The notes under the pieces are model-generated. The model was not told the origin of the DNA. It did no database searches and worked only from the letters and a program-made list of their open reading frames with translations. From Verrucomicrobiota bacterium (GTDB lineage: Bacteria; Verrucomicrobiota; Verrucomicrobiia; Limisphaerales; AAA164-E04), in contig CP170459.1 of the NCBI GenBank assembly GCA_047947115.1, forward strand, positions 2,400,001 to 2,464,000: a DNA stretch of 64,000 nucleotides, in the 5' to 3' direction. The translations under genes were made by a program, and so were the position numbers. Below, one piece after another: positions 1-64,000 of this stretch. Position 1 is the stretch's first letter; every line of letters begins with the position of its first letter.

Positions 1-1985
1 TCACTGAAATCAGCCAACTTGACCACACGGAAACAGCGGCACGATTGAATGCCGAGCGTTTGAAGATTGCCACCGAAACGGCGAAGGTCGGCATCTGGGA
101 GTGGTATCTTGACTCCGGAAAGGTTCATTGGAATGCGGAAATGTTTTCCATCTACGGAATTTCTCAAACGCCTGACAGTTTTGTTCGGTATCAGGACTGG
201 AGTCAAAGCGTGCTTCCCGAAGATTTGCCGAAGCAGGAAGAAATCTTAAAGAACATCAGGGAAAATGGGGAAAGTGTGGAACGCGTGTTCCGCATCAAGC
301 GCAGGAGCGACGGATCCATCCGTACGGTCATGGCGGTCGAAACCATCAAAAAGGACGCCAATGGCAACAACATTTCCATGGTCGGCATCAATCGTGACAT
401 CACCGAACAACTTTCAGGTTTCAAGAGAGATGCCTTATTGACAGCCATAGTTGAAAACTCGATTGATGGAATCCTGACCAAAGATCTGAACGGGAGGATT
501 ACAAGCTGGAATGCCGGAGCCACCAAGATTCTTCAGTATTCCAAGGAAGAAATTATTGGAAAGAATGTGAGGGAGCTGATTCCCGACTCCAGACGTGGTG
601 AGGAAGATAGCATCGTCAACATCATTCAATCCGGTAAATCCCTGACGAATTATCACACGCAGCGGCTTTGCAAGAACGGCGCGGTCACCGAAGTGTCCAT
701 CAGCGTCTTTCCCATCCACACACGTGACGGGAAAATTGAATCCATTGCTTCCATCATTCGTGATACCACCGATACACGTCGCATCGAGCGTAAACTTCAG
801 GAAGCTGACAAGTTTGAAAGTCTGGGTGTTCTCGCCGGAGGCATTGCCCATGAGTTCAATAATTTGCTGACTGGGATTCTGGCGAATGTGGGGATGGCAC
901 AAAGAGAAATTCAGGCCTGTCCTCAGGCAGCGGAATCTCTTGGTGAAATCCGCGCATCTGCGCGTCAGGCTGCGGATCTGTGTTTGCAGATGCTGACCTA
1001 TGCCGGCAAAACGGATTATGAATTCGTAGCGGTGGAGTTGTGTGATCTTGCCCGGGATGTGGTGAAATTTCTCGGACGATCCATCCATCGCAACATACAG
1101 ATTGAATTGACCAACGATGACGGAAAGCACGTCGTGATGGGGGATGCTGTCAAGATTAGGCAAATACTTGTCGACCTCATGTTGAATGCAGCCGAATCCA
1201 TCGGTTCAAGTGGCGGAAAAATCACCATCAAACTGAAGGAAGAAACACTGAAGGAAGATGAGATCGGAGAGCTGCGACTCGGGTATCGACTGAAACCCGG
1301 CATATACGCTTCTGTTTCCATTAGTGATAATGGGTGCGGGATGACACCCAAGCAGTTGGAGCATATTTTTGATCCGTTTTTCTCAACGAAATTTACCGGC
1401 AGAGGATTGGGGTTGCCAACAGTCCGGGGCATTTTGACAGCGCATCACGGGGCTCTAAAGGTGCAATCCGAGAGTGGTGTCGGGACCACTTTTACTGTGT
1501 TGTTACCTCATCAAGCGACCTCCGAAAAGAAAGTGTCGATGATTCCGACCCCAAAGCCCCATCCCGGCAAAGCTCAGAGCAAAGAGGCGATCCATCCATC
1601 AAGTCTCCCGGGTAAAGGCAAAGTATTCGTGATCGATGATCTTGTCATGATTCGAAGGGCTTTGAAGCGCCTGCTTGGCAAGCTGGGTTTTGATGAGGTT
1701 TTGGTTGCTGAAGACGGGGAAACCGGCTTTGAGCTCTACAAGGAACACGCCAAAGATCTGCGCATCGTATTTCTTGACCTGGTGATGCCGGGGTGGGATG
1801 GCGCGGCGACATTTGGAGCATTGCATGCTTATGATCCGGACATTCCCGTTGTCGTGATGAGTGGTTACGTCGAAGAACAGGTTGAAGAGTCTTTTAAGGG
1901 GGGGGAGTTGCCTGCCGGATTTTTGCAGAAACCTTTCGATGAGGATTTGGTTAAATCATGCCTCGAATTGGCAAGGCAACCATAG
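1..1985 (+). CDS. Hybrid PAS-domain sensor histidine kinase/response regulator (CckA-like), 5'-truncated by the window edge
   Basis: Frame is open from base 3. Two PAS/PAC domains (GIWEW..., DGILTKDLNGRITSWN), H-box GIAHEFNNLLTGI, N/G/F boxes (DNGCGM, IFDPFFSTKFTGRGLGL), C-terminal receiver (VIDD, LDLVMP, FLQKP). Confidence 0.93.
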   Translation, partial: TEISQLDHTETAARLNAERLKIATETAKVGIWEWYLDSGKVHWNAEMFSIYGISQTPDSFVRYQDWSQSVLPEDLPKQEEILKNIRENGESVERVFRIKRRSDGSIRTVMAVETIKKDANGNNISMVGINRDITEQLSGFKRDALLTAIVENSIDGILTKDLNGRITSWNAGATKILQYSKEEIIGKNVRELIPDSRRGEEDSIVNIIQSGKSLTNYHTQRLCKNGAVTEVSISVFPIHTRDGKIESIASIIRDTTDTRRIERKLQEADKFESLGVLAGGIAHEFNNLLTGILANVGMAQREIQACPQAAESLGEIRASARQAADLCLQMLTYAGKTDYEFVAVELCDLARDVVKFLGRSIHRNIQIELTNDDGKHVVMGDAVKIRQILVDLMLNAAESIGSSGGKITIKLKEETLKEDEIGELRLGYRLKPGIYASVSISDNGCGMTPKQLEHIFDPFFSTKFTGRGLGLPTVRGILTAHHGALKVQSESGVGTTFTVLLPHQATSEKKVSMIPTPKPHPGKAQSKEAIHPSSLPGKGKVFVIDDLVMIRRALKRLLGKLGFDEVLVAEDGETGFELYKEHAKDLRIVFLDLVMPGWDGAATFGALHAYDPDIPVVVMSGYVEEQVEESFKGGELPAGFLQKPFDEDLVKSCLELARQP

Positions 1986-2091
1986 CTCGAATGGGGCGAC
2001 TTTCCTTGAATGTTCGTTCATTCAAATTGTATATTCCCTGAAATTCTCCCTCGACTCTTATCTCCCGATCGGTTTTATAATGCGCTCAACC

Positions 2092-3558
2092 ATGAGTACG
2101 CCATTTTTCCGAAAGAACGATTCTTCGCCATTTCGGCAGTCGCCCGTTACCCGGCGTCGTATGTTGCAATCTGTTGCCTGCGGTTTTGGTGGGCTGGCAT
2201 TTTCTGGCATGCGTGCCGATTTGCGCGCTGGCACCCATCAAATTGAAAATCCTCTGGTCCCATTGACCACTCACGTCCCGGCCCGGGCCAAGCGTGTTAT
2301 CTTTCTTTTCATGCAGGGTGGGCCCAGCCATGTGGACACCTTTGATTACAAGCCAAAGCTCTTTGCCAGTCACCAGCAGGAAGTGGATATCCTTGGATAC
2401 CGGTTCAATAATTTCAGGAAAGCCACCAGGCAGGTGATGATGAAGCCGCTCTGGGACTTTCAAAAACATGGTCAAACCGGCAAGTCGGTTTCGTCCCTTT
2501 TTCCCGAAGTGGCGAAACATGTGGATGATCTGTGCTTTATTCACAGCATGCACACCGAAGGCGTGGCGCACGGACCTTCCACGCTTTTTCTGCACACCGG
2601 GTCGGTGAACACCGTGCGTCCCTCGGTTGGAAGCTGGATCAGTTACGGGCTTGGTACGGAAAACGCCGACATGCCCTCATTTGTCACCATCTGCCCGACA
2701 GCGCGCATGGGCGGACCTCAGAATTACGGTAATGCCTTTCTGCCTGCCATTCATCAAGGAACTCCCATAGGTAAGGCCGAACAACCGGTCTCCGAAGTTG
2801 GAATCAAGGATATTGTCAACCCCCGGTTGAATGCCGAAGAGCAATTGAAGCGATTCCAACTGCTTCAGGCTCTGAACCGGACACAACTCGCACAGAGTCC
2901 TTCCAACGATAATATGGAAGCAAATCTGAATGCATTTGAACTGGCGTTTCGCATGCAGATGACGGCTCCCGGTTTGATGGATATTTCCAACGAACCCGAG
3001 TCCGTGTTGAAACGTTACGGCATCGGCGATAAAGCGACCGACAACTACGGACGTCAATGCCTGATGGCTAGAAAAATGGCGGAAGCAGGCGTGCGATACA
3101 TTCAGGTAAATTACAGTGATAACGATGGAGGCAACCCGCGTTGGGATCAACATTCCAACATGCCTCGCCATGAGCAACACGCCAGAGCCGTCGATAAACC
3201 CATCTCCGGATTGTTGTCCGACCTGAAATCGCGCGGTTTGCTGGAAGATACGTTGGTATGGTGGGGCGGGGAATTCGGAAGAACTCCTTTCTCACAGAAC
3301 AACAATGGCCGTGACCATAATCCGTTTGGTTTCACCGTCTGGCTTGCCGGTGGAGGGGTGAAGCCGGGTTTCAGCTATGGATCCAGCGATGAATACGGTT
3401 ACCAGGCGGTGGAAAACAAAGTTCACATGCATGACTTGCACGCCACTGTCCTTTACTTGTTGGGGCTGGAACATGAGAAACTGACATTTCGTCATGCTGG
3501 CCGCGATTATCGGTTGACCGACTTGTATGGAAACGTGATCAGGGACATCATTGCCTGA
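2092..3558 (+). CDS. DUF1501 domain protein (sulfatase-fold, PVC-typical) with twin-arginine-like N-terminus
   Basis: TRRRMLQ...GFGGLA, AKRVIFLFMQGGPSHVDTFDYKP, GEFGRTP, GRDHNP, RLTDLYG. Start placed at ATG 2092 (2080 is an alternative). Confidence 0.9.
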   Translation: MSTPFFRKNDSSPFRQSPVTRRRMLQSVACGFGGLAFSGMRADLRAGTHQIENPLVPLTTHVPARAKRVIFLFMQGGPSHVDTFDYKPKLFASHQQEVDILGYRFNNFRKATRQVMMKPLWDFQKHGQTGKSVSSLFPEVAKHVDDLCFIHSMHTEGVAHGPSTLFLHTGSVNTVRPSVGSWISYGLGTENADMPSFVTICPTARMGGPQNYGNAFLPAIHQGTPIGKAEQPVSEVGIKDIVNPRLNAEEQLKRFQLLQALNRTQLAQSPSNDNMEANLNAFELAFRMQMTAPGLMDISNEPESVLKRYGIGDKATDNYGRQCLMARKMAEAGVRYIQVNYSDNDGGNPRWDQHSNMPRHEQHARAVDKPISGLLSDLKSRGLLEDTLVWWGGEFGRTPFSQNNNGRDHNPFGFTVWLAGGGVKPGFSYGSSDEYGYQAVENKVHMHDLHATVLYLLGLEHEKLTFRHAGRDYRLTDLYGNVIRDIIA

Positions 3559-3580
3559 TCAGATATCACAGGAAGATAAA

Positions 3581-3763
3581 ATGTCCGATGCCGAACAACA
3601 GACGCCTCCGTCACAAAGCGAACCCGCCAGACCCGTTGAAGTCGATCCTGACGGTGAGTATTGGAAATACTGTGCCCGTTGCGGACACGAACTACACAAC
3701 CACAAATGCAAACTCATCTGCCCGACCTGTGGCTACTTCATGAGTTGCTCGGATTTTGATTAA
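3581..3763 (+). CDS. Small Cys-rich zinc-ribbon protein (60 aa)
   Basis: CARC-GHELHNHK-C-KLI-CPTC-GYFMS-CSDF. Fills the gap between two co-directional genes. Confidence 0.7.
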   Translation: MSDAEQQTPPSQSEPARPVEVDPDGEYWKYCARCGHELHNHKCKLICPTCGYFMSCSDFD

Positions 3764-3772
3764 GTATCACCT

Positions 3773-4663
3773 ATGCTGATGAATCGCATGTTATGTTTGC
3801 TTTTGGGTGCCTCTGCCTTGTTGATTGCGCCTGACATCAGGAGCGGTGAGCCGTCCCTGACCGGGGTTTCTCAGCCGCAGCGTGACCGGCATGTAGAAGC
3901 CAGGCTGTTGAGCGAGCAAACCCATTTGGCTCCTGGGGAATCCTGGTGGGTGGCATTGGAATTGAAACACGATCCGACCTGGCACACCTATTGGATCAAC
4001 GGGGGAGACGCAGGGGTGGCCACGACCATCAATTGGCAACTGCCCGAAGGCGTCACAGCCGGCCCCATCCAATGGGAGGTGCCACAAATCGTCAAGATGC
4101 TCCAATTGGACGTTTACGGATACGAGGGCATCTGCATGCTTCTCGTCCAATTGAAGGCACATCCCGAAGCCCGTCTTCCCGAGACATTTGAAATCCATGC
4201 AGATGTCAACTGGATGATGTGCTCCCGAACATGCATGCTGGGCAAGGGCGTTCAACTGAACTTGACGATGGGGCGAGCAGACGATTCCCAAAGCTTACCC
4301 CAGTCCCCGTGGGCGGATTTGGTGCGGCAGGCCGTCCTGCGCCTGCCTGCCACCGCGCCTAAAGACATGTTCAGCGCCGGTTACGACGCCGCTCAAAATG
4401 TGTTTCAGTTGATATGGAAGGCTTTTCCTGGCGAACACGAAATCCTGGAAGTCTACTACTTTGACACTACCGAGCAAATTACATCCAATCAACCACAGGT
4501 CTGGACCCAAGTGGAAGAGGGATGGCAGTTGGCGCTTCCGCGTGCATCTTATGCCCCGCAAACTTTCGATCGATTGAAGGGGGTTTTACGTTGGAAAGAG
4601 GTGGGGGCAGATACATCCTACCGCTGGCTCGCCATCGATACTCCCGTCATTTCAAGGGAATAG
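3773..4663 (+). CDS. Secreted protein-disulfide reductase DsbD N-terminal-domain protein (no membrane or thioredoxin domain)
   Basis: Signal peptide; WHTYWINGGDAG, WQLPEG, YGYEG; CSRTC cysteine pair. Confidence 0.8.
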   Translation: MLMNRMLCLLLGASALLIAPDIRSGEPSLTGVSQPQRDRHVEARLLSEQTHLAPGESWWVALELKHDPTWHTYWINGGDAGVATTINWQLPEGVTAGPIQWEVPQIVKMLQLDVYGYEGICMLLVQLKAHPEARLPETFEIHADVNWMMCSRTCMLGKGVQLNLTMGRADDSQSLPQSPWADLVRQAVLRLPATAPKDMFSAGYDAAQNVFQLIWKAFPGEHEILEVYYFDTTEQITSNQPQVWTQVEEGWQLALPRASYAPQTFDRLKGVLRWKEVGADTSYRWLAIDTPVISRE

Positions 4664-4683
4664 CAAAGAGACGCTGAACTCCG

Positions 4684-4923
4684 TTAAGACCTCAAAGCCC
4701 GAACTTGTTGCAGGATATCGTTCGGATCAGGAAATTGACCTGTCGACTTTTTACTATAGATCAGTTGATCGTTTACGGTCACTTCAAACAAACCTCCACT
4801 CTCAGGGATTAATGTGAGCGAGGTGATGTCTTGTTTGAGTTTCATGAGTTTCTCCGCCAGACCGACGGCTTTGGGCTCATAATTTCAAACGCTGCAATAC
4901 TGGATGGTAACTTTCAATCCCAT
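4684..4923 (-). CDS. SelT/SelW/SelH (Rdx) family selenoprotein, 79 aa, CxxU motif with UGA read as Sec at codon 13
   Basis: Manual minus-strand translation: MGLKVTIQYCSV(TGA 4885-4887)NYEPKAVGLAEKLMKLKQDITSLTLIPESGGLFEVTVNDQLIYSKKSTGQFPDPNDILQQVRALRS*. Rdx hallmarks IxYCxxU, GGxFEV and SKKxxGxFP all lie in one frame across the TGA. Confidence 0.88.
4842..4882 (-). promoter_or_regulatory. Putative bacterial SECIS element directly 3' of the Sec UGA
   Basis: mRNA reads UGA-AA-UUAUGAG-CCCAAA-GCCG-UCGGUC-UGGC-GGAGAAA-CUCAUGA. Lower stem UUAUGAG/CUCAUGA, upper stem GCCG/UGGC, loop contains GGU; the GGUCUG run resembles the E. coli fdhF SECIS apex. Confidence 0.6.
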
Positions 4924-4930
4924 GCGGAAA

Positions 4931-4959
4931 ACTCTAATGATCCTGCCTCAATACGTCAA
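4931..4959 (-). promoter_or_regulatory. Putative sigma70 promoter of the selenoprotein gene (likely leaderless mRNA)
   Basis: TTGACG-N17-TAGAGT on the minus strand, with the -10 box 7 nt before the ATG and no SD. Confidence 0.55.
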
Positions 4960-5120
4960 GGAACCCGGACGTTTACCCCGGACAGCCTGGGCCGCGTTGG
5001 TTACGACACTGCGCCGGATACACGAGAGAAATAGTGTGGTTTCCAGATACCTGATCCACGCCATGCCACCTTGCACAGCAATGATGCTGTCATCATGATA
5101 TCATGCTCAGGAGATGAACG

Positions 5121-5168
5121 AAAAAGCGGGTCTGCCCCCGTCGGTTTCGACGCGAGCAAACCCGCTTC
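5121..5168 (-). terminator. Rho-independent terminator after the pilin-like gene
   Basis: Plus-strand arms AAGCGGGTCTGC...GCAAACCCGCTT with inner CGTCG/CGACG stem; followed by TTTTT on the minus strand. Confidence 0.65.
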
Positions 5169-5182
5169 TGCGAGATGTCTGA

Positions 5183-5905
5183 TTACCACCAGAAGGTGGG
5201 TTGACCGGTCGTTCGAACCACCATTTTATCAAAAGTCCGCCAACTGGCGTGTGAGTCCATGAATAACACATTGCCTCCGGATGGCAATTGACCTTGCAGG
5301 TGAGGTGAACGATGTGCTTCTTCCCAACCACCTCGTACTTCCGTGAAGTCGTTGCGGGTACGGTCGGTCATGTTTTCTCCGACCGAAAGGGTGGCGTCCG
5401 CTGCGATGGCCGCTTCAGTGGGGCCAATGGCATATTCGGATCCGTCCGGATTCTTGACCACTTTTTGTTGGATTTTCACGAACGTATTGGTCGCGATCAC
5501 ACGAGGTGAATCCTTGGTGGCGAAGGCAAATCCCAGCACTTTGAAGTTCGGGGTGAATGCCCACAACTCGTCCGAGTTCTGTTTGGCGAACGAAGGACAA
5601 TACAGGATGTTGCGTTCGAAACCGTATCCCAGCATGTTGGTAACAACCTGGGCCGGCATGTCCCATGGCCAGTTGCCACGTATGTTGTTGTACGACATCG
5701 GTGGCAGATTGTCATCCCAATCACCGGCATACATGTGACTTGCGATGCCCACTTGACGCAAGCTGCTCATGCAGGCCGTGCGCTTGGCCTTTTCCTTTGC
5801 TTTGGAAAGAGCCGGAAGCAACATGCCCGCCAGAATGGCGATGATGGCAATCACAACCAGCAACTCGATCAAGGTGAACGCCTTTTGTTTATTGAATGTT
5901 TTCAT
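5183..5905 (-). CDS. Prepilin-type N-terminal cleavage/methylation domain protein with H-X9-DG-like C-terminus (DUF1559-like PVC pseudopilin)
   Basis: [33 protein letters not shown]...CMSSLRQ; C-terminal H...[10 protein letters not shown]. Confidence 0.9.
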
Positions 5906-5963
5906 AATCGTTGGATTTGATTTGATGATGGAATCGTTTTGTAAACGGTTCCTGATAAGGAAA

Positions 5964-5990
5964 CATTCCAGGGGCAGAGCCCCTGGAATG
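5964..5990 (-). terminator. Perfect 12-bp hairpin between the LamG gene and the pilin-like gene (partial terminator or mRNA stabiliser)
   Basis: CATTCCAGGGGC-AGA-GCCCCTGGAATG, with only a short T tract (TTT) on the minus strand. Confidence 0.55.
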
Positions 5991-6061
5991 CCGTGTGTTG
6001 TTCTTGTTGTTACTTACTCAAGTAAACTTAAGAATCCTCATGCTAGGAACGATATGATTGT

Positions 6062-9000
6062 TTATTCTGCGATGAAGAACTGAGCTGCCTGGTCGGCTGC
6101 AACGGTGTAAGGAGAGGATGCTCCATCCACTGCATTGAAAGGACCCGTCACAGCGCCAGCGCTCTTGAGAGTTCCGCTGTATTCGATGGTCAGCATGCCG
6201 TCAGTCAGGCTGACTCCGTTGATGCCACCGCCGGAACCGCCCGAGGTCAGGTAGCTGACTGTGTTGAGGTAGATCATTCTACCCACATCGGTCAGGTCCC
6301 AAATCCCGGCAGTTTCAGAAGTAACGCCGTCGGCTTCACGAGAACCTGTCAACAGGGTCAAGCGTTTGCCGGCGAAGTTTCCTCCGGTTGTCGTTGCTGC
6401 TCCGGCGTCGAATTCCACGGCTACAATACCGCCAGCAGTCGGATCATCAGCGGTTGCTACTGTGGCAATCACTCGACCAGCTTCACCGGCGTTGTTGGTA
6501 TTGATGGAGACACCGCGCTGAACTTGATCGTTCCAGGTGACGATACCGGCAAAATCACCGGTGATACCATCCGTGAGATCCACACCGTTGAACAGGGGAT
6601 GGCTGGCATCCTCGGCTTTGAGTTGAATGTTGCCGACTGTATCCACCATGGAACTTCCATCGGTGAAGCCCATTCGGTTATTACGAATCACGTAACCGCC
6701 GAGCACCAGCATAGGCGAGGTAACACTGTTCCAGGCATCAGCACTGGCTCCGGTGCTGTAACCACCACTACTGACCGATCGGCTGATGATCACCAGGTCG
6801 TAACCGTTGAGGGCTTCCACGTCGGGTGAACCGCTGGTCAGGATACGTGTCACGTTGTGACCGGCTGCCTTGAGAGCCTGGGTGTAGCCAATGTCAGCAG
6901 CTTCGGTCATGCCGGCGCCAGCGGCGGCATCGCTTGCTGCGTCGGTTGCGTGGAAACTGACGAAGGCAATATTGGCACCGTTACCAGCTACTGCAACACG
7001 TGCATTGAAGATGCTGTCGATGTCTGATTGGCTGGCGACACCGGAATAGGTGGCCCATTCATACATGACACTGCCAGCGCCCATGTGGTCCGTGGCCTGT
7101 TCAAGTCTAGCACCCATGATCTTGGTGTTGCCGGACAGATCGAAAGTGCCCGCCCAGGTGCCTGAGTGAACGCTGTTGATGTAGAGACGGCTTTCGCCAG
7201 CTCCCGAATCACTGACGATGACGACATGCACGTTGCTGCCGAAGACAGAAGCCACGCTTTGTCCATTCACCGCCGAGAACAGATTGTCAGCCACACCGAA
7301 TTCAGTCGTGCCAAACACTCCCTGGTTGTTCCATTGGTCGAGTTTGATGGCGAAAGCGTCGTTCCCTGCAATAGCAGTCGAAGCTCCATCCATGACGGCA
7401 TTGAAGTGGAACACATAGGTTGCGTCTCCACCGAGGTTGCCGAAGTTTACCACAGTGGGTTCGGTGACTTCAGTGGTGGAACCGGCCACCATTTCGAATG
7501 GTGTGGGAGGATCACAATCCAATGCATCCGGTCCGCAAGCAGCGTGCAACGCAATGTCGGCTTCCTGGAGGGCGCCTTCCCAGATTCGGAAATCGGTGAA
7601 GGTCCCGTTGAATCCGGGATCTGCGCTGAAGTTCGAGCGTCCCAACCAGACGTTGAAGTCTTCGATGGCTGAGAAGTCCTGCTCATCGGAGACGGCCTGA
7701 ATACCGACCAGCTCACCATTACGATAGAGGCGAGCCACGTCGTTGGCAGGGTCCAAGACAAATGCGACGTAGAAGTCCTGTCCCGCAGCCAGTCCGGGAC
7801 CGGTGATGGCCGGGTTCTGCAGGGTAGGGGTCACTCCGTCGTTGACCACTTCCGCAAACAACTGGCCTGCGCCGCTGGATGGGGTGATCTGCATGTAACC
7901 TGTGCCGTTGTAGGAAGTGCCGGCCGGGATAGGCCATTCTTCTCCGAATGTGTTGTCTCCGAAGTCGAGCAAGCGCTGCCAGGCGCCGCCACCGTTCCAG
8001 TGACCGAAGATTTCAAAGGTCAATGCCGGACCTCCTCCAATAGGAGCAGTCAGGTAGTATTCGCTGAACAGATAATCCGGCAGATCGACGAAACCGCTGC
8101 CATCCAGGCTCAAGCCTCCGTTTTCGAAAGTGCCTTCGCCAATAAGTTGACCATCGGCATCCCCGGCGGAATCGCTTGCGTCGCCATCGAATTCATAGCG
8201 GTGGGCCAGTTGTGGTGTCTCTCCGGCTGCTGCTACGTTGAACGTGATGTTCTGAGTTTGTCCGTCAAGATTTGCAGTAACGGTTGCAGAACCCTCCCCA
8301 ATGGGAATCACTCGCAGAGGTGCGGTCAGGATGCGCACAATGCTTGAATCAGAAGTTTCGAATGAAGCCAGAGTGGAAGAGGAAAGATCCACACCGTTGA
8401 CATTTTCGAAGTCAACTTTGAGTGACAAGTTCGCAGGCAATCCGCCGGCAACCAAGTCGGTGTCGGAGGCAGTCAAGTTGATGCTGGTCGCAGCACCGGG
8501 ATCATCGATGATTTCATCCGGACCGGTGACGTCGTTGACAGCGATTTGAACGGGACTCAACACGCCTTCGAAGATACGGAACTCATTGTAGTTTGCCGTG
8601 GTGAAGGCGTCTCCCCCCCACTGGGAACGTCCGATCCAGTTGTTGACGTCGTCCAGTGATGACATGGGACGATCAGGAAGAACCGCTGTTTCGGCAACAT
8701 TGATGCCGTTGATCCAGACCTGGGTGTTGCGTTGTGTGTGGTTGTAGGTAACCACCAGGTGGAATTCTTCTCCGGGAACAATCCCGTTTCCATTTGGAAC
8801 GTCGAGTGTGGGATTTTCACCTCCACCAACTCCTGGGTCAAAGGCAGTGCGTCCGCCGTCTGCGCCGGTGATGCCGCCGCGACGAGGTGCGAAGAACCAG
8901 GAGGCTTCTCCGTTGTAACCAGCGCCGCCTGCTTGTGGGGCGTCCGGATCTTCTCCAGCGGTGGTGTTGCCGAAGTCGAACACACGTTGCCAGCCGCCCT

Positions 9001-10303
9001 GACCGGCTGGATCAAAAGTAGCCCAGGCTTCAACGGTGGCGTTGTCCCCCAGTTCGGAAATCATGCCGTTTGGCAGGTCGACATATGCGAGGTCCTCACC
9101 GATGAAATCCGCGGTGCCGTTGCTGTTGAATTTTAGGTTGTATGCTACACCGTCTTTGTCTCCGACAGAATCGGAAAGTGTGTCAGAACCGGATCCGTCG
9201 CTGAAGCTGTAGCGGTGGCGCAAGACAGCTTCCGGCAGTGGTGGAACTGCAACGGTGACTTGAATGGAAGCACTGAAAGCACCATTCGCAAAGGTGATGG
9301 TTGCTTCCCCAGCTCCGACGCCATTGATTGTTCCATTACTATCGATGGTGGCCACATTGGCATTGTTTGAGGAAACAGATACGAAGGGAGTCACATTCAA
9401 TGAACGGCCTCCAAAATCTCCAACCGCACTGACAATGGCGGTTTCACCTTGGACCAGAGAAACAGCATTCGTCGAGGCGTTCAAGCCTGTCATGTCGTCG
9501 AGGCTACCGCCGGTGGTGCTGTCCGCACCGCCGAAGAAGTTAGAAGCGACATCGTCAGCACTCAGAGCGTTGTCATAGATGCGGAATTCGTTGTAGCTTC
9601 CGACGAACAAGTTGTCACCGGCCCATTGGGAACGGCCCAACCAGTTGTTGACGTCGTTGCCCGCCACATCGTTCGCAATGGTGATTGCGGTCGCGGTATT
9701 TTCTCCGGCGTTGACCCCATCAAAGTACATCGTTGCAGTGGTGTTGGCTTCATCCCAAACGAAAGCCAGGTGATGTTCTTCATTGGCGCTCGCGGAAGGT
9801 TGACGGGTGACGCTGGTTTCTCCGCCACCTTGACCGCGCCATGCTGCACGGACGCCGCCACCACCGGCTTGAGGGGTGGTGAACAATTGAGCGGTCAGGT
9901 CCCCACTGTCCGACACATCTTCACCTCCAATAGAGGTTCCCATGTCCCAAATGCGCTGCCAGTCACCGGCGCCGGTCCAGGTGAACCAGACTTCCATGGT
10001 GAAATTGGCCTGATCATTGGCGCCCACCAGGTCGCTGATGATACCGTTTGGCAAGTCGACATAGTCGCCCGCGTCACTGCCGGAGTTCTGGGTGCCATTG
10101 TTCCCCATGACGAGTTGCCCGTCGGTATAGGTGGCATTCCCTGTGTTATTAACCAATTCGCCATCAGCACCATTCACGCTGTCAGCAGCGGAATTGGTAA
10201 AACTGTAGCGATGCTTCAACTCAGCGCGTGCATTCGAGGCGAATAGTGCCGCCATGATTGCAAGCGCCAAACCCAACATCTTTGTTTGACGTGTTTTGTT
10301 CAT
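6062..10303 (-). CDS. Large secreted/surface protein with repeated LamG-like jelly-roll domains, Ig-like spacers and a short C-terminal domain
   Basis: Signal peptide ending ARA. Three repeats of L.HRY.F...VDLP...WQR..D.G...N.W.GRS...FRI. Big_2-like spacers (SSNNANVATID; TSDSSIVRI). G/S linker before the terminal ~50-aa domain. Confidence 0.85.
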   Translation of the reverse strand: MNKTRQTKMLGLALAIMAALFASNARAELKHRYSFTNSAADSVNGADGELVNNTGNATYTDGQLVMGNNGTQNSGSDAGDYVDLPNGIISDLVGANDQANFTMEVWFTWTGAGDWQRIWDMGTSIGGEDVSDSGDLTAQLFTTPQAGGGGVRAAWRGQGGGETSVTRQPSASANEEHHLAFVWDEANTTATMYFDGVNAGENTATAITIANDVAGNDVNNWLGRSQWAGDNLFVGSYNEFRIYDNALSADDVASNFFGGADSTTGGSLDDMTGLNASTNAVSLVQGETAIVSAVGDFGGRSLNVTPFVSVSSNNANVATIDSNGTINGVGAGEATITFANGAFSASIQVTVAVPPLPEAVLRHRYSFSDGSGSDTLSDSVGDKDGVAYNLKFNSNGTADFIGEDLAYVDLPNGMISELGDNATVEAWATFDPAGQGGWQRVFDFGNTTAGEDPDAPQAGGAGYNGEASWFFAPRRGGITGADGGRTAFDPGVGGGENPTLDVPNGNGIVPGEEFHLVVTYNHTQRNTQVWINGINVAETAVLPDRPMSSLDDVNNWIGRSQWGGDAFTTANYNEFRIFEGVLSPVQIAVNDVTGPDEIIDDPGAATSINLTASDTDLVAGGLPANLSLKVDFENVNGVDLSSSTLASFETSDSSIVRILTAPLRVIPIGEGSATVTANLDGQTQNITFNVAAAGETPQLAHRYEFDGDASDSAGDADGQLIGEGTFENGGLSLDGSGFVDLPDYLFSEYYLTAPIGGGPALTFEIFGHWNGGGAWQRLLDFGDNTFGEEWPIPAGTSYNGTGYMQITPSSGAGQLFAEVVNDGVTPTLQNPAITGPGLAAGQDFYVAFVLDPANDVARLYRNGELVGIQAVSDEQDFSAIEDFNVWLGRSNFSADPGFNGTFTDFRIWEGALQEADIALHAACGPDALDCDPPTPFEMVAGSTTEVTEPTVVNFGNLGGDATYVFHFNAVMDGASTAIAGNDAFAIKLDQWNNQGVFGTTEFGVADNLFSAVNGQSVASVFGSNVHVVIVSDSGAGESRLYINSVHSGTWAGTFDLSGNTKIMGARLEQATDHMGAGSVMYEWATYSGVASQSDIDSIFNARVAVAGNGANIAFVSFHATDAASDAAAGAGMTEAADIGYTQALKAAGHNVTRILTSGSPDVEALNGYDLVIISRSVSSGGYSTGASADAWNSVTSPMLVLGGYVIRNNRMGFTDGSSMVDTVGNIQLKAEDASHPLFNGVDLTDGITGDFAGIVTWNDQVQRGVSINTNNAGEAGRVIATVATADDPTAGGIVAVEFDAGAATTTGGNFAGKRLTLLTGSREADGVTSETAGIWDLTDVGRMIYLNTVSYLTSGGSGGGINGVSLTDGMLTIEYSGTLKSAGAVTGPFNAVDGASSPYTVAADQAAQFFIAE

Positions 10304-10484
10304 ATGTATGCGTTTGCGTTAAAAGTAATCTAACTGTAACATTCACTCTTACAGTATATTGCTGGATATTTGGAGACACACGGGTAGCGCTTTCAGGCAA
10401 TCTTCCCAAAATGTCATTCCAAGCAAACCTTGCAAAGGGATTCTGTTAGATATATCAAAAAAGGGAACCCCGGTCTTGGCAGAG

Positions 10485-10511
10485 TCGGACGCGATTTATG
10501 ATTTATCGGAC
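10485..10511. promoter_or_regulatory. Candidate AraC-type tandem operator half-sites
   Basis: TCGGAC at 10485 and 10506 (21-bp period) in the divergent LamG/AraC intergenic region. Confidence 0.3.
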
Positions 10512-10520
10512 ATTTTTGCT

Positions 10521-11264
10521 TTGAGTTACGATCCCAGACAGTCTGCTTTCTTAAAGCAAGTTGCCGCACTAAGTGCGTTTTATATGCTTTTCGACCACCT
10601 GCCGGGGGTGTCTTTCTTCGCCAAAAATAAAGATTTCGAACTCATTTTTGCCAATCACTCATTTTTGGAACGGCTTGGTTTTCAAGATGAAGTGGATATT
10701 ATAGGGAAGACGGATTTTGATTTGTTTCCCAAATCTCTGGCTGACAACTTTCGCCGGGATGATGCCTGGGTGATGGAGCATGGCAAACCAAAGCTGAAAA
10801 TCATCGAATTATTCATCAATACCGATGGACTTCCCGACTGGTACATGACCAACAAACTCCCGGTATTTGACAAGCAAAACCGAATCATTGGTCTCATGGG
10901 TACTACCCAGAGTTATCAATACGGTAAGGAGTTTTTGCAGCCTTATCTGCAGATTGAACCGGCGATTGAATACATTCAGAAACATTTCCGGCGGAAAATC
11001 ACGGTGCAGACCGTGGCGGAAACGGTCAATCTCTCCGCCAGACAACTGGATCGCAAATTTCAGGAGACACTTAAGATGAGTCCGCAGGAGTTTATCATGA
11101 AACTGAGGCTGAAGACCGCTTGCAGTGAATTGACCTGTTCCCCTAAGAAGATCATGGAAATCGCATTGGATTTGGGATTTTATGATCAGAGTTCATTTAC
11201 GCTTCAATTTCGCAAGCAGATGGGAATGACTCCGTTGCAGTACCGGAAGCGTCATCAGGACTAG
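10521..11264 (+). CDS. AraC-family transcriptional regulator with N-terminal PAS domain
   Basis: PAS (LFDHLPGVSFFAKN...IIGKTDFDLFP) plus double HTH (LSARQLDRKF...IALDLGFYDQSSFTLQFRKQMGMTPLQYR). Start uncertain: TTG 10521 chosen; the ORF is open from 10359. Confidence 0.9.
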   Translation: MSYDPRQSAFLKQVAALSAFYMLFDHLPGVSFFAKNKDFELIFANHSFLERLGFQDEVDIIGKTDFDLFPKSLADNFRRDDAWVMEHGKPKLKIIELFINTDGLPDWYMTNKLPVFDKQNRIIGLMGTTQSYQYGKEFLQPYLQIEPAIEYIQKHFRRKITVQTVAETVNLSARQLDRKFQETLKMSPQEFIMKLRLKTACSELTCSPKKIMEIALDLGFYDQSSFTLQFRKQMGMTPLQYRKRHQD

Positions 11265-11271
11265 GAGCCCA

Positions 11272-11739
11272 TCAGGTGCCCCCATTGCTGTTTTGGGTAC
11301 GTCTCCAGGTGATCATGGCCAGCCAGAAGCAGAACAATTGAGCAGGTATGGGGAGGTCTGCCGAGCAGGTTATCGTGGCTCTTCTTGTGAAAGCATGAAC
11401 GGGGTCGATCATGCCAATAGGGCGATTGTTATGAAGAATTTCAAACCCGCGTCCAAAGGCGGACTTGGCTTTTAGTATCCATTGAGAGTTTTCGAATTTC
11501 ACATCGAATGTTCGGCTGAAAATATTTTGCTTGTGCGCCTTTCCCAGAATGGTTCCGTCCCGTTCCAGAGTCCATTGACCACTGATGAAACTTATTTTTC
11601 GAATCGTCCATTCCTGGTTTTGGAGATGAATGGAACCTTGTTCGGTGAGAAAATGTGTCTTGATGGACGCGATCGGCTCACCGGAACGGACCACTCGGAA
11701 ATCCCATGAGCATAGTGATTGAGGAAGGCAGCTAAGCAT
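11272..11739 (-). CDS. Hypothetical beta-rich protein (Tubby C-terminal/LURP-one-like)
   Basis: 155-aa ORF of alternating beta strands ending in a hydrophobic helix (LFCFWLAMITWRR). Fold call is tentative. Confidence 0.55.
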   Translation of the reverse strand: MLSCLPQSLCSWDFRVVRSGEPIASIKTHFLTEQGSIHLQNQEWTIRKISFISGQWTLERDGTILGKAHKQNIFSRTFDVKFENSQWILKAKSAFGRGFEILHNNRPIGMIDPVHAFTRRATITCSADLPIPAQLFCFWLAMITWRRTQNSNGGT

Positions 11740-11876
11740 GTTGTGGAATGTTCTGTTGGGTTATAGTGTTCATGAATTTCCAGTTCTCTCCATGAGAAAA
11801 GACCTGTTATTTTGTAAAACACAAATCTTGAGTTGGAGCAGAATCTTCCTTTTCGCTTGTTCCTGATCAAGGCAGT

Positions 11877-14800
11877 TTGCATATTGAGTCACACCCTTTA
11901 GAAATGAGTCCACTTCCAGACAGATTGAATCAGAACCATGAATCATGTCTCGATTCCATTTTAACGCCTTCCTTTTCTCAGCTTGTCTCACGGACATGCC
12001 GGGTGGCGCTGATTTTTTGTTTGCATACGTTTTCCCATGCTGCCGATTTCAAAACGGAACCCTTGAAACCCTTGTCAGGTTCCAGCGCTTCCAAAACGCT
12101 TTTTGAGTTGGTGGATTCCTCAAAATCAGTTGTGAACTATGAGATGACTCTTCCGGATGTGGCTCAGAGATTCAGGGAACTTTTGCAACTCGCTACCTTG
12201 GGTGGAATTGCTACCGGAGATGTGGACGGAGATGGTTGGGCGGATTTTTTTGTGGCCAGTCCTTTGGGGGGGAGTCGACTTTATCACAGCCTTGGCGGAT
12301 TCAAGTTTGAGGATGTAACGGATAAATGGGGCCTGAGCCAGGCAGGCTTCTGGGCTTCCGGAGCGAATATTGTCGATGTCAATAACGACGGCCGTCTGGA
12401 CCTTTATGTTTGTGGTTATCGCATGCCCAACCGGCTTTATCTTAACATGGGACCGGATAGCAATGGAGATACGAAGTTCGTTGAAAGCGCGAAACAGTAT
12501 GGGCTCGATTACAACGGGGGGAGCATGCAGATGTTTTTTGCGGACATCGATTTGGATGGCGATTTGGACGGCTACCTGGCCACCACCGCCGTGCCGCCTC
12601 CGTCGGGAGTGAAGTTTCAGGTGCGGTTCGAAGGAAATAAACCGGTCGTGCCCGATGAATTGAAAGAATATTGGAGTTTGATCTATCTGCCGGGAGAAAA
12701 AGCCCACCCCTCAGAAAACGGTCAATACGATCACCTGTTCCGCAATGACGGCGACAAGTTTACTGAAATAACAAAGGAGGCGGGCATCGATGGTCCCTAC
12801 CTGACACTTGGCGCCATTTGGTGGGATTACAATCAGGATCGTTACCCGGATTTATATGTGGCCAATGATTATCTGGGGCCGGATATGTTGTATTTGAACC
12901 AGGGCGACGGAACATTCAAAGACGTCATCGTCGATTCCATGCCTCACACTCCATGGTCTTCGATGGGGGTGGACATCGGGGATCTTGATAACAACGGTTG
13001 GATGGACCTGATTGCCTGCGACATGATGGGATCCACACATTATCGTCGACAGGTCATGATGGGGGAGAGCAGCCGCAAGGACTGGTTCCTGGATTTCGCC
13101 GAACCACGACAATACTCGCGCAACACGGTTTTTCTGAACACGGGTACAGGAAGCTTCATGGAAGCAGCTTTTCTGACCGGTATGGCCGCCACCGATTGGA
13201 CCTGGGCGCCGAGGATGGAAGATTTTGATTTGGATGGTCGGGTGGATGTCTTGTTCACCAACGGCATGTTACGGGATGTTCAGCATTCGGATCTGGCCAA
13301 TTATGCGGATCACACATTGAAAGGCGGCACTCCGGAATGGGCCGATTGGTGGTCGAAGCAGGGAGTGCGCAAGGAGGCTAATTTTGCTTTTCGTAATCAA
13401 GGGGAATTGAAATTTCAAAACGTCAGCGCCGACTGGGGGCTGAACCATGTCGGGGTGACCTTTGGCGCGGCGACTGCGGATTTCGATAACGACGGCGATT
13501 TGGACCTGGTGTTGAACAATGCCGATGGCCCGCTTCAATTGCTCCGCAATCAAAGCGTTGATTACAACCGTGTCAGCATTCGGCTGGTGGGTGATCAAAG
13601 CAACAAGCATGGTGTGGGTGCGTCTCTTTATCTGGAAGCCGGAGGGTTGAAACAATCCCGGCACATCGTTGCAGGGCGCGCCTGGTTATCGGGCAGCGAG
13701 CCGATGGTTCATTTTGGATTGGGCACTGCGGCGCAAGTGGACAAGCTCACGGTTCGTTGGCCCAGTGGTGTGGTACAAATCTTTTCCAATCTTCCGGCAA
13801 ATCATCGTCATGTGATTCATGAAACGGGATCGAATGATGAATCAAGCGAAACCTCAATGCCATGGCAGTCTAAAGCGCCGTGGTTTCACTCCTCTCCTCT
13901 CGCGAATGCTTTGGATTACCCTGCCCAGGATTTTGACGATTTTTCGATGCAACCTCTGTTGCCACATCAGCCCTCCAAAACCCATTTTGCGATGGCTTGG
14001 GGAGATCTGGACGGAGACGGGGACCAGGATGCGTTCATTGGCGCCGGACTCGGGCATGCCGGTAGCATTTTCCTGAGACAGGATGATGGGGCTTTCAAAA
14101 AATCCCTACTGCCAACCGACATGGCCACGCAAACTTGTTATGATTCGGATGCTCTATTTGCTGACGCCGATGGAGACGGGGATTTGGATTTGTTTTTGGT
14201 GAAATGTAGCCCCATGCCGAACCCGACCGCCAATGTCCCCGGCATCACTCTCTATTTGAATGACAGCAAAGGTGAATTCAGCGCAACCCCACCTCAGACC
14301 TTTCCACCCGTGCTGCCTGTCGTGGGTTGCCTCGCTGCAGCGGATGTGGATCAGGATGGCGATTTGGATCTTTACCTGGGTGGTGGTCCGGTGCCTGGAA
14401 AGTATCCTTTGGGATCGCCCGGTTACCTGCTCATCAATGAGAATGGCCAGTGGAGCGATCAAACACCTGCGGCCATCAAACCATTCTGGTTGTCGAAGCA
14501 AGCCGTCTGGTCGGATGTCGATGGGGATGGACGGGTGGAATTATTGGTCGCTACCGAATGGGGTAGTGTGAAGTTGATCCAGAAACGCGATGATGAATGG
14601 ATGGATCTGACGGAGCAGGCCGGGCTTTCTTCACTCATGGGATGGTGGGCATCGATTGCAGCCGCCGATCTGGATGGCGATGGAGATACGGACTTCGTGC
14701 TGGGGAATCGGGGTTTGAATACCGCTTATCAACCCGGCGCTTCCGAACCCGATTGGCTCATTTACGGCGATATGGATCAGAATGCGCGCCCTGAATTGCT

Positions 14801-15350
14801 GGAGGTTTACTCCGAAGGCGGTGTGCGTTACCCGCGTCGAGGATTTGATCCGCTGCAACGTTCGATGCCTTTCCTTCGGCAGAAGTTTCTCAATTTTCAT
14901 CAATTCTCCATGACCCCTTTAACGTCCATGTTTTCGGAAGACGCTGTTCGGAAAGCTTACCTCATACGTGCGACACAAGCGGCGTCCGGTGTGTTGCTGA
15001 ACAAAGGTGATTTGAAGTTTGAATTCAAACCGTTTCCAAAGCTTGCCCAGGCAGCACCGATCAATGGTGTGGTGATCACCGATTTAAATGGCGATGAGAT
15101 GCCGGACCTGGTGGTGGCCCAAAACGACTTCAGTCCACAACGCATGCATGGTCGTATGGATGGTGGACTGGGGATGGTGCTTCTTGGTCGCGGTGATGGA
15201 TCATTTGACTGTGTGGATGCAGGTCAAACCGGTGTGGTCGTTTCAGGGGATATGCGTCGAGTGGTATCGGTGGACCTGGACGGCGATGGGGAGGAAGATT
15301 TGGTGTTTGGCGGACGAAGCGGAAATCTCAAAGCATTACTGAGGCAATGA
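11877..15350 (+). CDS. FG-GAP/VCBS-repeat protein with ASPIC/UnbV domain (CRTAC1-like)
   Basis: Many DxDxDGxxD Ca-binding repeats, SMGVDIGDLDNNG, ATDWTW, central ASPIC motif (SNKHGVGA...HFGLG...VRWPSG). True start is probably downstream of 11877. Confidence 0.88.
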   Translation: MHIESHPLEMSPLPDRLNQNHESCLDSILTPSFSQLVSRTCRVALIFCLHTFSHAADFKTEPLKPLSGSSASKTLFELVDSSKSVVNYEMTLPDVAQRFRELLQLATLGGIATGDVDGDGWADFFVASPLGGSRLYHSLGGFKFEDVTDKWGLSQAGFWASGANIVDVNNDGRLDLYVCGYRMPNRLYLNMGPDSNGDTKFVESAKQYGLDYNGGSMQMFFADIDLDGDLDGYLATTAVPPPSGVKFQVRFEGNKPVVPDELKEYWSLIYLPGEKAHPSENGQYDHLFRNDGDKFTEITKEAGIDGPYLTLGAIWWDYNQDRYPDLYVANDYLGPDMLYLNQGDGTFKDVIVDSMPHTPWSSMGVDIGDLDNNGWMDLIACDMMGSTHYRRQVMMGESSRKDWFLDFAEPRQYSRNTVFLNTGTGSFMEAAFLTGMAATDWTWAPRMEDFDLDGRVDVLFTNGMLRDVQHSDLANYADHTLKGGTPEWADWWSKQGVRKEANFAFRNQGELKFQNVSADWGLNHVGVTFGAATADFDNDGDLDLVLNNADGPLQLLRNQSVDYNRVSIRLVGDQSNKHGVGASLYLEAGGLKQSRHIVAGRAWLSGSEPMVHFGLGTAAQVDKLTVRWPSGVVQIFSNLPANHRHVIHETGSNDESSETSMPWQSKAPWFHSSPLANALDYPAQDFDDFSMQPLLPHQPSKTHFAMAWGDLDGDGDQDAFIGAGLGHAGSIFLRQDDGAFKKSLLPTDMATQTCYDSDALFADADGDGDLDLFLVKCSPMPNPTANVPGITLYLNDSKGEFSATPPQTFPPVLPVVGCLAAADVDQDGDLDLYLGGGPVPGKYPLGSPGYLLINENGQWSDQTPAAIKPFWLSKQAVWSDVDGDGRVELLVATEWGSVKLIQKRDDEWMDLTEQAGLSSLMGWWASIAAADLDGDGDTDFVLGNRGLNTAYQPGASEPDWLIYGDMDQNARPELLEVYSEGGVRYPRRGFDPLQRSMPFLRQKFLNFHQFSMTPLTSMFSEDAVRKAYLIRATQAASGVLLNKGDLKFEFKPFPKLAQAAPINGVVITDLNGDEMPDLVVAQNDFSPQRMHGRMDGGLGMVLLGRGDGSFDCVDAGQTGVVVSGDMRRVVSVDLDGDGEEDLVFGGRSGNLKALLRQ

Positions 15351-18300
15351 AGTGTTCATTAAGTCTTTCGGCCTTCCTTTGGATGGTTTGTCTTCATTGG
15401 TCACTGATCAAGGTGCATTCATTGCAAGCTGCTTCTCACTGGCAAAAGGAGGAGGGTTTTCAGTTCCGCGAAATTCCTTCTTCGGTCATCCATCATGGTT
15501 CCGGCAGAGAGGTCGGTTGGACATTGCTTTCAGCGGAAGAAACAGGTGTTCGCTTTCAGAATCTTCTGTCAGATGAGGACATTGTCCGTAATCAGAATTT
15601 CATGAACGGATCCGGTCTTGCCGCCGGTGATTACGATGGAGACGGATGGTGTGATTTGTATTTCTGCTCGATCACTGGTTCCAATGCTTTGTATCGCAAT
15701 CTGGGTAATGGGCGATTTGCCGATGTAACAAAGGATGCCGGGGTAGCCATGGATGGATTGGCATCAACCGGAGCGGTTTTGGTGGACGTGAATCATGATG
15801 GACAGCTGGATCTTTTGGTGGCGACACTGGGGCAAGGGGTGCATTCATGGATCAATCAGGGGAACGGAATCTTTCGTGAAACCACTGCGGAAGCCGGTTT
15901 GCAGTCTGAGTTTGGCAGCACCAGCATGGCTTTGGGGGATGTGGACGGTGATGGCGATTTGGATCTCTATGTGACCAACTATGGGGAGATTCCCATCGTC
16001 AATTCCGGCGGGAGCGCCAAACTCAAACGCGTGAATGGTCAATGGGTGGTCACCGGTCCTTTTGCCAAACGGCTTCGCGTCGTCAATGGAAAGTTGGAGG
16101 AACTGGGTGAACCGGATGTGCTTTATCTGAACGATGGGACAGCTGGGTTTGAAGCGGTTTCCTGGCAGTCTGACAGGTTTCTAGATGCCAACGGACAACG
16201 CCTGGAAGAACCCAGGGAATTTGGTCTGGGGGTGCAGATGCGGGATGTCGATCTGGATGGTGATCTGGATATTTACATCTGCAACGATTTTCAATCGCCG
16301 GATCGATTCTGGTTGAATCAAGGCGACGGACATTTCAGAGCCATACCTCCTTTGGCAATGCGAAAACAAAGTTACGCCTCCATGGGGGTGGATTTTGCCG
16401 ACCTGGACCGGGATGGGTTTCTCGATTTTTTTGTGGTGGAAATGCTGGCCCGTGATCACTTCGGCCGCATGACACAGGTCGCCGGGCTGAGGCCCGAAAT
16501 TCCGTATCCCGCCCGCATCCTGAATCGTCCTGAAGTGGCCCGGAACACGCTCTTTAAAAACCTGGGTGACGGAACCTATGCCGAAGTGGCCAATTTCGCG
16601 GGACTTTCTGCAACTGATTGGTCCTGGCAGCCGGTTTTTCTCGATGTGGACCTGGATGGTTTTGAGGATGTTCTGGTGGTCAATGGGATGCCCTACGATA
16701 CGCAGGATCGCGATACCTTGGAGGCCATACGATCCGGCGGCAAGCAGTCGGTGGAGCAGTCAAGGAGCAATGTGCTCCGTTATCCGGACAGAAAAGCCAC
16801 CAACATGGCATTTCGAAACACAGGTGATTGGAGGTTTGAAGATCAATCAGAAGACTGGGGCTTCCACCACCCTGGGATCACTCATGGCGTGGTTCTTGCC
16901 GATCTGGACAACGACGGTGATCAGGACGTCATCACCAACAATCTCAATGAATCTCCCCACATTTATCGAAATGATGCGATCGCTTCCCGGCTGGCTGTGC
17001 GCCTCCAGGGAAGTGTTCGGAACACGCAGGGGATAGGGGCTCTGGTTGAAGTCTCCGCACCCGGTCGGCGCAAGCAGATGCGGCAGATGATGGCCGGAGG
17101 CAGGTATCTGGGGGGAGATGCGGCTTTGCTGACTTTCGCGTGCGGCGAAACAGAATCTCCGGTGACACTTCGAGTTGCCTGGCCCGGAGGCAAGGTCTCC
17201 GTTGTGAAGAATGCCTGCGCCAACCGTGAGTATCTGATTTTGGAAGATACCGGTCGCGCAGATACTGCAAGTCGCGATGCATCGCCTCAGAAGGTGCCCG
17301 TTTTCAAGGATGTGAGTGACCGCATTCATCACACGCATCAGGAAGAACTATTCAATGACTTCACACGTCAACCCATGTTGCCCCGATTGGAAAGCCAACA
17401 AGGTCCCGGGGTTGCCTGGTGTGACCTGGATGATGACGGATTGGAAGAGTTGGTGGTGGGGGCCGGGAGAGGGGGGGTGGTTTCTGTGTGGCAATGTGAT
17501 GTGGAAGGCAAGATTCTGCAGATTGCGCCCGAGAATCCATGGATCGCACCGGACGATACATTGGGAATGACCGCATGGAGCTGGCAGGATGGTTCGAGTT
17601 CGGTGCTGTTCGCGGTTTCCCAGCATGAGAGGGGGAATCGTTCAGGGACTGCTGTGAAGGAACTTTCTCTGAATCAGGATGGGTTGTTTGCCATCAAAGA
17701 TGTCAAAGAGGTGGCGACGGTCGTGTCCAGTCCCGGCGCGCTTGCAGGTGCGGATTTTGATCTGGATGGCGATCTGGATTTGTTTGTCGGAGGCAGGTGT
17801 ATTCCGGGACGATACCCGCTTCCCGCTGATTCCCGGCTGTTCCGTCAGGAAGGAGGAACACTTGTCGAACATGAGGCTGCCCAAATGTTGTTGCAGGGGA
17901 TCGGGATGGTTCAGGGCGCGGTGTGGAGTGATTTGAACCGCGATGGTGCTCCGGAACTCGTGGTCGCCTGCGAATGGGGTGCCATTCGAATCTTTTACAA
18001 CAACAAGGGAGTATTGGCAGCGTGGAATCCGGACGTGATCTGGGGAGGGGAAGGCGGGGGATTGCGAAAACCACTTTCCGACTGGACCGGATGGTGGCGC
18101 GGAATCAGTGCCGGGGATTTTGATGAGGATGGTCGAATGGACTTGGTGGTGGCCAATTGGGGGTTGAACGACGGGTATGCGACGAGTTTCCAGCATCCGT
18201 TGGAATTGTATTTTGGCGATTTCAGCGGCTCTGGCAGAACGGATCTGATGGAAACCATGTTTTCTGCCGAGCTCAATGCGCAGGTTCCGGTCCGGAATTT

Positions 18301-19069
18301 CAACGAACTGAGACAGAATGTGCCGGGGTTTCAGTCATTTGGAAATCATCGGAATTTCAGTCATGCAACCGTGAGTGATCTTCTCGCCCAACTCCCGCAG
18401 ACAACGCGGAAGGTTGGCGCTGCCGTATTGCATTCCGTTATCCTGTTGAATCGTGGGACGCACTTTGAAATGATTCCTCTCCCGAACGAAGCGCAGTGGG
18501 CTCCTGCATTTTCGGTTCATGTTGCAGACATTGACAACGATGGCCATGAAGATGTGTTTCTGAGTCAAAACTTCTTTGCCACCCGGCCCCTCTGGCCCCG
18601 CTTGGACGCTGGAAGCGGGCTGTGGTTGAAAGGGGACGGAACCGGAAGATTGAAGGCCCTGTTGCCGAGGCAATCCGGCGTGAGGGTTTACGGTGAGCAG
18701 CGAGGCGCTGCCGTGGCTGATTTTAATGGCGATGGAAAGGTCGATTTTGTGGTCAGCCAAAACGCAGCCGAAACCAGGATGCACCAGAACCAGACCGACC
18801 GACCGGGCTTGCGCGTGCGACTGCATGGACCCGGAGGAAATCCGCGTGGTTTTGGCGCCCTTATTCGCCTGGAGACCACCCTTGGGATGGGGCCTGCCCG
18901 GGAAGTACATGCCGGCTCCGGTTACGGATCGCAGGATGGAGCGATCCATGTGCTTGGATTCAGTGGGACGCCTACAAGATTGCATGTTTTTTGGCCCGGA
19001 GGCGTTCATTCGGTGGTTGATTTGAATTCGAATCAGTTGACAGTGGAGGCTTCGTATCCGGACAAATGA
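15347..19069 (+). CDS. FG-GAP/VCBS-repeat protein with two ASPIC/UnbV domains (CRTAC1-like paralog)
   Basis: Signal peptide, GDYDGDG repeats, SMGVDFAD, ATDWSW, central (NTQGIGA...VAWPGG) and C-terminal (NPRGFGA...GSGYGSQ...VFWPGG) ASPIC motifs. ATGA overlap with the upstream paralog. Confidence 0.9.
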   Translation: MKCSLSLSAFLWMVCLHWSLIKVHSLQAASHWQKEEGFQFREIPSSVIHHGSGREVGWTLLSAEETGVRFQNLLSDEDIVRNQNFMNGSGLAAGDYDGDGWCDLYFCSITGSNALYRNLGNGRFADVTKDAGVAMDGLASTGAVLVDVNHDGQLDLLVATLGQGVHSWINQGNGIFRETTAEAGLQSEFGSTSMALGDVDGDGDLDLYVTNYGEIPIVNSGGSAKLKRVNGQWVVTGPFAKRLRVVNGKLEELGEPDVLYLNDGTAGFEAVSWQSDRFLDANGQRLEEPREFGLGVQMRDVDLDGDLDIYICNDFQSPDRFWLNQGDGHFRAIPPLAMRKQSYASMGVDFADLDRDGFLDFFVVEMLARDHFGRMTQVAGLRPEIPYPARILNRPEVARNTLFKNLGDGTYAEVANFAGLSATDWSWQPVFLDVDLDGFEDVLVVNGMPYDTQDRDTLEAIRSGGKQSVEQSRSNVLRYPDRKATNMAFRNTGDWRFEDQSEDWGFHHPGITHGVVLADLDNDGDQDVITNNLNESPHIYRNDAIASRLAVRLQGSVRNTQGIGALVEVSAPGRRKQMRQMMAGGRYLGGDAALLTFACGETESPVTLRVAWPGGKVSVVKNACANREYLILEDTGRADTASRDASPQKVPVFKDVSDRIHHTHQEELFNDFTRQPMLPRLESQQGPGVAWCDLDDDGLEELVVGAGRGGVVSVWQCDVEGKILQIAPENPWIAPDDTLGMTAWSWQDGSSSVLFAVSQHERGNRSGTAVKELSLNQDGLFAIKDVKEVATVVSSPGALAGADFDLDGDLDLFVGGRCIPGRYPLPADSRLFRQEGGTLVEHEAAQMLLQGIGMVQGAVWSDLNRDGAPELVVACEWGAIRIFYNNKGVLAAWNPDVIWGGEGGGLRKPLSDWTGWWRGISAGDFDEDGRMDLVVANWGLNDGYATSFQHPLELYFGDFSGSGRTDLMETMFSAELNAQVPVRNFNELRQNVPGFQSFGNHRNFSHATVSDLLAQLPQTTRKVGAAVLHSVILLNRGTHFEMIPLPNEAQWAPAFSVHVADIDNDGHEDVFLSQNFFATRPLWPRLDAGSGLWLKGDGTGRLKALLPRQSGVRVYGEQRGAAVADFNGDGKVDFVVSQNAAETRMHQNQTDRPGLRVRLHGPGGNPRGFGALIRLETTLGMGPAREVHAGSGYGSQDGAIHVLGFSGTPTRLHVFWPGGVHSVVDLNSNQLTVEASYPDK

Positions 19070-19113
19070 GTTTTTAACCTGGATAACTCCTTTTCTTGGG
19101 CTACGTTGTCCGC

Positions 19114-19314
19114 ATGAAACGTCATGCTGTCCAGGCTTGGCTCCTTTGTTGCTTTTTGATCTTCCTCTGGGTCTGTTATTACCTCTGGGGTGGAGATGGC
19201 TTGTTGGTTGGCAATGTCTTTGGCGGTTCCGTGTATATGGCGCTTTCTTACCTGATTGATCAACGCCTTGGCAAATGTTCCAAAGGGCTTCAACACATTC
19301 CCTGGTGGAAATAA
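19114..19314 (+). CDS. Putative small two-helix membrane protein
   Basis: 66 aa with two hydrophobic segments; fills the gap and ends 1 nt from the convergent gene's stop. Confidence 0.3.
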   Translation: MKRHAVQAWLLCCFLIFLWVCYYLWGGDGLLVGNVFGGSVYMALSYLIDQRLGKCSKGLQHIPWWK

Positions 19315-19315
19315 T

Positions 19316-19810
19316 TTAAACGGCCATCGCTTTGCTGGGCTTCTGCCCGGGACGCTTGCGATATGCAATAAAGAATCCAATGAGCAGGACTGTTGCCAGG
19401 CATGTTTCGCCGGGTTCGGGAACAGTGGCCCCCGTTTGACCCGCCACCATCATATCCGATAAGTTTGCCACTGCAAAATCCGTAATGGTCAGGTGATTGT
19501 TTTCTGAGTTGTAAAATACACCTATCCATCCGACTTGGGATGTTGTGCTGTTGACCTGTCCGATATAGCTCTTGGTGGTCCCGTCCTGACCATACCAGGG
19601 AGAACTCTCAATTCTGTTGTATGCAATGGTGGAGCTGACAGGGTCGATCGATCCGGTGCTGCTGATCAGCTGCCCCGCCTCAAGCAAGGTTACCCATGAT
19701 GAACCCACTTCATGCACACCCCATGAATTGTGAAAATCCATGTAAGCAAATGGCCGGAACCATTGTGCAAGACCACATCATCAATGTCGTAATAAACAAT
19801 GGAAGCTAAA
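19316..19810 (-). pseudogene. PEP-CTERM sorting-domain protein with apparently disrupted 5' end
   Basis: C-terminus VPEPGETCLATVLLIGFFIAYRKR (ORF 19316-19741). No signal peptide in frame and an in-frame TGA at 19778-19780. An N-terminus-like peptide (ALASIVYYDIDDVVL) sits in another frame with no start codon. Confidence 0.55.
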
Positions 19811-20015
19811 GCGGTATAGTTTGCTAAAGTATATAATGAAAGAAATTCAATAGATATATTGCATAATTAATACCATCTCTTTGTAAAAAGAAAAAGTCAA
19901 TAAATAAAATAACAAGGAATAAAATTTTTAAAACAAGACAAATAATCTGAAATCCGACAAGAAAGTCGGTGATATGGTGCCGCGGTGTTGTTAGCCACGG
20001 ACGGGGTGGGGGCAT

Positions 20016-21512
20016 TTAATGATTCAACAACTTCTTCATTATTTCGGCTTTGGAAGGGCGTGGGCGGACCCGGGCAGGGGTGACGCCTCCGGTGGTACGG
20101 TCGAATTCATCGGGCGTGCGCACTTCGGGGATGTGATCATTTGTATCCACCCGCCACTGTTTGAAGACGGCTTGATGTTTTCTCAACACGCTCGCATAGG
20201 CAGGGTCATCGGCCAGGTTATGCATTTCGTAAGGATCTTTGATCAGGTCGTAGAGTTCTTCTTTCGGTCGAGGCAGGGTCAGGCATTGTTGTTGGTGTGA
20301 GGCCAATTGGCCTTTTTGATGAAGTCTCAGCATGGCTTGAAAAACAGGGCCGCGCACCGCATCCGCAGGAGGGGTCATGGGCAGGTCGTCGTAGTCGTTG
20401 AAAATGTATTTATAGTGATGCGACCGAACGGCCCGTGAATGATCCTCGTAATCATGCCAATGCTTTTCCGCAAAACAATAGTCGCGGATGGGGGTGTTTG
20501 GATGTGTCAACAACGGGGCAAACGAAATGCCGTCCATATTCTCAGGAACCGGCAAACCGGCAAGATCAAGAAATCCTGCTCCCAGATCAATGGAACTCAC
20601 CAACTCCTTGCAGATTGTTCCTGCCTTGATCTTGTTTTTCCATACCGCAAACATCGGTGTGCGAATGCCGCTGTCATACAGAGTTGTTTTGTCTCTCGGA
20701 AACGGTCGTCCGTTGTCACTGATCAAGACCATCAGCGTGTTGTCGGCAATGCCTTGTTCCTGCACGGCGTCCATGATCCCTCCGACGAATCGATCAAATC
20801 TGGTAGCTTCGTCATAATAGAGCGCCAGATCCTTGCGCACTTCCAAAGTGTCCGGGAGGTACGGGGGGACGATGACGTCTTCCGGGCGATGCGGGTTTTC
20901 GAGGATGCCTTCATCGTAGGGGCGATGTGGATCCAGCGCGGCCAGCCAAAGGAAAAAAGGGCGATCTTTGGGGCGTGCATTCAGCGCGGTCAACCAGTCG
21001 GCACAGCCACTCTTGGCATCCCCAACCGCTGTTTCCTGAAATTTGCCCGCCTCCGCTGCTTTGCCTGAGGGGAGTTGGAATCCAGATGTGTCCACTTCCC
21101 AGATCCGGTCGAAACGATCTTTGACAGCATCCCCCAAGTGCCATTTGCCCGCTGCTGCCGTCCAATAACCCGCTGTGCGCAACCGTTCCACAAATGTGGT
21201 TTTGTCCGCCGGAAGCGGCCAATGCAATTGCTCGGCGTCGGTGTGATGAGGGTAGCGTCCTGTAATGATGCTCGAGCGACTGGCGCTGCAGGAGCTGATG
21301 GTCAGGAAGGCACGATCAAATCGCATGCCTGATTCCGCCATGCGCGTCAGGTTGGGGGTTCGAATGGTTGGGTGGCCGTAAGGTTGACTGTCATCCCAGG
21401 CCAGGTCGTCCGCAATCATGAAAATGATGTTGGGTGATTGTACTGCCGCGTGTCCGGTCCGAAACGACAACAATACGTATGTCGCAACGATGAGCATGGT
21501 CCATTTGTGCAT
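20016..21512 (-). CDS. Sulfatase (formylglycine-dependent, Cys-type; sulfamidase-like)
   Basis: PNIIFMIADD, CSASRSSIITGRYPH, GKWHL, SDNG, EELYDL..DPYE..NLA; signal peptide. Confidence 0.92.
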   Translation of the reverse strand: MHKWTMLIVATYVLLSFRTGHAAVQSPNIIFMIADDLAWDDSQPYGHPTIRTPNLTRMAESGMRFDRAFLTISSCSASRSSIITGRYPHHTDAEQLHWPLPADKTTFVERLRTAGYWTAAAGKWHLGDAVKDRFDRIWEVDTSGFQLPSGKAAEAGKFQETAVGDAKSGCADWLTALNARPKDRPFFLWLAALDPHRPYDEGILENPHRPEDVIVPPYLPDTLEVRKDLALYYDEATRFDRFVGGIMDAVQEQGIADNTLMVLISDNGRPFPRDKTTLYDSGIRTPMFAVWKNKIKAGTICKELVSSIDLGAGFLDLAGLPVPENMDGISFAPLLTHPNTPIRDYCFAEKHWHDYEDHSRAVRSHHYKYIFNDYDDLPMTPPADAVRGPVFQAMLRLHQKGQLASHQQQCLTLPRPKEELYDLIKDPYEMHNLADDPAYASVLRKHQAVFKQWRVDTNDHIPEVRTPDEFDRTTGGVTPARVRPRPSKAEIMKKLLNH

Positions 21513-21664
21513 GCAGGGAAACCTATAGGAAGCCCCGGGCAAAATCGAGAATCGATTTGCAGGTAGATCGGACCGTCCGGGGCCGTCCGGGTTAGCTATG
21601 CGGATGTTTAAATGGTGAAACCTGAAACTTGCGGAGGGGGGCGAATGTTTGGCAGGATGTGGGA

Positions 21665-23026
21665 ATGAACCCTTCAGAGTTTGGTGCCAAGAGCAGAGTC
21701 AATCGTCGTCGGTTTGTGAAGCGTGGTTTGGGCGCGCTGGCCGTGGGGAGTATTGGTTTTCCAGCCGTTGTTTCCTCGGCGGCTCCCAATAGCAAGTTGA
21801 ACATCGCCGGTATTGGTGTCGGAGGGCGAGGGGGGCACAACATCGGGCAGATGGCCGGCGAAAACGTGGTCGCCATCTGCGATGTCAACGCCCACAACCT
21901 GGCAGCGTCCGCCAAGAAGTTTCCCAACGCCCGTCCATTCCGTGATTTCCGGGAGTTGTATGCGGCGGATATGGATTTTGATGCGGTGGTGGTGAGTACG
22001 ACCGAACATACGCATGCCTTTGCCACCTTGCCTGCTTTGAAACGCGGGAAACATGTCTATTGCGAAAAGCCTCTGACCCGGGACGTCTACGAGGCGCGTA
22101 TGATCACCGAAGCCGCTGCTAAAGCAGGTGTGGCCACACAGATGGGAACCCAGATTCATGCGGGGGACAACTATCGCCGGGTGGTGGAATTGATTCAAAG
22201 CGGCGCCATCGGGACGGTCTCAGAAGCGCACGTCTGGGTCTCACGCGCCTGGGGCTGGCAGGGGAAAGCCGATGCGGAGGCCAATCGAGATCTGGTGTGG
22301 AGTTATGAGCCTCCCAAGGAATCTATGCCGGTGCCGGATCATGTGGATTGGGATCTGTGGATCGGGCCTGCGCCATGGCGGCCTTATCATGAGATTTATT
22401 TTCCCGGTCCAAAGTGGTATCGTTGGTGGGATTTTGGCAACGGAACCATGTCTGATCTTGGCAGTCACTGGAATGATCTGCCGTTTTGGGCATTGAATCT
22501 GGATGCGCCTACTTCGGTGCGAGCCTGGGGACCGCCGCCGCATCCTGAGATTGCTCCCGCATCCATGTCTGCCGAATACACTTATCCTGCCAGGGAGGGG
22601 CGCGCCGGACTGAAGCTGACATGGCATCAGGGAGCGAACAAACCGGACATCTGGAAGCGTGGTGAAATTCCCCAATGGGGTAACGGCGTGTTGTTCATCG
22701 GTGACGAAGGGATGTTGTTGTCCGATTACGGAAAACATGTGTTGTTACCCGAGGGGCGATTCTTGAACTTTAAACGTCCGGACCCCTGGATTCCCAAATC
22801 CATCGGGCATCATCAGGAATGGATTCATGCCTGTAAAACGGGCGCGCCAACGACTTGTCATTTTGGCTACGCCGGTCCGCTGACCGAAGCGAATCATTTG
22901 GGGAACGTGGCCTATCGCATCGACAAGACCATTGAATGGGATCACGCCGCCATGCGCATGCCCAATCTGGACCTCGATCAACGTTACCTGAAGCGTGAAT
23001 ACCGAGATGGCTGGACGTTGGCTTAG
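21665..23026 (+). CDS. Gfo/Idh/MocA family oxidoreductase with Tat signal
   Basis: NRRRFVK Tat motif; [34 protein letters not shown]. Confidence 0.92.
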
Positions 23027-23049
23027 ATGCGTCATTCAAACACGGAACA

Positions 23050-24462
23050 ATGGCCTATCCTGTTTTGACATTAAAGGGCATGCGCGACTGGGAGAAAAGG
23101 ACCTGGGTGCGGGGCGTGCAAGAATCTGATGTCATCGCCCAGGTGGGGCGACGTATTGCGGAACGGATCATGGAGATGACCTCTCCCGGTGATTCGGTTT
23201 TGTTGCTTGCAGGAAAGGGCCACAATGGCGACGACGTTTGCGCTGCCTGCCCGTGGATTTTCCAGCGTAGCGTCACGTTGATCCGCTTGCGTCATCCGGA
23301 AGAACAGATGGCGGCTTTGGATTCCTCGTTGGCAGAGCTGCCGGACCTGGTGGTGGAGGGGCTTTTTGGAATTGGTTTGAACCGCGCATTGGAAGGCGCT
23401 TGGGCGGATGTGGTTCATCGGATCAATGCCTCAGCGGAGACTTTGGTTTCTATTGATATTCCTTCAGGTTTACATGCTGATTCAGGGCCTTCTCTGGGAT
23501 GTGCGATTCGGGCGGACCAGACCTGGACGGTCGGGGCTCCAAAAGCAGGTATGCTGGTTCAAGGGGCCAGTGATTATGTGGGGCGGATGAGTGTTCTGTC
23601 TGATGTGGGATTGGTTGATTGGGATGGTTCTGACTTTGGGAGCAGCGATCTGCTTTGGGGGGATGCGCACGATTTTGTGGGGTGGCCACCTAAGCGTCCT
23701 TTGGAATCCCATAAAGGAAGTCATGGCTGTGTGCAAATATATGCGGGCAGTCGTGGATACCATGGAGCAGCGGTTCTGACGGCACGCGGAGCCTCCCGAG
23801 CCCGACCGGGATTGGTGGAGTTGATGACGCATGTTTCGTCGTATGATGGCGTGGCTTTGCAGTTGCAGAACGTCATGGTCCATGCTTTTGAAAGACACCT
23901 TCTCCTTTCACCAAAATCCACCGCCGTGGTGATCGGACCCGGCCTGGCATCGAATGATATCGACGTGGAAGTTAAAATCCAGGTCGGGGAAATATGGCAG
24001 AACTGTTCGGTTCCGGTGGTGGTGGACGCGTCTGCGTTGGATTGGTTGCCTTCTTCTGAAGAAGCTTTCGAGATGCCCCGGGTGATCACTCCTCATCCAG
24101 GCGAGGCCGCACGGATGCTGGGTGTTTCCAATCAGGATATTCAGGCGGATCGTCTTGCCGCTCTGCGAGCACTCTCTTTAAAATATGGTCAATGTTGGGT
24201 GGTGTTGAAAGGGCATCACACCTTGATCGGGCGCGCGTCCGGACCGGTTTACATCAATGCATCGGGGAATCCCAATCTGGCTCAGGGAGGGGCGGGGGAT
24301 ATTCTGGCCGGATACTTGGGAGGATTGCTCGCGCAGCACGAAAAGTCGAACGACCCAGAAATGGTTTTAAGGTACGCAGTATGGGCGCACGGGCGCGCGG
24401 CAGATCGATGCCAGTTGTTCATGGATTCCTGGGATATTAACCAGTTGCCCGAATGGTTGTAA
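23050..24462 (+). CDS. nnr: Bifunctional NAD(P)H-hydrate epimerase/dehydratase
   Basis: YjeF_N (GKGHNGDD, SIDIPSG) plus carbohydrate-kinase domain (SHKGSHG, IGPGL, VVDASAL, TPHPGEAARML, GGAGDILAG). Confidence 0.9.
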   Translation: MAYPVLTLKGMRDWEKRTWVRGVQESDVIAQVGRRIAERIMEMTSPGDSVLLLAGKGHNGDDVCAACPWIFQRSVTLIRLRHPEEQMAALDSSLAELPDLVVEGLFGIGLNRALEGAWADVVHRINASAETLVSIDIPSGLHADSGPSLGCAIRADQTWTVGAPKAGMLVQGASDYVGRMSVLSDVGLVDWDGSDFGSSDLLWGDAHDFVGWPPKRPLESHKGSHGCVQIYAGSRGYHGAAVLTARGASRARPGLVELMTHVSSYDGVALQLQNVMVHAFERHLLLSPKSTAVVIGPGLASNDIDVEVKIQVGEIWQNCSVPVVVDASALDWLPSSEEAFEMPRVITPHPGEAARMLGVSNQDIQADRLAALRALSLKYGQCWVVLKGHHTLIGRASGPVYINASGNPNLAQGGAGDILAGYLGGLLAQHEKSNDPEMVLRYAVWAHGRAADRCQLFMDSWDINQLPEWL

Positions 24463-24647
24463 GCGCATTGGGACGATAAAAGTTCGCAAAAGCTCATGAT
24501 TTCACCTGACGTGCTCCTGGTTTGTGAAGCGGGAGGGTGCGTATGATATTTTTTTAACCAAATTGATCTTGAACAGCAGGTGGCGATTCGATAGCACTCG
24601 TCTAGTCCCGGATGCGAAAAAAGGAGTAAGGGGATTCATACGTACGG

Positions 24648-25358
24648 ATGAATACAGGTAACCAACCCATAATTGAAGCCGCGCCCTTATCGGTGGAGGC
24701 GATCGTGTTTGATGTCGGAGGGACTTTGATCGAGCCTTGTCCTTCCGTCGGGCACATCTATGCGGACGTGGCATCCGGCTGTGGCCATTCTGATTTGGAT
24801 CCAACTCGATTGAATGATCAATTTGCGGAGGCCTGGAGAGCCAAAGGGGATTTTCAATACAACGAAAATGATTGGGAACGCCTGGTTATTCGTACATTCG
24901 AAGGATTGGTTTCCGAGGCAGATTGCAGAATCATGTTTCCCAAACTATATCAGCGATTTGAAGATCCCGGTGTCTGGAAGGTGCATGCAGATGTGCTGCC
25001 TACACTGGACGATCTGGCTGGCAGGGGATTTCGGCTGGGGATTGTTTCCAACTGGGACACCCGGCTGAGACCTTTGCTGGACAATCTGCGCCTGGAAGGT
25101 TTCTTTGAATTGATCAGTGTTTCCTGCGACATAGGCTTTACCAAGCCTTCGCCTGTCATCTTTGAACACACCATTTCCAAGTTCGGACTTCCGCCCGATC
25201 GGATTCTGCATGTGGGGGATGTTTATGAAGAGGATGTTATGGGGGCTCAAACTGCCGGTTTGCAGGCGTTGCATATTGATCGAACGTGTTCGGGTGAAAA
25301 AGGAAAACTGCGCCAACTGACGGATCTGATCCCTCTCGTCAAGGAAGCATGGATTTAA
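24648..25358 (+). CDS. HAD-IA family hydrolase (REG-2/HDHD3-like)
   Basis: FDVGGTL, VSNWD, KPSP.IF, HVGD...D. Confidence 0.9.
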   Translation: MNTGNQPIIEAAPLSVEAIVFDVGGTLIEPCPSVGHIYADVASGCGHSDLDPTRLNDQFAEAWRAKGDFQYNENDWERLVIRTFEGLVSEADCRIMFPKLYQRFEDPGVWKVHADVLPTLDDLAGRGFRLGIVSNWDTRLRPLLDNLRLEGFFELISVSCDIGFTKPSPVIFEHTISKFGLPPDRILHVGDVYEEDVMGAQTAGLQALHIDRTCSGEKGKLRQLTDLIPLVKEAWI

Positions 25359-25525
25359 GTCATTCTATCGCGTGTTTTGTTAATGCCTCCCATTAACGTG
25401 TCTAATTCTTTATTCGGATCATTGACTTCCACAAGTCTAGCTTATAGACATTGAAGAGAGCTTGTGACGCGGCTGGGCCGTGTCATAGGGAGATTGAGCG
25501 ATCCATTGTCGGGATTCAAAACTGT

Positions 25526-26200
25526 ATGAACATTTTCAAAGCCATTTTTTGCTCCTCATTGGGGAAGAAGTATATCATGGGTCTGACAGGGCTTGCTCTG
25601 TTCGGGTTTGTGATTGGTCACATGGTCGGAAACCTTCAAATCTTCATGGGCCAGGAAAAGATCAATGCCTATGCGGCCATGTTGAAGTCGGTGCCCAAGC
25701 TGCTTTGGGTGGCGCGGATTGGCCTGTTGTTTTGTGTGGGACTTCACATTTGGGCGGCCAGTCAGTTGGTTCGTGAAAACCGGGCTGCGCGTCCGAGTCG
25801 TTATGAAGTGAATGATCCGACGGTTACGACGTTTGCTTCACGCACCATGATTTGGAGTGGGTTGATCGTCTTTGCATTTATCGTATACCACTTGTTTGAT
25901 TTCACGATAGCTCCCGATTATCTGGGGCACGATGCCAAGGATCGTCACGATGTTTTCAAGATGGTGATCCTGGGTTTTTCAAATCCTTTCTCTTCTCTTT
26001 TTTATATCATCGCCAACGGGCTCCTTTGTATTCACCTGAGTCATGGTGTGAAGAGTCTGTTTCAATCCCTGGGGTTCAGTACCGGGCAATTTCGCGGTTG
26101 GTTTGATCGCTTTGCGGTGGTGATTGCCTGGGTGATTTTCATCGGTAACACCTCGATTCCGGCAGCGGTGCTTCTCGGATTTGGTAAGGAGGTATTGTAA
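25526..26200 (+). CDS. sdhC: Succinate dehydrogenase/fumarate reductase cytochrome b subunit
   Basis: [13 protein letters not shown]...HMVGNL, five TM helices with heme His residues (HLSHG); directly upstream of sdhA. Confidence 0.92.
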
Positions 26201-26202
26201 TC

Positions 26203-28116
26203 ATGAATTTGGATTCAAAAATTCCATCGGGGCCACTGGCCAGCAAATGGGAACGACACAAGTTCGATCTCAAACTCGTCGCTCCCGCCAACAAACGCAA
26301 GTTTGAGGTGCTGGTGGTCGGTTCCGGTTTGGCGGGAGCTTCCGCAGCAGCCACGCTGGCTGAGTTGGGATACAAGGTCAAATGTTTCTGCTATCAGGAC
26401 AGCCCCCGGCGCGCACACAGCATTGCCGCCCAGGGTGGGATCAATGCGGCCAAAAATTATCAGAATGACGGCGACAGTGTTCATCGTCTGTTTTATGATA
26501 CTATCAAAGGCGGTGATTTTCGTGCTCGTGAAGCAAACGTGCACCGACTGGCCGAAGTCAGTCGCCAGATCATTGACCAATGCGTGGCTCAAGGCGTTCC
26601 TTTCGCCCGTGAATACAGCGGATACCTGGCAAACCGGTCCTTCGGCGGTGCACAGGTTTCCCGAACTTTTTATGCTCGTGGACAAACGGGGCAACAGCTT
26701 CTTCTTGGTGCCTACCAGGCTCTGAGTCGTCAAATTGGCCTTGGCAACGTTCAGATGTTCCCGCGCACGGAGATGCAGGATCTCGTATTGGTGGATGGCC
26801 ATGCCAAGGGCGTCGTCGTGCGCAACTTGGTCAATGGTGAGATTTCCTCGCATTCCGGTGATGCTGTCATCTTGGCGACCGGCGGTTATTGCCCGGTGTT
26901 TTATCTTTCGACGAACGCGGTGGGTTGTAACGTGACCGCCACCTACCGCGCTCACAAACGAGGGGCTGCCTTTGCGAATCCTTGTTACACGCAGATCCAT
27001 CCGACCTGCATTCCGGTCAGTGGTGATCACCAGTCCAAGTTGACTTTGATGTCCGAGTCGTTGCGCAACGACGGGCGGGTGTGGGTTCCGAAGAAACAAG
27101 GTGACAACCGTAAGTCGTGGGAAATTCCAGAGAACGAACGCGATTATTTCCTTGAGCGCAAATATCCAAGTTTCGGTAATCTGGCTCCACGTGACATTGC
27201 CTCCCGGGCTGCGAAGGAAGCTTGCGATGACGGTCGGGGTGTCGGACCGGGGGGGCTGGGGGTGTTTCTGGATTTTGCGGATTCCATCAAGCGTCTGGGT
27301 GAACCGGCCGTGCGTGAACGGTACGGCAATTTGTTCGACATGTACGAACGAATCACCGGCGAAAATGCTTATAAACAACCCATGCGCATTTTTCCCGCAC
27401 CGCATTACACGATGGGTGGGCTCTGGGTGGATTACAACTTGATGAGCAATATTCCGGGCTTGTTTGTGCTGGGTGAAGCGAACTTCTCAGATCATGGAGC
27501 AAATCGTCTGGGCGCCAGTGCGTTGATGCAAGGATTGGCCGATGGCTATTTCGTGATTCCCTACACCATCGGGCATTATTTCGCCTCCCACAAACAAGCG
27601 CGTCCTTCCACTTCACATGATGCCTTCAAGAGCGTTGAAAATGAAGTGAATCAAAAGATTCAAAAACTGCTTTCCGTCAAAGGCGGTCGCACCATTCGTT
27701 CCATGCACTGGGAACTTGGCCGATTGGTCTGGGAAAAATGTGGTATGGCTCGTGACAAGGCGGGCCTGGAAGAAGCCATCAAGCGGATTCCGCAGTTGCG
27801 GGAGGAATTCTGGCAGAATATCAGTGTTCCAGGCGGAGCAAACGAGATGAATGTGGCTTTGGAACAAGCCTCGCGCGTGGCGGATTTCATGGAGTTTGCC
27901 GAGTTGCTTTGCCGTGACGCGCATCATCGTGAAGAATCCTGTGGCGGTCACTTTCGTACCGAATACCAGACCGAAGACGGTGAAGCGCTGCGCAACGATC
28001 AAGATTTCTCCTACGTGGCCGCCTGGGAACATCAGGGCGTTGACAAAGCTCCGAACCTGCACCGGGAATCGCTGCAATACGAAGAAGTCAAAATGACCCA
28101 AAGGAGTTACAAGTAA
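26203..28116 (+). CDS. sdhA: Succinate dehydrogenase/fumarate reductase flavoprotein subunit
   Basis: [19 protein letters not shown] (covalent FAD His), [26 protein letters not shown]. Confidence 0.97.
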
Positions 28117-28874
28117 TGAAACTGACCCTTAAGATTTGGCGACAGAAGAACGGCAACGATGCCGGTGGATTTGTGACATACCAGGCCAACGATGTGAATG
28201 AGAACATGTCGTTCCTCGAGATGTTGGACGTGGTGAATGAGGGCTTGATTGCCGAAGGCAAAGACCCCGTGGCCTTCGATTCCGATTGTCGTGAAGGTAT
28301 CTGCGGAACATGTTCTCTTGTGATCAATGGAGTGCCTCACGGAGGGCAAAAAGCAACGACTGCATGTCAGTTGCACATGCGACATTTTCAGGATGGTCAG
28401 ACCATCACCATCGAACCCTGGCGTGCCAGGCCGTTTCCTGTGGTGCGGGACCTCGTGGTGGATCGTGACGCATTCGACAAGATCATCCAATCCGGTGGCT
28501 TCGTCTCCGCCAGCACCGGTGGAACGCCGGATGCCAATGCCATTCCTATTTCCAAGGATGCTTCGGACGCCGCGATGGATGCAGCTCAATGTATCGGTTG
28601 CGGGGCCTGCGTGGCTGCATGCAAGAACGCTTCCGCCATGTTGTTTGTGTCTGCCAAGGTTTCTCATCTTGGGTTGTTGCCACAGGGGAAGGTTGAGAAG
28701 GATCGCCGGGTTCTGGCCATGGTCAAAACCATGGATGAAGCCGGATTCGGCAATTGCACGGTGACCGGAGCCTGCGAAGCGGTTTGTCCGAAGGAGATCA
28801 GTCTCGACTTTATCTCTCGCCTGAATCGGGATTACGCGACCGCTGTGTTCAAGTCCGCTTGGGGGGCTAAGTAG
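28116..28874 (+). CDS. sdhB: Succinate dehydrogenase/fumarate reductase iron-sulfur subunit
   Basis: [33 protein letters not shown]. Confidence 0.97.
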
Positions 28875-29201
28875 GTTTGTGGAGTTGATTTAGGCAGCCA
28901 CCGCGGTGGGGGATCTGCGAGACGAACAGGATTTAAAAGATGATTTGCCAGATGCTTTTAGGTGGATTGGCTTGACCTGTTAAAGGGATTTCAGGTTTTT
29001 AGTGGGGCAATAGGTATGGGGGTGTCCAGGGGATAGCTTTTGCAGGGTTAATTGAAGATGGGAGCCCTGAGGTTTGCGCGCCGGGACGCCACCTTCTACC
29101 TGAGGGAGGGACCTCATCGGTCGACCGAATCATCTTGATTCGAAGAAAAATTCACCCTTCACTATTCTCAATTCACCATTTTTATGCGTGAGTGATGGAA
29201 T

Positions 29202-29666
29202 ATGCAGACACCTTGGAACCAAAATGGACTGAATCTGAAGACCTGGATCGCCCGGGAACTGGCGTCATTGGTTTCATTGAACTCCATACAAAAGGCTCGG
29301 GGGCGTGCTTCCTCCATGGTTCACCATTTGTTTCTGTCCACGGTAACCCGTTTCCCTGAACTTTGGTCCATTCGGCGTGATTATTACACACATGCCACCC
29401 AGGAATTGATTGAGATATGGAAACGTCTTCGGCGGGATGGGGGGGCGGATCTAATCGCTTTTGCATGTCCGCCTGACGAGGTGGTTGCTTTGATTCATCA
29501 TCTGGAGGTTGCCTTTCCTGCGGGAGGCCTGCTTTTGCATCTTGCGCGGTTGAAATATTTGTTGGGGCTTGGAGAGGTGGAAATCGCAGAAATAATGGAT
29601 CTCCCGGAACGTTCTGTACGTCGTCAGCTGGCCTTGCTATCCAAGGAATTCTTACAATCGCACTGA
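29202..29666 (+). CDS. Highly diverged ECF-type sigma factor (planctomycete/Ser-Thr-kinase-associated type)
   Basis: ASSMVHHLFL resembles xTALVHEAYL; WSIRRDYY..A; PPDEVVAL; region-4 HTH LKYLLGLGEVEIAEIMDLPERSVRRQL. Confidence 0.6.
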   Translation: MQTPWNQNGLNLKTWIARELASLVSLNSIQKARGRASSMVHHLFLSTVTRFPELWSIRRDYYTHATQELIEIWKRLRRDGGADLIAFACPPDEVVALIHHLEVAFPAGGLLLHLARLKYLLGLGEVEIAEIMDLPERSVRRQLALLSKEFLQSH

Positions 29667-30010
29667 GTATTGATTGATGTTTTTAAGGGGGGCGAAGGGG
29701 ATGCATTGATGCGATGGGCATTCTGCTCCGAGTTATCGGAGCTCTGGAAACGGTGCGGATGCACAGGTTGCGGCCAGATTTCACATGATGGTATCGCCCT
29801 CGTGAAGAGCTTTCGTCATGAGTGGAGTACAGTCTTCACCAGCGAGCCACCACGTCAGCCCGGCGTATCCAGAGTGGTAATGACTTGCCGCATTCCAGAT
29901 AAAGCGCTTGGCTAAAATTGATGCCCTGGGAAGTTACAGTTGGCAAACTTGTCATGGGGTTGTATGGATGGAAGATTGCTTCTTTGCCTGCGGGGTATTA
30001 GGATGCGCGC

Positions 30011-31573
30011 ATGAACTTCTCCCATTGGTTTCGTTTGCTTGCGGTGTCATGTTTTTCGATGATGACGTTCGATGTTCATGCTGCGGATCGTCCGAACGTC
30101 GTGTTCATTCTGGCTGATGATTTGGGGTGGCGTGATTTGTCCATTCAGGGCAGCACCTTTTATGAGACTCCCAATATCGACCGTATCGGCCGTGAAGGGA
30201 TGCGATTCAAACAAGGATACGCCACCTGCCAAGTGTGCAGTCCGTCACGTGCAAGCATCATGACAGGGAAATATCCAGCTCGACTGGCAATCACTGATTG
30301 GATAGGTGCAGCCGAAGGAACAGATTGGAAACGCAACACCAAGCTTCTGCCCGCTCATTATCACCACCAGCTTTCCCAGGATGAAACGACCTTGGCTGAG
30401 GCTTTCAAAGAGGGGGGGTACCGGACATTCTTTGCCGGTAAATGGCATTTGGGGGGTGAGGGTAGTTTTCCGGAGGATCATGGATTCGATATCAATGTTG
30501 GCGGTCATTACAGAGGATCGCCTCCCGGTGGCTTTTTTTCACCTTACAGCAATCCCAAAATGGAATCTGGCCCCAATGGGGAGTATCTGCCTTTGAGACT
30601 TGGGAAAGAAACGTCCAAATTCATCGAGGAACATAAGGACGAACCCTTCCTGGCTTATCTTTCCTTTTACATGGTGCATGCTCCATTGGAGACGACGCAA
30701 TCCCTGTGGTCAAAATACCGGGACAAAGCATCGCGACAACCCAAACCGGATCATCGTTTTGTCATTGATCGCACGTCGCCCGTTCGTCAGGTGCAGGACA
30801 ATCCTGTTTACGGAGGTATGGTGGAAGCCATGGATCAAGCTGTTGGAATGGTTTTGGAAACACTGGATCGTCTGGGCCTGGCTGACAACACGATCGTGGT
30901 GTTCACATCCGACAATGGAGGTGTGTCAGCGGGTGACGGCAAGGCTACTTCCAATCTACCGTTGCGTGGAGGCAAAGGTCGCCAGTGGGAAGGTGGTATC
31001 CGCGAACCTTACTTCATCAAATGGCCCGGAGTTGTTGCAGGCAACTCCGCCAGCGATGTTCCTGCTATTGGAACTGATTTCTATCCGACCTTGATGGAAA
31101 TGGTGAGGCTGCCTTTGCGTCCGGAACAACATGTGGACGGAGTCAGTTTGGTCCCAGTGCTGAAAGGTGGAACGATAAAGAAACGTCCCTTGTTTTGGCA
31201 TTATCCGCACTACGGAAATCAGGGTGGTGAACCTTCCTCCATCATGCGTGAAGGGGATTGGAAACTCATTTTTTATCATGAGGACGGTCGATGCGAATTG
31301 TATCATCTGTCCAATGATCCCGGGGAGCAGAACGATTTGTCTTCTGAAAATAAGGAACGCGTCACGGAGATGTTTGAAAAGTTGGTGGCATGGATGCAAT
31401 CGACGGACGCTCGCATGCCCTATCTCAATCCCGCGTTCAGCGAAGAGCAAGCCCGCAATGACCGATTGAGAACCCGAACCCACACCTTGCCCTCGCTGGA
31501 ACGGCAGCATGCAGCCATCCTGGAACCAGACTGGGTGCCGGGTGGTGGTTGGTGGGAAAAGCGTGGGCGTTGA
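30011..31573 (+). CDS. Sulfatase (formylglycine-dependent, Cys-type)
   Basis: PNVVFILADDLG, CSPSRASIMTGKYP, GKWHLG, SDNGG, EGGIR.P, FWHYPHY; signal peptide. Confidence 0.95.
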   Translation: MNFSHWFRLLAVSCFSMMTFDVHAADRPNVVFILADDLGWRDLSIQGSTFYETPNIDRIGREGMRFKQGYATCQVCSPSRASIMTGKYPARLAITDWIGAAEGTDWKRNTKLLPAHYHHQLSQDETTLAEAFKEGGYRTFFAGKWHLGGEGSFPEDHGFDINVGGHYRGSPPGGFFSPYSNPKMESGPNGEYLPLRLGKETSKFIEEHKDEPFLAYLSFYMVHAPLETTQSLWSKYRDKASRQPKPDHRFVIDRTSPVRQVQDNPVYGGMVEAMDQAVGMVLETLDRLGLADNTIVVFTSDNGGVSAGDGKATSNLPLRGGKGRQWEGGIREPYFIKWPGVVAGNSASDVPAIGTDFYPTLMEMVRLPLRPEQHVDGVSLVPVLKGGTIKKRPLFWHYPHYGNQGGEPSSIMREGDWKLIFYHEDGRCELYHLSNDPGEQNDLSSENKERVTEMFEKLVAWMQSTDARMPYLNPAFSEEQARNDRLRTRTHTLPSLERQHAAILEPDWVPGGGWWEKRGR

Positions 31574-31600
31574 TCCGTCTTTTACTTCGTCCTGAGATGC

Positions 31601-32716
31601 TCAGGGCTTGTCCGCAATCGGAACAAGCCTGATCTGTCGAACGTCCATGACCGCGCCGCCGGCCTTCTTTACGGGGATGAGATCAAGCCGATATCGATCG
31701 GGGTGGGGGAATTGAGTTTCTCCGACAAAACGAGGCACGAAATGTTGAAAGTGTCCGGTATCTTCCACCAGGAACGGAATCGTTGATTCATGAACCTTGA
31801 TGTTCATGTGGCTTCCTCCATGCCCTGTTCCACAGCCTTGCAGGATTTCAATGGCGTATCGACCCGGGCGCAACAATTCAAATTCCCAGGAGGGATAATC
31901 TGTTTCATGAATCCAATAACCGACCGTGTTTTTGTGCGGGAGAGGCTCGTATTGAAGCTTCGTTCCGTGAACGGTGACATCCCTCGCATGCAAAAGGATC
32001 GATCCATCTGCGAGCTGGCGGATGGGCTCGCCTTCCGGGGCGGGACGCAACACGACATGGGACAGGTCGATGGATTCCAGTGACGCCTCTTTGATGTTCA
32101 AACTCCATTTGGATCCCTTGGGTTCGGTGATTTTGATTCGGCCCAGGTCAAACGCCTGCACGGCCAACGGGTCGGCAGTGGATTTGATGGATCGCATGGC
32201 TTTGGATGACTGCAGGGAGAATTGCATATCCAACGGCGCATCGACCTTTGACTTGATGTAGACTTCCACACGATAAGATCCTGGTCGCGTCGGTTTGATG
32301 ACACCTGACCAACTGTTGTCCTCTTTCTCCAAGGGGTGCATTTGCCATCGGCCATCGGAAAACTGATGCTGCGTTTGACTTCTTTCCACGATCAGCTTGC
32401 AGGAATGATCGAATGGTTGTTTTGGTGCAATGACTCGGGTTGCGGAATTGCTTTCAGCGGTAAAATTGCAAAGTTCGATATCACCGTATGGGGTGACGAA
32501 ATGCGTTGATCCGATCGTATCGATGGGAATGGGGATGATTTGAGAAGTTTGATTCTGTTTTTCCCAGTCAAACTCCATGCGCTCACGACTATCCCAGAAG
32601 TCTGCCCCGGAGACTGATATGGACAAAACGCTCAGAACCAAGAGGTAAATTAAACGGAGCCAGGGTGTTATGGGTGTGTTCTCTGGTTGGTAAGTATTCC
32701 TTGCTGCGGGTTGCAT
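31601..32716 (-). CDS. Secreted protein with C-terminal galactose-binding-like (CBM-like) domain of the kind appended to PVC sulfatases
   Basis: Hydrophobic N-region; C-terminal LHARDVTVHG..LQYEP..HKNTVGYW...WEF...QGCG.G.GGS...VEDTGHFQ. Start uncertain. Confidence 0.55.
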   Translation of the reverse strand: MQPAARNTYQPENTPITPWLRLIYLLVLSVLSISVSGADFWDSRERMEFDWEKQNQTSQIIPIPIDTIGSTHFVTPYGDIELCNFTAESNSATRVIAPKQPFDHSCKLIVERSQTQHQFSDGRWQMHPLEKEDNSWSGVIKPTRPGSYRVEVYIKSKVDAPLDMQFSLQSSKAMRSIKSTADPLAVQAFDLGRIKITEPKGSKWSLNIKEASLESIDLSHVVLRPAPEGEPIRQLADGSILLHARDVTVHGTKLQYEPLPHKNTVGYWIHETDYPSWEFELLRPGRYAIEILQGCGTGHGGSHMNIKVHESTIPFLVEDTGHFQHFVPRFVGETQFPHPDRYRLDLIPVKKAGGAVMDVRQIRLVPIADKP

Positions 32717-32811
32717 GTTCGAATCATGGGAATTCTGGCGATGAGGTAAAGCAAATAACTTGTTCCAGACAGCTTGCCCTTGTCCCATGGCTTTGGCAGA
32801 CTTGTCGGCCG

Positions 32812-33984
32812 ATGCGTTTTTCGATCAGGGATTGGACAGAGGCCATTGAGACTTTGGTGCTGGAAGTGATCTCCGGTCATCGTCAGGACCGAAAGGCCAC
32901 GGTGATTCGGAGTGCTTTGTTTTGTCTTTCCCTGGTTTTCACAGGGGCCATCAAGTTGCGGCGATCGTTGTACAATTTGCGTTTGCTGAGGGACTCCACA
33001 CTGGGGGTTCAAGTGATTGCAGTCGGAAACCTGACAGTGGGGGGGACTGGCAAGACGCCTGTCGTGGAGAAATTTGCTCGAGAGCTTCAGGATGCCGGGC
33101 GCAAGGTGGCCATTCTTTCTCGTGGTTATCGTTCAAAGCCCCGGCCCTTTCATGAGCGTTTGATGAACAAGCTGTTGTTGCGCCAGGATATCACACCGCC
33201 GAAGGTTGTTTCCAATGGGGAATCCTTGTTGCTGGATTCGGAGTCATCCGGGGATGAACCCTACATGTTGGCGGCCAATTTAAGGGATGTGGTGGTTCTG
33301 GTGGATAAGGACCGTGTCAAGAGCGGGCGGTATGCGATTCAAAAATATGGATGTGATACCTTGTTGCTGGATGATGGTTATCAGTACTGGAAATTGCAGG
33401 GAAGACGGCATGATGTAGTACTGATTGATTATCAGGATCCGTTTGGAAATGAGCATCTGCTGCCACGTGGGACACTCCGTGAGCCCCCGTCTCATCTGGC
33501 ACGCGCCCATACGATCTTTATCACCAAAATCAACGGGCCTACCGAAGGTTTAAGGAAAAGAATCCAAGAACTGAATCCTCGGGCCGGGATCATCGAATGT
33601 GTGCATCATCCTTTGTTTTTTGAGGATTTGTTTACGGGCGAGCAGTTGCCCTTGGAGTTTGTAAGGCACCGTCGGTTGGCAACCATCAGCGGTATTGCAC
33701 AACCGGAGAGTTTTGAGCAAAGCCTGATCCAATTGGGGAATCAAATTGTTTATCAACGCCGGTTTGCCGACCATCACCGTTATAACCAACAGGAGGTGCT
33801 CGATGTCATCAATCGCGGCGTGAAAAGGCAGGCGGAGATGTTGATCACCACTCAGAAGGATGCGGTTCGCTTTCCTAAGCTGGATCGACGTGATCTCCCT
33901 ATCTACTTTATGCGCGTCGAAATCAACATTGTGAAAGGCGCCAAGGACTTCCACGAGTGCGTCAAAAAAATCTGTTTCCACTGA
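32812..33984 (+). CDS. lpxK: Tetraacyldisaccharide 4'-kinase
   Basis: VGNLTVGGTGKTP, ILSRGY, GDEP, LLDDG.Q, LLPRG.LRE, FADHH, TTQKDAV. Confidence 0.95.
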   Translation: MRFSIRDWTEAIETLVLEVISGHRQDRKATVIRSALFCLSLVFTGAIKLRRSLYNLRLLRDSTLGVQVIAVGNLTVGGTGKTPVVEKFARELQDAGRKVAILSRGYRSKPRPFHERLMNKLLLRQDITPPKVVSNGESLLLDSESSGDEPYMLAANLRDVVVLVDKDRVKSGRYAIQKYGCDTLLLDDGYQYWKLQGRRHDVVLIDYQDPFGNEHLLPRGTLREPPSHLARAHTIFITKINGPTEGLRKRIQELNPRAGIIECVHHPLFFEDLFTGEQLPLEFVRHRRLATISGIAQPESFEQSLIQLGNQIVYQRRFADHHRYNQQEVLDVINRGVKRQAEMLITTQKDAVRFPKLDRRDLPIYFMRVEINIVKGAKDFHECVKKICFH

Positions 33985-33987
33985 ATC

Positions 33988-34926
33988 ATGAACAGATTTT
34001 CACAGTGGTTGCTTTATGCGTTAGGCCGGAGTTTGGTGTTTGTCATCCAACTGTTTCCTTTGACATGGGTGGCCGCTTTTGGTCGCCTGGCCGGTCGCCT
34101 GGCGTTTGTGGTTGATAAGCGCCATCGTCGCGTCGCAATCGGACAACTTGAGTGGTATCTGAAACAGACCCGGACCGAGGGGGATCCTGAATCCATGGCG
34201 AAGGAACACTATCGACGTCTGGGAGAAAACTACATTTCAGCCATCAAAACGGCTGGCATGAGTTGGGGCCGGCTTCAAAAGCATCTGGAGTTTGAAGGTC
34301 TCGAAATGCTTCAATCTCATCAAGGAGAGGGAACCGATCCCGAATGGAACAACAATTGGGTCTTCGCCATCGGTCATTTTGGAAATTTCGAATTGTACGC
34401 CCGGTGCATGTCTCAGGTGGAGGGGTTCAAGGGAGCCACGACTTATCGGGGTTTGAACCAAGCCGGTCTCGATCGATTGTTGCATGAGTTGCGCGCCCGT
34501 TCAGGTGTGTTGTTCTTCGATCGCCGAAAACAGTTTGGGAAACTTCGTCAAATCATGAATGAAGGTTCGGTCATGCTGGGGTTGCTGGCGGATCAGGTGG
34601 CGGGGAGTGGCACTCCGATGGAGTTTTTGGGGGATGAATGCCTCTGTTCAACAGCACCCGCCGTGTTTGCCCATCGCTATCACTGTCGTCTGGGGATGGC
34701 GATTTGCTATCGAATCGGTCCCGCAAAATGGAAGGTGATTTTTGATCAGGAAATCCCCACGTTTTCTCAAGGAGAACGCCGATCGGTTGAATCCATCACC
34801 AAGGATGTCAATCGAGCATTTGAAAGAGCGATCCACCGCGATCCCTTGAACTGGTTCTGGGTGCATGATCGCTGGAAGCGTTACCGCAAACTCAAAAAGA
34901 AAAAGCCCGTTCCGCCAGCCAAGTAG
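33988..34926 (+). CDS. Lipid A biosynthesis acyltransferase (HtrB/LpxL family)
   Basis: GHFGNFE, LADQ, WFWVHDRWK; directly follows lpxK. Confidence 0.9.
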   Translation: MNRFSQWLLYALGRSLVFVIQLFPLTWVAAFGRLAGRLAFVVDKRHRRVAIGQLEWYLKQTRTEGDPESMAKEHYRRLGENYISAIKTAGMSWGRLQKHLEFEGLEMLQSHQGEGTDPEWNNNWVFAIGHFGNFELYARCMSQVEGFKGATTYRGLNQAGLDRLLHELRARSGVLFFDRRKQFGKLRQIMNEGSVMLGLLADQVAGSGTPMEFLGDECLCSTAPAVFAHRYHCRLGMAICYRIGPAKWKVIFDQEIPTFSQGERRSVESITKDVNRAFERAIHRDPLNWFWVHDRWKRYRKLKKKKPVPPAK

Positions 34927-35141
34927 GGACTTCAGGAGGATGAATCAGACCGGGGGGGGCACCGTCGAGAAGGTAAGGGCCTGCTGCCACAGAGCCGCGG
35001 GCGCGCAAGGGTGTTGGGTGAATGAGGTGCTGTTCGGACACGCTACCGGATGTGCATTCTCGACACTTCGTGGACACCCTGCCGGTTCAACCAAAGTTCC
35101 GGCAGAGGTTTTTCTGAAATGGCTTCCGCATCTTTGTCCAT

Positions 35142-36590
35142 TCAGTTGAACAGTGAATGGATGACATTTCCGTGCACGTTGGTCAGGCGTCGTGCGATGC
35201 CATTGTGGTAATAGGTCAGTTGGGTGTGATCCATGCCCATCAAATGCAGCGAGGTGGCGTGGATGTCGTAAAATTCGGTCGGATGTTGAACCACTTGATT
35301 CCCCAGTTCATCGGTTGCTCCGTAGGCGTATCCTTTTTTAACTCCGGCTCCAGCCATCCAGATGGTGAACGCGTGTTTATGGTGATCCCGTCCCCGGCTT
35401 TCGAGCCCTTCCGTGATGGGGGTACGTCCGAATTCGGTTGTCCACAGAACCAAGGTGTCTTCCAGCATGCCGCGCAATTTTAAATCTTTCAACAAAGCGG
35501 CCACGGGTTGGTCCATGACGGCGGCCTGTTTGTCGTGATTGCTGGTGAGATCTTCGTGTGCATCCCAATTCACTCTGGGTGAACCTTGTCCGCCGCCGTT
35601 GTAAATCTGAACAAAACGCACTCCACGCTCCGCCAGGCGTCGCGCCAACAGACAGTTGCGTCCGAATTCACCGCAGACGGGCGAATCCAGTCCGTATAGT
35701 TTTCGGGTGGACTCGCTTTCTCCTTTCAGGTCGGTGAGTTCGGGCACCGACATTTGCATCTGTGCGGCCAGTTCGTAGGCATGAATGCGTGCTTCCAATG
35801 TGGAATCTCCCTCGAACTGACCTGCAAAATTTTTATTCATGCGCGTCAGCAATTTGGAAGCGCTCGTTCGTGCTGACGGATTGACGGTTGACGGTGTGTT
35901 GAGGTCGGCGATGGGGTTGGGGCCGGATTGAAAGGCGACTCCCTGATGAACTGCCGGAAGAAATCCACTTGTCCAATTAATTGCTCCACCTGCGGGATAC
36001 TGTCTTGGATCTGGCAGCACAATATAAGCGGGAAGGTTTTGGTTTTCGGATCCCAGACCATAGGACGCCCACGCTCCAAAATTGGGATAGCCGTTGCGGT
36101 CCATCCCGCAATTCATCTGAAAAGTGGCGGGTGTGTGGTTCGAATTCTTGGTGTGCATGGAATGAACAAAGGTCAGATCATCCACACACTCGGCCAAATG
36201 GGGTAGCAAATCGCTCATCCACAGCCCGCTTCGTCCGCGCCGTTTAAAGGTGTAGGGGCTACCCATCAAGCGTCCGGGTTTCAGACGATGGGTTTTCATG
36301 GCGTTGCCGGTGTAGGTTTGATCATTGCGCCGATCCAGTTCGGGTTTGTAATCAAAGGCATCCACATGACTGACCCCGCCCAGTGCACAAATGTGAATGA
36401 TGCGTTGTGCTTTGGGAATAAATCCGGCCGGTTTCGGGAGGTAAGGTGAATTCGAAGCCAGTAATCCAGCGTCTGCTCCCAGCAGCCAATGCAATGCCAC
36501 CGTGCCAAATCCGCAGCCTGATTGCCTGAGAAATTGTCTCCTGGATGTCGCCTTTGTCGAGAGCAGATGGGATGAGGGATGCGGATTCAT
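35142..36590 (-). CDS. DUF1501 domain protein
   Basis: SRRQFL...GFG, GGVSHVDAFDYKP, LARRLAERGVRFVQ, WDAH, TEFGRTP, GRDH, RLTNVHG. Confidence 0.9.
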   Translation of the reverse strand: MNPHPSSHLLSTKATSRRQFLRQSGCGFGTVALHWLLGADAGLLASNSPYLPKPAGFIPKAQRIIHICALGGVSHVDAFDYKPELDRRNDQTYTGNAMKTHRLKPGRLMGSPYTFKRRGRSGLWMSDLLPHLAECVDDLTFVHSMHTKNSNHTPATFQMNCGMDRNGYPNFGAWASYGLGSENQNLPAYIVLPDPRQYPAGGAINWTSGFLPAVHQGVAFQSGPNPIADLNTPSTVNPSARTSASKLLTRMNKNFAGQFEGDSTLEARIHAYELAAQMQMSVPELTDLKGESESTRKLYGLDSPVCGEFGRNCLLARRLAERGVRFVQIYNGGGQGSPRVNWDAHEDLTSNHDKQAAVMDQPVAALLKDLKLRGMLEDTLVLWTTEFGRTPITEGLESRGRDHHKHAFTIWMAGAGVKKGYAYGATDELGNQVVQHPTEFYDIHATSLHLMGMDHTQLTYYHNGIARRLTNVHGNVIHSLFN

Positions 36591-36615
36591 GATGGAGTTG
36601 TTGTGAGTTTTAAGA

Positions 36616-38955
36616 TTATTGCATGTAAAGGAATTCACTCGAATTCAACAATACCCAGCAGACCTGGGACAGCCCATGCTCGGCTGCCAGGGTTTGGTGT
36701 TCATGGAGCTCTTCTGCTGTCGGGTTGCGTTGCATGGTTCGCTGAAAGGCGGATTGAATGGCCTGCTGCGTGTTATTTGGCCATTGTTGTTCCAGATCCT
36801 GCGCCATTTTTGCTGCCTGACGCAGGACGACGGAGTTGTTCATCAGTGTCAGGGCTTGAAGTGGCGTCGTGGTAATGCTGCGGTTCGGCATCAGGTCACT
36901 GGGACGAGGGCAATCCAATGAATCCATCAAGGGATCGTTGGCGGATTGAACATGAGTTCGGTAAACCGAACGCCGGTTGTAGGTGGCTCCCTGGTGATCT
37001 TTCCAGGTGTAGAAATGCGAATTGTTGACCTTGAGGGTGTAGGATTTGTAACCAGGTCCTTCCATGTCATAATTGATCTCCCCACTCGCCATCAGCATGG
37101 CATCCCGGGCGACTTCGCCTTCAACCCGACGTGGTGAGAATCGCCACAGCCACTGGTTGTCGGCGTCTTTTTTGAGGCCTTTTTCATCGGGTGCCGAGGA
37201 TTGCTGATAGGTGGCGCTGGACATGATCAAACGGTGCATGTGTTTGACGTCCCATCCGCTGCGGATAAATTCCGTGGCCAACCAGTCCAATAGTTCCGGA
37301 TGCGATGGACGTGCTCCGAGCTGACCGAAGTCGTTGGGAGTCGTTACAAGACCGCGTCCAAAGTGATAATGCCAAATGCGATTGGCCATTACGCGTGCCA
37401 GGAGCGGATTGGCCGGATCGGTCACCCAATCCGCGAGCGCTCGGCGACGGGAGGATTCTTTTGCGTTTGGTTGCAATCCAAAATCGTAGTCCAGTTGACG
37501 CAGCATGCTCAGACCGCCCGCGCTGACCGGTTCAAGAGCCTGCTGAACATCCCCTCGGGCGAGCACCTGGGTGACATCCGGTTCGCGAGGGTTGGCGGCG
37601 TAGGACTTTGGTAGTTGTCGGTCGAGTTCCTTTAGTTCTTGTTTCAACGCCTTGATGGCCGCATTCAAGGTTGCATCTTTTTCTTTTTTTTCAGCAGTGC
37701 GTTTTGCCTCGATCGCTTTCAATTCGGATTCAATTGTCCGCCGGGCCCTGGCATAGTTCGCACGTTCCTCGGTGGTCGGGATTGGGCGATCACCATGATG
37801 CGCCCCGTCCAACGCGGCTTTGATACGGTAATAGTCCTTGAGTGGGATGGGATCGTATTTGTGACTGTGACAGCGGGCGCAGTGAATGGTGGTGGCCAGA
37901 AACGTTTGACCGAGTGTGCCGATCATTTCCTCCAGTTCGTCCTCCCTCACTTGTTTGCGACTGATGCGATTGATCTGATTGACCCCGACCTCATCCCATG
38001 GACCCGCAACCAGGAATCCGGTGGCAATGATTCCATCTTGCGTGACCGGTTCCAGTAAATCACCCGCGATCTGTTCCCTGACAAATTGGTCGTAAGGTTT
38101 GTTCTGATTGAAAGAACGGATGACGTAATCCCGATAGCGCCAGGCATTTGGTCGGTGTTTGTCGCGCTCGTATCCCTGGCTTTCGTTGAACCGCGCCACA
38201 TCCAGCCAGTGTCGACCCCAGCGTTCACCGTAATGTGGTGATTGAAGCAATCGTTCAATGACCTGATCGATGGCGGATGGGGAGGTGGTTTTCTCAAATG
38301 ACTGGATGGTTTCCCATGAAGCAGGAAGCCCGGTCAGGTCCAGTGTCATGCGTCGGATGAGCTGGCGTTGTTCGGCTGGTGGATTGAGGTGGAGCCCCTG
38401 CTTTTCAAGTCGATGTTGAATGAATAAATCGACTGGATTTTGCACGCGCCAGTTTTCCCCGGGAGGCGGAGGTGTCGGGGAAATCACGTTCTGGTAGGCC
38501 CAATGACGATACAAGATGGATTCATTGCTGGCGTCAGCAGGCCAGGCGGCACCCTGTTGGATCCACCTTCGCAAGGCCAATCGTTCATCCAGCGAAGGGG
38601 GGGCGCCTTCAGGAGGCATTCGCAGATCCGGATCCTGAGAATTGATGCGCTGAAGGATGGCGCTTTGGTCCGGCTGTTTGACATTGATAACTGGACCGTT
38701 CTTGCCGCCCTTCATTGTTGTGGATTTCAGGTCGAGCCGCAGTCCGCCTTTCTGTTGATCGGGACCATGGCAAGCTATGCATCGGCGGACGAGAAACGGT
38801 TGGATGTGTTGATCAAAGTCGATGGACTCCGTTCGAACCGACGCGAGAGACAGGACGTATCCCATGCAAACCAACAAGGTCCCAAAGTAGCTGGTCGACA
38901 TGAAATGAACTGGATTTGTATGTTGCCTCATCATCAGAATGAGTCCTGCGTGCAA
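36616..38955 (-). CDS. Planctomycete cytochrome c + DUF1549 + DUF1553 (PSD1) domain protein
   Basis: CIACHG...GGLRLD, HWAY, IRRMTLDLTGLP, YGERWGRHWLD, CARCHSHKYDP, ARVMANRIW, HPELLDWLA, TTPLQAL. True start likely 38934 or 38901. Confidence 0.92.
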   Translation of the reverse strand: MHAGLILMMRQHTNPVHFMSTSYFGTLLVCMGYVLSLASVRTESIDFDQHIQPFLVRRCIACHGPDQQKGGLRLDLKSTTMKGGKNGPVINVKQPDQSAILQRINSQDPDLRMPPEGAPPSLDERLALRRWIQQGAAWPADASNESILYRHWAYQNVISPTPPPPGENWRVQNPVDLFIQHRLEKQGLHLNPPAEQRQLIRRMTLDLTGLPASWETIQSFEKTTSPSAIDQVIERLLQSPHYGERWGRHWLDVARFNESQGYERDKHRPNAWRYRDYVIRSFNQNKPYDQFVREQIAGDLLEPVTQDGIIATGFLVAGPWDEVGVNQINRISRKQVREDELEEMIGTLGQTFLATTIHCARCHSHKYDPIPLKDYYRIKAALDGAHHGDRPIPTTEERANYARARRTIESELKAIEAKRTAEKKEKDATLNAAIKALKQELKELDRQLPKSYAANPREPDVTQVLARGDVQQALEPVSAGGLSMLRQLDYDFGLQPNAKESSRRRALADWVTDPANPLLARVMANRIWHYHFGRGLVTTPNDFGQLGARPSHPELLDWLATEFIRSGWDVKHMHRLIMSSATYQQSSAPDEKGLKKDADNQWLWRFSPRRVEGEVARDAMLMASGEINYDMEGPGYKSYTLKVNNSHFYTWKDHQGATYNRRSVYRTHVQSANDPLMDSLDCPRPSDLMPNRSITTTPLQALTLMNNSVVLRQAAKMAQDLEQQWPNNTQQAIQSAFQRTMQRNPTAEELHEHQTLAAEHGLSQVCWVLLNSSEFLYMQ

Positions 38956-39205
38956 ACGGTTGCTATAGACACCCCTGCGTTCAGCTTTGAAATCGGGTAT
39001 GGAGTCACCATAATAACTCCGGCAAAGGATTCAAAAGTTTTTTCAAGGATGCTGTGGCGTTTGCGTAGACCTCCAGAGCGGTGCCGTGATCACCGAATTC
39101 CAGAGAATGGGGGCGCTTGACTTGTTTTGGGACACGTTTTGTTGGCTTTTCATTTTTTGTGGGTGGCTTACATTGGCGGGCATGTATTCGAAGGATGATC
39201 GGTTG

Positions 39206-41005
39206 ATGCCGGTTCGACAGTTTATTTGTTTTCTTTTTTTGGGGGCGGTTCTTTGTCTGCCTCTGGGCTTGTTGGGGCATCCTATTTCCATGAGCACGGC
39301 GGTGGCTGATATTTACGAGGATCATGTTCAGGTGGAATTGCGGATTCTGGCCGAGGATTTGATGTTCTATCAGTCGCTCGAAGCGGATAAGGATCAGGTC
39401 CTTTCCCGGGAAGATCTGTTGAAAGGTGCGGATGCTCATCGTGCTTTTTTAACGAAATACTTTCGGGTGTTAACCAAGGATGGAGCCGTTCTTGAAGGGG
39501 AGTTCACTGAAGTGGATACGGCTGAGATTCCGGAAGAGGGGGTGAGGCTTGATCAGGTGATGGACATCGGCGTGTATTTTCAATATCGGATTGGTTTGAA
39601 CGATCGTCCCGATTTTCTGACGTTTTCCCAGAATTTCGGAGGTGATGATGCTCCGGTGCCGTCCGTGATGGATTTAATCCTTTTGCAAGGAGGAGCGCGG
39701 CTGGATTTTCCAGTGCAGATCGGGCCGCGTTCGCCGCATTCGGTGGCCATTGACTGGGAAAACCCACCGCGGAACGATCGCATGTATTGGCGCGAACGAC
39801 GTGATCTCATGCGTCAACGTCGGGAAGAACTCCTGGGGATCACGAGTTACAGTTCCACTTATGCCTATATTTACGTGGAGCCCCATGAAATCCGTTTCGA
39901 AATCCTGACCCCACTTTTGACTTTGGATACCTGGCTGCCGGTTCAGCGCAAGGAGAAGGATATACTGTCGGTTGAGGAACAGGAACAATTGCAGCTTTCC
40001 CTGGAATCTTTTTTACGTGAGAAGTGCAAAGCGATGGTGGATGGGGTGGAGGTGACGCCCAATTTGTCCCGACTGGATTTCTTTACCCTGGATATCCGGG
40101 ATTTTGCCAAACAAGGCGAGAAGCGTCCGGTGGGCATTCAGAACGGGCGTGCCGGTATGATCCTGAGCTTCAGTACCAAAGGAACCCCTCATGCTGCTTC
40201 CATTGAGTGGAAAATGTTTAATGATTATACGCCTTTATTGAACACGATGGTCTACATTTTTGACGGGAAAGGGGAACGCCACTTTTTTACGGAGAACGAA
40301 CCGGTCTGGACATGGCAGTACGAAGGGGAATTGCCCGGTGCATCGACCTGGTTGAGTCTGCCCAAAGCCCCTGAGCTGCCAATCATGAGGGTATCCATCC
40401 TGGGACTGATCTGTTCCGCTTTGGGGGTGATCGTGCTTTTAGCCGGAGTGGTTCGCATCAGGTTGTGGTGGGTTGCTGGGGGCGTGGGATTCATTCTGGT
40501 TGCCGGCTTGGTCTGGCCCGTCGGTCTAATGGCCATTTTGCATCCCTTTCAAAAGGTGCCGAAAATATCGTTAAAGGATCAATCGATCGTTGCTGAGGCG
40601 TTGTTGAAAAACGTTTATCGAGCGTTTGATTATGCGGAAGACGAAGCGGTTTACGATGCGTTGGAACGCAGTGCCTCGGGTGAGTTTCTTGAATCGCTCT
40701 ATTTGCAGATCAAGAAAGGTCTGGTCATTCAGGATCAGGGTGGGGCGCGTTCGAGAGTCAGAGAGGTGAAGTGGGTGAGCGGTGAATCAGAATCCTATCC
40801 GGAAGACAAAGTGGGCTTTGCTTTGAGGATCCAGTGGGAAGTGACTGGAACCGTGGAGCACTGGGGGCATATTCATACCCGGCAGCATGCTTATCAAGCG
40901 GTTCTGAAAGTTTCCGGCACGGATGGGGAATGGAAAATAATGGATTTACAGGTGGTTTCCGAAGATCAGATCAAGTCGGTGACCGGATTGCGCAATGCTG
41001 CTTGA
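39206..41005 (+). CDS. Hypothetical secreted/membrane protein with duplicated N-terminal domain, two TM helices and a C-terminal NTF2-like domain
   Basis: Signal peptide followed by HPISMS; two similar segments (V..ELRIL...VLSREDL / IRFEIL...ILSVEEQ); TM pair; VTGTVEHWGHIHTR...WKI. Confidence 0.6.
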   Translation: MPVRQFICFLFLGAVLCLPLGLLGHPISMSTAVADIYEDHVQVELRILAEDLMFYQSLEADKDQVLSREDLLKGADAHRAFLTKYFRVLTKDGAVLEGEFTEVDTAEIPEEGVRLDQVMDIGVYFQYRIGLNDRPDFLTFSQNFGGDDAPVPSVMDLILLQGGARLDFPVQIGPRSPHSVAIDWENPPRNDRMYWRERRDLMRQRREELLGITSYSSTYAYIYVEPHEIRFEILTPLLTLDTWLPVQRKEKDILSVEEQEQLQLSLESFLREKCKAMVDGVEVTPNLSRLDFFTLDIRDFAKQGEKRPVGIQNGRAGMILSFSTKGTPHAASIEWKMFNDYTPLLNTMVYIFDGKGERHFFTENEPVWTWQYEGELPGASTWLSLPKAPELPIMRVSILGLICSALGVIVLLAGVVRIRLWWVAGGVGFILVAGLVWPVGLMAILHPFQKVPKISLKDQSIVAEALLKNVYRAFDYAEDEAVYDALERSASGEFLESLYLQIKKGLVIQDQGGARSRVREVKWVSGESESYPEDKVGFALRIQWEVTGTVEHWGHIHTRQHAYQAVLKVSGTDGEWKIMDLQVVSEDQIKSVTGLRNAA

Positions 41006-41054
41006 AATGTTTTTGCTTTTGTAACAAGCGGCTCCATGGGATAAGGATGGCATC

Positions 41055-41717
41055 ATGAGTGGGCGAACGGCCGAAATCAATCGCAAGACGGGTGAAACAA
41101 ACATCCGCTTGAAATTAAATATCGATGGCACAGGGGTATACCGGAACCAAACCGGGATTCCTTTTTTCAACCATATGCTGGACCTGTTTGCGCGGCATGC
41201 CGTGTTGGATCTGGATCTGGAATGCGATGGGGATCTGGATGTGGATGGTCATCACACGGTTGAGGATTGCGGAATTGCCTTGGGAGAGGCTTTTTTGGAA
41301 GCTTTGGGCGATAAGAAAGGGATTCGGCGTTATGGGTTTGGATTTGATCCTAAAAATCCTTTCACCGGAGAAGCGTACGTTCCGATGGACGAATGCCTGG
41401 CCCGTTGTGTGATCGATTTCAGCGGGCGCCCTTATATGGTGTGGAACGGGATGGATGATCTTGGTATGAAATGTATTTCCGTCGAAGAAAAGCATCAGGA
41501 CATGTCATCACGTTTCCGGTTTGGGTTGGCCCGTGAGTTTTTTCAAGGGTTTGCAAATGCTGCCAAATGCAATTTGCATCTGGAGTTGCTTTACGGGGAG
41601 GAGCCGCATCATGTGGTTGAAGTTCTCTTTAAAGCATTCGCCAAAGCCGTCGATTTTGCCTGCTCGCATGATCCCCGTATCATTCATCAAATTCCCAGCA
41701 CCAAGGGAAAGCTTTGA
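41055..41717 (+). CDS. hisB: Imidazoleglycerol-phosphate dehydratase
   Basis: RKTGETNI, TGIPFFNHML, DGHHTVED, PMDE, HHVVE.LFKAF, PSTKG. Confidence 0.96.
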   Translation: MSGRTAEINRKTGETNIRLKLNIDGTGVYRNQTGIPFFNHMLDLFARHAVLDLDLECDGDLDVDGHHTVEDCGIALGEAFLEALGDKKGIRRYGFGFDPKNPFTGEAYVPMDECLARCVIDFSGRPYMVWNGMDDLGMKCISVEEKHQDMSSRFRFGLAREFFQGFANAAKCNLHLELLYGEEPHHVVEVLFKAFAKAVDFACSHDPRIIHQIPSTKGKL

Positions 41718-41758
41718 TTTAGGAGTGAATACTATCACAGCCTGAAACGTCCCATCCA

Positions 41759-42367
41759 ATGTCGGAAAATCAGTCATATGAACATTTCGATGAATCGGAA
41801 GTGGTAACCGCCGCTCAAGCCGGTGACTCTTTGGCTTTTGAAGAGCTGGTTCGCAGGCATGGAGACAAGATTTTTCGTCGTGCCCTCAGCATGCTGAGAG
41901 ATGAGGACACTGCCCTGGATATGGCACAAATGGCCTGGATCAAGGCTTGGAAACGGTTGAAGCAGTTTCAGGGGGACAGCAGTTTTGCGACGTGGATGAC
42001 GCGAGTCACCATCAATGTCTGTCTGGATCATATTCGAAAGATGAAGCGTTGGAAGTTTGCGGAGTCGATCGAGGATCTGGACGAAAACTCGGGAGGCGTT
42101 GAACGGAAGTTGCCGGTGGTGGAAACCAATCCGACCGAGGGATTGGAACGCGAAGAACTGAGAGAAAAGATTGATCAGGCATTGGGACAACTTAGCGAAG
42201 GACACCGTGCCGTCATAGTCATGCATACGTTTGAAGAAATGGCTTACAAGGAAATAGCGGACGCAATGGATTGTTCCATTGGCACTGTCATGTCGCGGCT
42301 CTTTTACGCCAGGCGCAACCTGGCCTCCATTTTGCAACGTATGCTCAACGAGGGGGAAACATCATGA
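41759..42367 (+). CDS. ECF RNA polymerase sigma factor (sigma24/RpoE-like)
   Basis: GDSLAFEELV, FQGDSSFATWMTRVTIN, YKEIA...CSIGTVMSRLFYAR. Confidence 0.93.
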   Translation: MSENQSYEHFDESEVVTAAQAGDSLAFEELVRRHGDKIFRRALSMLRDEDTALDMAQMAWIKAWKRLKQFQGDSSFATWMTRVTINVCLDHIRKMKRWKFAESIEDLDENSGGVERKLPVVETNPTEGLEREELREKIDQALGQLSEGHRAVIVMHTFEEMAYKEIADAMDCSIGTVMSRLFYARRNLASILQRMLNEGETS

Positions 42368-42879
42368 ATGAGGCATTGGCCATTCGGATACAGGCGTATC
42401 TAGACGGAGAACTTTCCCGCGAAGCATCCGAACAATTGCTGGCCGATTTGGACAGCAACGTCGAGGGCAGGGAGCTTTTGGCGGCTTTGCAGGCGGAAAA
42501 CGCGTTATTGAGCAGTGTATCGGAGAAAGAATACCCACTCCCGGTGGTACATGGATATTTTTGGAAAGGTATAGCGGAAGGAATCGCCCGGGAAACCGGT
42601 TCTCAGGGGCTTTCGCACCATCGTCCGGCAGTAGAGCCCTGGAAACGGTGGCTTTCCTGGTTATTGCCTGCGGCTGGGGCTGCCTGCGTGGCTTTGGTAG
42701 GGATTCAACAGGGTTGGATCAACGGGGCATCCGGCAAGATGTCGGGTGATGGGGACCGGTCCAAACTAAGACGCGCCCCCAGTTTCCATGAAGTTGACAG
42801 TCGACAACAGAATGCAGGATTTATTTCCTTCCGGTCTGAATCTGAAGGTGTTTCCGTTGTATGGATCAGTAATGACTGA
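42364..42879 (+). CDS. Putative transmembrane anti-sigma factor
   Basis: ATGA overlap with the sigma gene; IQAYLDGEL anti-sigma-like N-terminus lacking HxxxCxxC; single TM helix. Confidence 0.75.
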   Translation: MNEALAIRIQAYLDGELSREASEQLLADLDSNVEGRELLAALQAENALLSSVSEKEYPLPVVHGYFWKGIAEGIARETGSQGLSHHRPAVEPWKRWLSWLLPAAGAACVALVGIQQGWINGASGKMSGDGDRSKLRRAPSFHEVDSRQQNAGFISFRSESEGVSVVWISND

Positions 42880-42939
42880 AGTTTTACCATTGCCCAACAC
42901 CGGTCTAACCTTTATGACATTTTTAAATTTAATCAATTT

Positions 42940-43461
42940 ATGAATTGGAATCGCCTCTCCATTTGCATAACACGCCGAAGCCTGTCCCTGTGGATGATGG
43001 TGTTGGTCGTTCACTGGTTGACAACGCCGTTTGCCGTTCAGGCAGCCGACCTGGCACTGTCCACCCGTCTGGTTTGGGGGACCAACCGTGAGGCGCCCAA
43101 AGGGGAAGACCTGAAACCTGTTTCACCAAAGCTCAAATCAAAGTTCGTCAACATTTTCAAATGGATGAACTACTATGAGATTTCCAACAAGCAATTCACA
43201 TTTCCCAAGCATGCAGGTAAAAAAACCCGATTAAGTCCCAAGTGTGAAATTATCATGGAAATCATTGAAGATGACACACTGCAGGTGAAAGTCTTTGGTG
43301 AGGATCAGTTGCAACGCACCGTCAAGCACCCTCTGAAACCCATCCTCAAGGATGGAGAATTGTTTGTGGTGGCTGGTGATGACAAGGATAGCTTCGGAGA
43401 CGCCTGGTTTCTTGTGATCGCTCACCCCAATATCGATGAGGAAACCGAAGAGAAGAAGTAA
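42940..43461 (+). CDS. Hypothetical secreted protein
   Basis: Signal peptide ending AVQA; LVWGTN...FKWMNYYEI...LFVVAGD; follows the sigma/anti-sigma pair. Confidence 0.65.
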   Translation: MNWNRLSICITRRSLSLWMMVLVVHWLTTPFAVQAADLALSTRLVWGTNREAPKGEDLKPVSPKLKSKFVNIFKWMNYYEISNKQFTFPKHAGKKTRLSPKCEIIMEIIEDDTLQVKVFGEDQLQRTVKHPLKPILKDGELFVVAGDDKDSFGDAWFLVIAHPNIDEETEEKK

Positions 43462-43652
43462 CCTTTTCTTGCATTCGAAGGCAGCGCTGGGGGTCCTATG
43501 TGAGGCTTTCGCCTTTCCTGCTTTCAGTACGTTTTCAGTTTCCTAAATAATCCTTGGCAATCTGCCCAAGGCCATGGATGATTTGCAGGTAATTTTCACT
43601 TCTTTCAAAAGCTGCTGATGCAGTGCTGAGGTGAATCATTGACAACTTGATC

Positions 43653-44744
43653 ATGGAACTGTCCTATCATTTTAAGAAACACGGATGCTTTCTGTATGCC
43701 GCCTTGATCCTGGCGACGATCGCATGGGCACAAGCTGCTGATACCAACATCCGGCTTGCGACGCAGCCTGGTAAATTAAGGTATGATGTAGAGACCTTTG
43801 CCGTAAAACCCGGGGTGGATGTGGCGTTGACTTTCATCAACAACGACGAGATGCAACACAACCTGCTCATCGTTCAAGGAGAAGAAGGCATCACATTGAA
43901 GGTTGCGCAGAAAGCCTGGGCGATGGGGCCGGGTGCGGCGGATAAACAGTTTGTGCCGGAGATGGAAGGCGTGGTTCTGGTGCACAGCCGAGTGTTGAAT
44001 CCCGGTCAGCAGCAAACGCTTCACTTCAAATCGCCTGACAAACAAGGTGTTTACCCTTATGTATGCACTTTGCCGGGACATGCCTTTTCCATGAAAGGCC
44101 AGATGGTGGTGACAAATAATCCCGAATCTGTCAAAAAAACAGAGGCGAAACCAGATGAGGATCAGGGTGTTGATTTTGTTTTACACCCCCACCACAAACC
44201 GATCATTAAACGTTCTTTCGTTCAGGACGGCCCCCCGCGCGCCATCAATGTTGGTATTCCTGGAGGAATCAATTATTGCTTCGATGCGGAAACTTGCACG
44301 GTGGCCTTCGGCTGGTTTGGGGCTTTTCTGGATATCGGGCCTGATTGGGGGCGCAATGCCAATGAACGCGGCGGTCGCCCTGTGCGCGTTCTTGGGGAGC
44401 GGTTCGATGCAGGACAGCCATTTTTCCCGATTCGTCTTGGCGGAAACAATATTCCGTCGCAGGTGCGCTTTAAAGGTTACCGGTTGAATGGCATGCAGGC
44501 GCCGACTTTGGAGTTCACCGTCAACGGTGCCTGGGTCAAGGAAACCATCACACCGTCCGAAAGGGGAATTGGTTTGAAATACACTTTTGAAATGGATCCC
44601 GGATTAGTGACTCCGGTTTATGTCCATTTGGACCGCAGCGATGCTGAAGTAACCGTTTCTCACGGCAAATGGGAGGGCTCCTGGCTGAAAATAGAGCCAG
44701 AGGATATTGCTTCCTTTTCCCTCACTCGTTTTTATCAACCTTGA
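43653..44744 (+). CDS. Secreted blue-copper (azurin/auracyanin-like cupredoxin) protein with C-terminal beta domain
   Basis: Signal peptide; type-1 Cu ligands MQHN...YPYVCTLPGHAFSMKG. Confidence 0.85.
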   Translation: MELSYHFKKHGCFLYAALILATIAWAQAADTNIRLATQPGKLRYDVETFAVKPGVDVALTFINNDEMQHNLLIVQGEEGITLKVAQKAWAMGPGAADKQFVPEMEGVVLVHSRVLNPGQQQTLHFKSPDKQGVYPYVCTLPGHAFSMKGQMVVTNNPESVKKTEAKPDEDQGVDFVLHPHHKPIIKRSFVQDGPPRAINVGIPGGINYCFDAETCTVAFGWFGAFLDIGPDWGRNANERGGRPVRVLGERFDAGQPFFPIRLGGNNIPSQVRFKGYRLNGMQAPTLEFTVNGAWVKETITPSERGIGLKYTFEMDPGLVTPVYVHLDRSDAEVTVSHGKWEGSWLKIEPEDIASFSLTRFYQP

Positions 44745-44759
44745 TCCACTTTTATCCTC

Positions 44760-46280
44760 ATGATGATTCCAAGTTTAAACAAAACGATCTGGACGAAGTT
44801 AATTTGCTGCCTGTTTCTCGCAGGTTGCTGGGACATGGTTGCCGCCGAGCAAAAGTCTCCTTCCAATATCCCTGCGGGGTACGCCGTTGAAACGGTCGAA
44901 ATCCCGGAAGGTATCACACTTGGTGTGGGCGGTATTGCGTTTGCGTCTGATGGTGCTGTGTTTTTGACTTCCCGGGAAGGACAGGTCTGGCGCCTTCAGG
45001 ATGAAAAGTGGAGTTTGTTCGCTGATGGATTGCATGAGGTGCTTGGAATTTATATCGATCCGGTCACCTCTGAAATCTGGGTCATGCAGCGTCCGGAACT
45101 GACCAAGCTCATTGATGAAGACGGTGACGGTGCTGCCGATGTTTTCCGAACCATCAATGCCGAATGGGGATTGACCGACAATTATCACGAATACGCCTTT
45201 GGAATGGTGCGTGATTCGGAGGGTAATTTTTATGGGACTCTGAATACCAGCCTGAGTTGGGTTGGTTGGGCGGGCAGCTCCAAGTGGGATGTTGGCCGTG
45301 TGCATGATGGCAAAATGGGGCGTGCCGCCAGGTATCGTGGATGGTCCTTTCAAATCACACCCGATGGCCGGTTCGTCCCCTGGTCTTCAGGTATGCGTTC
45401 ACCGGCGGGAATCGGGATGAACAAAATGGAAGAGATTTTTTACACCGACAATCAAGGCGATTGGAATGGATCTTCCACGTTGCAGCATGTGGTCAAAGGG
45501 CGTTTTCACGGCCATCCTTCTTCCCTGATGGATCATCCTGATTTTCAAGGACAGGATCTGAATGCCATTTCGGTGGATGCCTATCGGGAACTTCGCACGC
45601 CTCCTGCTGTTTTCTTCATTCACGGAGATCTGGCCAATTCTCCCGGAGAACCTGTATTCAACGAAACGGGGGGGCAGTTTGGTCCTTTCGAAGATCAGAT
45701 CTTTGTAGGGGATCAGACCCGGTCCAATCTCATGCGCATATATCTGGAGAAAGTGCAGGGTGCATATCAAGGAGCCATATTCAATTTCATCGATCCCATG
45801 CAAAGTGGCATCGTTCGAAATCAATTCGACAAAAACGGGGTGCTTTATGTGGGGCAGACCGGGCGCGGTTGGCGTTCGGTGGGGGACCAGATCTTCGGGC
45901 TTCAGAAAGTCCGCTGGGATCGGCGCACGACCCCTGTGGAAATGCAGTCCATTCGTTTGACAACAACCGGGTTCGAAATCCGTTTCACGCAACCCATGGA
46001 CGAGGCTTTGCTCAAGGATCCGGAAAGTTTCTCGATTCGCCATTGGCATTACCTATACCGCCCCGAATACGGATCTCCAAAGGCGGACCTTACCCAGGTT
46101 GAACCTTCGAACATCCAGGTAACCCATCACGGGATGGGGGTGCGGTTTGAGTTGCCATTGCTCACCGGAAAGGTGTATGAGTTCAAGCTCAATGGGATGC
46201 GTTCTGAATCGGGAGCTGATCTGACCAATCCTATCGGATGGTATACATTGAATCGCTTACGGCTGGATGATCTGCGTTGA
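44760..46280 (+). CDS. Secreted beta-propeller protein (glucose/sorbosone-dehydrogenase-like, PVC/Bacteroidetes type)
   Basis: FADGLHE.LG, QRPELT, DEDGDG.AD, YHEYAFG, GMRSP.G, DNQGDW, FHGHP, GPFEDQIFVGD, YGSP. Confidence 0.75.
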   Translation: MMIPSLNKTIWTKLICCLFLAGCWDMVAAEQKSPSNIPAGYAVETVEIPEGITLGVGGIAFASDGAVFLTSREGQVWRLQDEKWSLFADGLHEVLGIYIDPVTSEIWVMQRPELTKLIDEDGDGAADVFRTINAEWGLTDNYHEYAFGMVRDSEGNFYGTLNTSLSWVGWAGSSKWDVGRVHDGKMGRAARYRGWSFQITPDGRFVPWSSGMRSPAGIGMNKMEEIFYTDNQGDWNGSSTLQHVVKGRFHGHPSSLMDHPDFQGQDLNAISVDAYRELRTPPAVFFIHGDLANSPGEPVFNETGGQFGPFEDQIFVGDQTRSNLMRIYLEKVQGAYQGAIFNFIDPMQSGIVRNQFDKNGVLYVGQTGRGWRSVGDQIFGLQKVRWDRRTTPVEMQSIRLTTTGFEIRFTQPMDEALLKDPESFSIRHWHYLYRPEYGSPKADLTQVEPSNIQVTHHGMGVRFELPLLTGKVYEFKLNGMRSESGADLTNPIGWYTLNRLRLDDLR

Positions 46281-46316
46281 TGCGCTTGTTTCACAGCAGA
46301 AACAAGCGGTTTCTTT

Positions 46317-47243
46317 CTAAAAGAACAAAGCTTCGGCTTTTTGAATGTCTGCCAGGATTTGCTGTTGCAGTGCCTGGATGTCGGGGAAGCGTTGTTCGTT
46401 GCGGATACGTTCCTTGAGTTCCAGTGCCAGGAATTCGCCGTAGATATCCCCCTTGAAATTCAAAAAATGAACCTCGGCCTGGGTGCGGGGGATCGGGTGA
46501 TTCAGGGTGGGACGTGTGCCGATGTTTAAGACTCCATGCAAGGTTGTTCCATCTCGATGGGTTTGGACCGCCCAGACGCCCGGTTTGGGGAGAGTGAGTG
46601 TCTGCACATCCAGATTGGCTGTGGGAAATCCGAGTTTCCGGCCCAGGCCATCTCCTTTCACAACCTCGCCAACCATGCAGTAAGGACGTCCCAGCAGTTC
46701 GGATGCTTTTGAAACATTTCCGTCAGCAAGCAGGTTGCGAATGCGCGTGCTGCTAACCGGTTCGCCATCGCATGTCACCGCCGTTTTACAAGTTGTCTGG
46801 AATCCCCATTGCATTCCCAGTTGCTTGAGGAGGTCGACATTGCCGGTTCGGCGGTGCCCAAATGCGAAATTGTCACCCACACAGATTTCGACAAGTCGGC
46901 CGCAGTGATCTTTGATTTGGTGGATAAAGGAGGCCGCATCCAATTGCCTCAAAGCCTCGTCAAAGGGGACGATCCACGCGATGTTCAATCCTGCTTCTTT
47001 GAGCAATAGCTCCTTCAAACTCTGAGGGTAAATCAGCCCAGGTGCGTGAGAAGGGGCCAGTATGTGAGCCGGATGCTCCTGAAAAGTCAGGGCGAGCGCC
47101 AACCCTGAGTCTGTTTTGGCCTGTTTGATGATGTGGCTTAACAGAGACTGGTGACCGAGGTGCAGTCCGTCGAACATTCCAATGGCACAGTGCACAGGCC
47201 GATCCCGTTGACCGATAGATTGGAATTGACGAATGATATCCAT
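46317..47243 (-). CDS. ribF: Bifunctional riboflavin kinase/FAD synthetase
   Basis: IGMFDGLHLGHQ, VSSTRIR, GRKLGFPTAN, NIGTRPT, EVH. Confidence 0.96.
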   Translation of the reverse strand: MDIIRQFQSIGQRDRPVHCAIGMFDGLHLGHQSLLSHIIKQAKTDSGLALALTFQEHPAHILAPSHAPGLIYPQSLKELLLKEAGLNIAWIVPFDEALRQLDAASFIHQIKDHCGRLVEICVGDNFAFGHRRTGNVDLLKQLGMQWGFQTTCKTAVTCDGEPVSSTRIRNLLADGNVSKASELLGRPYCMVGEVVKGDGLGRKLGFPTANLDVQTLTLPKPGVWAVQTHRDGTTLHGVLNIGTRPTLNHPIPRTQAEVHFLNFKGDIYGEFLALELKERIRNEQRFPDIQALQQQILADIQKAEALFF

Positions 47244-47265
47244 GGGCCGGTGAAAACAGGGGGCT

Positions 47266-47982
47266 TCAGCGCGAGCTGGCCAAAGGAGTGGGTGTGATCA
47301 AACACTTGGTAAGTTCCCCAAGATCCATATCGAGGATGTCCTTCAGTGGCCTGGCATCCTTGATATTGAAATCTCCCGATACCGTTCGGCGCAATGTTTT
47401 CAAAAAAGCGCCGCATCCAACTTGTTTGCCAAGGTCATGCGCCAGGCTGCGCACATAGGTGCCCTTGGTACAGGCAATTTCAAAAGTGCATTCAGGCGCA
47501 GTGTAGTCCTTGATCCGGAAATAATAGATGTGGATCAGACGGGCAGGTCGCTCGACCTCGATGCCTTTGCGCGCCAGTTTGTAGAGCGGAACCCCGTCCT
47601 TCTTGATGGCTGATACCATCGGAGGTGTCTGCATCTGATCCCCCTTGAATGTCAGGGCAATTTTGTTGAGGTCCTCCGGAGAAAGATCCGGGACCTCGCT
47701 TTCGGCAACCGTTTCTCCGTCCACATCATAACTGTTTGTTTCCCGGCCGAGTTCGATGCTGCCCTGGTACACTTTATCCTGTCCCATCAGCCGCTCCGAA
47801 AGTTTGGTTGCTTTTCCCAGAACAAGGATGAGCAGACCGGTTGCGTTTGGATCCAATGTTCCGCAATGACCAACCTTCTTGATGCGAAACTTTCTTCGAA
47901 CGGCATCCACCACATCATGGGATGTCATGCCTGGGGGCTTGTCGACGAGTAAAATGCCGTCCGGAGTGGTGTTTTTAACCAT
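47266..47982 (-). CDS. truB: tRNA pseudouridine(55) synthase
   Basis: [41 protein letters not shown]. Confidence 0.97.
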
Positions 47983-48004
47983 CGGATAATGAAATAAATT
48001 AAAA

Positions 48005-49000
48005 TTAAAGATTTTCTGGGGGAACTGCCTGAATGGCCTTGCGTATGGCGGCGATGACTCGACGCTGGACGGTCATCGGTTTGCCTTCGATGCGCGCACC
48101 GGATGCGGCTTTGTGTCCGCCTCCACCGAATTGTTTGGCGATTTCATTCACGTTGATTTCCGGATGCTTCGAGCGAAGACTGATGCGGGTTTCGCCTTGT
48201 TCGATTTCCTCGAACAAGCAGGCGACCTCCACCGGTTCAATAGAACGAATATGATCAATCAAACCCTCTGTATCTTCGCGAGTAGCCCCGGATTTTGAAT
48301 AATCCGATTTTTTCAACCACAAATAGGCAATTCGGTTTTCTTCCGTGAGTTTGAATTGATTATAGACGCGGCGTAACAACCGCACGCGGGGGAGGGGATA
48401 GGATTGGTAAACTTCATCGCAGATGCGGGCAAGGTTTGCCCCTCGTTTGACGAGTTCACCTGCGATTTGAAAGGTGTCAGGACTTGTTGACGGATACTGA
48501 AACGAGCCGGTATCGGTGGAAATGGCGGTGAACAGGCAGTCGGCCATCTCGGCCGTCATGGTCCAACGCGCAGCCTTGATAAGTTGAAAGATCATTTCAC
48601 CACTGGACGAGGCATTGGATGCAATCCAATTGATATCCCCATAGCGTGTGTTGCTGGGATGGTGATCAATATTGATGAGCACCTTGTGGGCTCTGATGGC
48701 ATCACCCACCATGCCCAATCGATCGTAGGAGGCTACATCCACGGCTATGACGCAGTCGAACTGTCTGTCCGGTTCCGGGCATTGGCAGATTCCCTCCGGA
48801 TCCATGAACTTCAACTTGGCGGGTGCGGGATCCTGGTTCCAGCAGACGACGTCGATACCAAGGGCTTTGAGGGCCATGGTAAGAGCCAGCTGAGAGCCAA
48901 GGCAATCGCCGTCCGGACGGATATGTCCAACAACACAGAAGGTTTGGTGCTTCTTGATTTCCTCCAGGATTTTGATGGCTGATTTCGGTGCTGCCTTCAT
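48005..49000 (-). CDS. nrnA: DHH family bifunctional oligoribonuclease/PAP phosphatase
   Basis: HIRPDGD, IDHH, TDTGSF, GGGH; canonical position between rbfA and truB. Confidence 0.9.
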   Translation of the reverse strand: MKAAPKSAIKILEEIKKHQTFCVVGHIRPDGDCLGSQLALTMALKALGIDVVCWNQDPAPAKLKFMDPEGICQCPEPDRQFDCVIAVDVASYDRLGMVGDAIRAHKVLINIDHHPSNTRYGDINWIASNASSSGEMIFQLIKAARWTMTAEMADCLFTAISTDTGSFQYPSTSPDTFQIAGELVKRGANLARICDEVYQSYPLPRVRLLRRVYNQFKLTEENRIAYLWLKKSDYSKSGATREDTEGLIDHIRSIEPVEVACLFEEIEQGETRISLRSKHPEINVNEIAKQFGGGGHKAASGARIEGKPMTVQRRVIAAIRKAIQAVPPENL

Positions 49001-49356
49001 GAGGGCGATTCCTCGGAGTGCTCCAGTTCATCAATGATGCTGAGCACCTGGTTGCCTTTTTCAATGGAGTCGTCGAATGAAAATCGAACCTGTGGTGAAT
49101 ACTTCATGACAACCCGTTGGGAAACATCCTTCTGCAATTCACCTCTGTGCTCATTCAGGTAATGTTCGGACTGCTTGCGTTGATCCTTCGATCCAACGTG
49201 ACCCAAAAGAATTTTTGCGTGTTTCAAATCTCCGGAAACAAAGACTTCGTGAACGGAAACCAGACCGTAGGTTTCCAGAGGTAGATGCTGCCTCAGCAAA
49301 TCTCCGGCTTCCCGTTTCAAAAGCTCGCGAATGCGTTGATGCCTCAATGACTGCAT
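48997..49356 (-). CDS. rbfA: Ribosome-binding factor A
   Basis: R..RI.ELLKRE, VSGDLKHAK, KYSPQVRF.FDDSIE.G; downstream of infB. Confidence 0.93.
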   Translation of the reverse strand: MQSLRHQRIRELLKREAGDLLRQHLPLETYGLVSVHEVFVSGDLKHAKILLGHVGSKDQRKQSEHYLNEHRGELQKDVSQRVVMKYSPQVRFSFDDSIEKGNQVLSIIDELEHSEESPS

Positions 49357-49376
49357 GAATCTGGGGGCTGTCTGCC

Positions 49377-52022
49377 TTACAGCTGTTGGGCCACTTTTTC
49401 GAGTGTGTAAGTCTCGATGATGTCTCCCTCCTGATATCCCTGGAATCCATCAATTCGGATACCACACTCCATACCATTGCGGATCTCCGGCACTTCGTCC
49501 TGAAAACGTCGCAGTGACTGGATGAGACCTTCGTAGATAAGGCTTTCTTTGCGGTAAATACGGGTGCGGCCACGCACCAATTTGCCGTCGGTAACATAAC
49601 TTCCCGCCACCGCTCCACCTTTGGAGAGATCGAAAACTTTGCGCACTTCGGCCTTGCCGGTGACTTGTTCGCGGGTGATCGGGTCCAACAACCCTGCCAT
49701 CGCTTCTCTTACCTCGTCGATCAGTTCGTAAATGATGCTGTAAAGTTTGATCTGGACGCCTTCACGCTTGGCCGTCTCTGTTACTCCCGTGTCTAGTTTG
49801 GTATGAAAACCAATCACAATGGCCCGTGAAGCGGACGCTAGCATCACATCGGAATCGGTGATAGAGCCGACGCCATGGTGGATAACTTCCAGGTCCACCT
49901 TGTCGGAATCGGTTTTGTTGAGCGCATCGACAATGGCTTCAGTGGAACCTTGCGTGTCCGCTTTGACAACCACCTTGAGCGTTTTGGAGGCCCCTTCTTC
50001 CAGTGTGTTGAAAAGGTTCTCCAGAGTGACAGCTTTCCGACGGTCCGCCGATTTCTGACGGGCTTCTTCGCCTCGTTCTTCAGCCAGTTTTCGAGCTTGT
50101 TTCTCTGATTTGACGATATTGAATTCCAGTCCGGCCTCCGGGACGCCATTCAGTCCAAGCACTTTCACCGCCACAGAAGGGCCGGCGGATTTGAGTCGCT
50201 GGCCCTCTTCGTTGATCAAAGCTTTGACTCGGCCCCAGTATGAGCCACAGATTATGGAGTCGCCCACCTTCAATGTCCCTTTTCGGACGAGCACCGTGGC
50301 GGTTGGTCCCCCTTGTTGCAAGCCGGATTCGATGACATTTCCGGTTGCATTACGATCAGGATTGGCCTTGAGTTCGAGGACTTCAGCCTGCAGCAGCACC
50401 ATTTCCAGCAGGGAATCCACACCCTGCTTCGTGACAGCTGACACGTCCACAAAAATAGTATCTCCACCCCATTCCTCGCACATTAAACCGCGATCCTGCA
50501 ATTGCTGCCGTGCCTTCAGTGGGTTGGCTGAAGGGTGATCGCATTTGTTGACCGCGACGATGATGGGAACGCCTGCGGCTTTGGCATGGTTGAGAGCCTC
50601 AATGGTTTGAGGCATCACTCCGTCGTCTGCTGCAACCACTAGGATGACGATGTCGGTGACATTGGCTCCACGTGCTCGCATGGCACTAAACGCCGCGTGA
50701 CCTGGTGTGTCCAGAAAGGTGATTTGCTGAATTTCCTCCGGACGTTCGGGGTGTGGGAAATGGATGGTGTATGCACCGATGTGTTGGGTGATACCTCCTG
50801 CTTCTCTCGAGACGACGTTGGATTTGCGGATGACGTCGAGCAAGGTGGTTTTTCCGTGATCCACGTGTCCCATGATAGTGACCACTGGAGGTCGCAGGGA
50901 AAGGTCTTCGTCTTTGTCCCGATGGTCGAGTTTGATTTTTTCGACCGTTTTGGTGACACCTGCACCCTTTTCACGTTTCTCAACTTCAAAACGGAACCCG
51001 TGTTTGGCGCATACCTGTTTGGCAACCGGTTCTTCGATCGCCTGGTTTACCGTGGCAAATACATTGAGCTCCATCAGATCAGCGATCAATTGGAACGGCT
51101 TGCGATCCATCTCCTGAGCCAAGTCGCGAATGATGATCGGGGGCTTGAGGTTAATGAGTTTGCCGGATTCCGGAACCTTGTATTTTTGAACAAATTTCGG
51201 TTTGGGCTTAGGCTGGTTGAAGCTAGAGCTTGCTGCTGCGCCACCATCCTGGTTTTGCCCTGGTTGTCCCGGGCGGCCCTGAAATTTTGTCGTGGCGGAT
51301 TCTCGTTCCTTCTGCTTGGCTTTCTTCCTTTGCTCCCGTTCTTTGCGCCGGTCTGCCATGCGGGACTGTTTGCTTGGGCCTGCCTGTCTTGTTGGCAACT
51401 GGATGAAACCGACCTTTGCTCCCAACCCGGGCTTGGCGGTTTCTTCGGGTGTTTCCGCTGTTTCCGGTTGAGTGGTCTGCACCGGTTCCACCACTGCAGG
51501 CTCTTCAGGCGGTAATTCAGCGGCAACTTCCTGTTCCGAGGAGGCTTCCGGAGCCTGTTCTGGCTCGACCTGTTCTACGCTGACTTCCTGTTCGGGAGTT
51601 GCTTCCACGGGTTCCTCCTCGACGGTATCGGGCTGCGCGCTCTGCTCAGCCTGCTCATCGCCGGCATCTTCAGGCTCTTCCGGCTCGGCGTGAATCACCT
51701 TGATGGAGGGCTCCTCCATAACTGGTTCTTCTGCCGATTCAGCTTCGTGAGAAGTTTCCTCTGCAGGTGCCTCGTTCGTCTGTTCGGCGTGTGCCTCGTC
51801 GTCGTCTTTTTTGACGACAGTGATGCCTTCAGCTTCAGTGGTGGCTGGGCTTTCCTCTTCTCTTTGGCCACCCAATTCCTTGATCAGGTACTCGGCGGAA
51901 ATTTTATCAATCGAGCTGGATGGTACTTTGGCATTTGCGATCCCCAGGTCCTTGGCGCGTGCGATGACTTCCTTGTTGGGCATGCCAAGGGTTCTGGCGA
52001 TATCGTATATACGAACGGGCAT
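49377..52022 (-). CDS. infB: Translation initiation factor IF-2
   Basis: MPVRIYDIA N-domain; RPPVVTIMGHVDHGKTTLLD, GGITQHIGAY, DTPGH, NKCD, GMECGI. Confidence 0.98.
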   Translation of the reverse strand: MPVRIYDIARTLGMPNKEVIARAKDLGIANAKVPSSSIDKISAEYLIKELGGQREEESPATTEAEGITVVKKDDDEAHAEQTNEAPAEETSHEAESAEEPVMEEPSIKVIHAEPEEPEDAGDEQAEQSAQPDTVEEEPVEATPEQEVSVEQVEPEQAPEASSEQEVAAELPPEEPAVVEPVQTTQPETAETPEETAKPGLGAKVGFIQLPTRQAGPSKQSRMADRRKEREQRKKAKQKERESATTKFQGRPGQPGQNQDGGAAASSSFNQPKPKPKFVQKYKVPESGKLINLKPPIIIRDLAQEMDRKPFQLIADLMELNVFATVNQAIEEPVAKQVCAKHGFRFEVEKREKGAGVTKTVEKIKLDHRDKDEDLSLRPPVVTIMGHVDHGKTTLLDVIRKSNVVSREAGGITQHIGAYTIHFPHPERPEEIQQITFLDTPGHAAFSAMRARGANVTDIVILVVAADDGVMPQTIEALNHAKAAGVPIIVAVNKCDHPSANPLKARQQLQDRGLMCEEWGGDTIFVDVSAVTKQGVDSLLEMVLLQAEVLELKANPDRNATGNVIESGLQQGGPTATVLVRKGTLKVGDSIICGSYWGRVKALINEEGQRLKSAGPSVAVKVLGLNGVPEAGLEFNIVKSEKQARKLAEERGEEARQKSADRRKAVTLENLFNTLEEGASKTLKVVVKADTQGSTEAIVDALNKTDSDKVDLEVIHHGVGSITDSDVMLASASRAIVIGFHTKLDTGVTETAKREGVQIKLYSIIYELIDEVREAMAGLLDPITREQVTGKAEVRKVFDLSKGGAVAGSYVTDGKLVRGRTRIYRKESLIYEGLIQSLRRFQDEVPEIRNGMECGIRIDGFQGYQEGDIIETYTLEKVAQQL

Positions 52023-52127
52023 AAATTTTTTCTGGCAGGCCGACTTCAAGGAGGAGGTCGTCGGCTTGCTTTAACTTTTCTTGCAATTTGTTTTTTATCA
52101 ATATGGTTCGATTCCTTAGCGGACGAA

Positions 52128-53405
52128 CTAAGATGCCTCACCCTCCTCTGATGGGGCATTTCTTCGCTGTGTTTCCATCTGAACAGCTTCCAGAATGTCT
52201 TTGGCGGCGTCACCAATACCTGGTACTTCCATCAAGTCATCAATTTCTACTTGAAGGAGATCTTCCAAGGTATGAAAACCACTGTTCACCAGAGCTGTGG
52301 CTTGTTCTTCGGAAATACCGTCGATGCTGGCGAAAGCTCTCACAGCTTGAGCTACTTTCTCCTCAAATCCAAGTGTCTTTTCTTCCCTTGCTTGAATGTC
52401 AACATGCCAGCCACAAAGCTTGGAGGTCAGTCGAGCATTCTGGCCGCGCTTGCCGATTGCAAGTGAGAGCTGTTCTTCGTCCACCATGACGTTCAGACGA
52501 CGTCTTTCCTCGTCAATGTCGATGGACTGAAGTTTCGCCGGGTTCAGTGCGTTGGCAACGAACTGGGTGATATCGGGATCCCATGGGATGATATCCACTT
52601 TTTCATTGTTCAACTCGCGCACGATGTTTTTGACGCGCTGGCCTCGAAGTCCCACACAGGCTCCCACCGGATCGACTTTTTCGTCTCTGGAATGAACGGC
52701 CAATTTGGTGCGATAACCCGGTTCACGGGCTATGGCTTTGACCTCGATGGTCCCATCGTTGATTTCTGAAACTTCCAACTTGAAAAGCTTGATGACAAAA
52801 TTGGGGTCGGCACGACTTAGGATGATTTCGGGTCCATGTGACCCGGTATCGACCGCCTTGACAAAGCATCGAACGCGCTCTCCAACCTGATATTCTTCAG
52901 TGGGGACACGCTCGCGATTTGGGAGAAGTGCTTCAAATTTCCCCAGATCGAGGTAAACATCGGACCGTTCAAACCGGCGGACAATGCCGCTGACAATGTC
53001 GCCTGTCCGATCCTTGAATTCGCTGTAGATGAGCTGTTTTTCAGCTTTGCGGATATGCTGAAGCAAGGCTTGTTTGGCGTTTTGAGAAGCAATTCGCCCG
53101 AAGTTTTCGGGGGTGACCTCCACCTCAACCTCTTCGCCCAGCTGGGCATTGGGGTGGTGGCGCCGGGCTTCCGCCACTGAAATATGGTCATGCTTGGATT
53201 CCGGTTTTTCCATGACCATCAGCGTCGCATAAGCGCGAATATCGCCGGATTTCGGATCAATTTGCACGCGCAGATTTCTCGCTGGTCCTACGGCCTTTTT
53301 GGCCGCTGAAATCAGCGCTTCTTCGACAGCCTGAAGCAAGACATCTTTGCTGATGCCTTTCTCCCGCTCCCAGTATTCTAATATGGCTAATAAATCTGCA
53401 TTCAT
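52128..53405 (-). CDS. nusA: Transcription termination/antitermination factor NusA
   Basis: FGRIASQNAKQ, S1 and KH domains (AREPGYRTK, DPVGACVG, LSLAIGKRGQNARL); SD AAAGGA upstream. Confidence 0.97.
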   Translation of the reverse strand: MNADLLAILEYWEREKGISKDVLLQAVEEALISAAKKAVGPARNLRVQIDPKSGDIRAYATLMVMEKPESKHDHISVAEARRHHPNAQLGEEVEVEVTPENFGRIASQNAKQALLQHIRKAEKQLIYSEFKDRTGDIVSGIVRRFERSDVYLDLGKFEALLPNRERVPTEEYQVGERVRCFVKAVDTGSHGPEIILSRADPNFVIKLFKLEVSEINDGTIEVKAIAREPGYRTKLAVHSRDEKVDPVGACVGLRGQRVKNIVRELNNEKVDIIPWDPDITQFVANALNPAKLQSIDIDEERRRLNVMVDEEQLSLAIGKRGQNARLTSKLCGWHVDIQAREEKTLGFEEKVAQAVRAFASIDGISEEQATALVNSGFHTLEDLLQVEIDDLMEVPGIGDAAKDILEAVQMETQRRNAPSEEGEAS

Positions 53406-53436
53406 CCGCGAGATTCCTTTTCTCGTTAAAGAGAAC

Positions 53437-53465
53437 AAAAAAGCCGGCTGATAATCGCCGACTCT
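53437..53465 (-). terminator. Leader terminator (attenuator) upstream of nusA
   Basis: Minus strand AGAGTCGGC-GATTATCA-GCCGGC-TTTTTT, about 30 nt before the nusA ATG and downstream of a promoter. Confidence 0.7.
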
Positions 53466-53503
53466 GGCGTGCCGCTCACTGCGGCCTTAAATTGTTATGG
53501 AAC

Positions 53504-53532
53504 AAACTAATTGGGGCCAAGTAGAGCGTCAA
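53504..53532 (-). promoter_or_regulatory. Putative sigma70 promoter of the nusA operon
   Basis: TTGACG-N17-TAGTTT on the minus strand. Confidence 0.55.
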
Positions 53533-53747
53533 GTTCGTTTTAAGGGCAAAATGATCCGATTTCACTCGCGGTGGTTCGTTTCCGGTGTTGCCTGTTTTTT
53601 ATTTGACTTGGCTGGAACATGCTCATCTCGAGAAGGGAAAATCAGTGGGTGACTGCCGTTGACACCGCCGCCGGCTATGCCCAATAATGGACTTGCCTGG
53701 TCGAAACGCGGGAACCGCTCCCGTCCCAGCCTGGTTGAACATACGAT

Positions 53748-54059
53748 ATGAACGATTCGAGTCAGGAAACATTGAGAGCCCCGCGCGAGCGGTTGGCAAA
53801 CGAATTGCAGGCCATCATTCAGGATGCCGAAGCGCTCTTGAATGCCACGGCTTCAGAAAAAGGTGAGAAAGCCGATTCCGCTCGCGCCAAAATGAAAGAC
53901 GCCCTGGAGCGCGCCAAGGCAAATTACAGCAGCCTGGAGGGAAGAGCTCTGGCGCATGCTAAAGCAACCGATGAAGTCATACGCAGGCACCCGTACGAAA
54001 CACTTGGCGTCGGGTTTGGTCTCGGTCTGGTGCTGGGGCTGCTTCTGAACAGGCGCTGA
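53748..54059 (+). CDS. DUF883 family (ElaB/YqjD) tail-anchored membrane protein
   Basis: DAEALL.ATA, D..IRRHPYETLGVGFGLGLVLGLLLNRR. Confidence 0.92.
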   Translation: MNDSSQETLRAPRERLANELQAIIQDAEALLNATASEKGEKADSARAKMKDALERAKANYSSLEGRALAHAKATDEVIRRHPYETLGVGFGLGLVLGLLLNRR

Positions 54060-54069
54060 TTCCAATCTC

Positions 54070-54468
54070 ATGAATGCTCCTCATGACCCTAGCGAATCAT
54101 CCTCACCGATGATTGATTCCGCCGGACGTTGGTCGGATTCACTGCTGAATTTCATCCGGACTCGCATTGAGTTATTTCTCCTAGAGCTTGAAGAGGGGAA
54201 GATTCATCTGGCAGAGATGCTGATCTGGCTGGTTTGTTTTGCTGTCTTTGCCCTGATGTTCATCGCTGTGACCACAGTTGCTTTTTTATATTTTCTCCCA
54301 ACTGGTTGGCGGGGCGCTGGGCTCATCGGTTTGTTGCTGGGGTACGGGTGTGTTACCTTGGTTTGTCTATTGCGCCTGAAGCGGTTGGCTCAATCGGAAA
54401 CTCCCATGTTCCAAGCTTCACTGGAACAACTTAAAAAGGATCAGTCATGTTTTTCGAATCGAAAATAA
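54070..54468 (+). CDS. YqjE-like (phage holin superfamily) membrane protein
   Basis: TRIELFLLELEE, two TM helices, FQASLEQLKKD; follows the DUF883 gene. Confidence 0.85.
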   Translation: MNAPHDPSESSSPMIDSAGRWSDSLLNFIRTRIELFLLELEEGKIHLAEMLIWLVCFAVFALMFIAVTTVAFLYFLPTGWRGAGLIGLLLGYGCVTLVCLLRLKRLAQSETPMFQASLEQLKKDQSCFSNRK

Positions 54469-54770
54469 AAGCCAACAAAGTGCGCAAGCAGATGCTTGTT
54501 CTGGAGTGTGATACTCAGCGACTTTTGATTGAGGAACGTTGGCGTGATTTGCGCCGTCAGGTTCGGTTTGGGAAGGGGAGCCTCAACGGTAAGTCGGGAC
54601 GCTGGCAGCAAGTGGCCGCGTTGGCGGCACCTGTCGGGGCTTTTTTTCTGACCCGATGGTTGCGCCGGAAGGAGCCGGCGTCCACTCAGCAGGAGCGCTC
54701 CGTCACCGGAGATTATTTGAGCTTGCTGGGCTCCGTTTTTGATTGGATGGGGCGATTTCACCGATCCTGA
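54447..54770 (+). CDS. YqjK-like protein
   Basis: RKQMLVLECDTQR; third gene of a yqjD-yqjE-yqjK-like triad. Confidence 0.6.
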   Translation: MFFESKIKANKVRKQMLVLECDTQRLLIEERWRDLRRQVRFGKGSLNGKSGRWQQVAALAAPVGAFFLTRWLRRKEPASTQQERSVTGDYLSLLGSVFDWMGRFHRS

Positions 54771-55020
54771 TTCGGCATTGCCCCTGGAACGTGAGTGATT
54801 TTTGGGTATTGTCTTCTTTCCTGATGGTTCCTGATGGATAACGGATTATTTTGCCAGGGGCGCTCGACTTTCTTTTGATCCCATGAAGTATTTTGCAGAT
54901 TTCGGAATCAATCCTGCTGCTTTTTCTTTGATCCGTATCCCCATTGGTCTCCGGGGTGGATTCTGTGGAAAAGTTGTTTATTTAGTTTAACTAATTAATT
55001 ATCAGTCTGATGTCTCGATA

Positions 55021-55911
55021 ATGGATAGGGGAATACCCATCATTGACCCGGAAAAGGAGAAAGAGTCCAACTCCTTGATTGCCTTGCTTTGGCCGTTTGA
55101 TGAGTTGCGCAAGTTGAGTGAGATGGATAATCGCAACTTGCTGGCCATAACGGCGATCGGCGTTGTTCCTATGGTGATTTTGACTTTGTTTTCTGGTTTG
55201 ATCAGGGAGCAATTTGCTTTTGTTTTGACTGGTTTGTATTTCTCGGTCCTCTGGTCCATTCTATTTTATAACCTTTTCCCTGCACCTTCGATACGTATTG
55301 GGACGTCCGTGTTCTGTTTCTTGGGGACTGCGTTGGTGTCTGTGAGTTTTCTTGCTTTGATATTCAAACTTCCATTTGTTCGTCTTGATTTCGATATGCT
55401 CAGGTCGCCAAACCATTTGGAGCGATTTGTCGGATTCTGGCTGTGGGTTGGTTTTCCGGAGGAGTTGGTAAAGGTCTTCATGCTTTACGTGTTATCGAGG
55501 CGAAAGGATATTCTTTTCCCGAGTACGTATGCTTACTATGGAATGGTGTGTGGATTGGGGTTTGGAATTTATGAGGGCATGGATTATCAAATGGGAGCCA
55601 ATCATCAATTGGCTGAGAGTCCGGGCGAATATCTTTTTTTGAATCTGTTGCGTCTGACCACGCTTCCGGTGTTGCACGCCGTTTGGACGGGGATTGCTGG
55701 GTTTTTCCTTGGGTTCCTGTTCCTTTATCGTCAAAAGATGATCCTGTTGCTGCTTGTGGGCCTGGGAGTGCCCTCTGTATTGCACGCTCTCTTCAATGCG
55801 TTTAATCACACTGTGGCCAGCCTTGGGCTTGCGATCATGAGCGTCCTGGTTTTTAGCCTTTACTTTGCCAAGCATGAAACGCTGAATTACTTCCTTGGGA
55901 GACAGCAGTGA
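55021..55911 (+). CDS. PrsW-family intramembrane glutamic protease
   Basis: PEELVK, GLGFGIYE, LHAVWTG, LHALFN; multiple TM helices. Confidence 0.88.
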   Translation: MDRGIPIIDPEKEKESNSLIALLWPFDELRKLSEMDNRNLLAITAIGVVPMVILTLFSGLIREQFAFVLTGLYFSVLWSILFYNLFPAPSIRIGTSVFCFLGTALVSVSFLALIFKLPFVRLDFDMLRSPNHLERFVGFWLWVGFPEELVKVFMLYVLSRRKDILFPSTYAYYGMVCGLGFGIYEGMDYQMGANHQLAESPGEYLFLNLLRLTTLPVLHAVWTGIAGFFLGFLFLYRQKMILLLLVGLGVPSVLHALFNAFNHTVASLGLAIMSVLVFSLYFAKHETLNYFLGRQQ

Positions 55912-56058
55912 TCGTTCACTGCTTGGCGAGTCTCTTCAAGATGGATCAAAATCAAACTTGATCGTGTTGTAACATTCTGTCCATACTCCTGACACATCCT
56001 TTCGGGCGTTCGGTTCGGTCTTGTTCGAGATGTTTAACATCCTTGTCATTAAATTAAT

Positions 56059-57003
56059 GTGAAAGTTTTTAGCGGTACCTCCAATTTGCCTTTGGCAAAC
56101 AAAATCACCGATTACATGGGGATTCCACTCGGTCGCTGCAAGGTCAGCGCATTTCCTGATGGAGAAACCTTTGTCAAGATCGAGGAAAACGTCAGGGGGC
56201 AGGATGTTTTTGTTCTGCAATCCACTTCCCCGCCCACCAATCACCACTTGATGGAGATGTTCATCATGATCGATGCGCTGCGACGGGCAAGCGCGTCACG
56301 GATCACGGCGGTGCTGCCTTTCTACGGATATGCGCGTCAGGATCGAAAGGATCAGCCACGCGTACCCATCACAGCCAAGCTGGTCGCCAACCTGATCGTT
56401 GCTGCCGGTGCGCATCGAGTGTTGACCATGGATCTGCACGCCCAGCAGATCCAGGGATTTTTTGATATACCGGTGGATCACCTGTATGCAGCGCCGGTCA
56501 TGTATGAATACCTGCGCAAGAAGAATGTACAGGATCTGGTGGTGGTCAGTCCTGATGCGGGTGGCATCAAGATGGCGCACGCTTACTCGGAGGTGCTTGG
56601 CTGTTCACTTGCCATTGTTGCGAAGCGACGCAAAAGCGCCACCGAGGTGGAAAGCATGACATTGATCGGGGATATAGCCGGGAAATCGGTGTTGTTGGTC
56701 GATGATTTGACCGAAACCGCAGGAACCCTGACCGAAGCGGCCCGGCTTCTCAAAACACAAGGTGCGCGATCCGTCTTTGCCTGTGTGTCTCATGCTCTGT
56801 TGAATGATCTTGGAATCGAAAGATTACGAAAATCAGATATTGACGAGTTGATAACAACTGATACAGTTCTTCGCTCCGCCGTGGAAGGCGTCAACATCAC
56901 CACCCTATCGGTGGCAGGACTTTTGGGCGAAGCGATCAAGCGAATCCACAACAATTCGTCGGTCAATTCGCTCTTTGAGTTTAACGGCGCGCGAACGAGT
57001 TAA
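56059..57003 (+). CDS. prs: Ribose-phosphate pyrophosphokinase
   Basis: FPDGE, YGYARQDRK, DLHAQQIQGFFD, VSPDAGG, VDDLTETAGT. Confidence 0.97.
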   Translation: MKVFSGTSNLPLANKITDYMGIPLGRCKVSAFPDGETFVKIEENVRGQDVFVLQSTSPPTNHHLMEMFIMIDALRRASASRITAVLPFYGYARQDRKDQPRVPITAKLVANLIVAAGAHRVLTMDLHAQQIQGFFDIPVDHLYAAPVMYEYLRKKNVQDLVVVSPDAGGIKMAHAYSEVLGCSLAIVAKRRKSATEVESMTLIGDIAGKSVLLVDDLTETAGTLTEAARLLKTQGARSVFACVSHALLNDLGIERLRKSDIDELITTDTVLRSAVEGVNITTLSVAGLLGEAIKRIHNNSSVNSLFEFNGARTS

Positions 57004-57048
57004 GCGGAATGACCTTTGCGAAAAGCAATCAAGTTTAGATATAAATAC

Positions 57049-57669
57049 ATGGAAGCGGTAGCTTTAAATGCCCAATCTCGCAGTGAACTGAAGCGGAGTC
57101 GTGTCAAGAAACTCCGCACCAATGGCGTTGTACCAGGAGTGCTCTATGGGGGCTCCGATGATCCCAAAGCGGTTTCAATCTGCGCCAAAGAATTCAAAAA
57201 GCTGATGAAGCACTCTGCTTCGGAAAACATTCTGGTCGAACTTGGCATGGATGGCGGGAGTCATCTGGCCATGGTGCAGGAAGTTCAGCACCATCCACTT
57301 TCAGGAGATGTGTTGCACGTTGATTTCCGTGAAGTGCGCGCCGACCAGCCCATCATTGTTGCGGTGCCTATCGAGCCTCGCGGCGAAGCCTACGGTGTGA
57401 AGAATGAAGGTGGTCTGCTTGAACACGTTTTGTTCAGTATCAAAGTCAAAGCGCTGCCCAAGGACTTGCCTGAAGTGATTCATGTCAACGTGACTGAAAT
57501 GCGTTCGGGTCAGACCATGCATTTGGGTGAAATTCCATTGCCTGAGAATCTGGAAGTGATCGGTGAAAAAGGCATTCCCGCATTCTCCATCTCTATCGGT
57601 CGTGCCGCACGTGCTGAAGCAGCACAAGAAAAGGCACAAGAAAAGGCACAAGCAGCGGGTGGCAAGTAA
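57049..57669 (+). CDS. rplY: 50S ribosomal protein L25/general stress protein Ctc
   Basis: KLR..G.VPGVLYG, VQEVQHHP...LHVDF, GVK.EGG.L, LPKDLP. Confidence 0.95.
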   Translation: MEAVALNAQSRSELKRSRVKKLRTNGVVPGVLYGGSDDPKAVSICAKEFKKLMKHSASENILVELGMDGGSHLAMVQEVQHHPLSGDVLHVDFREVRADQPIIVAVPIEPRGEAYGVKNEGGLLEHVLFSIKVKALPKDLPEVIHVNVTEMRSGQTMHLGEIPLPENLEVIGEKGIPAFSISIGRAARAEAAQEKAQEKAQAAGGK

Positions 57670-57731
57670 TTTTTTAAAGACGGAGGAAAGGACTTTCCTC
57701 CACGACAACCCATAATCGACCGGGGCTAGAG

Positions 57732-58340
57732 ATGAACTATCGCATGCTCGTCGGTTTGGGGAATCCCGGTAAAGGCTATGAACGAAACCGGCATAACGTC
57801 GGATTCATGCTTCTGGACCAACTGGCTGGCGGTTGGCGATGTTCTCTGAATCCTCAGGGAAAATTCAGAGCGGAGTGGGGGAAAGTGATCCGTGGTGACC
57901 ACCAGTGGTTGTTGGTCAAGCCCCTCACTTTCATGAACGCCAGTGGTGAGGCGGTGCAGCGGTTGGCTGCCTTTTATCAGGTGCCGCCATCTGAGATTTT
58001 GGTTGTCTATGACGATCTGGATCTGCCCCTTGGGGCGGTCCGATGCCGCCCGGACGGAAGTTCGGGGGGGCACAACGGGATGAAATCCATTGAATCCCGA
58101 CTGGGGACCAGGCAGTTCCCCAGGTTACGGATAGGGATTGGCAGGGATGATCGCGGAAAAGACGCGACTATCAGCTATGTCCTGTCCGACTTTTCCAAAT
58201 CGGAAAAGGCACATTTGGAGCAATCCCTGCAACGGGCGGAGAATCTAATAGAGGAGTGGGGGAATTCCTCACTCGAAAAGGCGATGAGTCTTTTCAACGG
58301 TCGTATTCAACAAGGCGAACCGACCGGCAAGACAAATTAA
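57732..58340 (+). CDS. pth: Peptidyl-tRNA hydrolase
   Basis: VGLGNPG..Y..NRHNVGF, KPLTFMN, YDDLDL, GGHNG, RLRIGIG. Confidence 0.97.
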   Translation: MNYRMLVGLGNPGKGYERNRHNVGFMLLDQLAGGWRCSLNPQGKFRAEWGKVIRGDHQWLLVKPLTFMNASGEAVQRLAAFYQVPPSEILVVYDDLDLPLGAVRCRPDGSSGGHNGMKSIESRLGTRQFPRLRIGIGRDDRGKDATISYVLSDFSKSEKAHLEQSLQRAENLIEEWGNSSLEKAMSLFNGRIQQGEPTGKTN

Positions 58341-58365
58341 CAATAATACAGTCATCAAGACGCTT

Positions 58366-58653
58366 GTGAAACAATACGAAGGATTATTCATCCTAAACAC
58401 GGCTGGGAAGGTCGAAGGAGCGGACGAAGTGCTCGCTCAAGTGACCGAAGTCATCAACGGTGCCGGCGGTAAAGTGACCGGCGAGGTCGAAAAACTCGAC
58501 AATCGCTCCTTTGCCCGCGTGGCCAACAAGAAATACACTTCTGGCTTTTATGCCAAAGTACCTTTCGAAATCGAGCACACTGAGCTGGAGGGTCTCAGGA
58601 ACCAATTAACTTCGCGTAACGACGTCTTTCGCGTTCTTGTCACCAGTGCCTAA
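58366..58653 (+). CDS. rpsF: 30S ribosomal protein S6
   Basis: KQYEGLFIL, GGKV, GFY, VFR.LV; position before ssb. Confidence 0.88.
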   Translation: MKQYEGLFILNTAGKVEGADEVLAQVTEVINGAGGKVTGEVEKLDNRSFARVANKKYTSGFYAKVPFEIEHTELEGLRNQLTSRNDVFRVLVTSA

Positions 58654-58673
58654 CCAGCAGCGCCATCCAAGCC

Positions 58674-59144
58674 ATGCCCTCTTACAACAAAGTCATCCTT
58701 ATCGGCAACCTGACCCGGGATCCTGAACTGCGTTATACCCCAAGCGGGCGTGCCATCGCCAAACTGGGACTTGCGTTGAATCGATCCTGGAAGACCGAAA
58801 CCGGCGAGACGCGGGAAGAGGTGACTTTTGTCGATGTGGACGCGTTCGGCCGTCAGGCTGAGGTGCTTGGACAATACCTTCGCAAAGGGCGACCGGTCAT
58901 GGTCGAAGGTCGATTGAAACTCGATCAGTGGGATGACAAGCAAACCGGACAAAAGCGCAGTCGGATGGGAGTTGTGCTGGAGAGCTTCCAGTTCCTTGAT
59001 TCTGGCGGCAATCGTTCCGAAGGCGAGTCCAGTGACGGATATTCATCTGCGCCACCTCCTTCCAATCAAAACCCGGCCCCGCATACGCAGAGGCCTGCTC
59101 CCGACGATTCCATGCCCATGGACGACGATGATGTTCCATTTTGA
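58674..59144 (+). CDS. ssb: Single-stranded DNA-binding protein
   Basis: NKVILIGNLTRDPELRYTPSG, VEGRL, C-terminal DDDVPF. Confidence 0.98.
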   Translation: MPSYNKVILIGNLTRDPELRYTPSGRAIAKLGLALNRSWKTETGETREEVTFVDVDAFGRQAEVLGQYLRKGRPVMVEGRLKLDQWDDKQTGQKRSRMGVVLESFQFLDSGGNRSEGESSDGYSSAPPPSNQNPAPHTQRPAPDDSMPMDDDDVPF

Positions 59145-59214
59145 TCCAGGGGAAGCAGCGTTTTACACTAGATTTATAACAACACCAAAAAAGATTATTT
59201 AGAACCGAGACAAT

Positions 59215-59694
59215 ATGGCAAAGACAGACGTAATTCTCATCAAAAAAGTGGATGGATTGGGTGGCGAGGCCGATCAAGCGACCGTTGCGGCGGGATATGC
59301 GCGTAACTACCTGATTCCTCAAGGATATGCCATTCCGTTGACCAACGCCAACAAACGACGCGTTGATAGCTTGCGCGAACGCCGTCAGAAACGCGAATCT
59401 GAAGAACTGGCACACGCCAAAGAGCTAGAATCCAGCCTCAGCCGCCTTGTCCTCAATATCAAAGTCAAGACCGGTGAGGACGGTAGAATGTTTGGTTCCG
59501 TCACCTCTCAGGTTATAGCCGACGAATTGATGAGCCAATTTGAGCTAGAATTGGATCGTCGCAAGATCCAGCTGCCTGAAGCTATCAAAACAGCTGGCGA
59601 ACACTTGATCGAAATCCGGCTTCACGCGGATGTGACTGCCAAGCTGAAAGTGCAGATCGAAGGTTCCGTACCTATGCCCACGGCAGCTGAGTAA
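59215..59694 (+). CDS. rplI: 50S ribosomal protein L9
   Basis: VIL...V.GLG, GYARNYLIPQG, MFGSVT, IK..GEH. Confidence 0.96.
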   Translation: MAKTDVILIKKVDGLGGEADQATVAAGYARNYLIPQGYAIPLTNANKRRVDSLRERRQKRESEELAHAKELESSLSRLVLNIKVKTGEDGRMFGSVTSQVIADELMSQFELELDRRKIQLPEAIKTAGEHLIEIRLHADVTAKLKVQIEGSVPMPTAAE

Positions 59695-59725
59695 GCTGTA
59701 TTGCATGGTGATTCAGCCATTTTAG

Positions 59726-59764
59726 ACAAACCCCGCATGCAGGACGTGCGGGGTTTTGTTTTTG
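59726..59764 (+). terminator. Rho-independent terminator of the prs-rplI operon
   Basis: AAACCCCGCA-TGCAGGACG-TGCGGGGTTT followed by a T-rich tract. Confidence 0.8.
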
Positions 59765-59815
59765 CAGCATTGGAAGCTTGAAAAGCTCCTTTCTTCCATA
59801 TAAACCAACACTTAC

Positions 59816-59892
<77 letters not shown>

Positions 59893-60837
59893 TTCCTTGA
59901 AGCTCGATCGGGTCTGCACCAAGGTGGGTCTACACTGCCGCATCACTGCTATTCCGTGGTTACCTGCCAATAGGGTTGGGCGTTCCTGGTGTGTCGACTA
60001 ATGCCCGTTACTTTTTGGACGGATCCTCCAGGGATGGAGTAATGGAATTGGGAGGCGTACAGAAACCTGTTTACCAGTTTTTGAACTCTTTCGTCTTTTA
60101 GGATGAAGCCGTGGCTGTATTCTTTGTAGAATATGGCGTCGCCTACGAGGAGGGTTAAAACGGAGTCGTGGAAGCAACATGAACTGACGTGGGGCACTCT
60201 TCCATCGCCGTCAGGGGTGCGCAATGCCTGTTCAAGTTGGAAGAAGTTTCGAGGTTCATTCGCTTTTTTACTGTTACGTATGACATTCATGGATTGGTAG
60301 GTCTCGAATCCTCCTCTCACCAATACCAACACGCGTTCTCTTTGATCCTTTGTCAGTTCGTTCAGATCAAGCAATCCGTCTTTCACCGTTGCCGAAGCAA
60401 TGGAAAGTGCCCCTTCGAATTTTTCAGCGATCGCCTGTTTCGAAGGTGTGTCTTTGGAACGGATGTTTTCTTGCCAATGGTCGATGTCAAAGAGGTTATG
60501 CTCTCTTGGGCTGGTGGTAAACCGACTTGCTTCTCGGTAGGATGCAAGCAGTTCAAGAGCTCCTGGGAAAGTTCTGATGAGTTTTCTTATTTTTGCCTTC
60601 ACATTGGGGAAAACTCCTTCCCCGATAAGTGCCGCACATACAATATCCAATGACCCTCTGAATGGAGGTGCGGCAAATACAATCTTATGAACTCTGCCAA
60701 ATCCGTTTGACTTTAGATAGTTTCTGAGAACGAAATTGCCTAAACTGTGTGTGACGAAATCTGTAGTGCCCCCCAAAAAAGGGACCAGTAGTTAAGAGAG
60801 ATTTTTCCGGTGTCAGAGAGTAAAATCGAGACACCAA

Positions 60838-61134
60838 ATGAAAGCAAAACGCAAACGATACGACGCCCAGTTCAAAGCCAAAATCGGCTTTGAAGCCATC
60901 CGTGGAATCAAGACGGTTCAGCAGATCGCCAAGGAAAACCAGATCCATCCGACACAGGTGAATCAATGGAAGCAGATCCTCATTGAAGATGCTTCAAGTT
61001 TGTTTGAGGGGAAGCGTCCATCTCAGGACCAGGACGATTGGGCGAATGAACGAGACCGACTCCATGCCAAGATCGGGCAGCAAAGCGTTGAGATCGATTG
61101 GTTGGCAAAAAAGTGCAAGCAACTGCATCTCTAA
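60838..61134 (+). CDS. IS3-family transposase OrfA (HTH)
   Basis: RKRYDAQFKAKI..EA, IHPTQVNQWK, LHAKIGQ..VE.DWL.KK. Confidence 0.92.
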   Translation: MKAKRKRYDAQFKAKIGFEAIRGIKTVQQIAKENQIHPTQVNQWKQILIEDASSLFEGKRPSQDQDDWANERDRLHAKIGQQSVEIDWLAKKCKQLHL

Positions 61135-62024
61135 CCGAGCGTCGGGCGATGGTCGTAAAAGGCCATCGCCAGATCAGTTTGAGAAGGCAGTGTGAACTTT
61201 TGAATATTAGTCGTAGCAAGGTTTTCTACCAAGGCGCTCAGGAATCGGAAGAGAACCTCCACTACATGCGATTGATCGATGAGATCTATATGGATCAACC
61301 CGTTTACGGGTATCGCCGAATGACAGCGGTGCTGCAACGGATGGGGTTTCAGGTCAATGAAAAGCGAATTCAACGGCTGATGAGGTTGATGGGATTGGAG
61401 GCCGTTTATCCAAAACCAAGAACCAGCATCCCCATGCCAGGCCACAAAAAGTATCCATACCTTTTGCGGAACCGAAAACCCACCGGCCCCAATCAAGTAT
61501 GGAGCATGGATATTACATATATTCCTATGAAAATGGGATTTATGTATCTGATGGCCGTTATGGATTGGTGGAGTCGTTTGGTGATCACGTGGGAATTATC
61601 CAACACGATGGAAGCTGAGATTTGTGCCAAGACAGCAGGTGTTGGACTGAGTGCAAGCAAGCATACTCCTCTGATTTTTAACGTGGATCAGGGCAGCCAA
61701 TTTACCAGCAACGTTTTCATTGATACGATCGAGTCATACGCAGTGAAGGTAAGCATGGACGGCCGTGGACGTGCATTGGACAACGTCTTTATCGAACGCT
61801 TATGGCGTAGCATTAAGTATGAGGACATATACCTTCGTGGCTACGAGGATGGGCTCTGCCTGCACCAAGGATTAGAGAGGTGGTTCGACCACTACAACAA
61901 TCACCGGCCTCACCAAGCGCTTGATTACGCCACGCCATGGGAGTGGCATTTCACCCCCAGAAATATGGAGCGACAATCCCGACTTGGATCGACGACGAGG
62001 AACTCAAAATCTAATGTGAGGTAA
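61107..62024 (+). CDS. IS3-family transposase OrfB (DDE integrase core), -1 frame relative to OrfA
   Basis: YGYRRM, PNQVWSMDITY, DQGSQFTS, DNVFIERLWRSIKYE, YNNHRPHQAL; slippery A-AAA-AAG at 61107-61113. Confidence 0.92.
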   Translation, partial: KKVQATASLTERRAMVVKGHRQISLRRQCELLNISRSKVFYQGAQESEENLHYMRLIDEIYMDQPVYGYRRMTAVLQRMGFQVNEKRIQRLMRLMGLEAVYPKPRTSIPMPGHKKYPYLLRNRKPTGPNQVWSMDITYIPMKMGFMYLMAVMDWWSRLVITWELSNTMEAEICAKTAGVGLSASKHTPLIFNVDQGSQFTSNVFIDTIESYAVKVSMDGRGRALDNVFIERLWRSIKYEDIYLRGYEDGLCLHQGLERWFDHYNNHRPHQALDYATPWEWHFTPRNMERQSRLGSTTRNSKSNVR

Positions 62025-62780
62025 CAAAACAAGGAGACTCAAAGCAACTTATTGGAATGCCTCATGAACATGCGCGCAGAAAAATCCAGTCCTCCATTCC
62101 AGCCCGCGAGTGCCGCTTCGCGGAGACATAAGAAGCGGGCTTCCATTCCGGACTGGATTTTTCTCTTCCGATCGGGCACCCTTGAAGAAGTTGGCAGCGG
62201 AATGCCAGTTCAAACACCAAAACCGACACCGGAGAATATATCTTAAATTTCCGCCTCCGTGGTCCCCTAGTTGGGGGGCACCTCAATCAAATGAAGCTAT
62301 GGGGTGCCCTGTTGCCTGCGATTTCTCCGTCAAATAATCAATGTAAGTTGCAAGGCGTTTTCCATTTTCCGATGCCGGTAGCCGCCAATCGTAATTGAAA
62401 ATGAATACCGGATAGTCTGACTTCAGATCGCGTAGGAATTCCCCGTAGGCAAGCTTCTCGATTTCATTGGGCAAAATGATCGTATCGATTGATTCATCGT
62501 AGAATTTTCCATTGTGCACATGGCTCAGTTCCAGATCCTCAATTGTCTCAAAATTGCTCTGTACACCGGACCAAATAATGTCCCAATCAGGTCGATTCGT
62601 TTGAGCCAACTTGGTTCCTTTAATCCCCGGAATAAAAATGAACGCGTCTGCAGGCATGCCAGACACTTGCTCATGGGTTTATGTATGTCAATGTCGTTTT
62701 CCCGGTCAAATCTGATGACGCATGTACAAGAATAATTGTCATTGACTATATTCCATCCGAGACAATTTCATGTACTCTAA

Positions 62781-63036
62781 TATGGAAAAAAATACCTAGA
62801 AGATTACCTTCGAGAAGGTCGATACCTGCTCCTCGGCAACCTTGCAGGAAGCGATCCGACAAAACTCTGGGATGGCTGCATCCAGCTGAAACAGGTTGAG
62901 CAGGTGTTCAGGAACCTCAAGGCTGATTGAGCTGTTCGTCCGATTCACCCCCGTCTGGAAGAACGCAGCGAAGCCCGTATCTTTATTGCATTCCTGGCAT
63001 ACTGTCTTCACGTCACCCTGGGAAAACGATGTCGGC
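62781..63036 (+). pseudogene. IS1634-like (IS4 superfamily) transposase C-terminal remnant
   Basis: Manual translation EGRYLLLGNL..SDPTKLW...IQLKQVEQVFRNLKAD*AVRPIH.RLEERSEARIFIAFLAYCLHVTL; in-frame TGA at 62928-62930. Confidence 0.75.
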
Positions 63037-63120
63037 ACAGAGCAATGGAATAAATCATGTGAAGAGAGCGTGTTGTCGAAAGTCGCAACGTCAACGTATT
63101 CAGCTGTGACGAATTTTCAG

Positions 63121-63507
63121 GAACCACAGGACGATTATGTTTATGTGAAACCGTTTCATCAAGAGGGGGCAGTGGAGATGGTATCAGGGGAAGGGGCTAG
63201 ATACCCTGTTGGGTCAAAAGATGGGAAACAGTTGTATTTCCAAATGAGAAATAAAATATATTCCATCGATATGCTCGAAGGTCAGCGAAAAGATAATGAA
63301 GAACCCAAAGTAGCATTTGAATTACCCGCAGGAATGTCCGGGGAAGAATGGGCGCTTGATTGGGAAAATGATCGAATATTGATCAGTACGAGTGCCGACG
63401 AAGATGCAGATACCTCCGGGGCGTCCAGCGTCGACCTCAATACATTAAGAATCACTTACAATTTTGACGTTGAATTAAAAAGAACTGCTCAATCTCGACT
63501 CAGATAG
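63121..63507 (+). pseudogene. Remnant of a TolB/PD40-type beta-propeller C-terminus
   Basis: VYVKPF...VSGEGARYP.GSKDGKQLYF...ITYNFDVELKR resembles the tail of kinase-PD40 fusion proteins; no credible start of its own. Confidence 0.45.
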
Positions 63508-63530
63508 AAAGAGATGTCGCTGATTGCGCC

Positions 63531-63662
63531 ATCATCTTCATTATTGCCGGTAATCAATTTCGGCTTGCTTGTGCCGTGCATTTCAGAACGAAAATGGTAT
63601 TCGCTTTGAAATTCATGACTCATTCGGAATACGACAAAATGTCTTGGAAGAACGAACTATGA
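63531..63662 (+). pseudogene. HigB-like (RelE superfamily) toxin, C-terminal half only
   Basis: IFIIAGNQFRLACAVHFRTKMVFALKFMTHSEYDKMSWKNEL*. No ATG/GTG/TTG between the upstream stop (63471) and the conserved block; ATGA overlap with the antitoxin. Confidence 0.75.
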
Positions 63663-64000
63663 AAACTCAGACAACAACCAAGGTGCGAGCCCTTGATTCG
63701 GTTCCCAAGGATTATCCGAGTCTCTGTTCCGGATATCCCCCGCGCCCCATTCATGATGATCATGAATACGCTGAAGCCCAAAAAGCCATATTTGAATTGA
63801 TAGGCTTTGAAGAACAGTTTACTCCCGATCAATCCGACTATCTGGAGGCAGTCAGTACCTTCATTGAGCAATATGATCAACAAACGATAAGTTGGCCTCG
63901 GAGAAACCCGAAGTCCATCCTGAAGTATCTCATGGCTGAGCACGCTATGAGTGGCGCCGATCTGGCAAGATACCTTGGCATCAACGAATCGATGGGAGGA
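63659..64000 (+). CDS. HigA-like HTH antitoxin, 3'-truncated by the window end
   Basis: Manual translation MKTQ...PRPIHDDHEYAEA...DQSDYLEAVSTFIEQYD...ILKYLMAEHAMSGADLARYLG; open to the end of the window. Confidence 0.82.
   Translation, partial: MKTQTTTKVRALDSVPKDYPSLCSGYPPRPIHDDHEYAEAQKAIFELIGFEEQFTPDQSDYLEAVSTFIEQYDQQTISWPRRNPKSILKYLMAEHAMSGADLARYLGINESMGG

Follow-up and report, generated by a model that had tools for sequence, protein, structure and literature searches.

Does the in-frame TGA at codon 13 of a short minus-strand reading frame specify selenocysteine (Sec), and, if so, what would its product do? The frame lies in the window, by which we mean the whole 64,000-nucleotide stretch of Verrucomicrobiota DNA analyzed here, and had been described in a first-pass annotation as an ATG-started frame reading YCSV-TGA-NYEPKA. 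It is exactly as described: the frame runs from window position 4923 to 4684, TGA is codon 13, 66 sense codons follow, and the segments GGLFEV and SKKSTGQFP and the terminal TAA (4686-4684, minus strand) are all present. The main features of the locus are:

4684..4923, minus strand: selW-like gene of the Rdx family, with 79 codons and a TAA stop, predicted Sec at codon 13 (from the frame, family profiles and structural model)
4885..4896, minus strand: redox motif C10-S-V-U13 (TGC AGC GTT TGA)
4885..4887, minus strand: in-frame UGA, predicted Sec codon (TGA in orthologous loci)
3773..4663, plus strand: convergent neighbor of 296 aa carrying a DsbD N-terminal domain (PF11412), its end 20 nt away from the selW stop

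As genomic context, a neighbor with the DsbD N-terminal domain is also found at 12 of 29 loci in related genomes and at 10 of 47 loci in named genomes (both sets are described below). The other flanking genes are ordinary: a DUF1501 protein at 1861-3558 (plus strand) and a prepilin-type N-methylation/DUF1559 protein at 5183-5905 (minus strand).

An Rdx-Family Reading Frame Interrupted by TGA

Sequencing error, which had been raised as a possible source of the TGA, is ruled out by contigs of public runs. None of the eight public runs that cover the codon lists a different letter there; in five, a contig spans the TGA by at least 31 nt on both sides (three DNA runs, none flagged as a possible source, and two RNA runs), and in the other three the TGA is covered nearer a contig end. 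Covering runs not flagged as a possible source are labeled as estuary, seawater, freshwater, aquatic, urban and outdoor metagenomes.

The claim that the protein belongs to the Rdx/SelW family was borne out by two profiles above their cut-offs. With C substituted for U, the translation matches PF10262 (Rdx) at 80.1 bits (cut-off 22.6, E = 1.4e-22) over profile positions 1-73 of 74, a match that spans the TGA and places the frame far beyond chance, and TIGR02174 at 69.7 bits (cut-off 34.2). Among NCBIfam profiles, NF041051 (SelTWH_Campy) scores highest, at 84.7 bits over its full length, below its cut-off of 88. The gene is the sole Rdx gene in the genome. C10 and position 13 are invariant in 44/44 aligned proteins; in 43 of the 44, the C at position 13 stands for a TGA codon. 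A GxFEI/V motif is a hallmark of the Rdx family; here it appears as GGLFEV, with G44 and F46 invariant in the same 44 proteins.

Eight solved structures of the SelW type were matched by sequence, and in each of the three alignments listed (2fa8, 3dex and 2p0g) Cys stands opposite the UGA. An AlphaFold2 model built from 44 sequences (pLDDT 88.3) has the order strand-helix-strand-strand-strand-helix, with C10-S-V-U13 directly after the first strand (residues 3-10), as expected for a CxxU/CxxC motif of this family. Foldseek superposes the model on 2fa8, 2obk, 3dex, 2p0g, 2oka and 2ojl with TMq 0.88-0.95 and rmsd 1.0-1.4 Å (2fa8: E = 5.4e-9, TMq 0.90), and on mouse SelW with TMq 0.72. The predicted model thus has a minimal thioredoxin-like fold. 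With the first strand beginning at residue 3, there is no space for a signal peptide, and the protein is predicted to be cytoplasmic.

The Genome Encodes a Complete Sec Machinery

The first-pass annotation had proposed that this organism makes selenoproteins and that selA, selB, selC and selD should be present. Searches of the genome, a single contig of 6.08 Mb that is 95.8% complete, found all four above cut-off: selA at 449273 (plus strand, 462 bits), adjoining selB at 450688 (plus strand, 302 bits); selD at 3993893 (minus strand, 398 bits), which has its own in-frame TGA (HCAG-TGA-AAK) and its own hairpin; and tRNA-Sec (selC), with a UCA anticodon, at 2340339 (plus strand, 61.9 bits). Among 50 tRNAs, the UCA anticodon is present only in the long tRNA-Sec, and tRNA-Trp has CCA. 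TGA is also the commonest stop in the genome, ending 928 of 1899 long ORFs. Because TGA is used so widely as a stop and tRNA-Trp has the CCA anticodon, we conclude that UGA is not globally reassigned.

The TGA Is Conserved and Co-occurs with selA

Orthologues were collected from two overlapping sets, which we do not sum. Among 61 related genomes, an orthologue is present in 28, at 29 loci, with TGA at codon 13 in 28 of the 29 and TGC in one. A search of named genomes, patterned on the fixed peptide NYEPKAVG rather than on codons, found 49 loci; two (L126 and L127) were set aside for lack of alignment at codon 13, and all remaining 47 have TGA. Planctomycetota, Acidobacteriota and further phyla are represented among these loci; the closest named relatives belong to Verrucomicrobiota, several of them titled Pedosphaera or Limisphaerales. 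The expectation that homologues would carry Cys or Sec at codon 13 therefore held for the orthologous loci and failed for one public 78-aa protein (P0003), which has Trp at this position.

The single TGC locus (L043, G052:C15:60352-60576) is a natural Sec-to-Cys orthologue, fast-diverged and on a very long branch, in a genome that retains selA. The protein tree (44 rows, 80 columns) is unrooted, and 18 of its 41 inner branches are open. Distant Sec-form Rdx genes (L044-L048; 31-36% identity) occur in five genomes from a second genus of the family; their hairpin has an AGUUU loop and their neighbor is another one, apparently a membrane transporter, which suggests a separate origin.

Of the 27 genomes carrying the TGA form, 25 gave a selA match (23 above cut-off and two as fragments at contig edges); completeness is 52% and 85% in the two that gave none. 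An even sample of 301 genomes across the phylum, each at least 90% complete, contained Rdx genes in 40 genomes (four with TGA and 36 stop-free) and selA in 18. All four TGA forms occur in selA-positive genomes, whereas 35 of the 36 stop-free forms occur in selA-negative ones and one in a selA-positive genome. Among 39 genomes of the same order outside the family, selA is present in 12/12 with any Rdx gene versus 3/27 without. Many selA-positive genomes nevertheless lack the SelW-like gene: in the phylum sample the TGA form is missing from 14 of the 18, and 13 are without any Rdx gene, and in the same family it is absent from six selA-positive genomes. The gene is therefore dispensable. An Rfam search for tRNA-Sec matched 50 of the 61 relatives without distinguishing tRNA-Sec from other long tRNAs, and was excluded from the co-occurrence analysis.

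A Near-Invariant Hairpin Follows the UGA

A hairpin just downstream of the UGA had also been predicted, and one of the bacterial SECIS type was found there:

4854..4868, minus strand: apical SECIS-type hairpin CCGUC-GGUCU-GGCGG, with its loop starting 21 nt after the UGA and G first
4842..4882, minus strand: lower stem that may form between 4882-4876 and 4848-4842, by prediction for the host genome; poorly conserved

Section 5 of PMC13188914 gives the bacterial SECIS a loop of 3-9 nt, an upper stem of 4-16 bp, G in the first two loop positions, a distance of 16-37 nt from the UGA and a minimum free energy of -7.5 kcal/mol or lower. By hand check, the hairpin lies within each of these limits, with a 5-nt loop (GGUCU), a 5-bp stem, a distance of 21 nt and -13.2 kcal/mol over 53 nt. 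This folding energy alone is unremarkable (z = -1.63; 11 of 200 shuffles equally good), and three longer windows gave weaker z scores. What singles the hairpin out is covariation and codon freezing. In a set of 27 distinct orthologue sequences, 99.3% of 135 cells are paired over the five positions, with compensatory two-sided changes at two of the five. None of 500 shuffles reached the pairing or the covariation value, a control inflated by the relatedness of the sequences, and slid registers were 15-55% paired. The loop-side codons GTC, GGT and CTG are invariant in 47/47 named loci; at Pro U+4 and at control Gly and Pro codons, all four synonyms are in use in the same loci. The sole Cys orthologue keeps one of the five pairs. 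An extended lower stem, tried as a conserved feature, was rejected, with 55.6% of cells paired across the 27 sequences. Covariation together with frozen codons is the pattern that would be expected from recognition by SelB.

Taken together, selABCD, the conserved TGA and the SECIS-type hairpin support the proposal that this organism makes selenoproteins. On this comparative evidence we consider it very likely, close to certain, that the SelW-like gene is intact and that its UGA is decoded as Sec.

Predicted Expression from a Leaderless mRNA

Upstream of the gene we noted one candidate signal:

4931..4959, minus strand: promoter-like site of the sigma-70 type, TTGACG-N17-TAGAGT, with 7 nt between its end and the ATG

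The spacing of 6-7 nt between promoter and ATG is common to 7/7 same-genus orthologues; at the four loci of the sister genus TTGAC is kept, CAT replaces TA, and the pattern failed. A promoter-like signal at such spacing precedes 14 of 1817 long ORFs, compared with 11 of 7268 displaced controls, and there is no Shine-Dalgarno-like motif ahead of the selW-like ATG. From the promoter position and the absent Shine-Dalgarno motif, the mRNA is probably leaderless. Metatranscriptome contigs from five RNA runs cover the gene; three end at 4902-4910, near the start, and two extend past it, one end carrying adapter, and strand, start and level are not readable from these contigs, which give at most a weak hint. 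No direct report of a leaderless selenoprotein mRNA was found in the largely open-access literature searched.

A General Oxidoreductase or an Accessory of the Sec Pathway

We favor, with a probability of about 0.7, the reading that the SelW-like gene, with UGA as Sec, encodes a cytoplasmic CxxU thiol/selenol oxidoreductase, as its sequence and modeled fold predict; given Sec, a general role in thiol redox is likely on the same grounds. By the established bacterial pathway, as reviewed in PMC13188914, SelD would form selenophosphate, SelA would convert Ser-tRNA(Sec) to Sec-tRNA(Sec), and SelB, on the GGUCU-loop hairpin, would bring the latter to codon 13; under Sec shortage, translation would stop after 12 residues. 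Going by family and fold, the Sec13 selenolate would attack an oxidized protein thiol or disulfide, a selenenyl-sulfide would form as Cys10 resolves, and the cell's thioredoxin-type system would re-reduce the protein. Recombinant SelT, a relative of SelW, showed oxidoreductase activity (PMC4840926). Gene neighborhoods point to no substrate or partner for the protein, the adjacent gene being convergent and Prx linkage absent at the 47 named loci.

Gene order raises a second possibility, in which Sec is decoded just the same and the protein is dedicated to selenium metabolism, carrying or reducing selenium for SelD or sensing Sec supply through its early UGA. At 15 of the 47 named loci (13 Verrucomicrobiota and 2 Acidobacteriota), tRNA-Sec lies downstream of the selW-like gene on the same strand, in 14 cases within about 170 nt, and 10 of the 15 also have selD, selA or selB within 3 kb. 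In each of the three remaining genomes with a TGA form in the phylum sample, selA, selB and selD come after selW-selC; one of these loci apparently duplicates a named locus of the 47. The co-occurrence of Rdx genes with selA in the same order points the same way, and PMC13188914 describes the in vivo selenium donor to SelD as unresolved. The subgroup with the signature U-N-Y-E-P-K-A-V-G-L would then be a Sec-pathway accessory, perhaps ancestrally first in selW-selC-selD-selA-selB, that feeds reduced selenium to SelD or couples sel expression to Sec supply. Against this, 64 kb separates the host gene from selC, and selAB and selD are also distant; at 32 of the 47 named loci, some of them truncated by contig ends, no sel gene is close by; and the many selA-positive genomes without the gene, in the phylum sample and in the family, do without such an accessory. 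Co-transfer alone would lead one to expect a Sec-dependent gene beside its machinery, and the kin compared are not independent. We therefore regard a dedicated role in selenium metabolism as unlikely. If it were true, the most abundant marine selenoprotein family would gain a function and SelD a candidate selenium donor. A link between SelW and the sel cluster, or a SelW in Verrucomicrobia, is not directly reported in the largely open-access literature we searched. The gene-order link is the one lead worth testing.

Far less probable is that UGA acts as a true stop, leaving either a pseudogene or a gene whose only product is the 53-aa protein from Met27. The public record could be read this way. 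Of 15 protein-database homologues found, 13 are 48-61 aa long (one is named "hypothetical protein"), and six of eight inspected begin downstream of the UGA position; the set, being mostly truncated, is unsuited to counting Cys against Sec. Short forms are the expected output of gene callers that stop at TGA and are therefore poor support for a true stop. The 12 upstream codons are conserved in frame with Cys10 invariant, the Pfam match extends across the UGA, and codon and hairpin alike are common to several phyla, conservation that nearly excludes a true stop. The statement that gene callers miss this locus needs amending accordingly: the locus is publicly present as the 53-aa product from Met27 (P0002, on 38 contigs), and it is the CxxU motif that is absent from that product.

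Reading of UGA as Trp, Gly or Cys by an alternative code or leaky suppression has the Trp of P0003 in its favor, possibly (we guess) a gene-calling artefact such as a call under a TGA=Trp code, and is scarcely credible given TGA as the commonest stop, a UCA anticodon on tRNA-Sec only, tRNA-Trp with CCA, and homologues with Cys.

Other Candidate Selenoproteins in the Genome

A rough genome-wide screen for in-frame UGA, which may miss some candidates, brought the total to 11 (contig G000:C1): SelW, two FG-GAP genes and eight others including SelD. The sites other than SelW are:

3506932 (minus strand) and 5559634 (plus strand), loci L129 and L135: TGA in paralogous 1248- and 1287-aa FG-GAP / ASPIC-UnbV / redoxin / TPR proteins
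3463806 (plus), 3457302 (minus), 3793083 (minus), 25240 (plus), 5420377 (minus), 1762526 (minus), 4540987 (plus) and 3993863 (minus): TGA in the eight further candidates

The eight comprise formate dehydrogenase alpha (TIGR01591, above cut-off), a Trx7/PDZ protein (NF041199, above cut-off), two AhpC/TSA UxxC proteins, one WAxxUxxC redoxin, a W-U-G-T-C protein without family match, a deiodinase-like/EF-hand protein and SelD. The FG-GAP paralogues read DTGDL-TGA, with a hairpin 17 nt downstream; the site is TGA in 29 of 30 fetched loci, in 18 of 61 genomes, and GAA in the other, two of the loci being pieces of one gene. The FG-GAP pair was found neither in the 119-family table of PMC13188914, as far as it was accessible, nor in our literature search, and is more novel than the SelW-like gene.

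Two further kinds of frame were seen. An 810-codon frame (L133) with TGA at codon 691 (position 4114440, minus strand) looks coding on both sides of it, with no Pfam or NCBIfam match and no convincing hairpin; it represents either a nonsense mutation or an unknown selenoprotein. Ten near-identical frames of about 470 codons, near 1008211, 5772871, 1376612, 3804569, 1035021, 399636, 312990, 1206120, 1689666 and 3891528 (G000:C1), are probably an insertion sequence.

For annotation, the consequence is that the public entry for the SelW-like gene is a 53-aa hypothetical fragment without an active site, and the same holds across the lineage. Peng 2016 (PMC5029168) lists Verrucomicrobia bacterium SCGC AAA164-E04 as positive in the SelD and Sec columns with four selenoproteins, their families unnamed in the table; its record contains an orthologue (L083), 77% identical and with the same neighbor. 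At least ten split or truncated candidates here, against four counted in 2016 for this close relative, mean that selenium use in the lineage has been under-counted.

Comparison with Known Systems

Sec decoding in the SelW-like gene is not new: the family is catalogued, and Sec use has already been reported for a close Verrucomicrobiota relative. SELENOW-like proteins (PF10262, CxxU) are among the 119 prokaryotic selenoprotein families of PMC13188914 (Table 1), which calls their bacterial function largely uncharacterized. SelW-like is the commonest family of selenoproteins in ocean metagenomes (PMC2398784, PMC9402790), and Sec forms outnumber Cys forms by 427 to 56 in the GOS data (PMC2398784, Table 2). 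SelW or Rdx is not mentioned in the main text of PMC5322559, nor SelW in the accessible part of the Actinomarina preprint. The BSepDB supplement (PMC13326102), in a perhaps incomplete form, gave no match for three lineage names; BSepDB itself may well list the lineage's SelW.

The solved Cys homologues (Atu0228, 2fa8; SAV_2001, 3dex; 2p0g, 2obk, 2oka and 2ojl) share 27-37% identity and a similar fold with our protein; they carry CxxC (in the three alignments listed) where it has CxxU, and are structural-genomics targets with titles that name no function. Mammalian SelW (2npb; E = 2.3e-5, TMq 0.72) and MIEN1/C17orf37 (2ljk; E = 6e-8, TMq 0.64) resemble it in fold family and motif position, but mammalian SelW has a eukaryotic SECIS in its 3' UTR, and its eukaryote-specific partners are inapplicable here.

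Decoding would resemble that of the E. coli fdhF type by SelB, with a hairpin soon after the UGA, a G-G-U apex and a distance inside the 16-37 nt consensus; the GGUCUG of the hairpin presumably resembles fdhF. Unlike the fdhF-type SECIS, the conserved part here is a stem of only 5-6 bp, with no conserved lower helix. Mechanistic novelty is thus small, but a very small, near-invariant hairpin for which nature supplies a Sec-to-Cys control makes a clean SECIS test case, and the recurrent position upstream of selC offers a testable idea on the function of bacterial SelW-like proteins.

Nothing here differs in kind from the bacterial SELENOW-like family, with which the gene shares a single Rdx domain, an N-terminal CxxU, a GxFE motif, a C-terminal FP, an in-gene SECIS and an aquatic habitat. 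Some marine GOS reads pair selW with Prx, an arrangement absent from all 47 named loci of this subgroup (0/47); what sets the subgroup apart within the family is its U-N-Y-E-P-K-A-V-G-L signature, its near-invariant hairpin and its frequent position upstream of selC.
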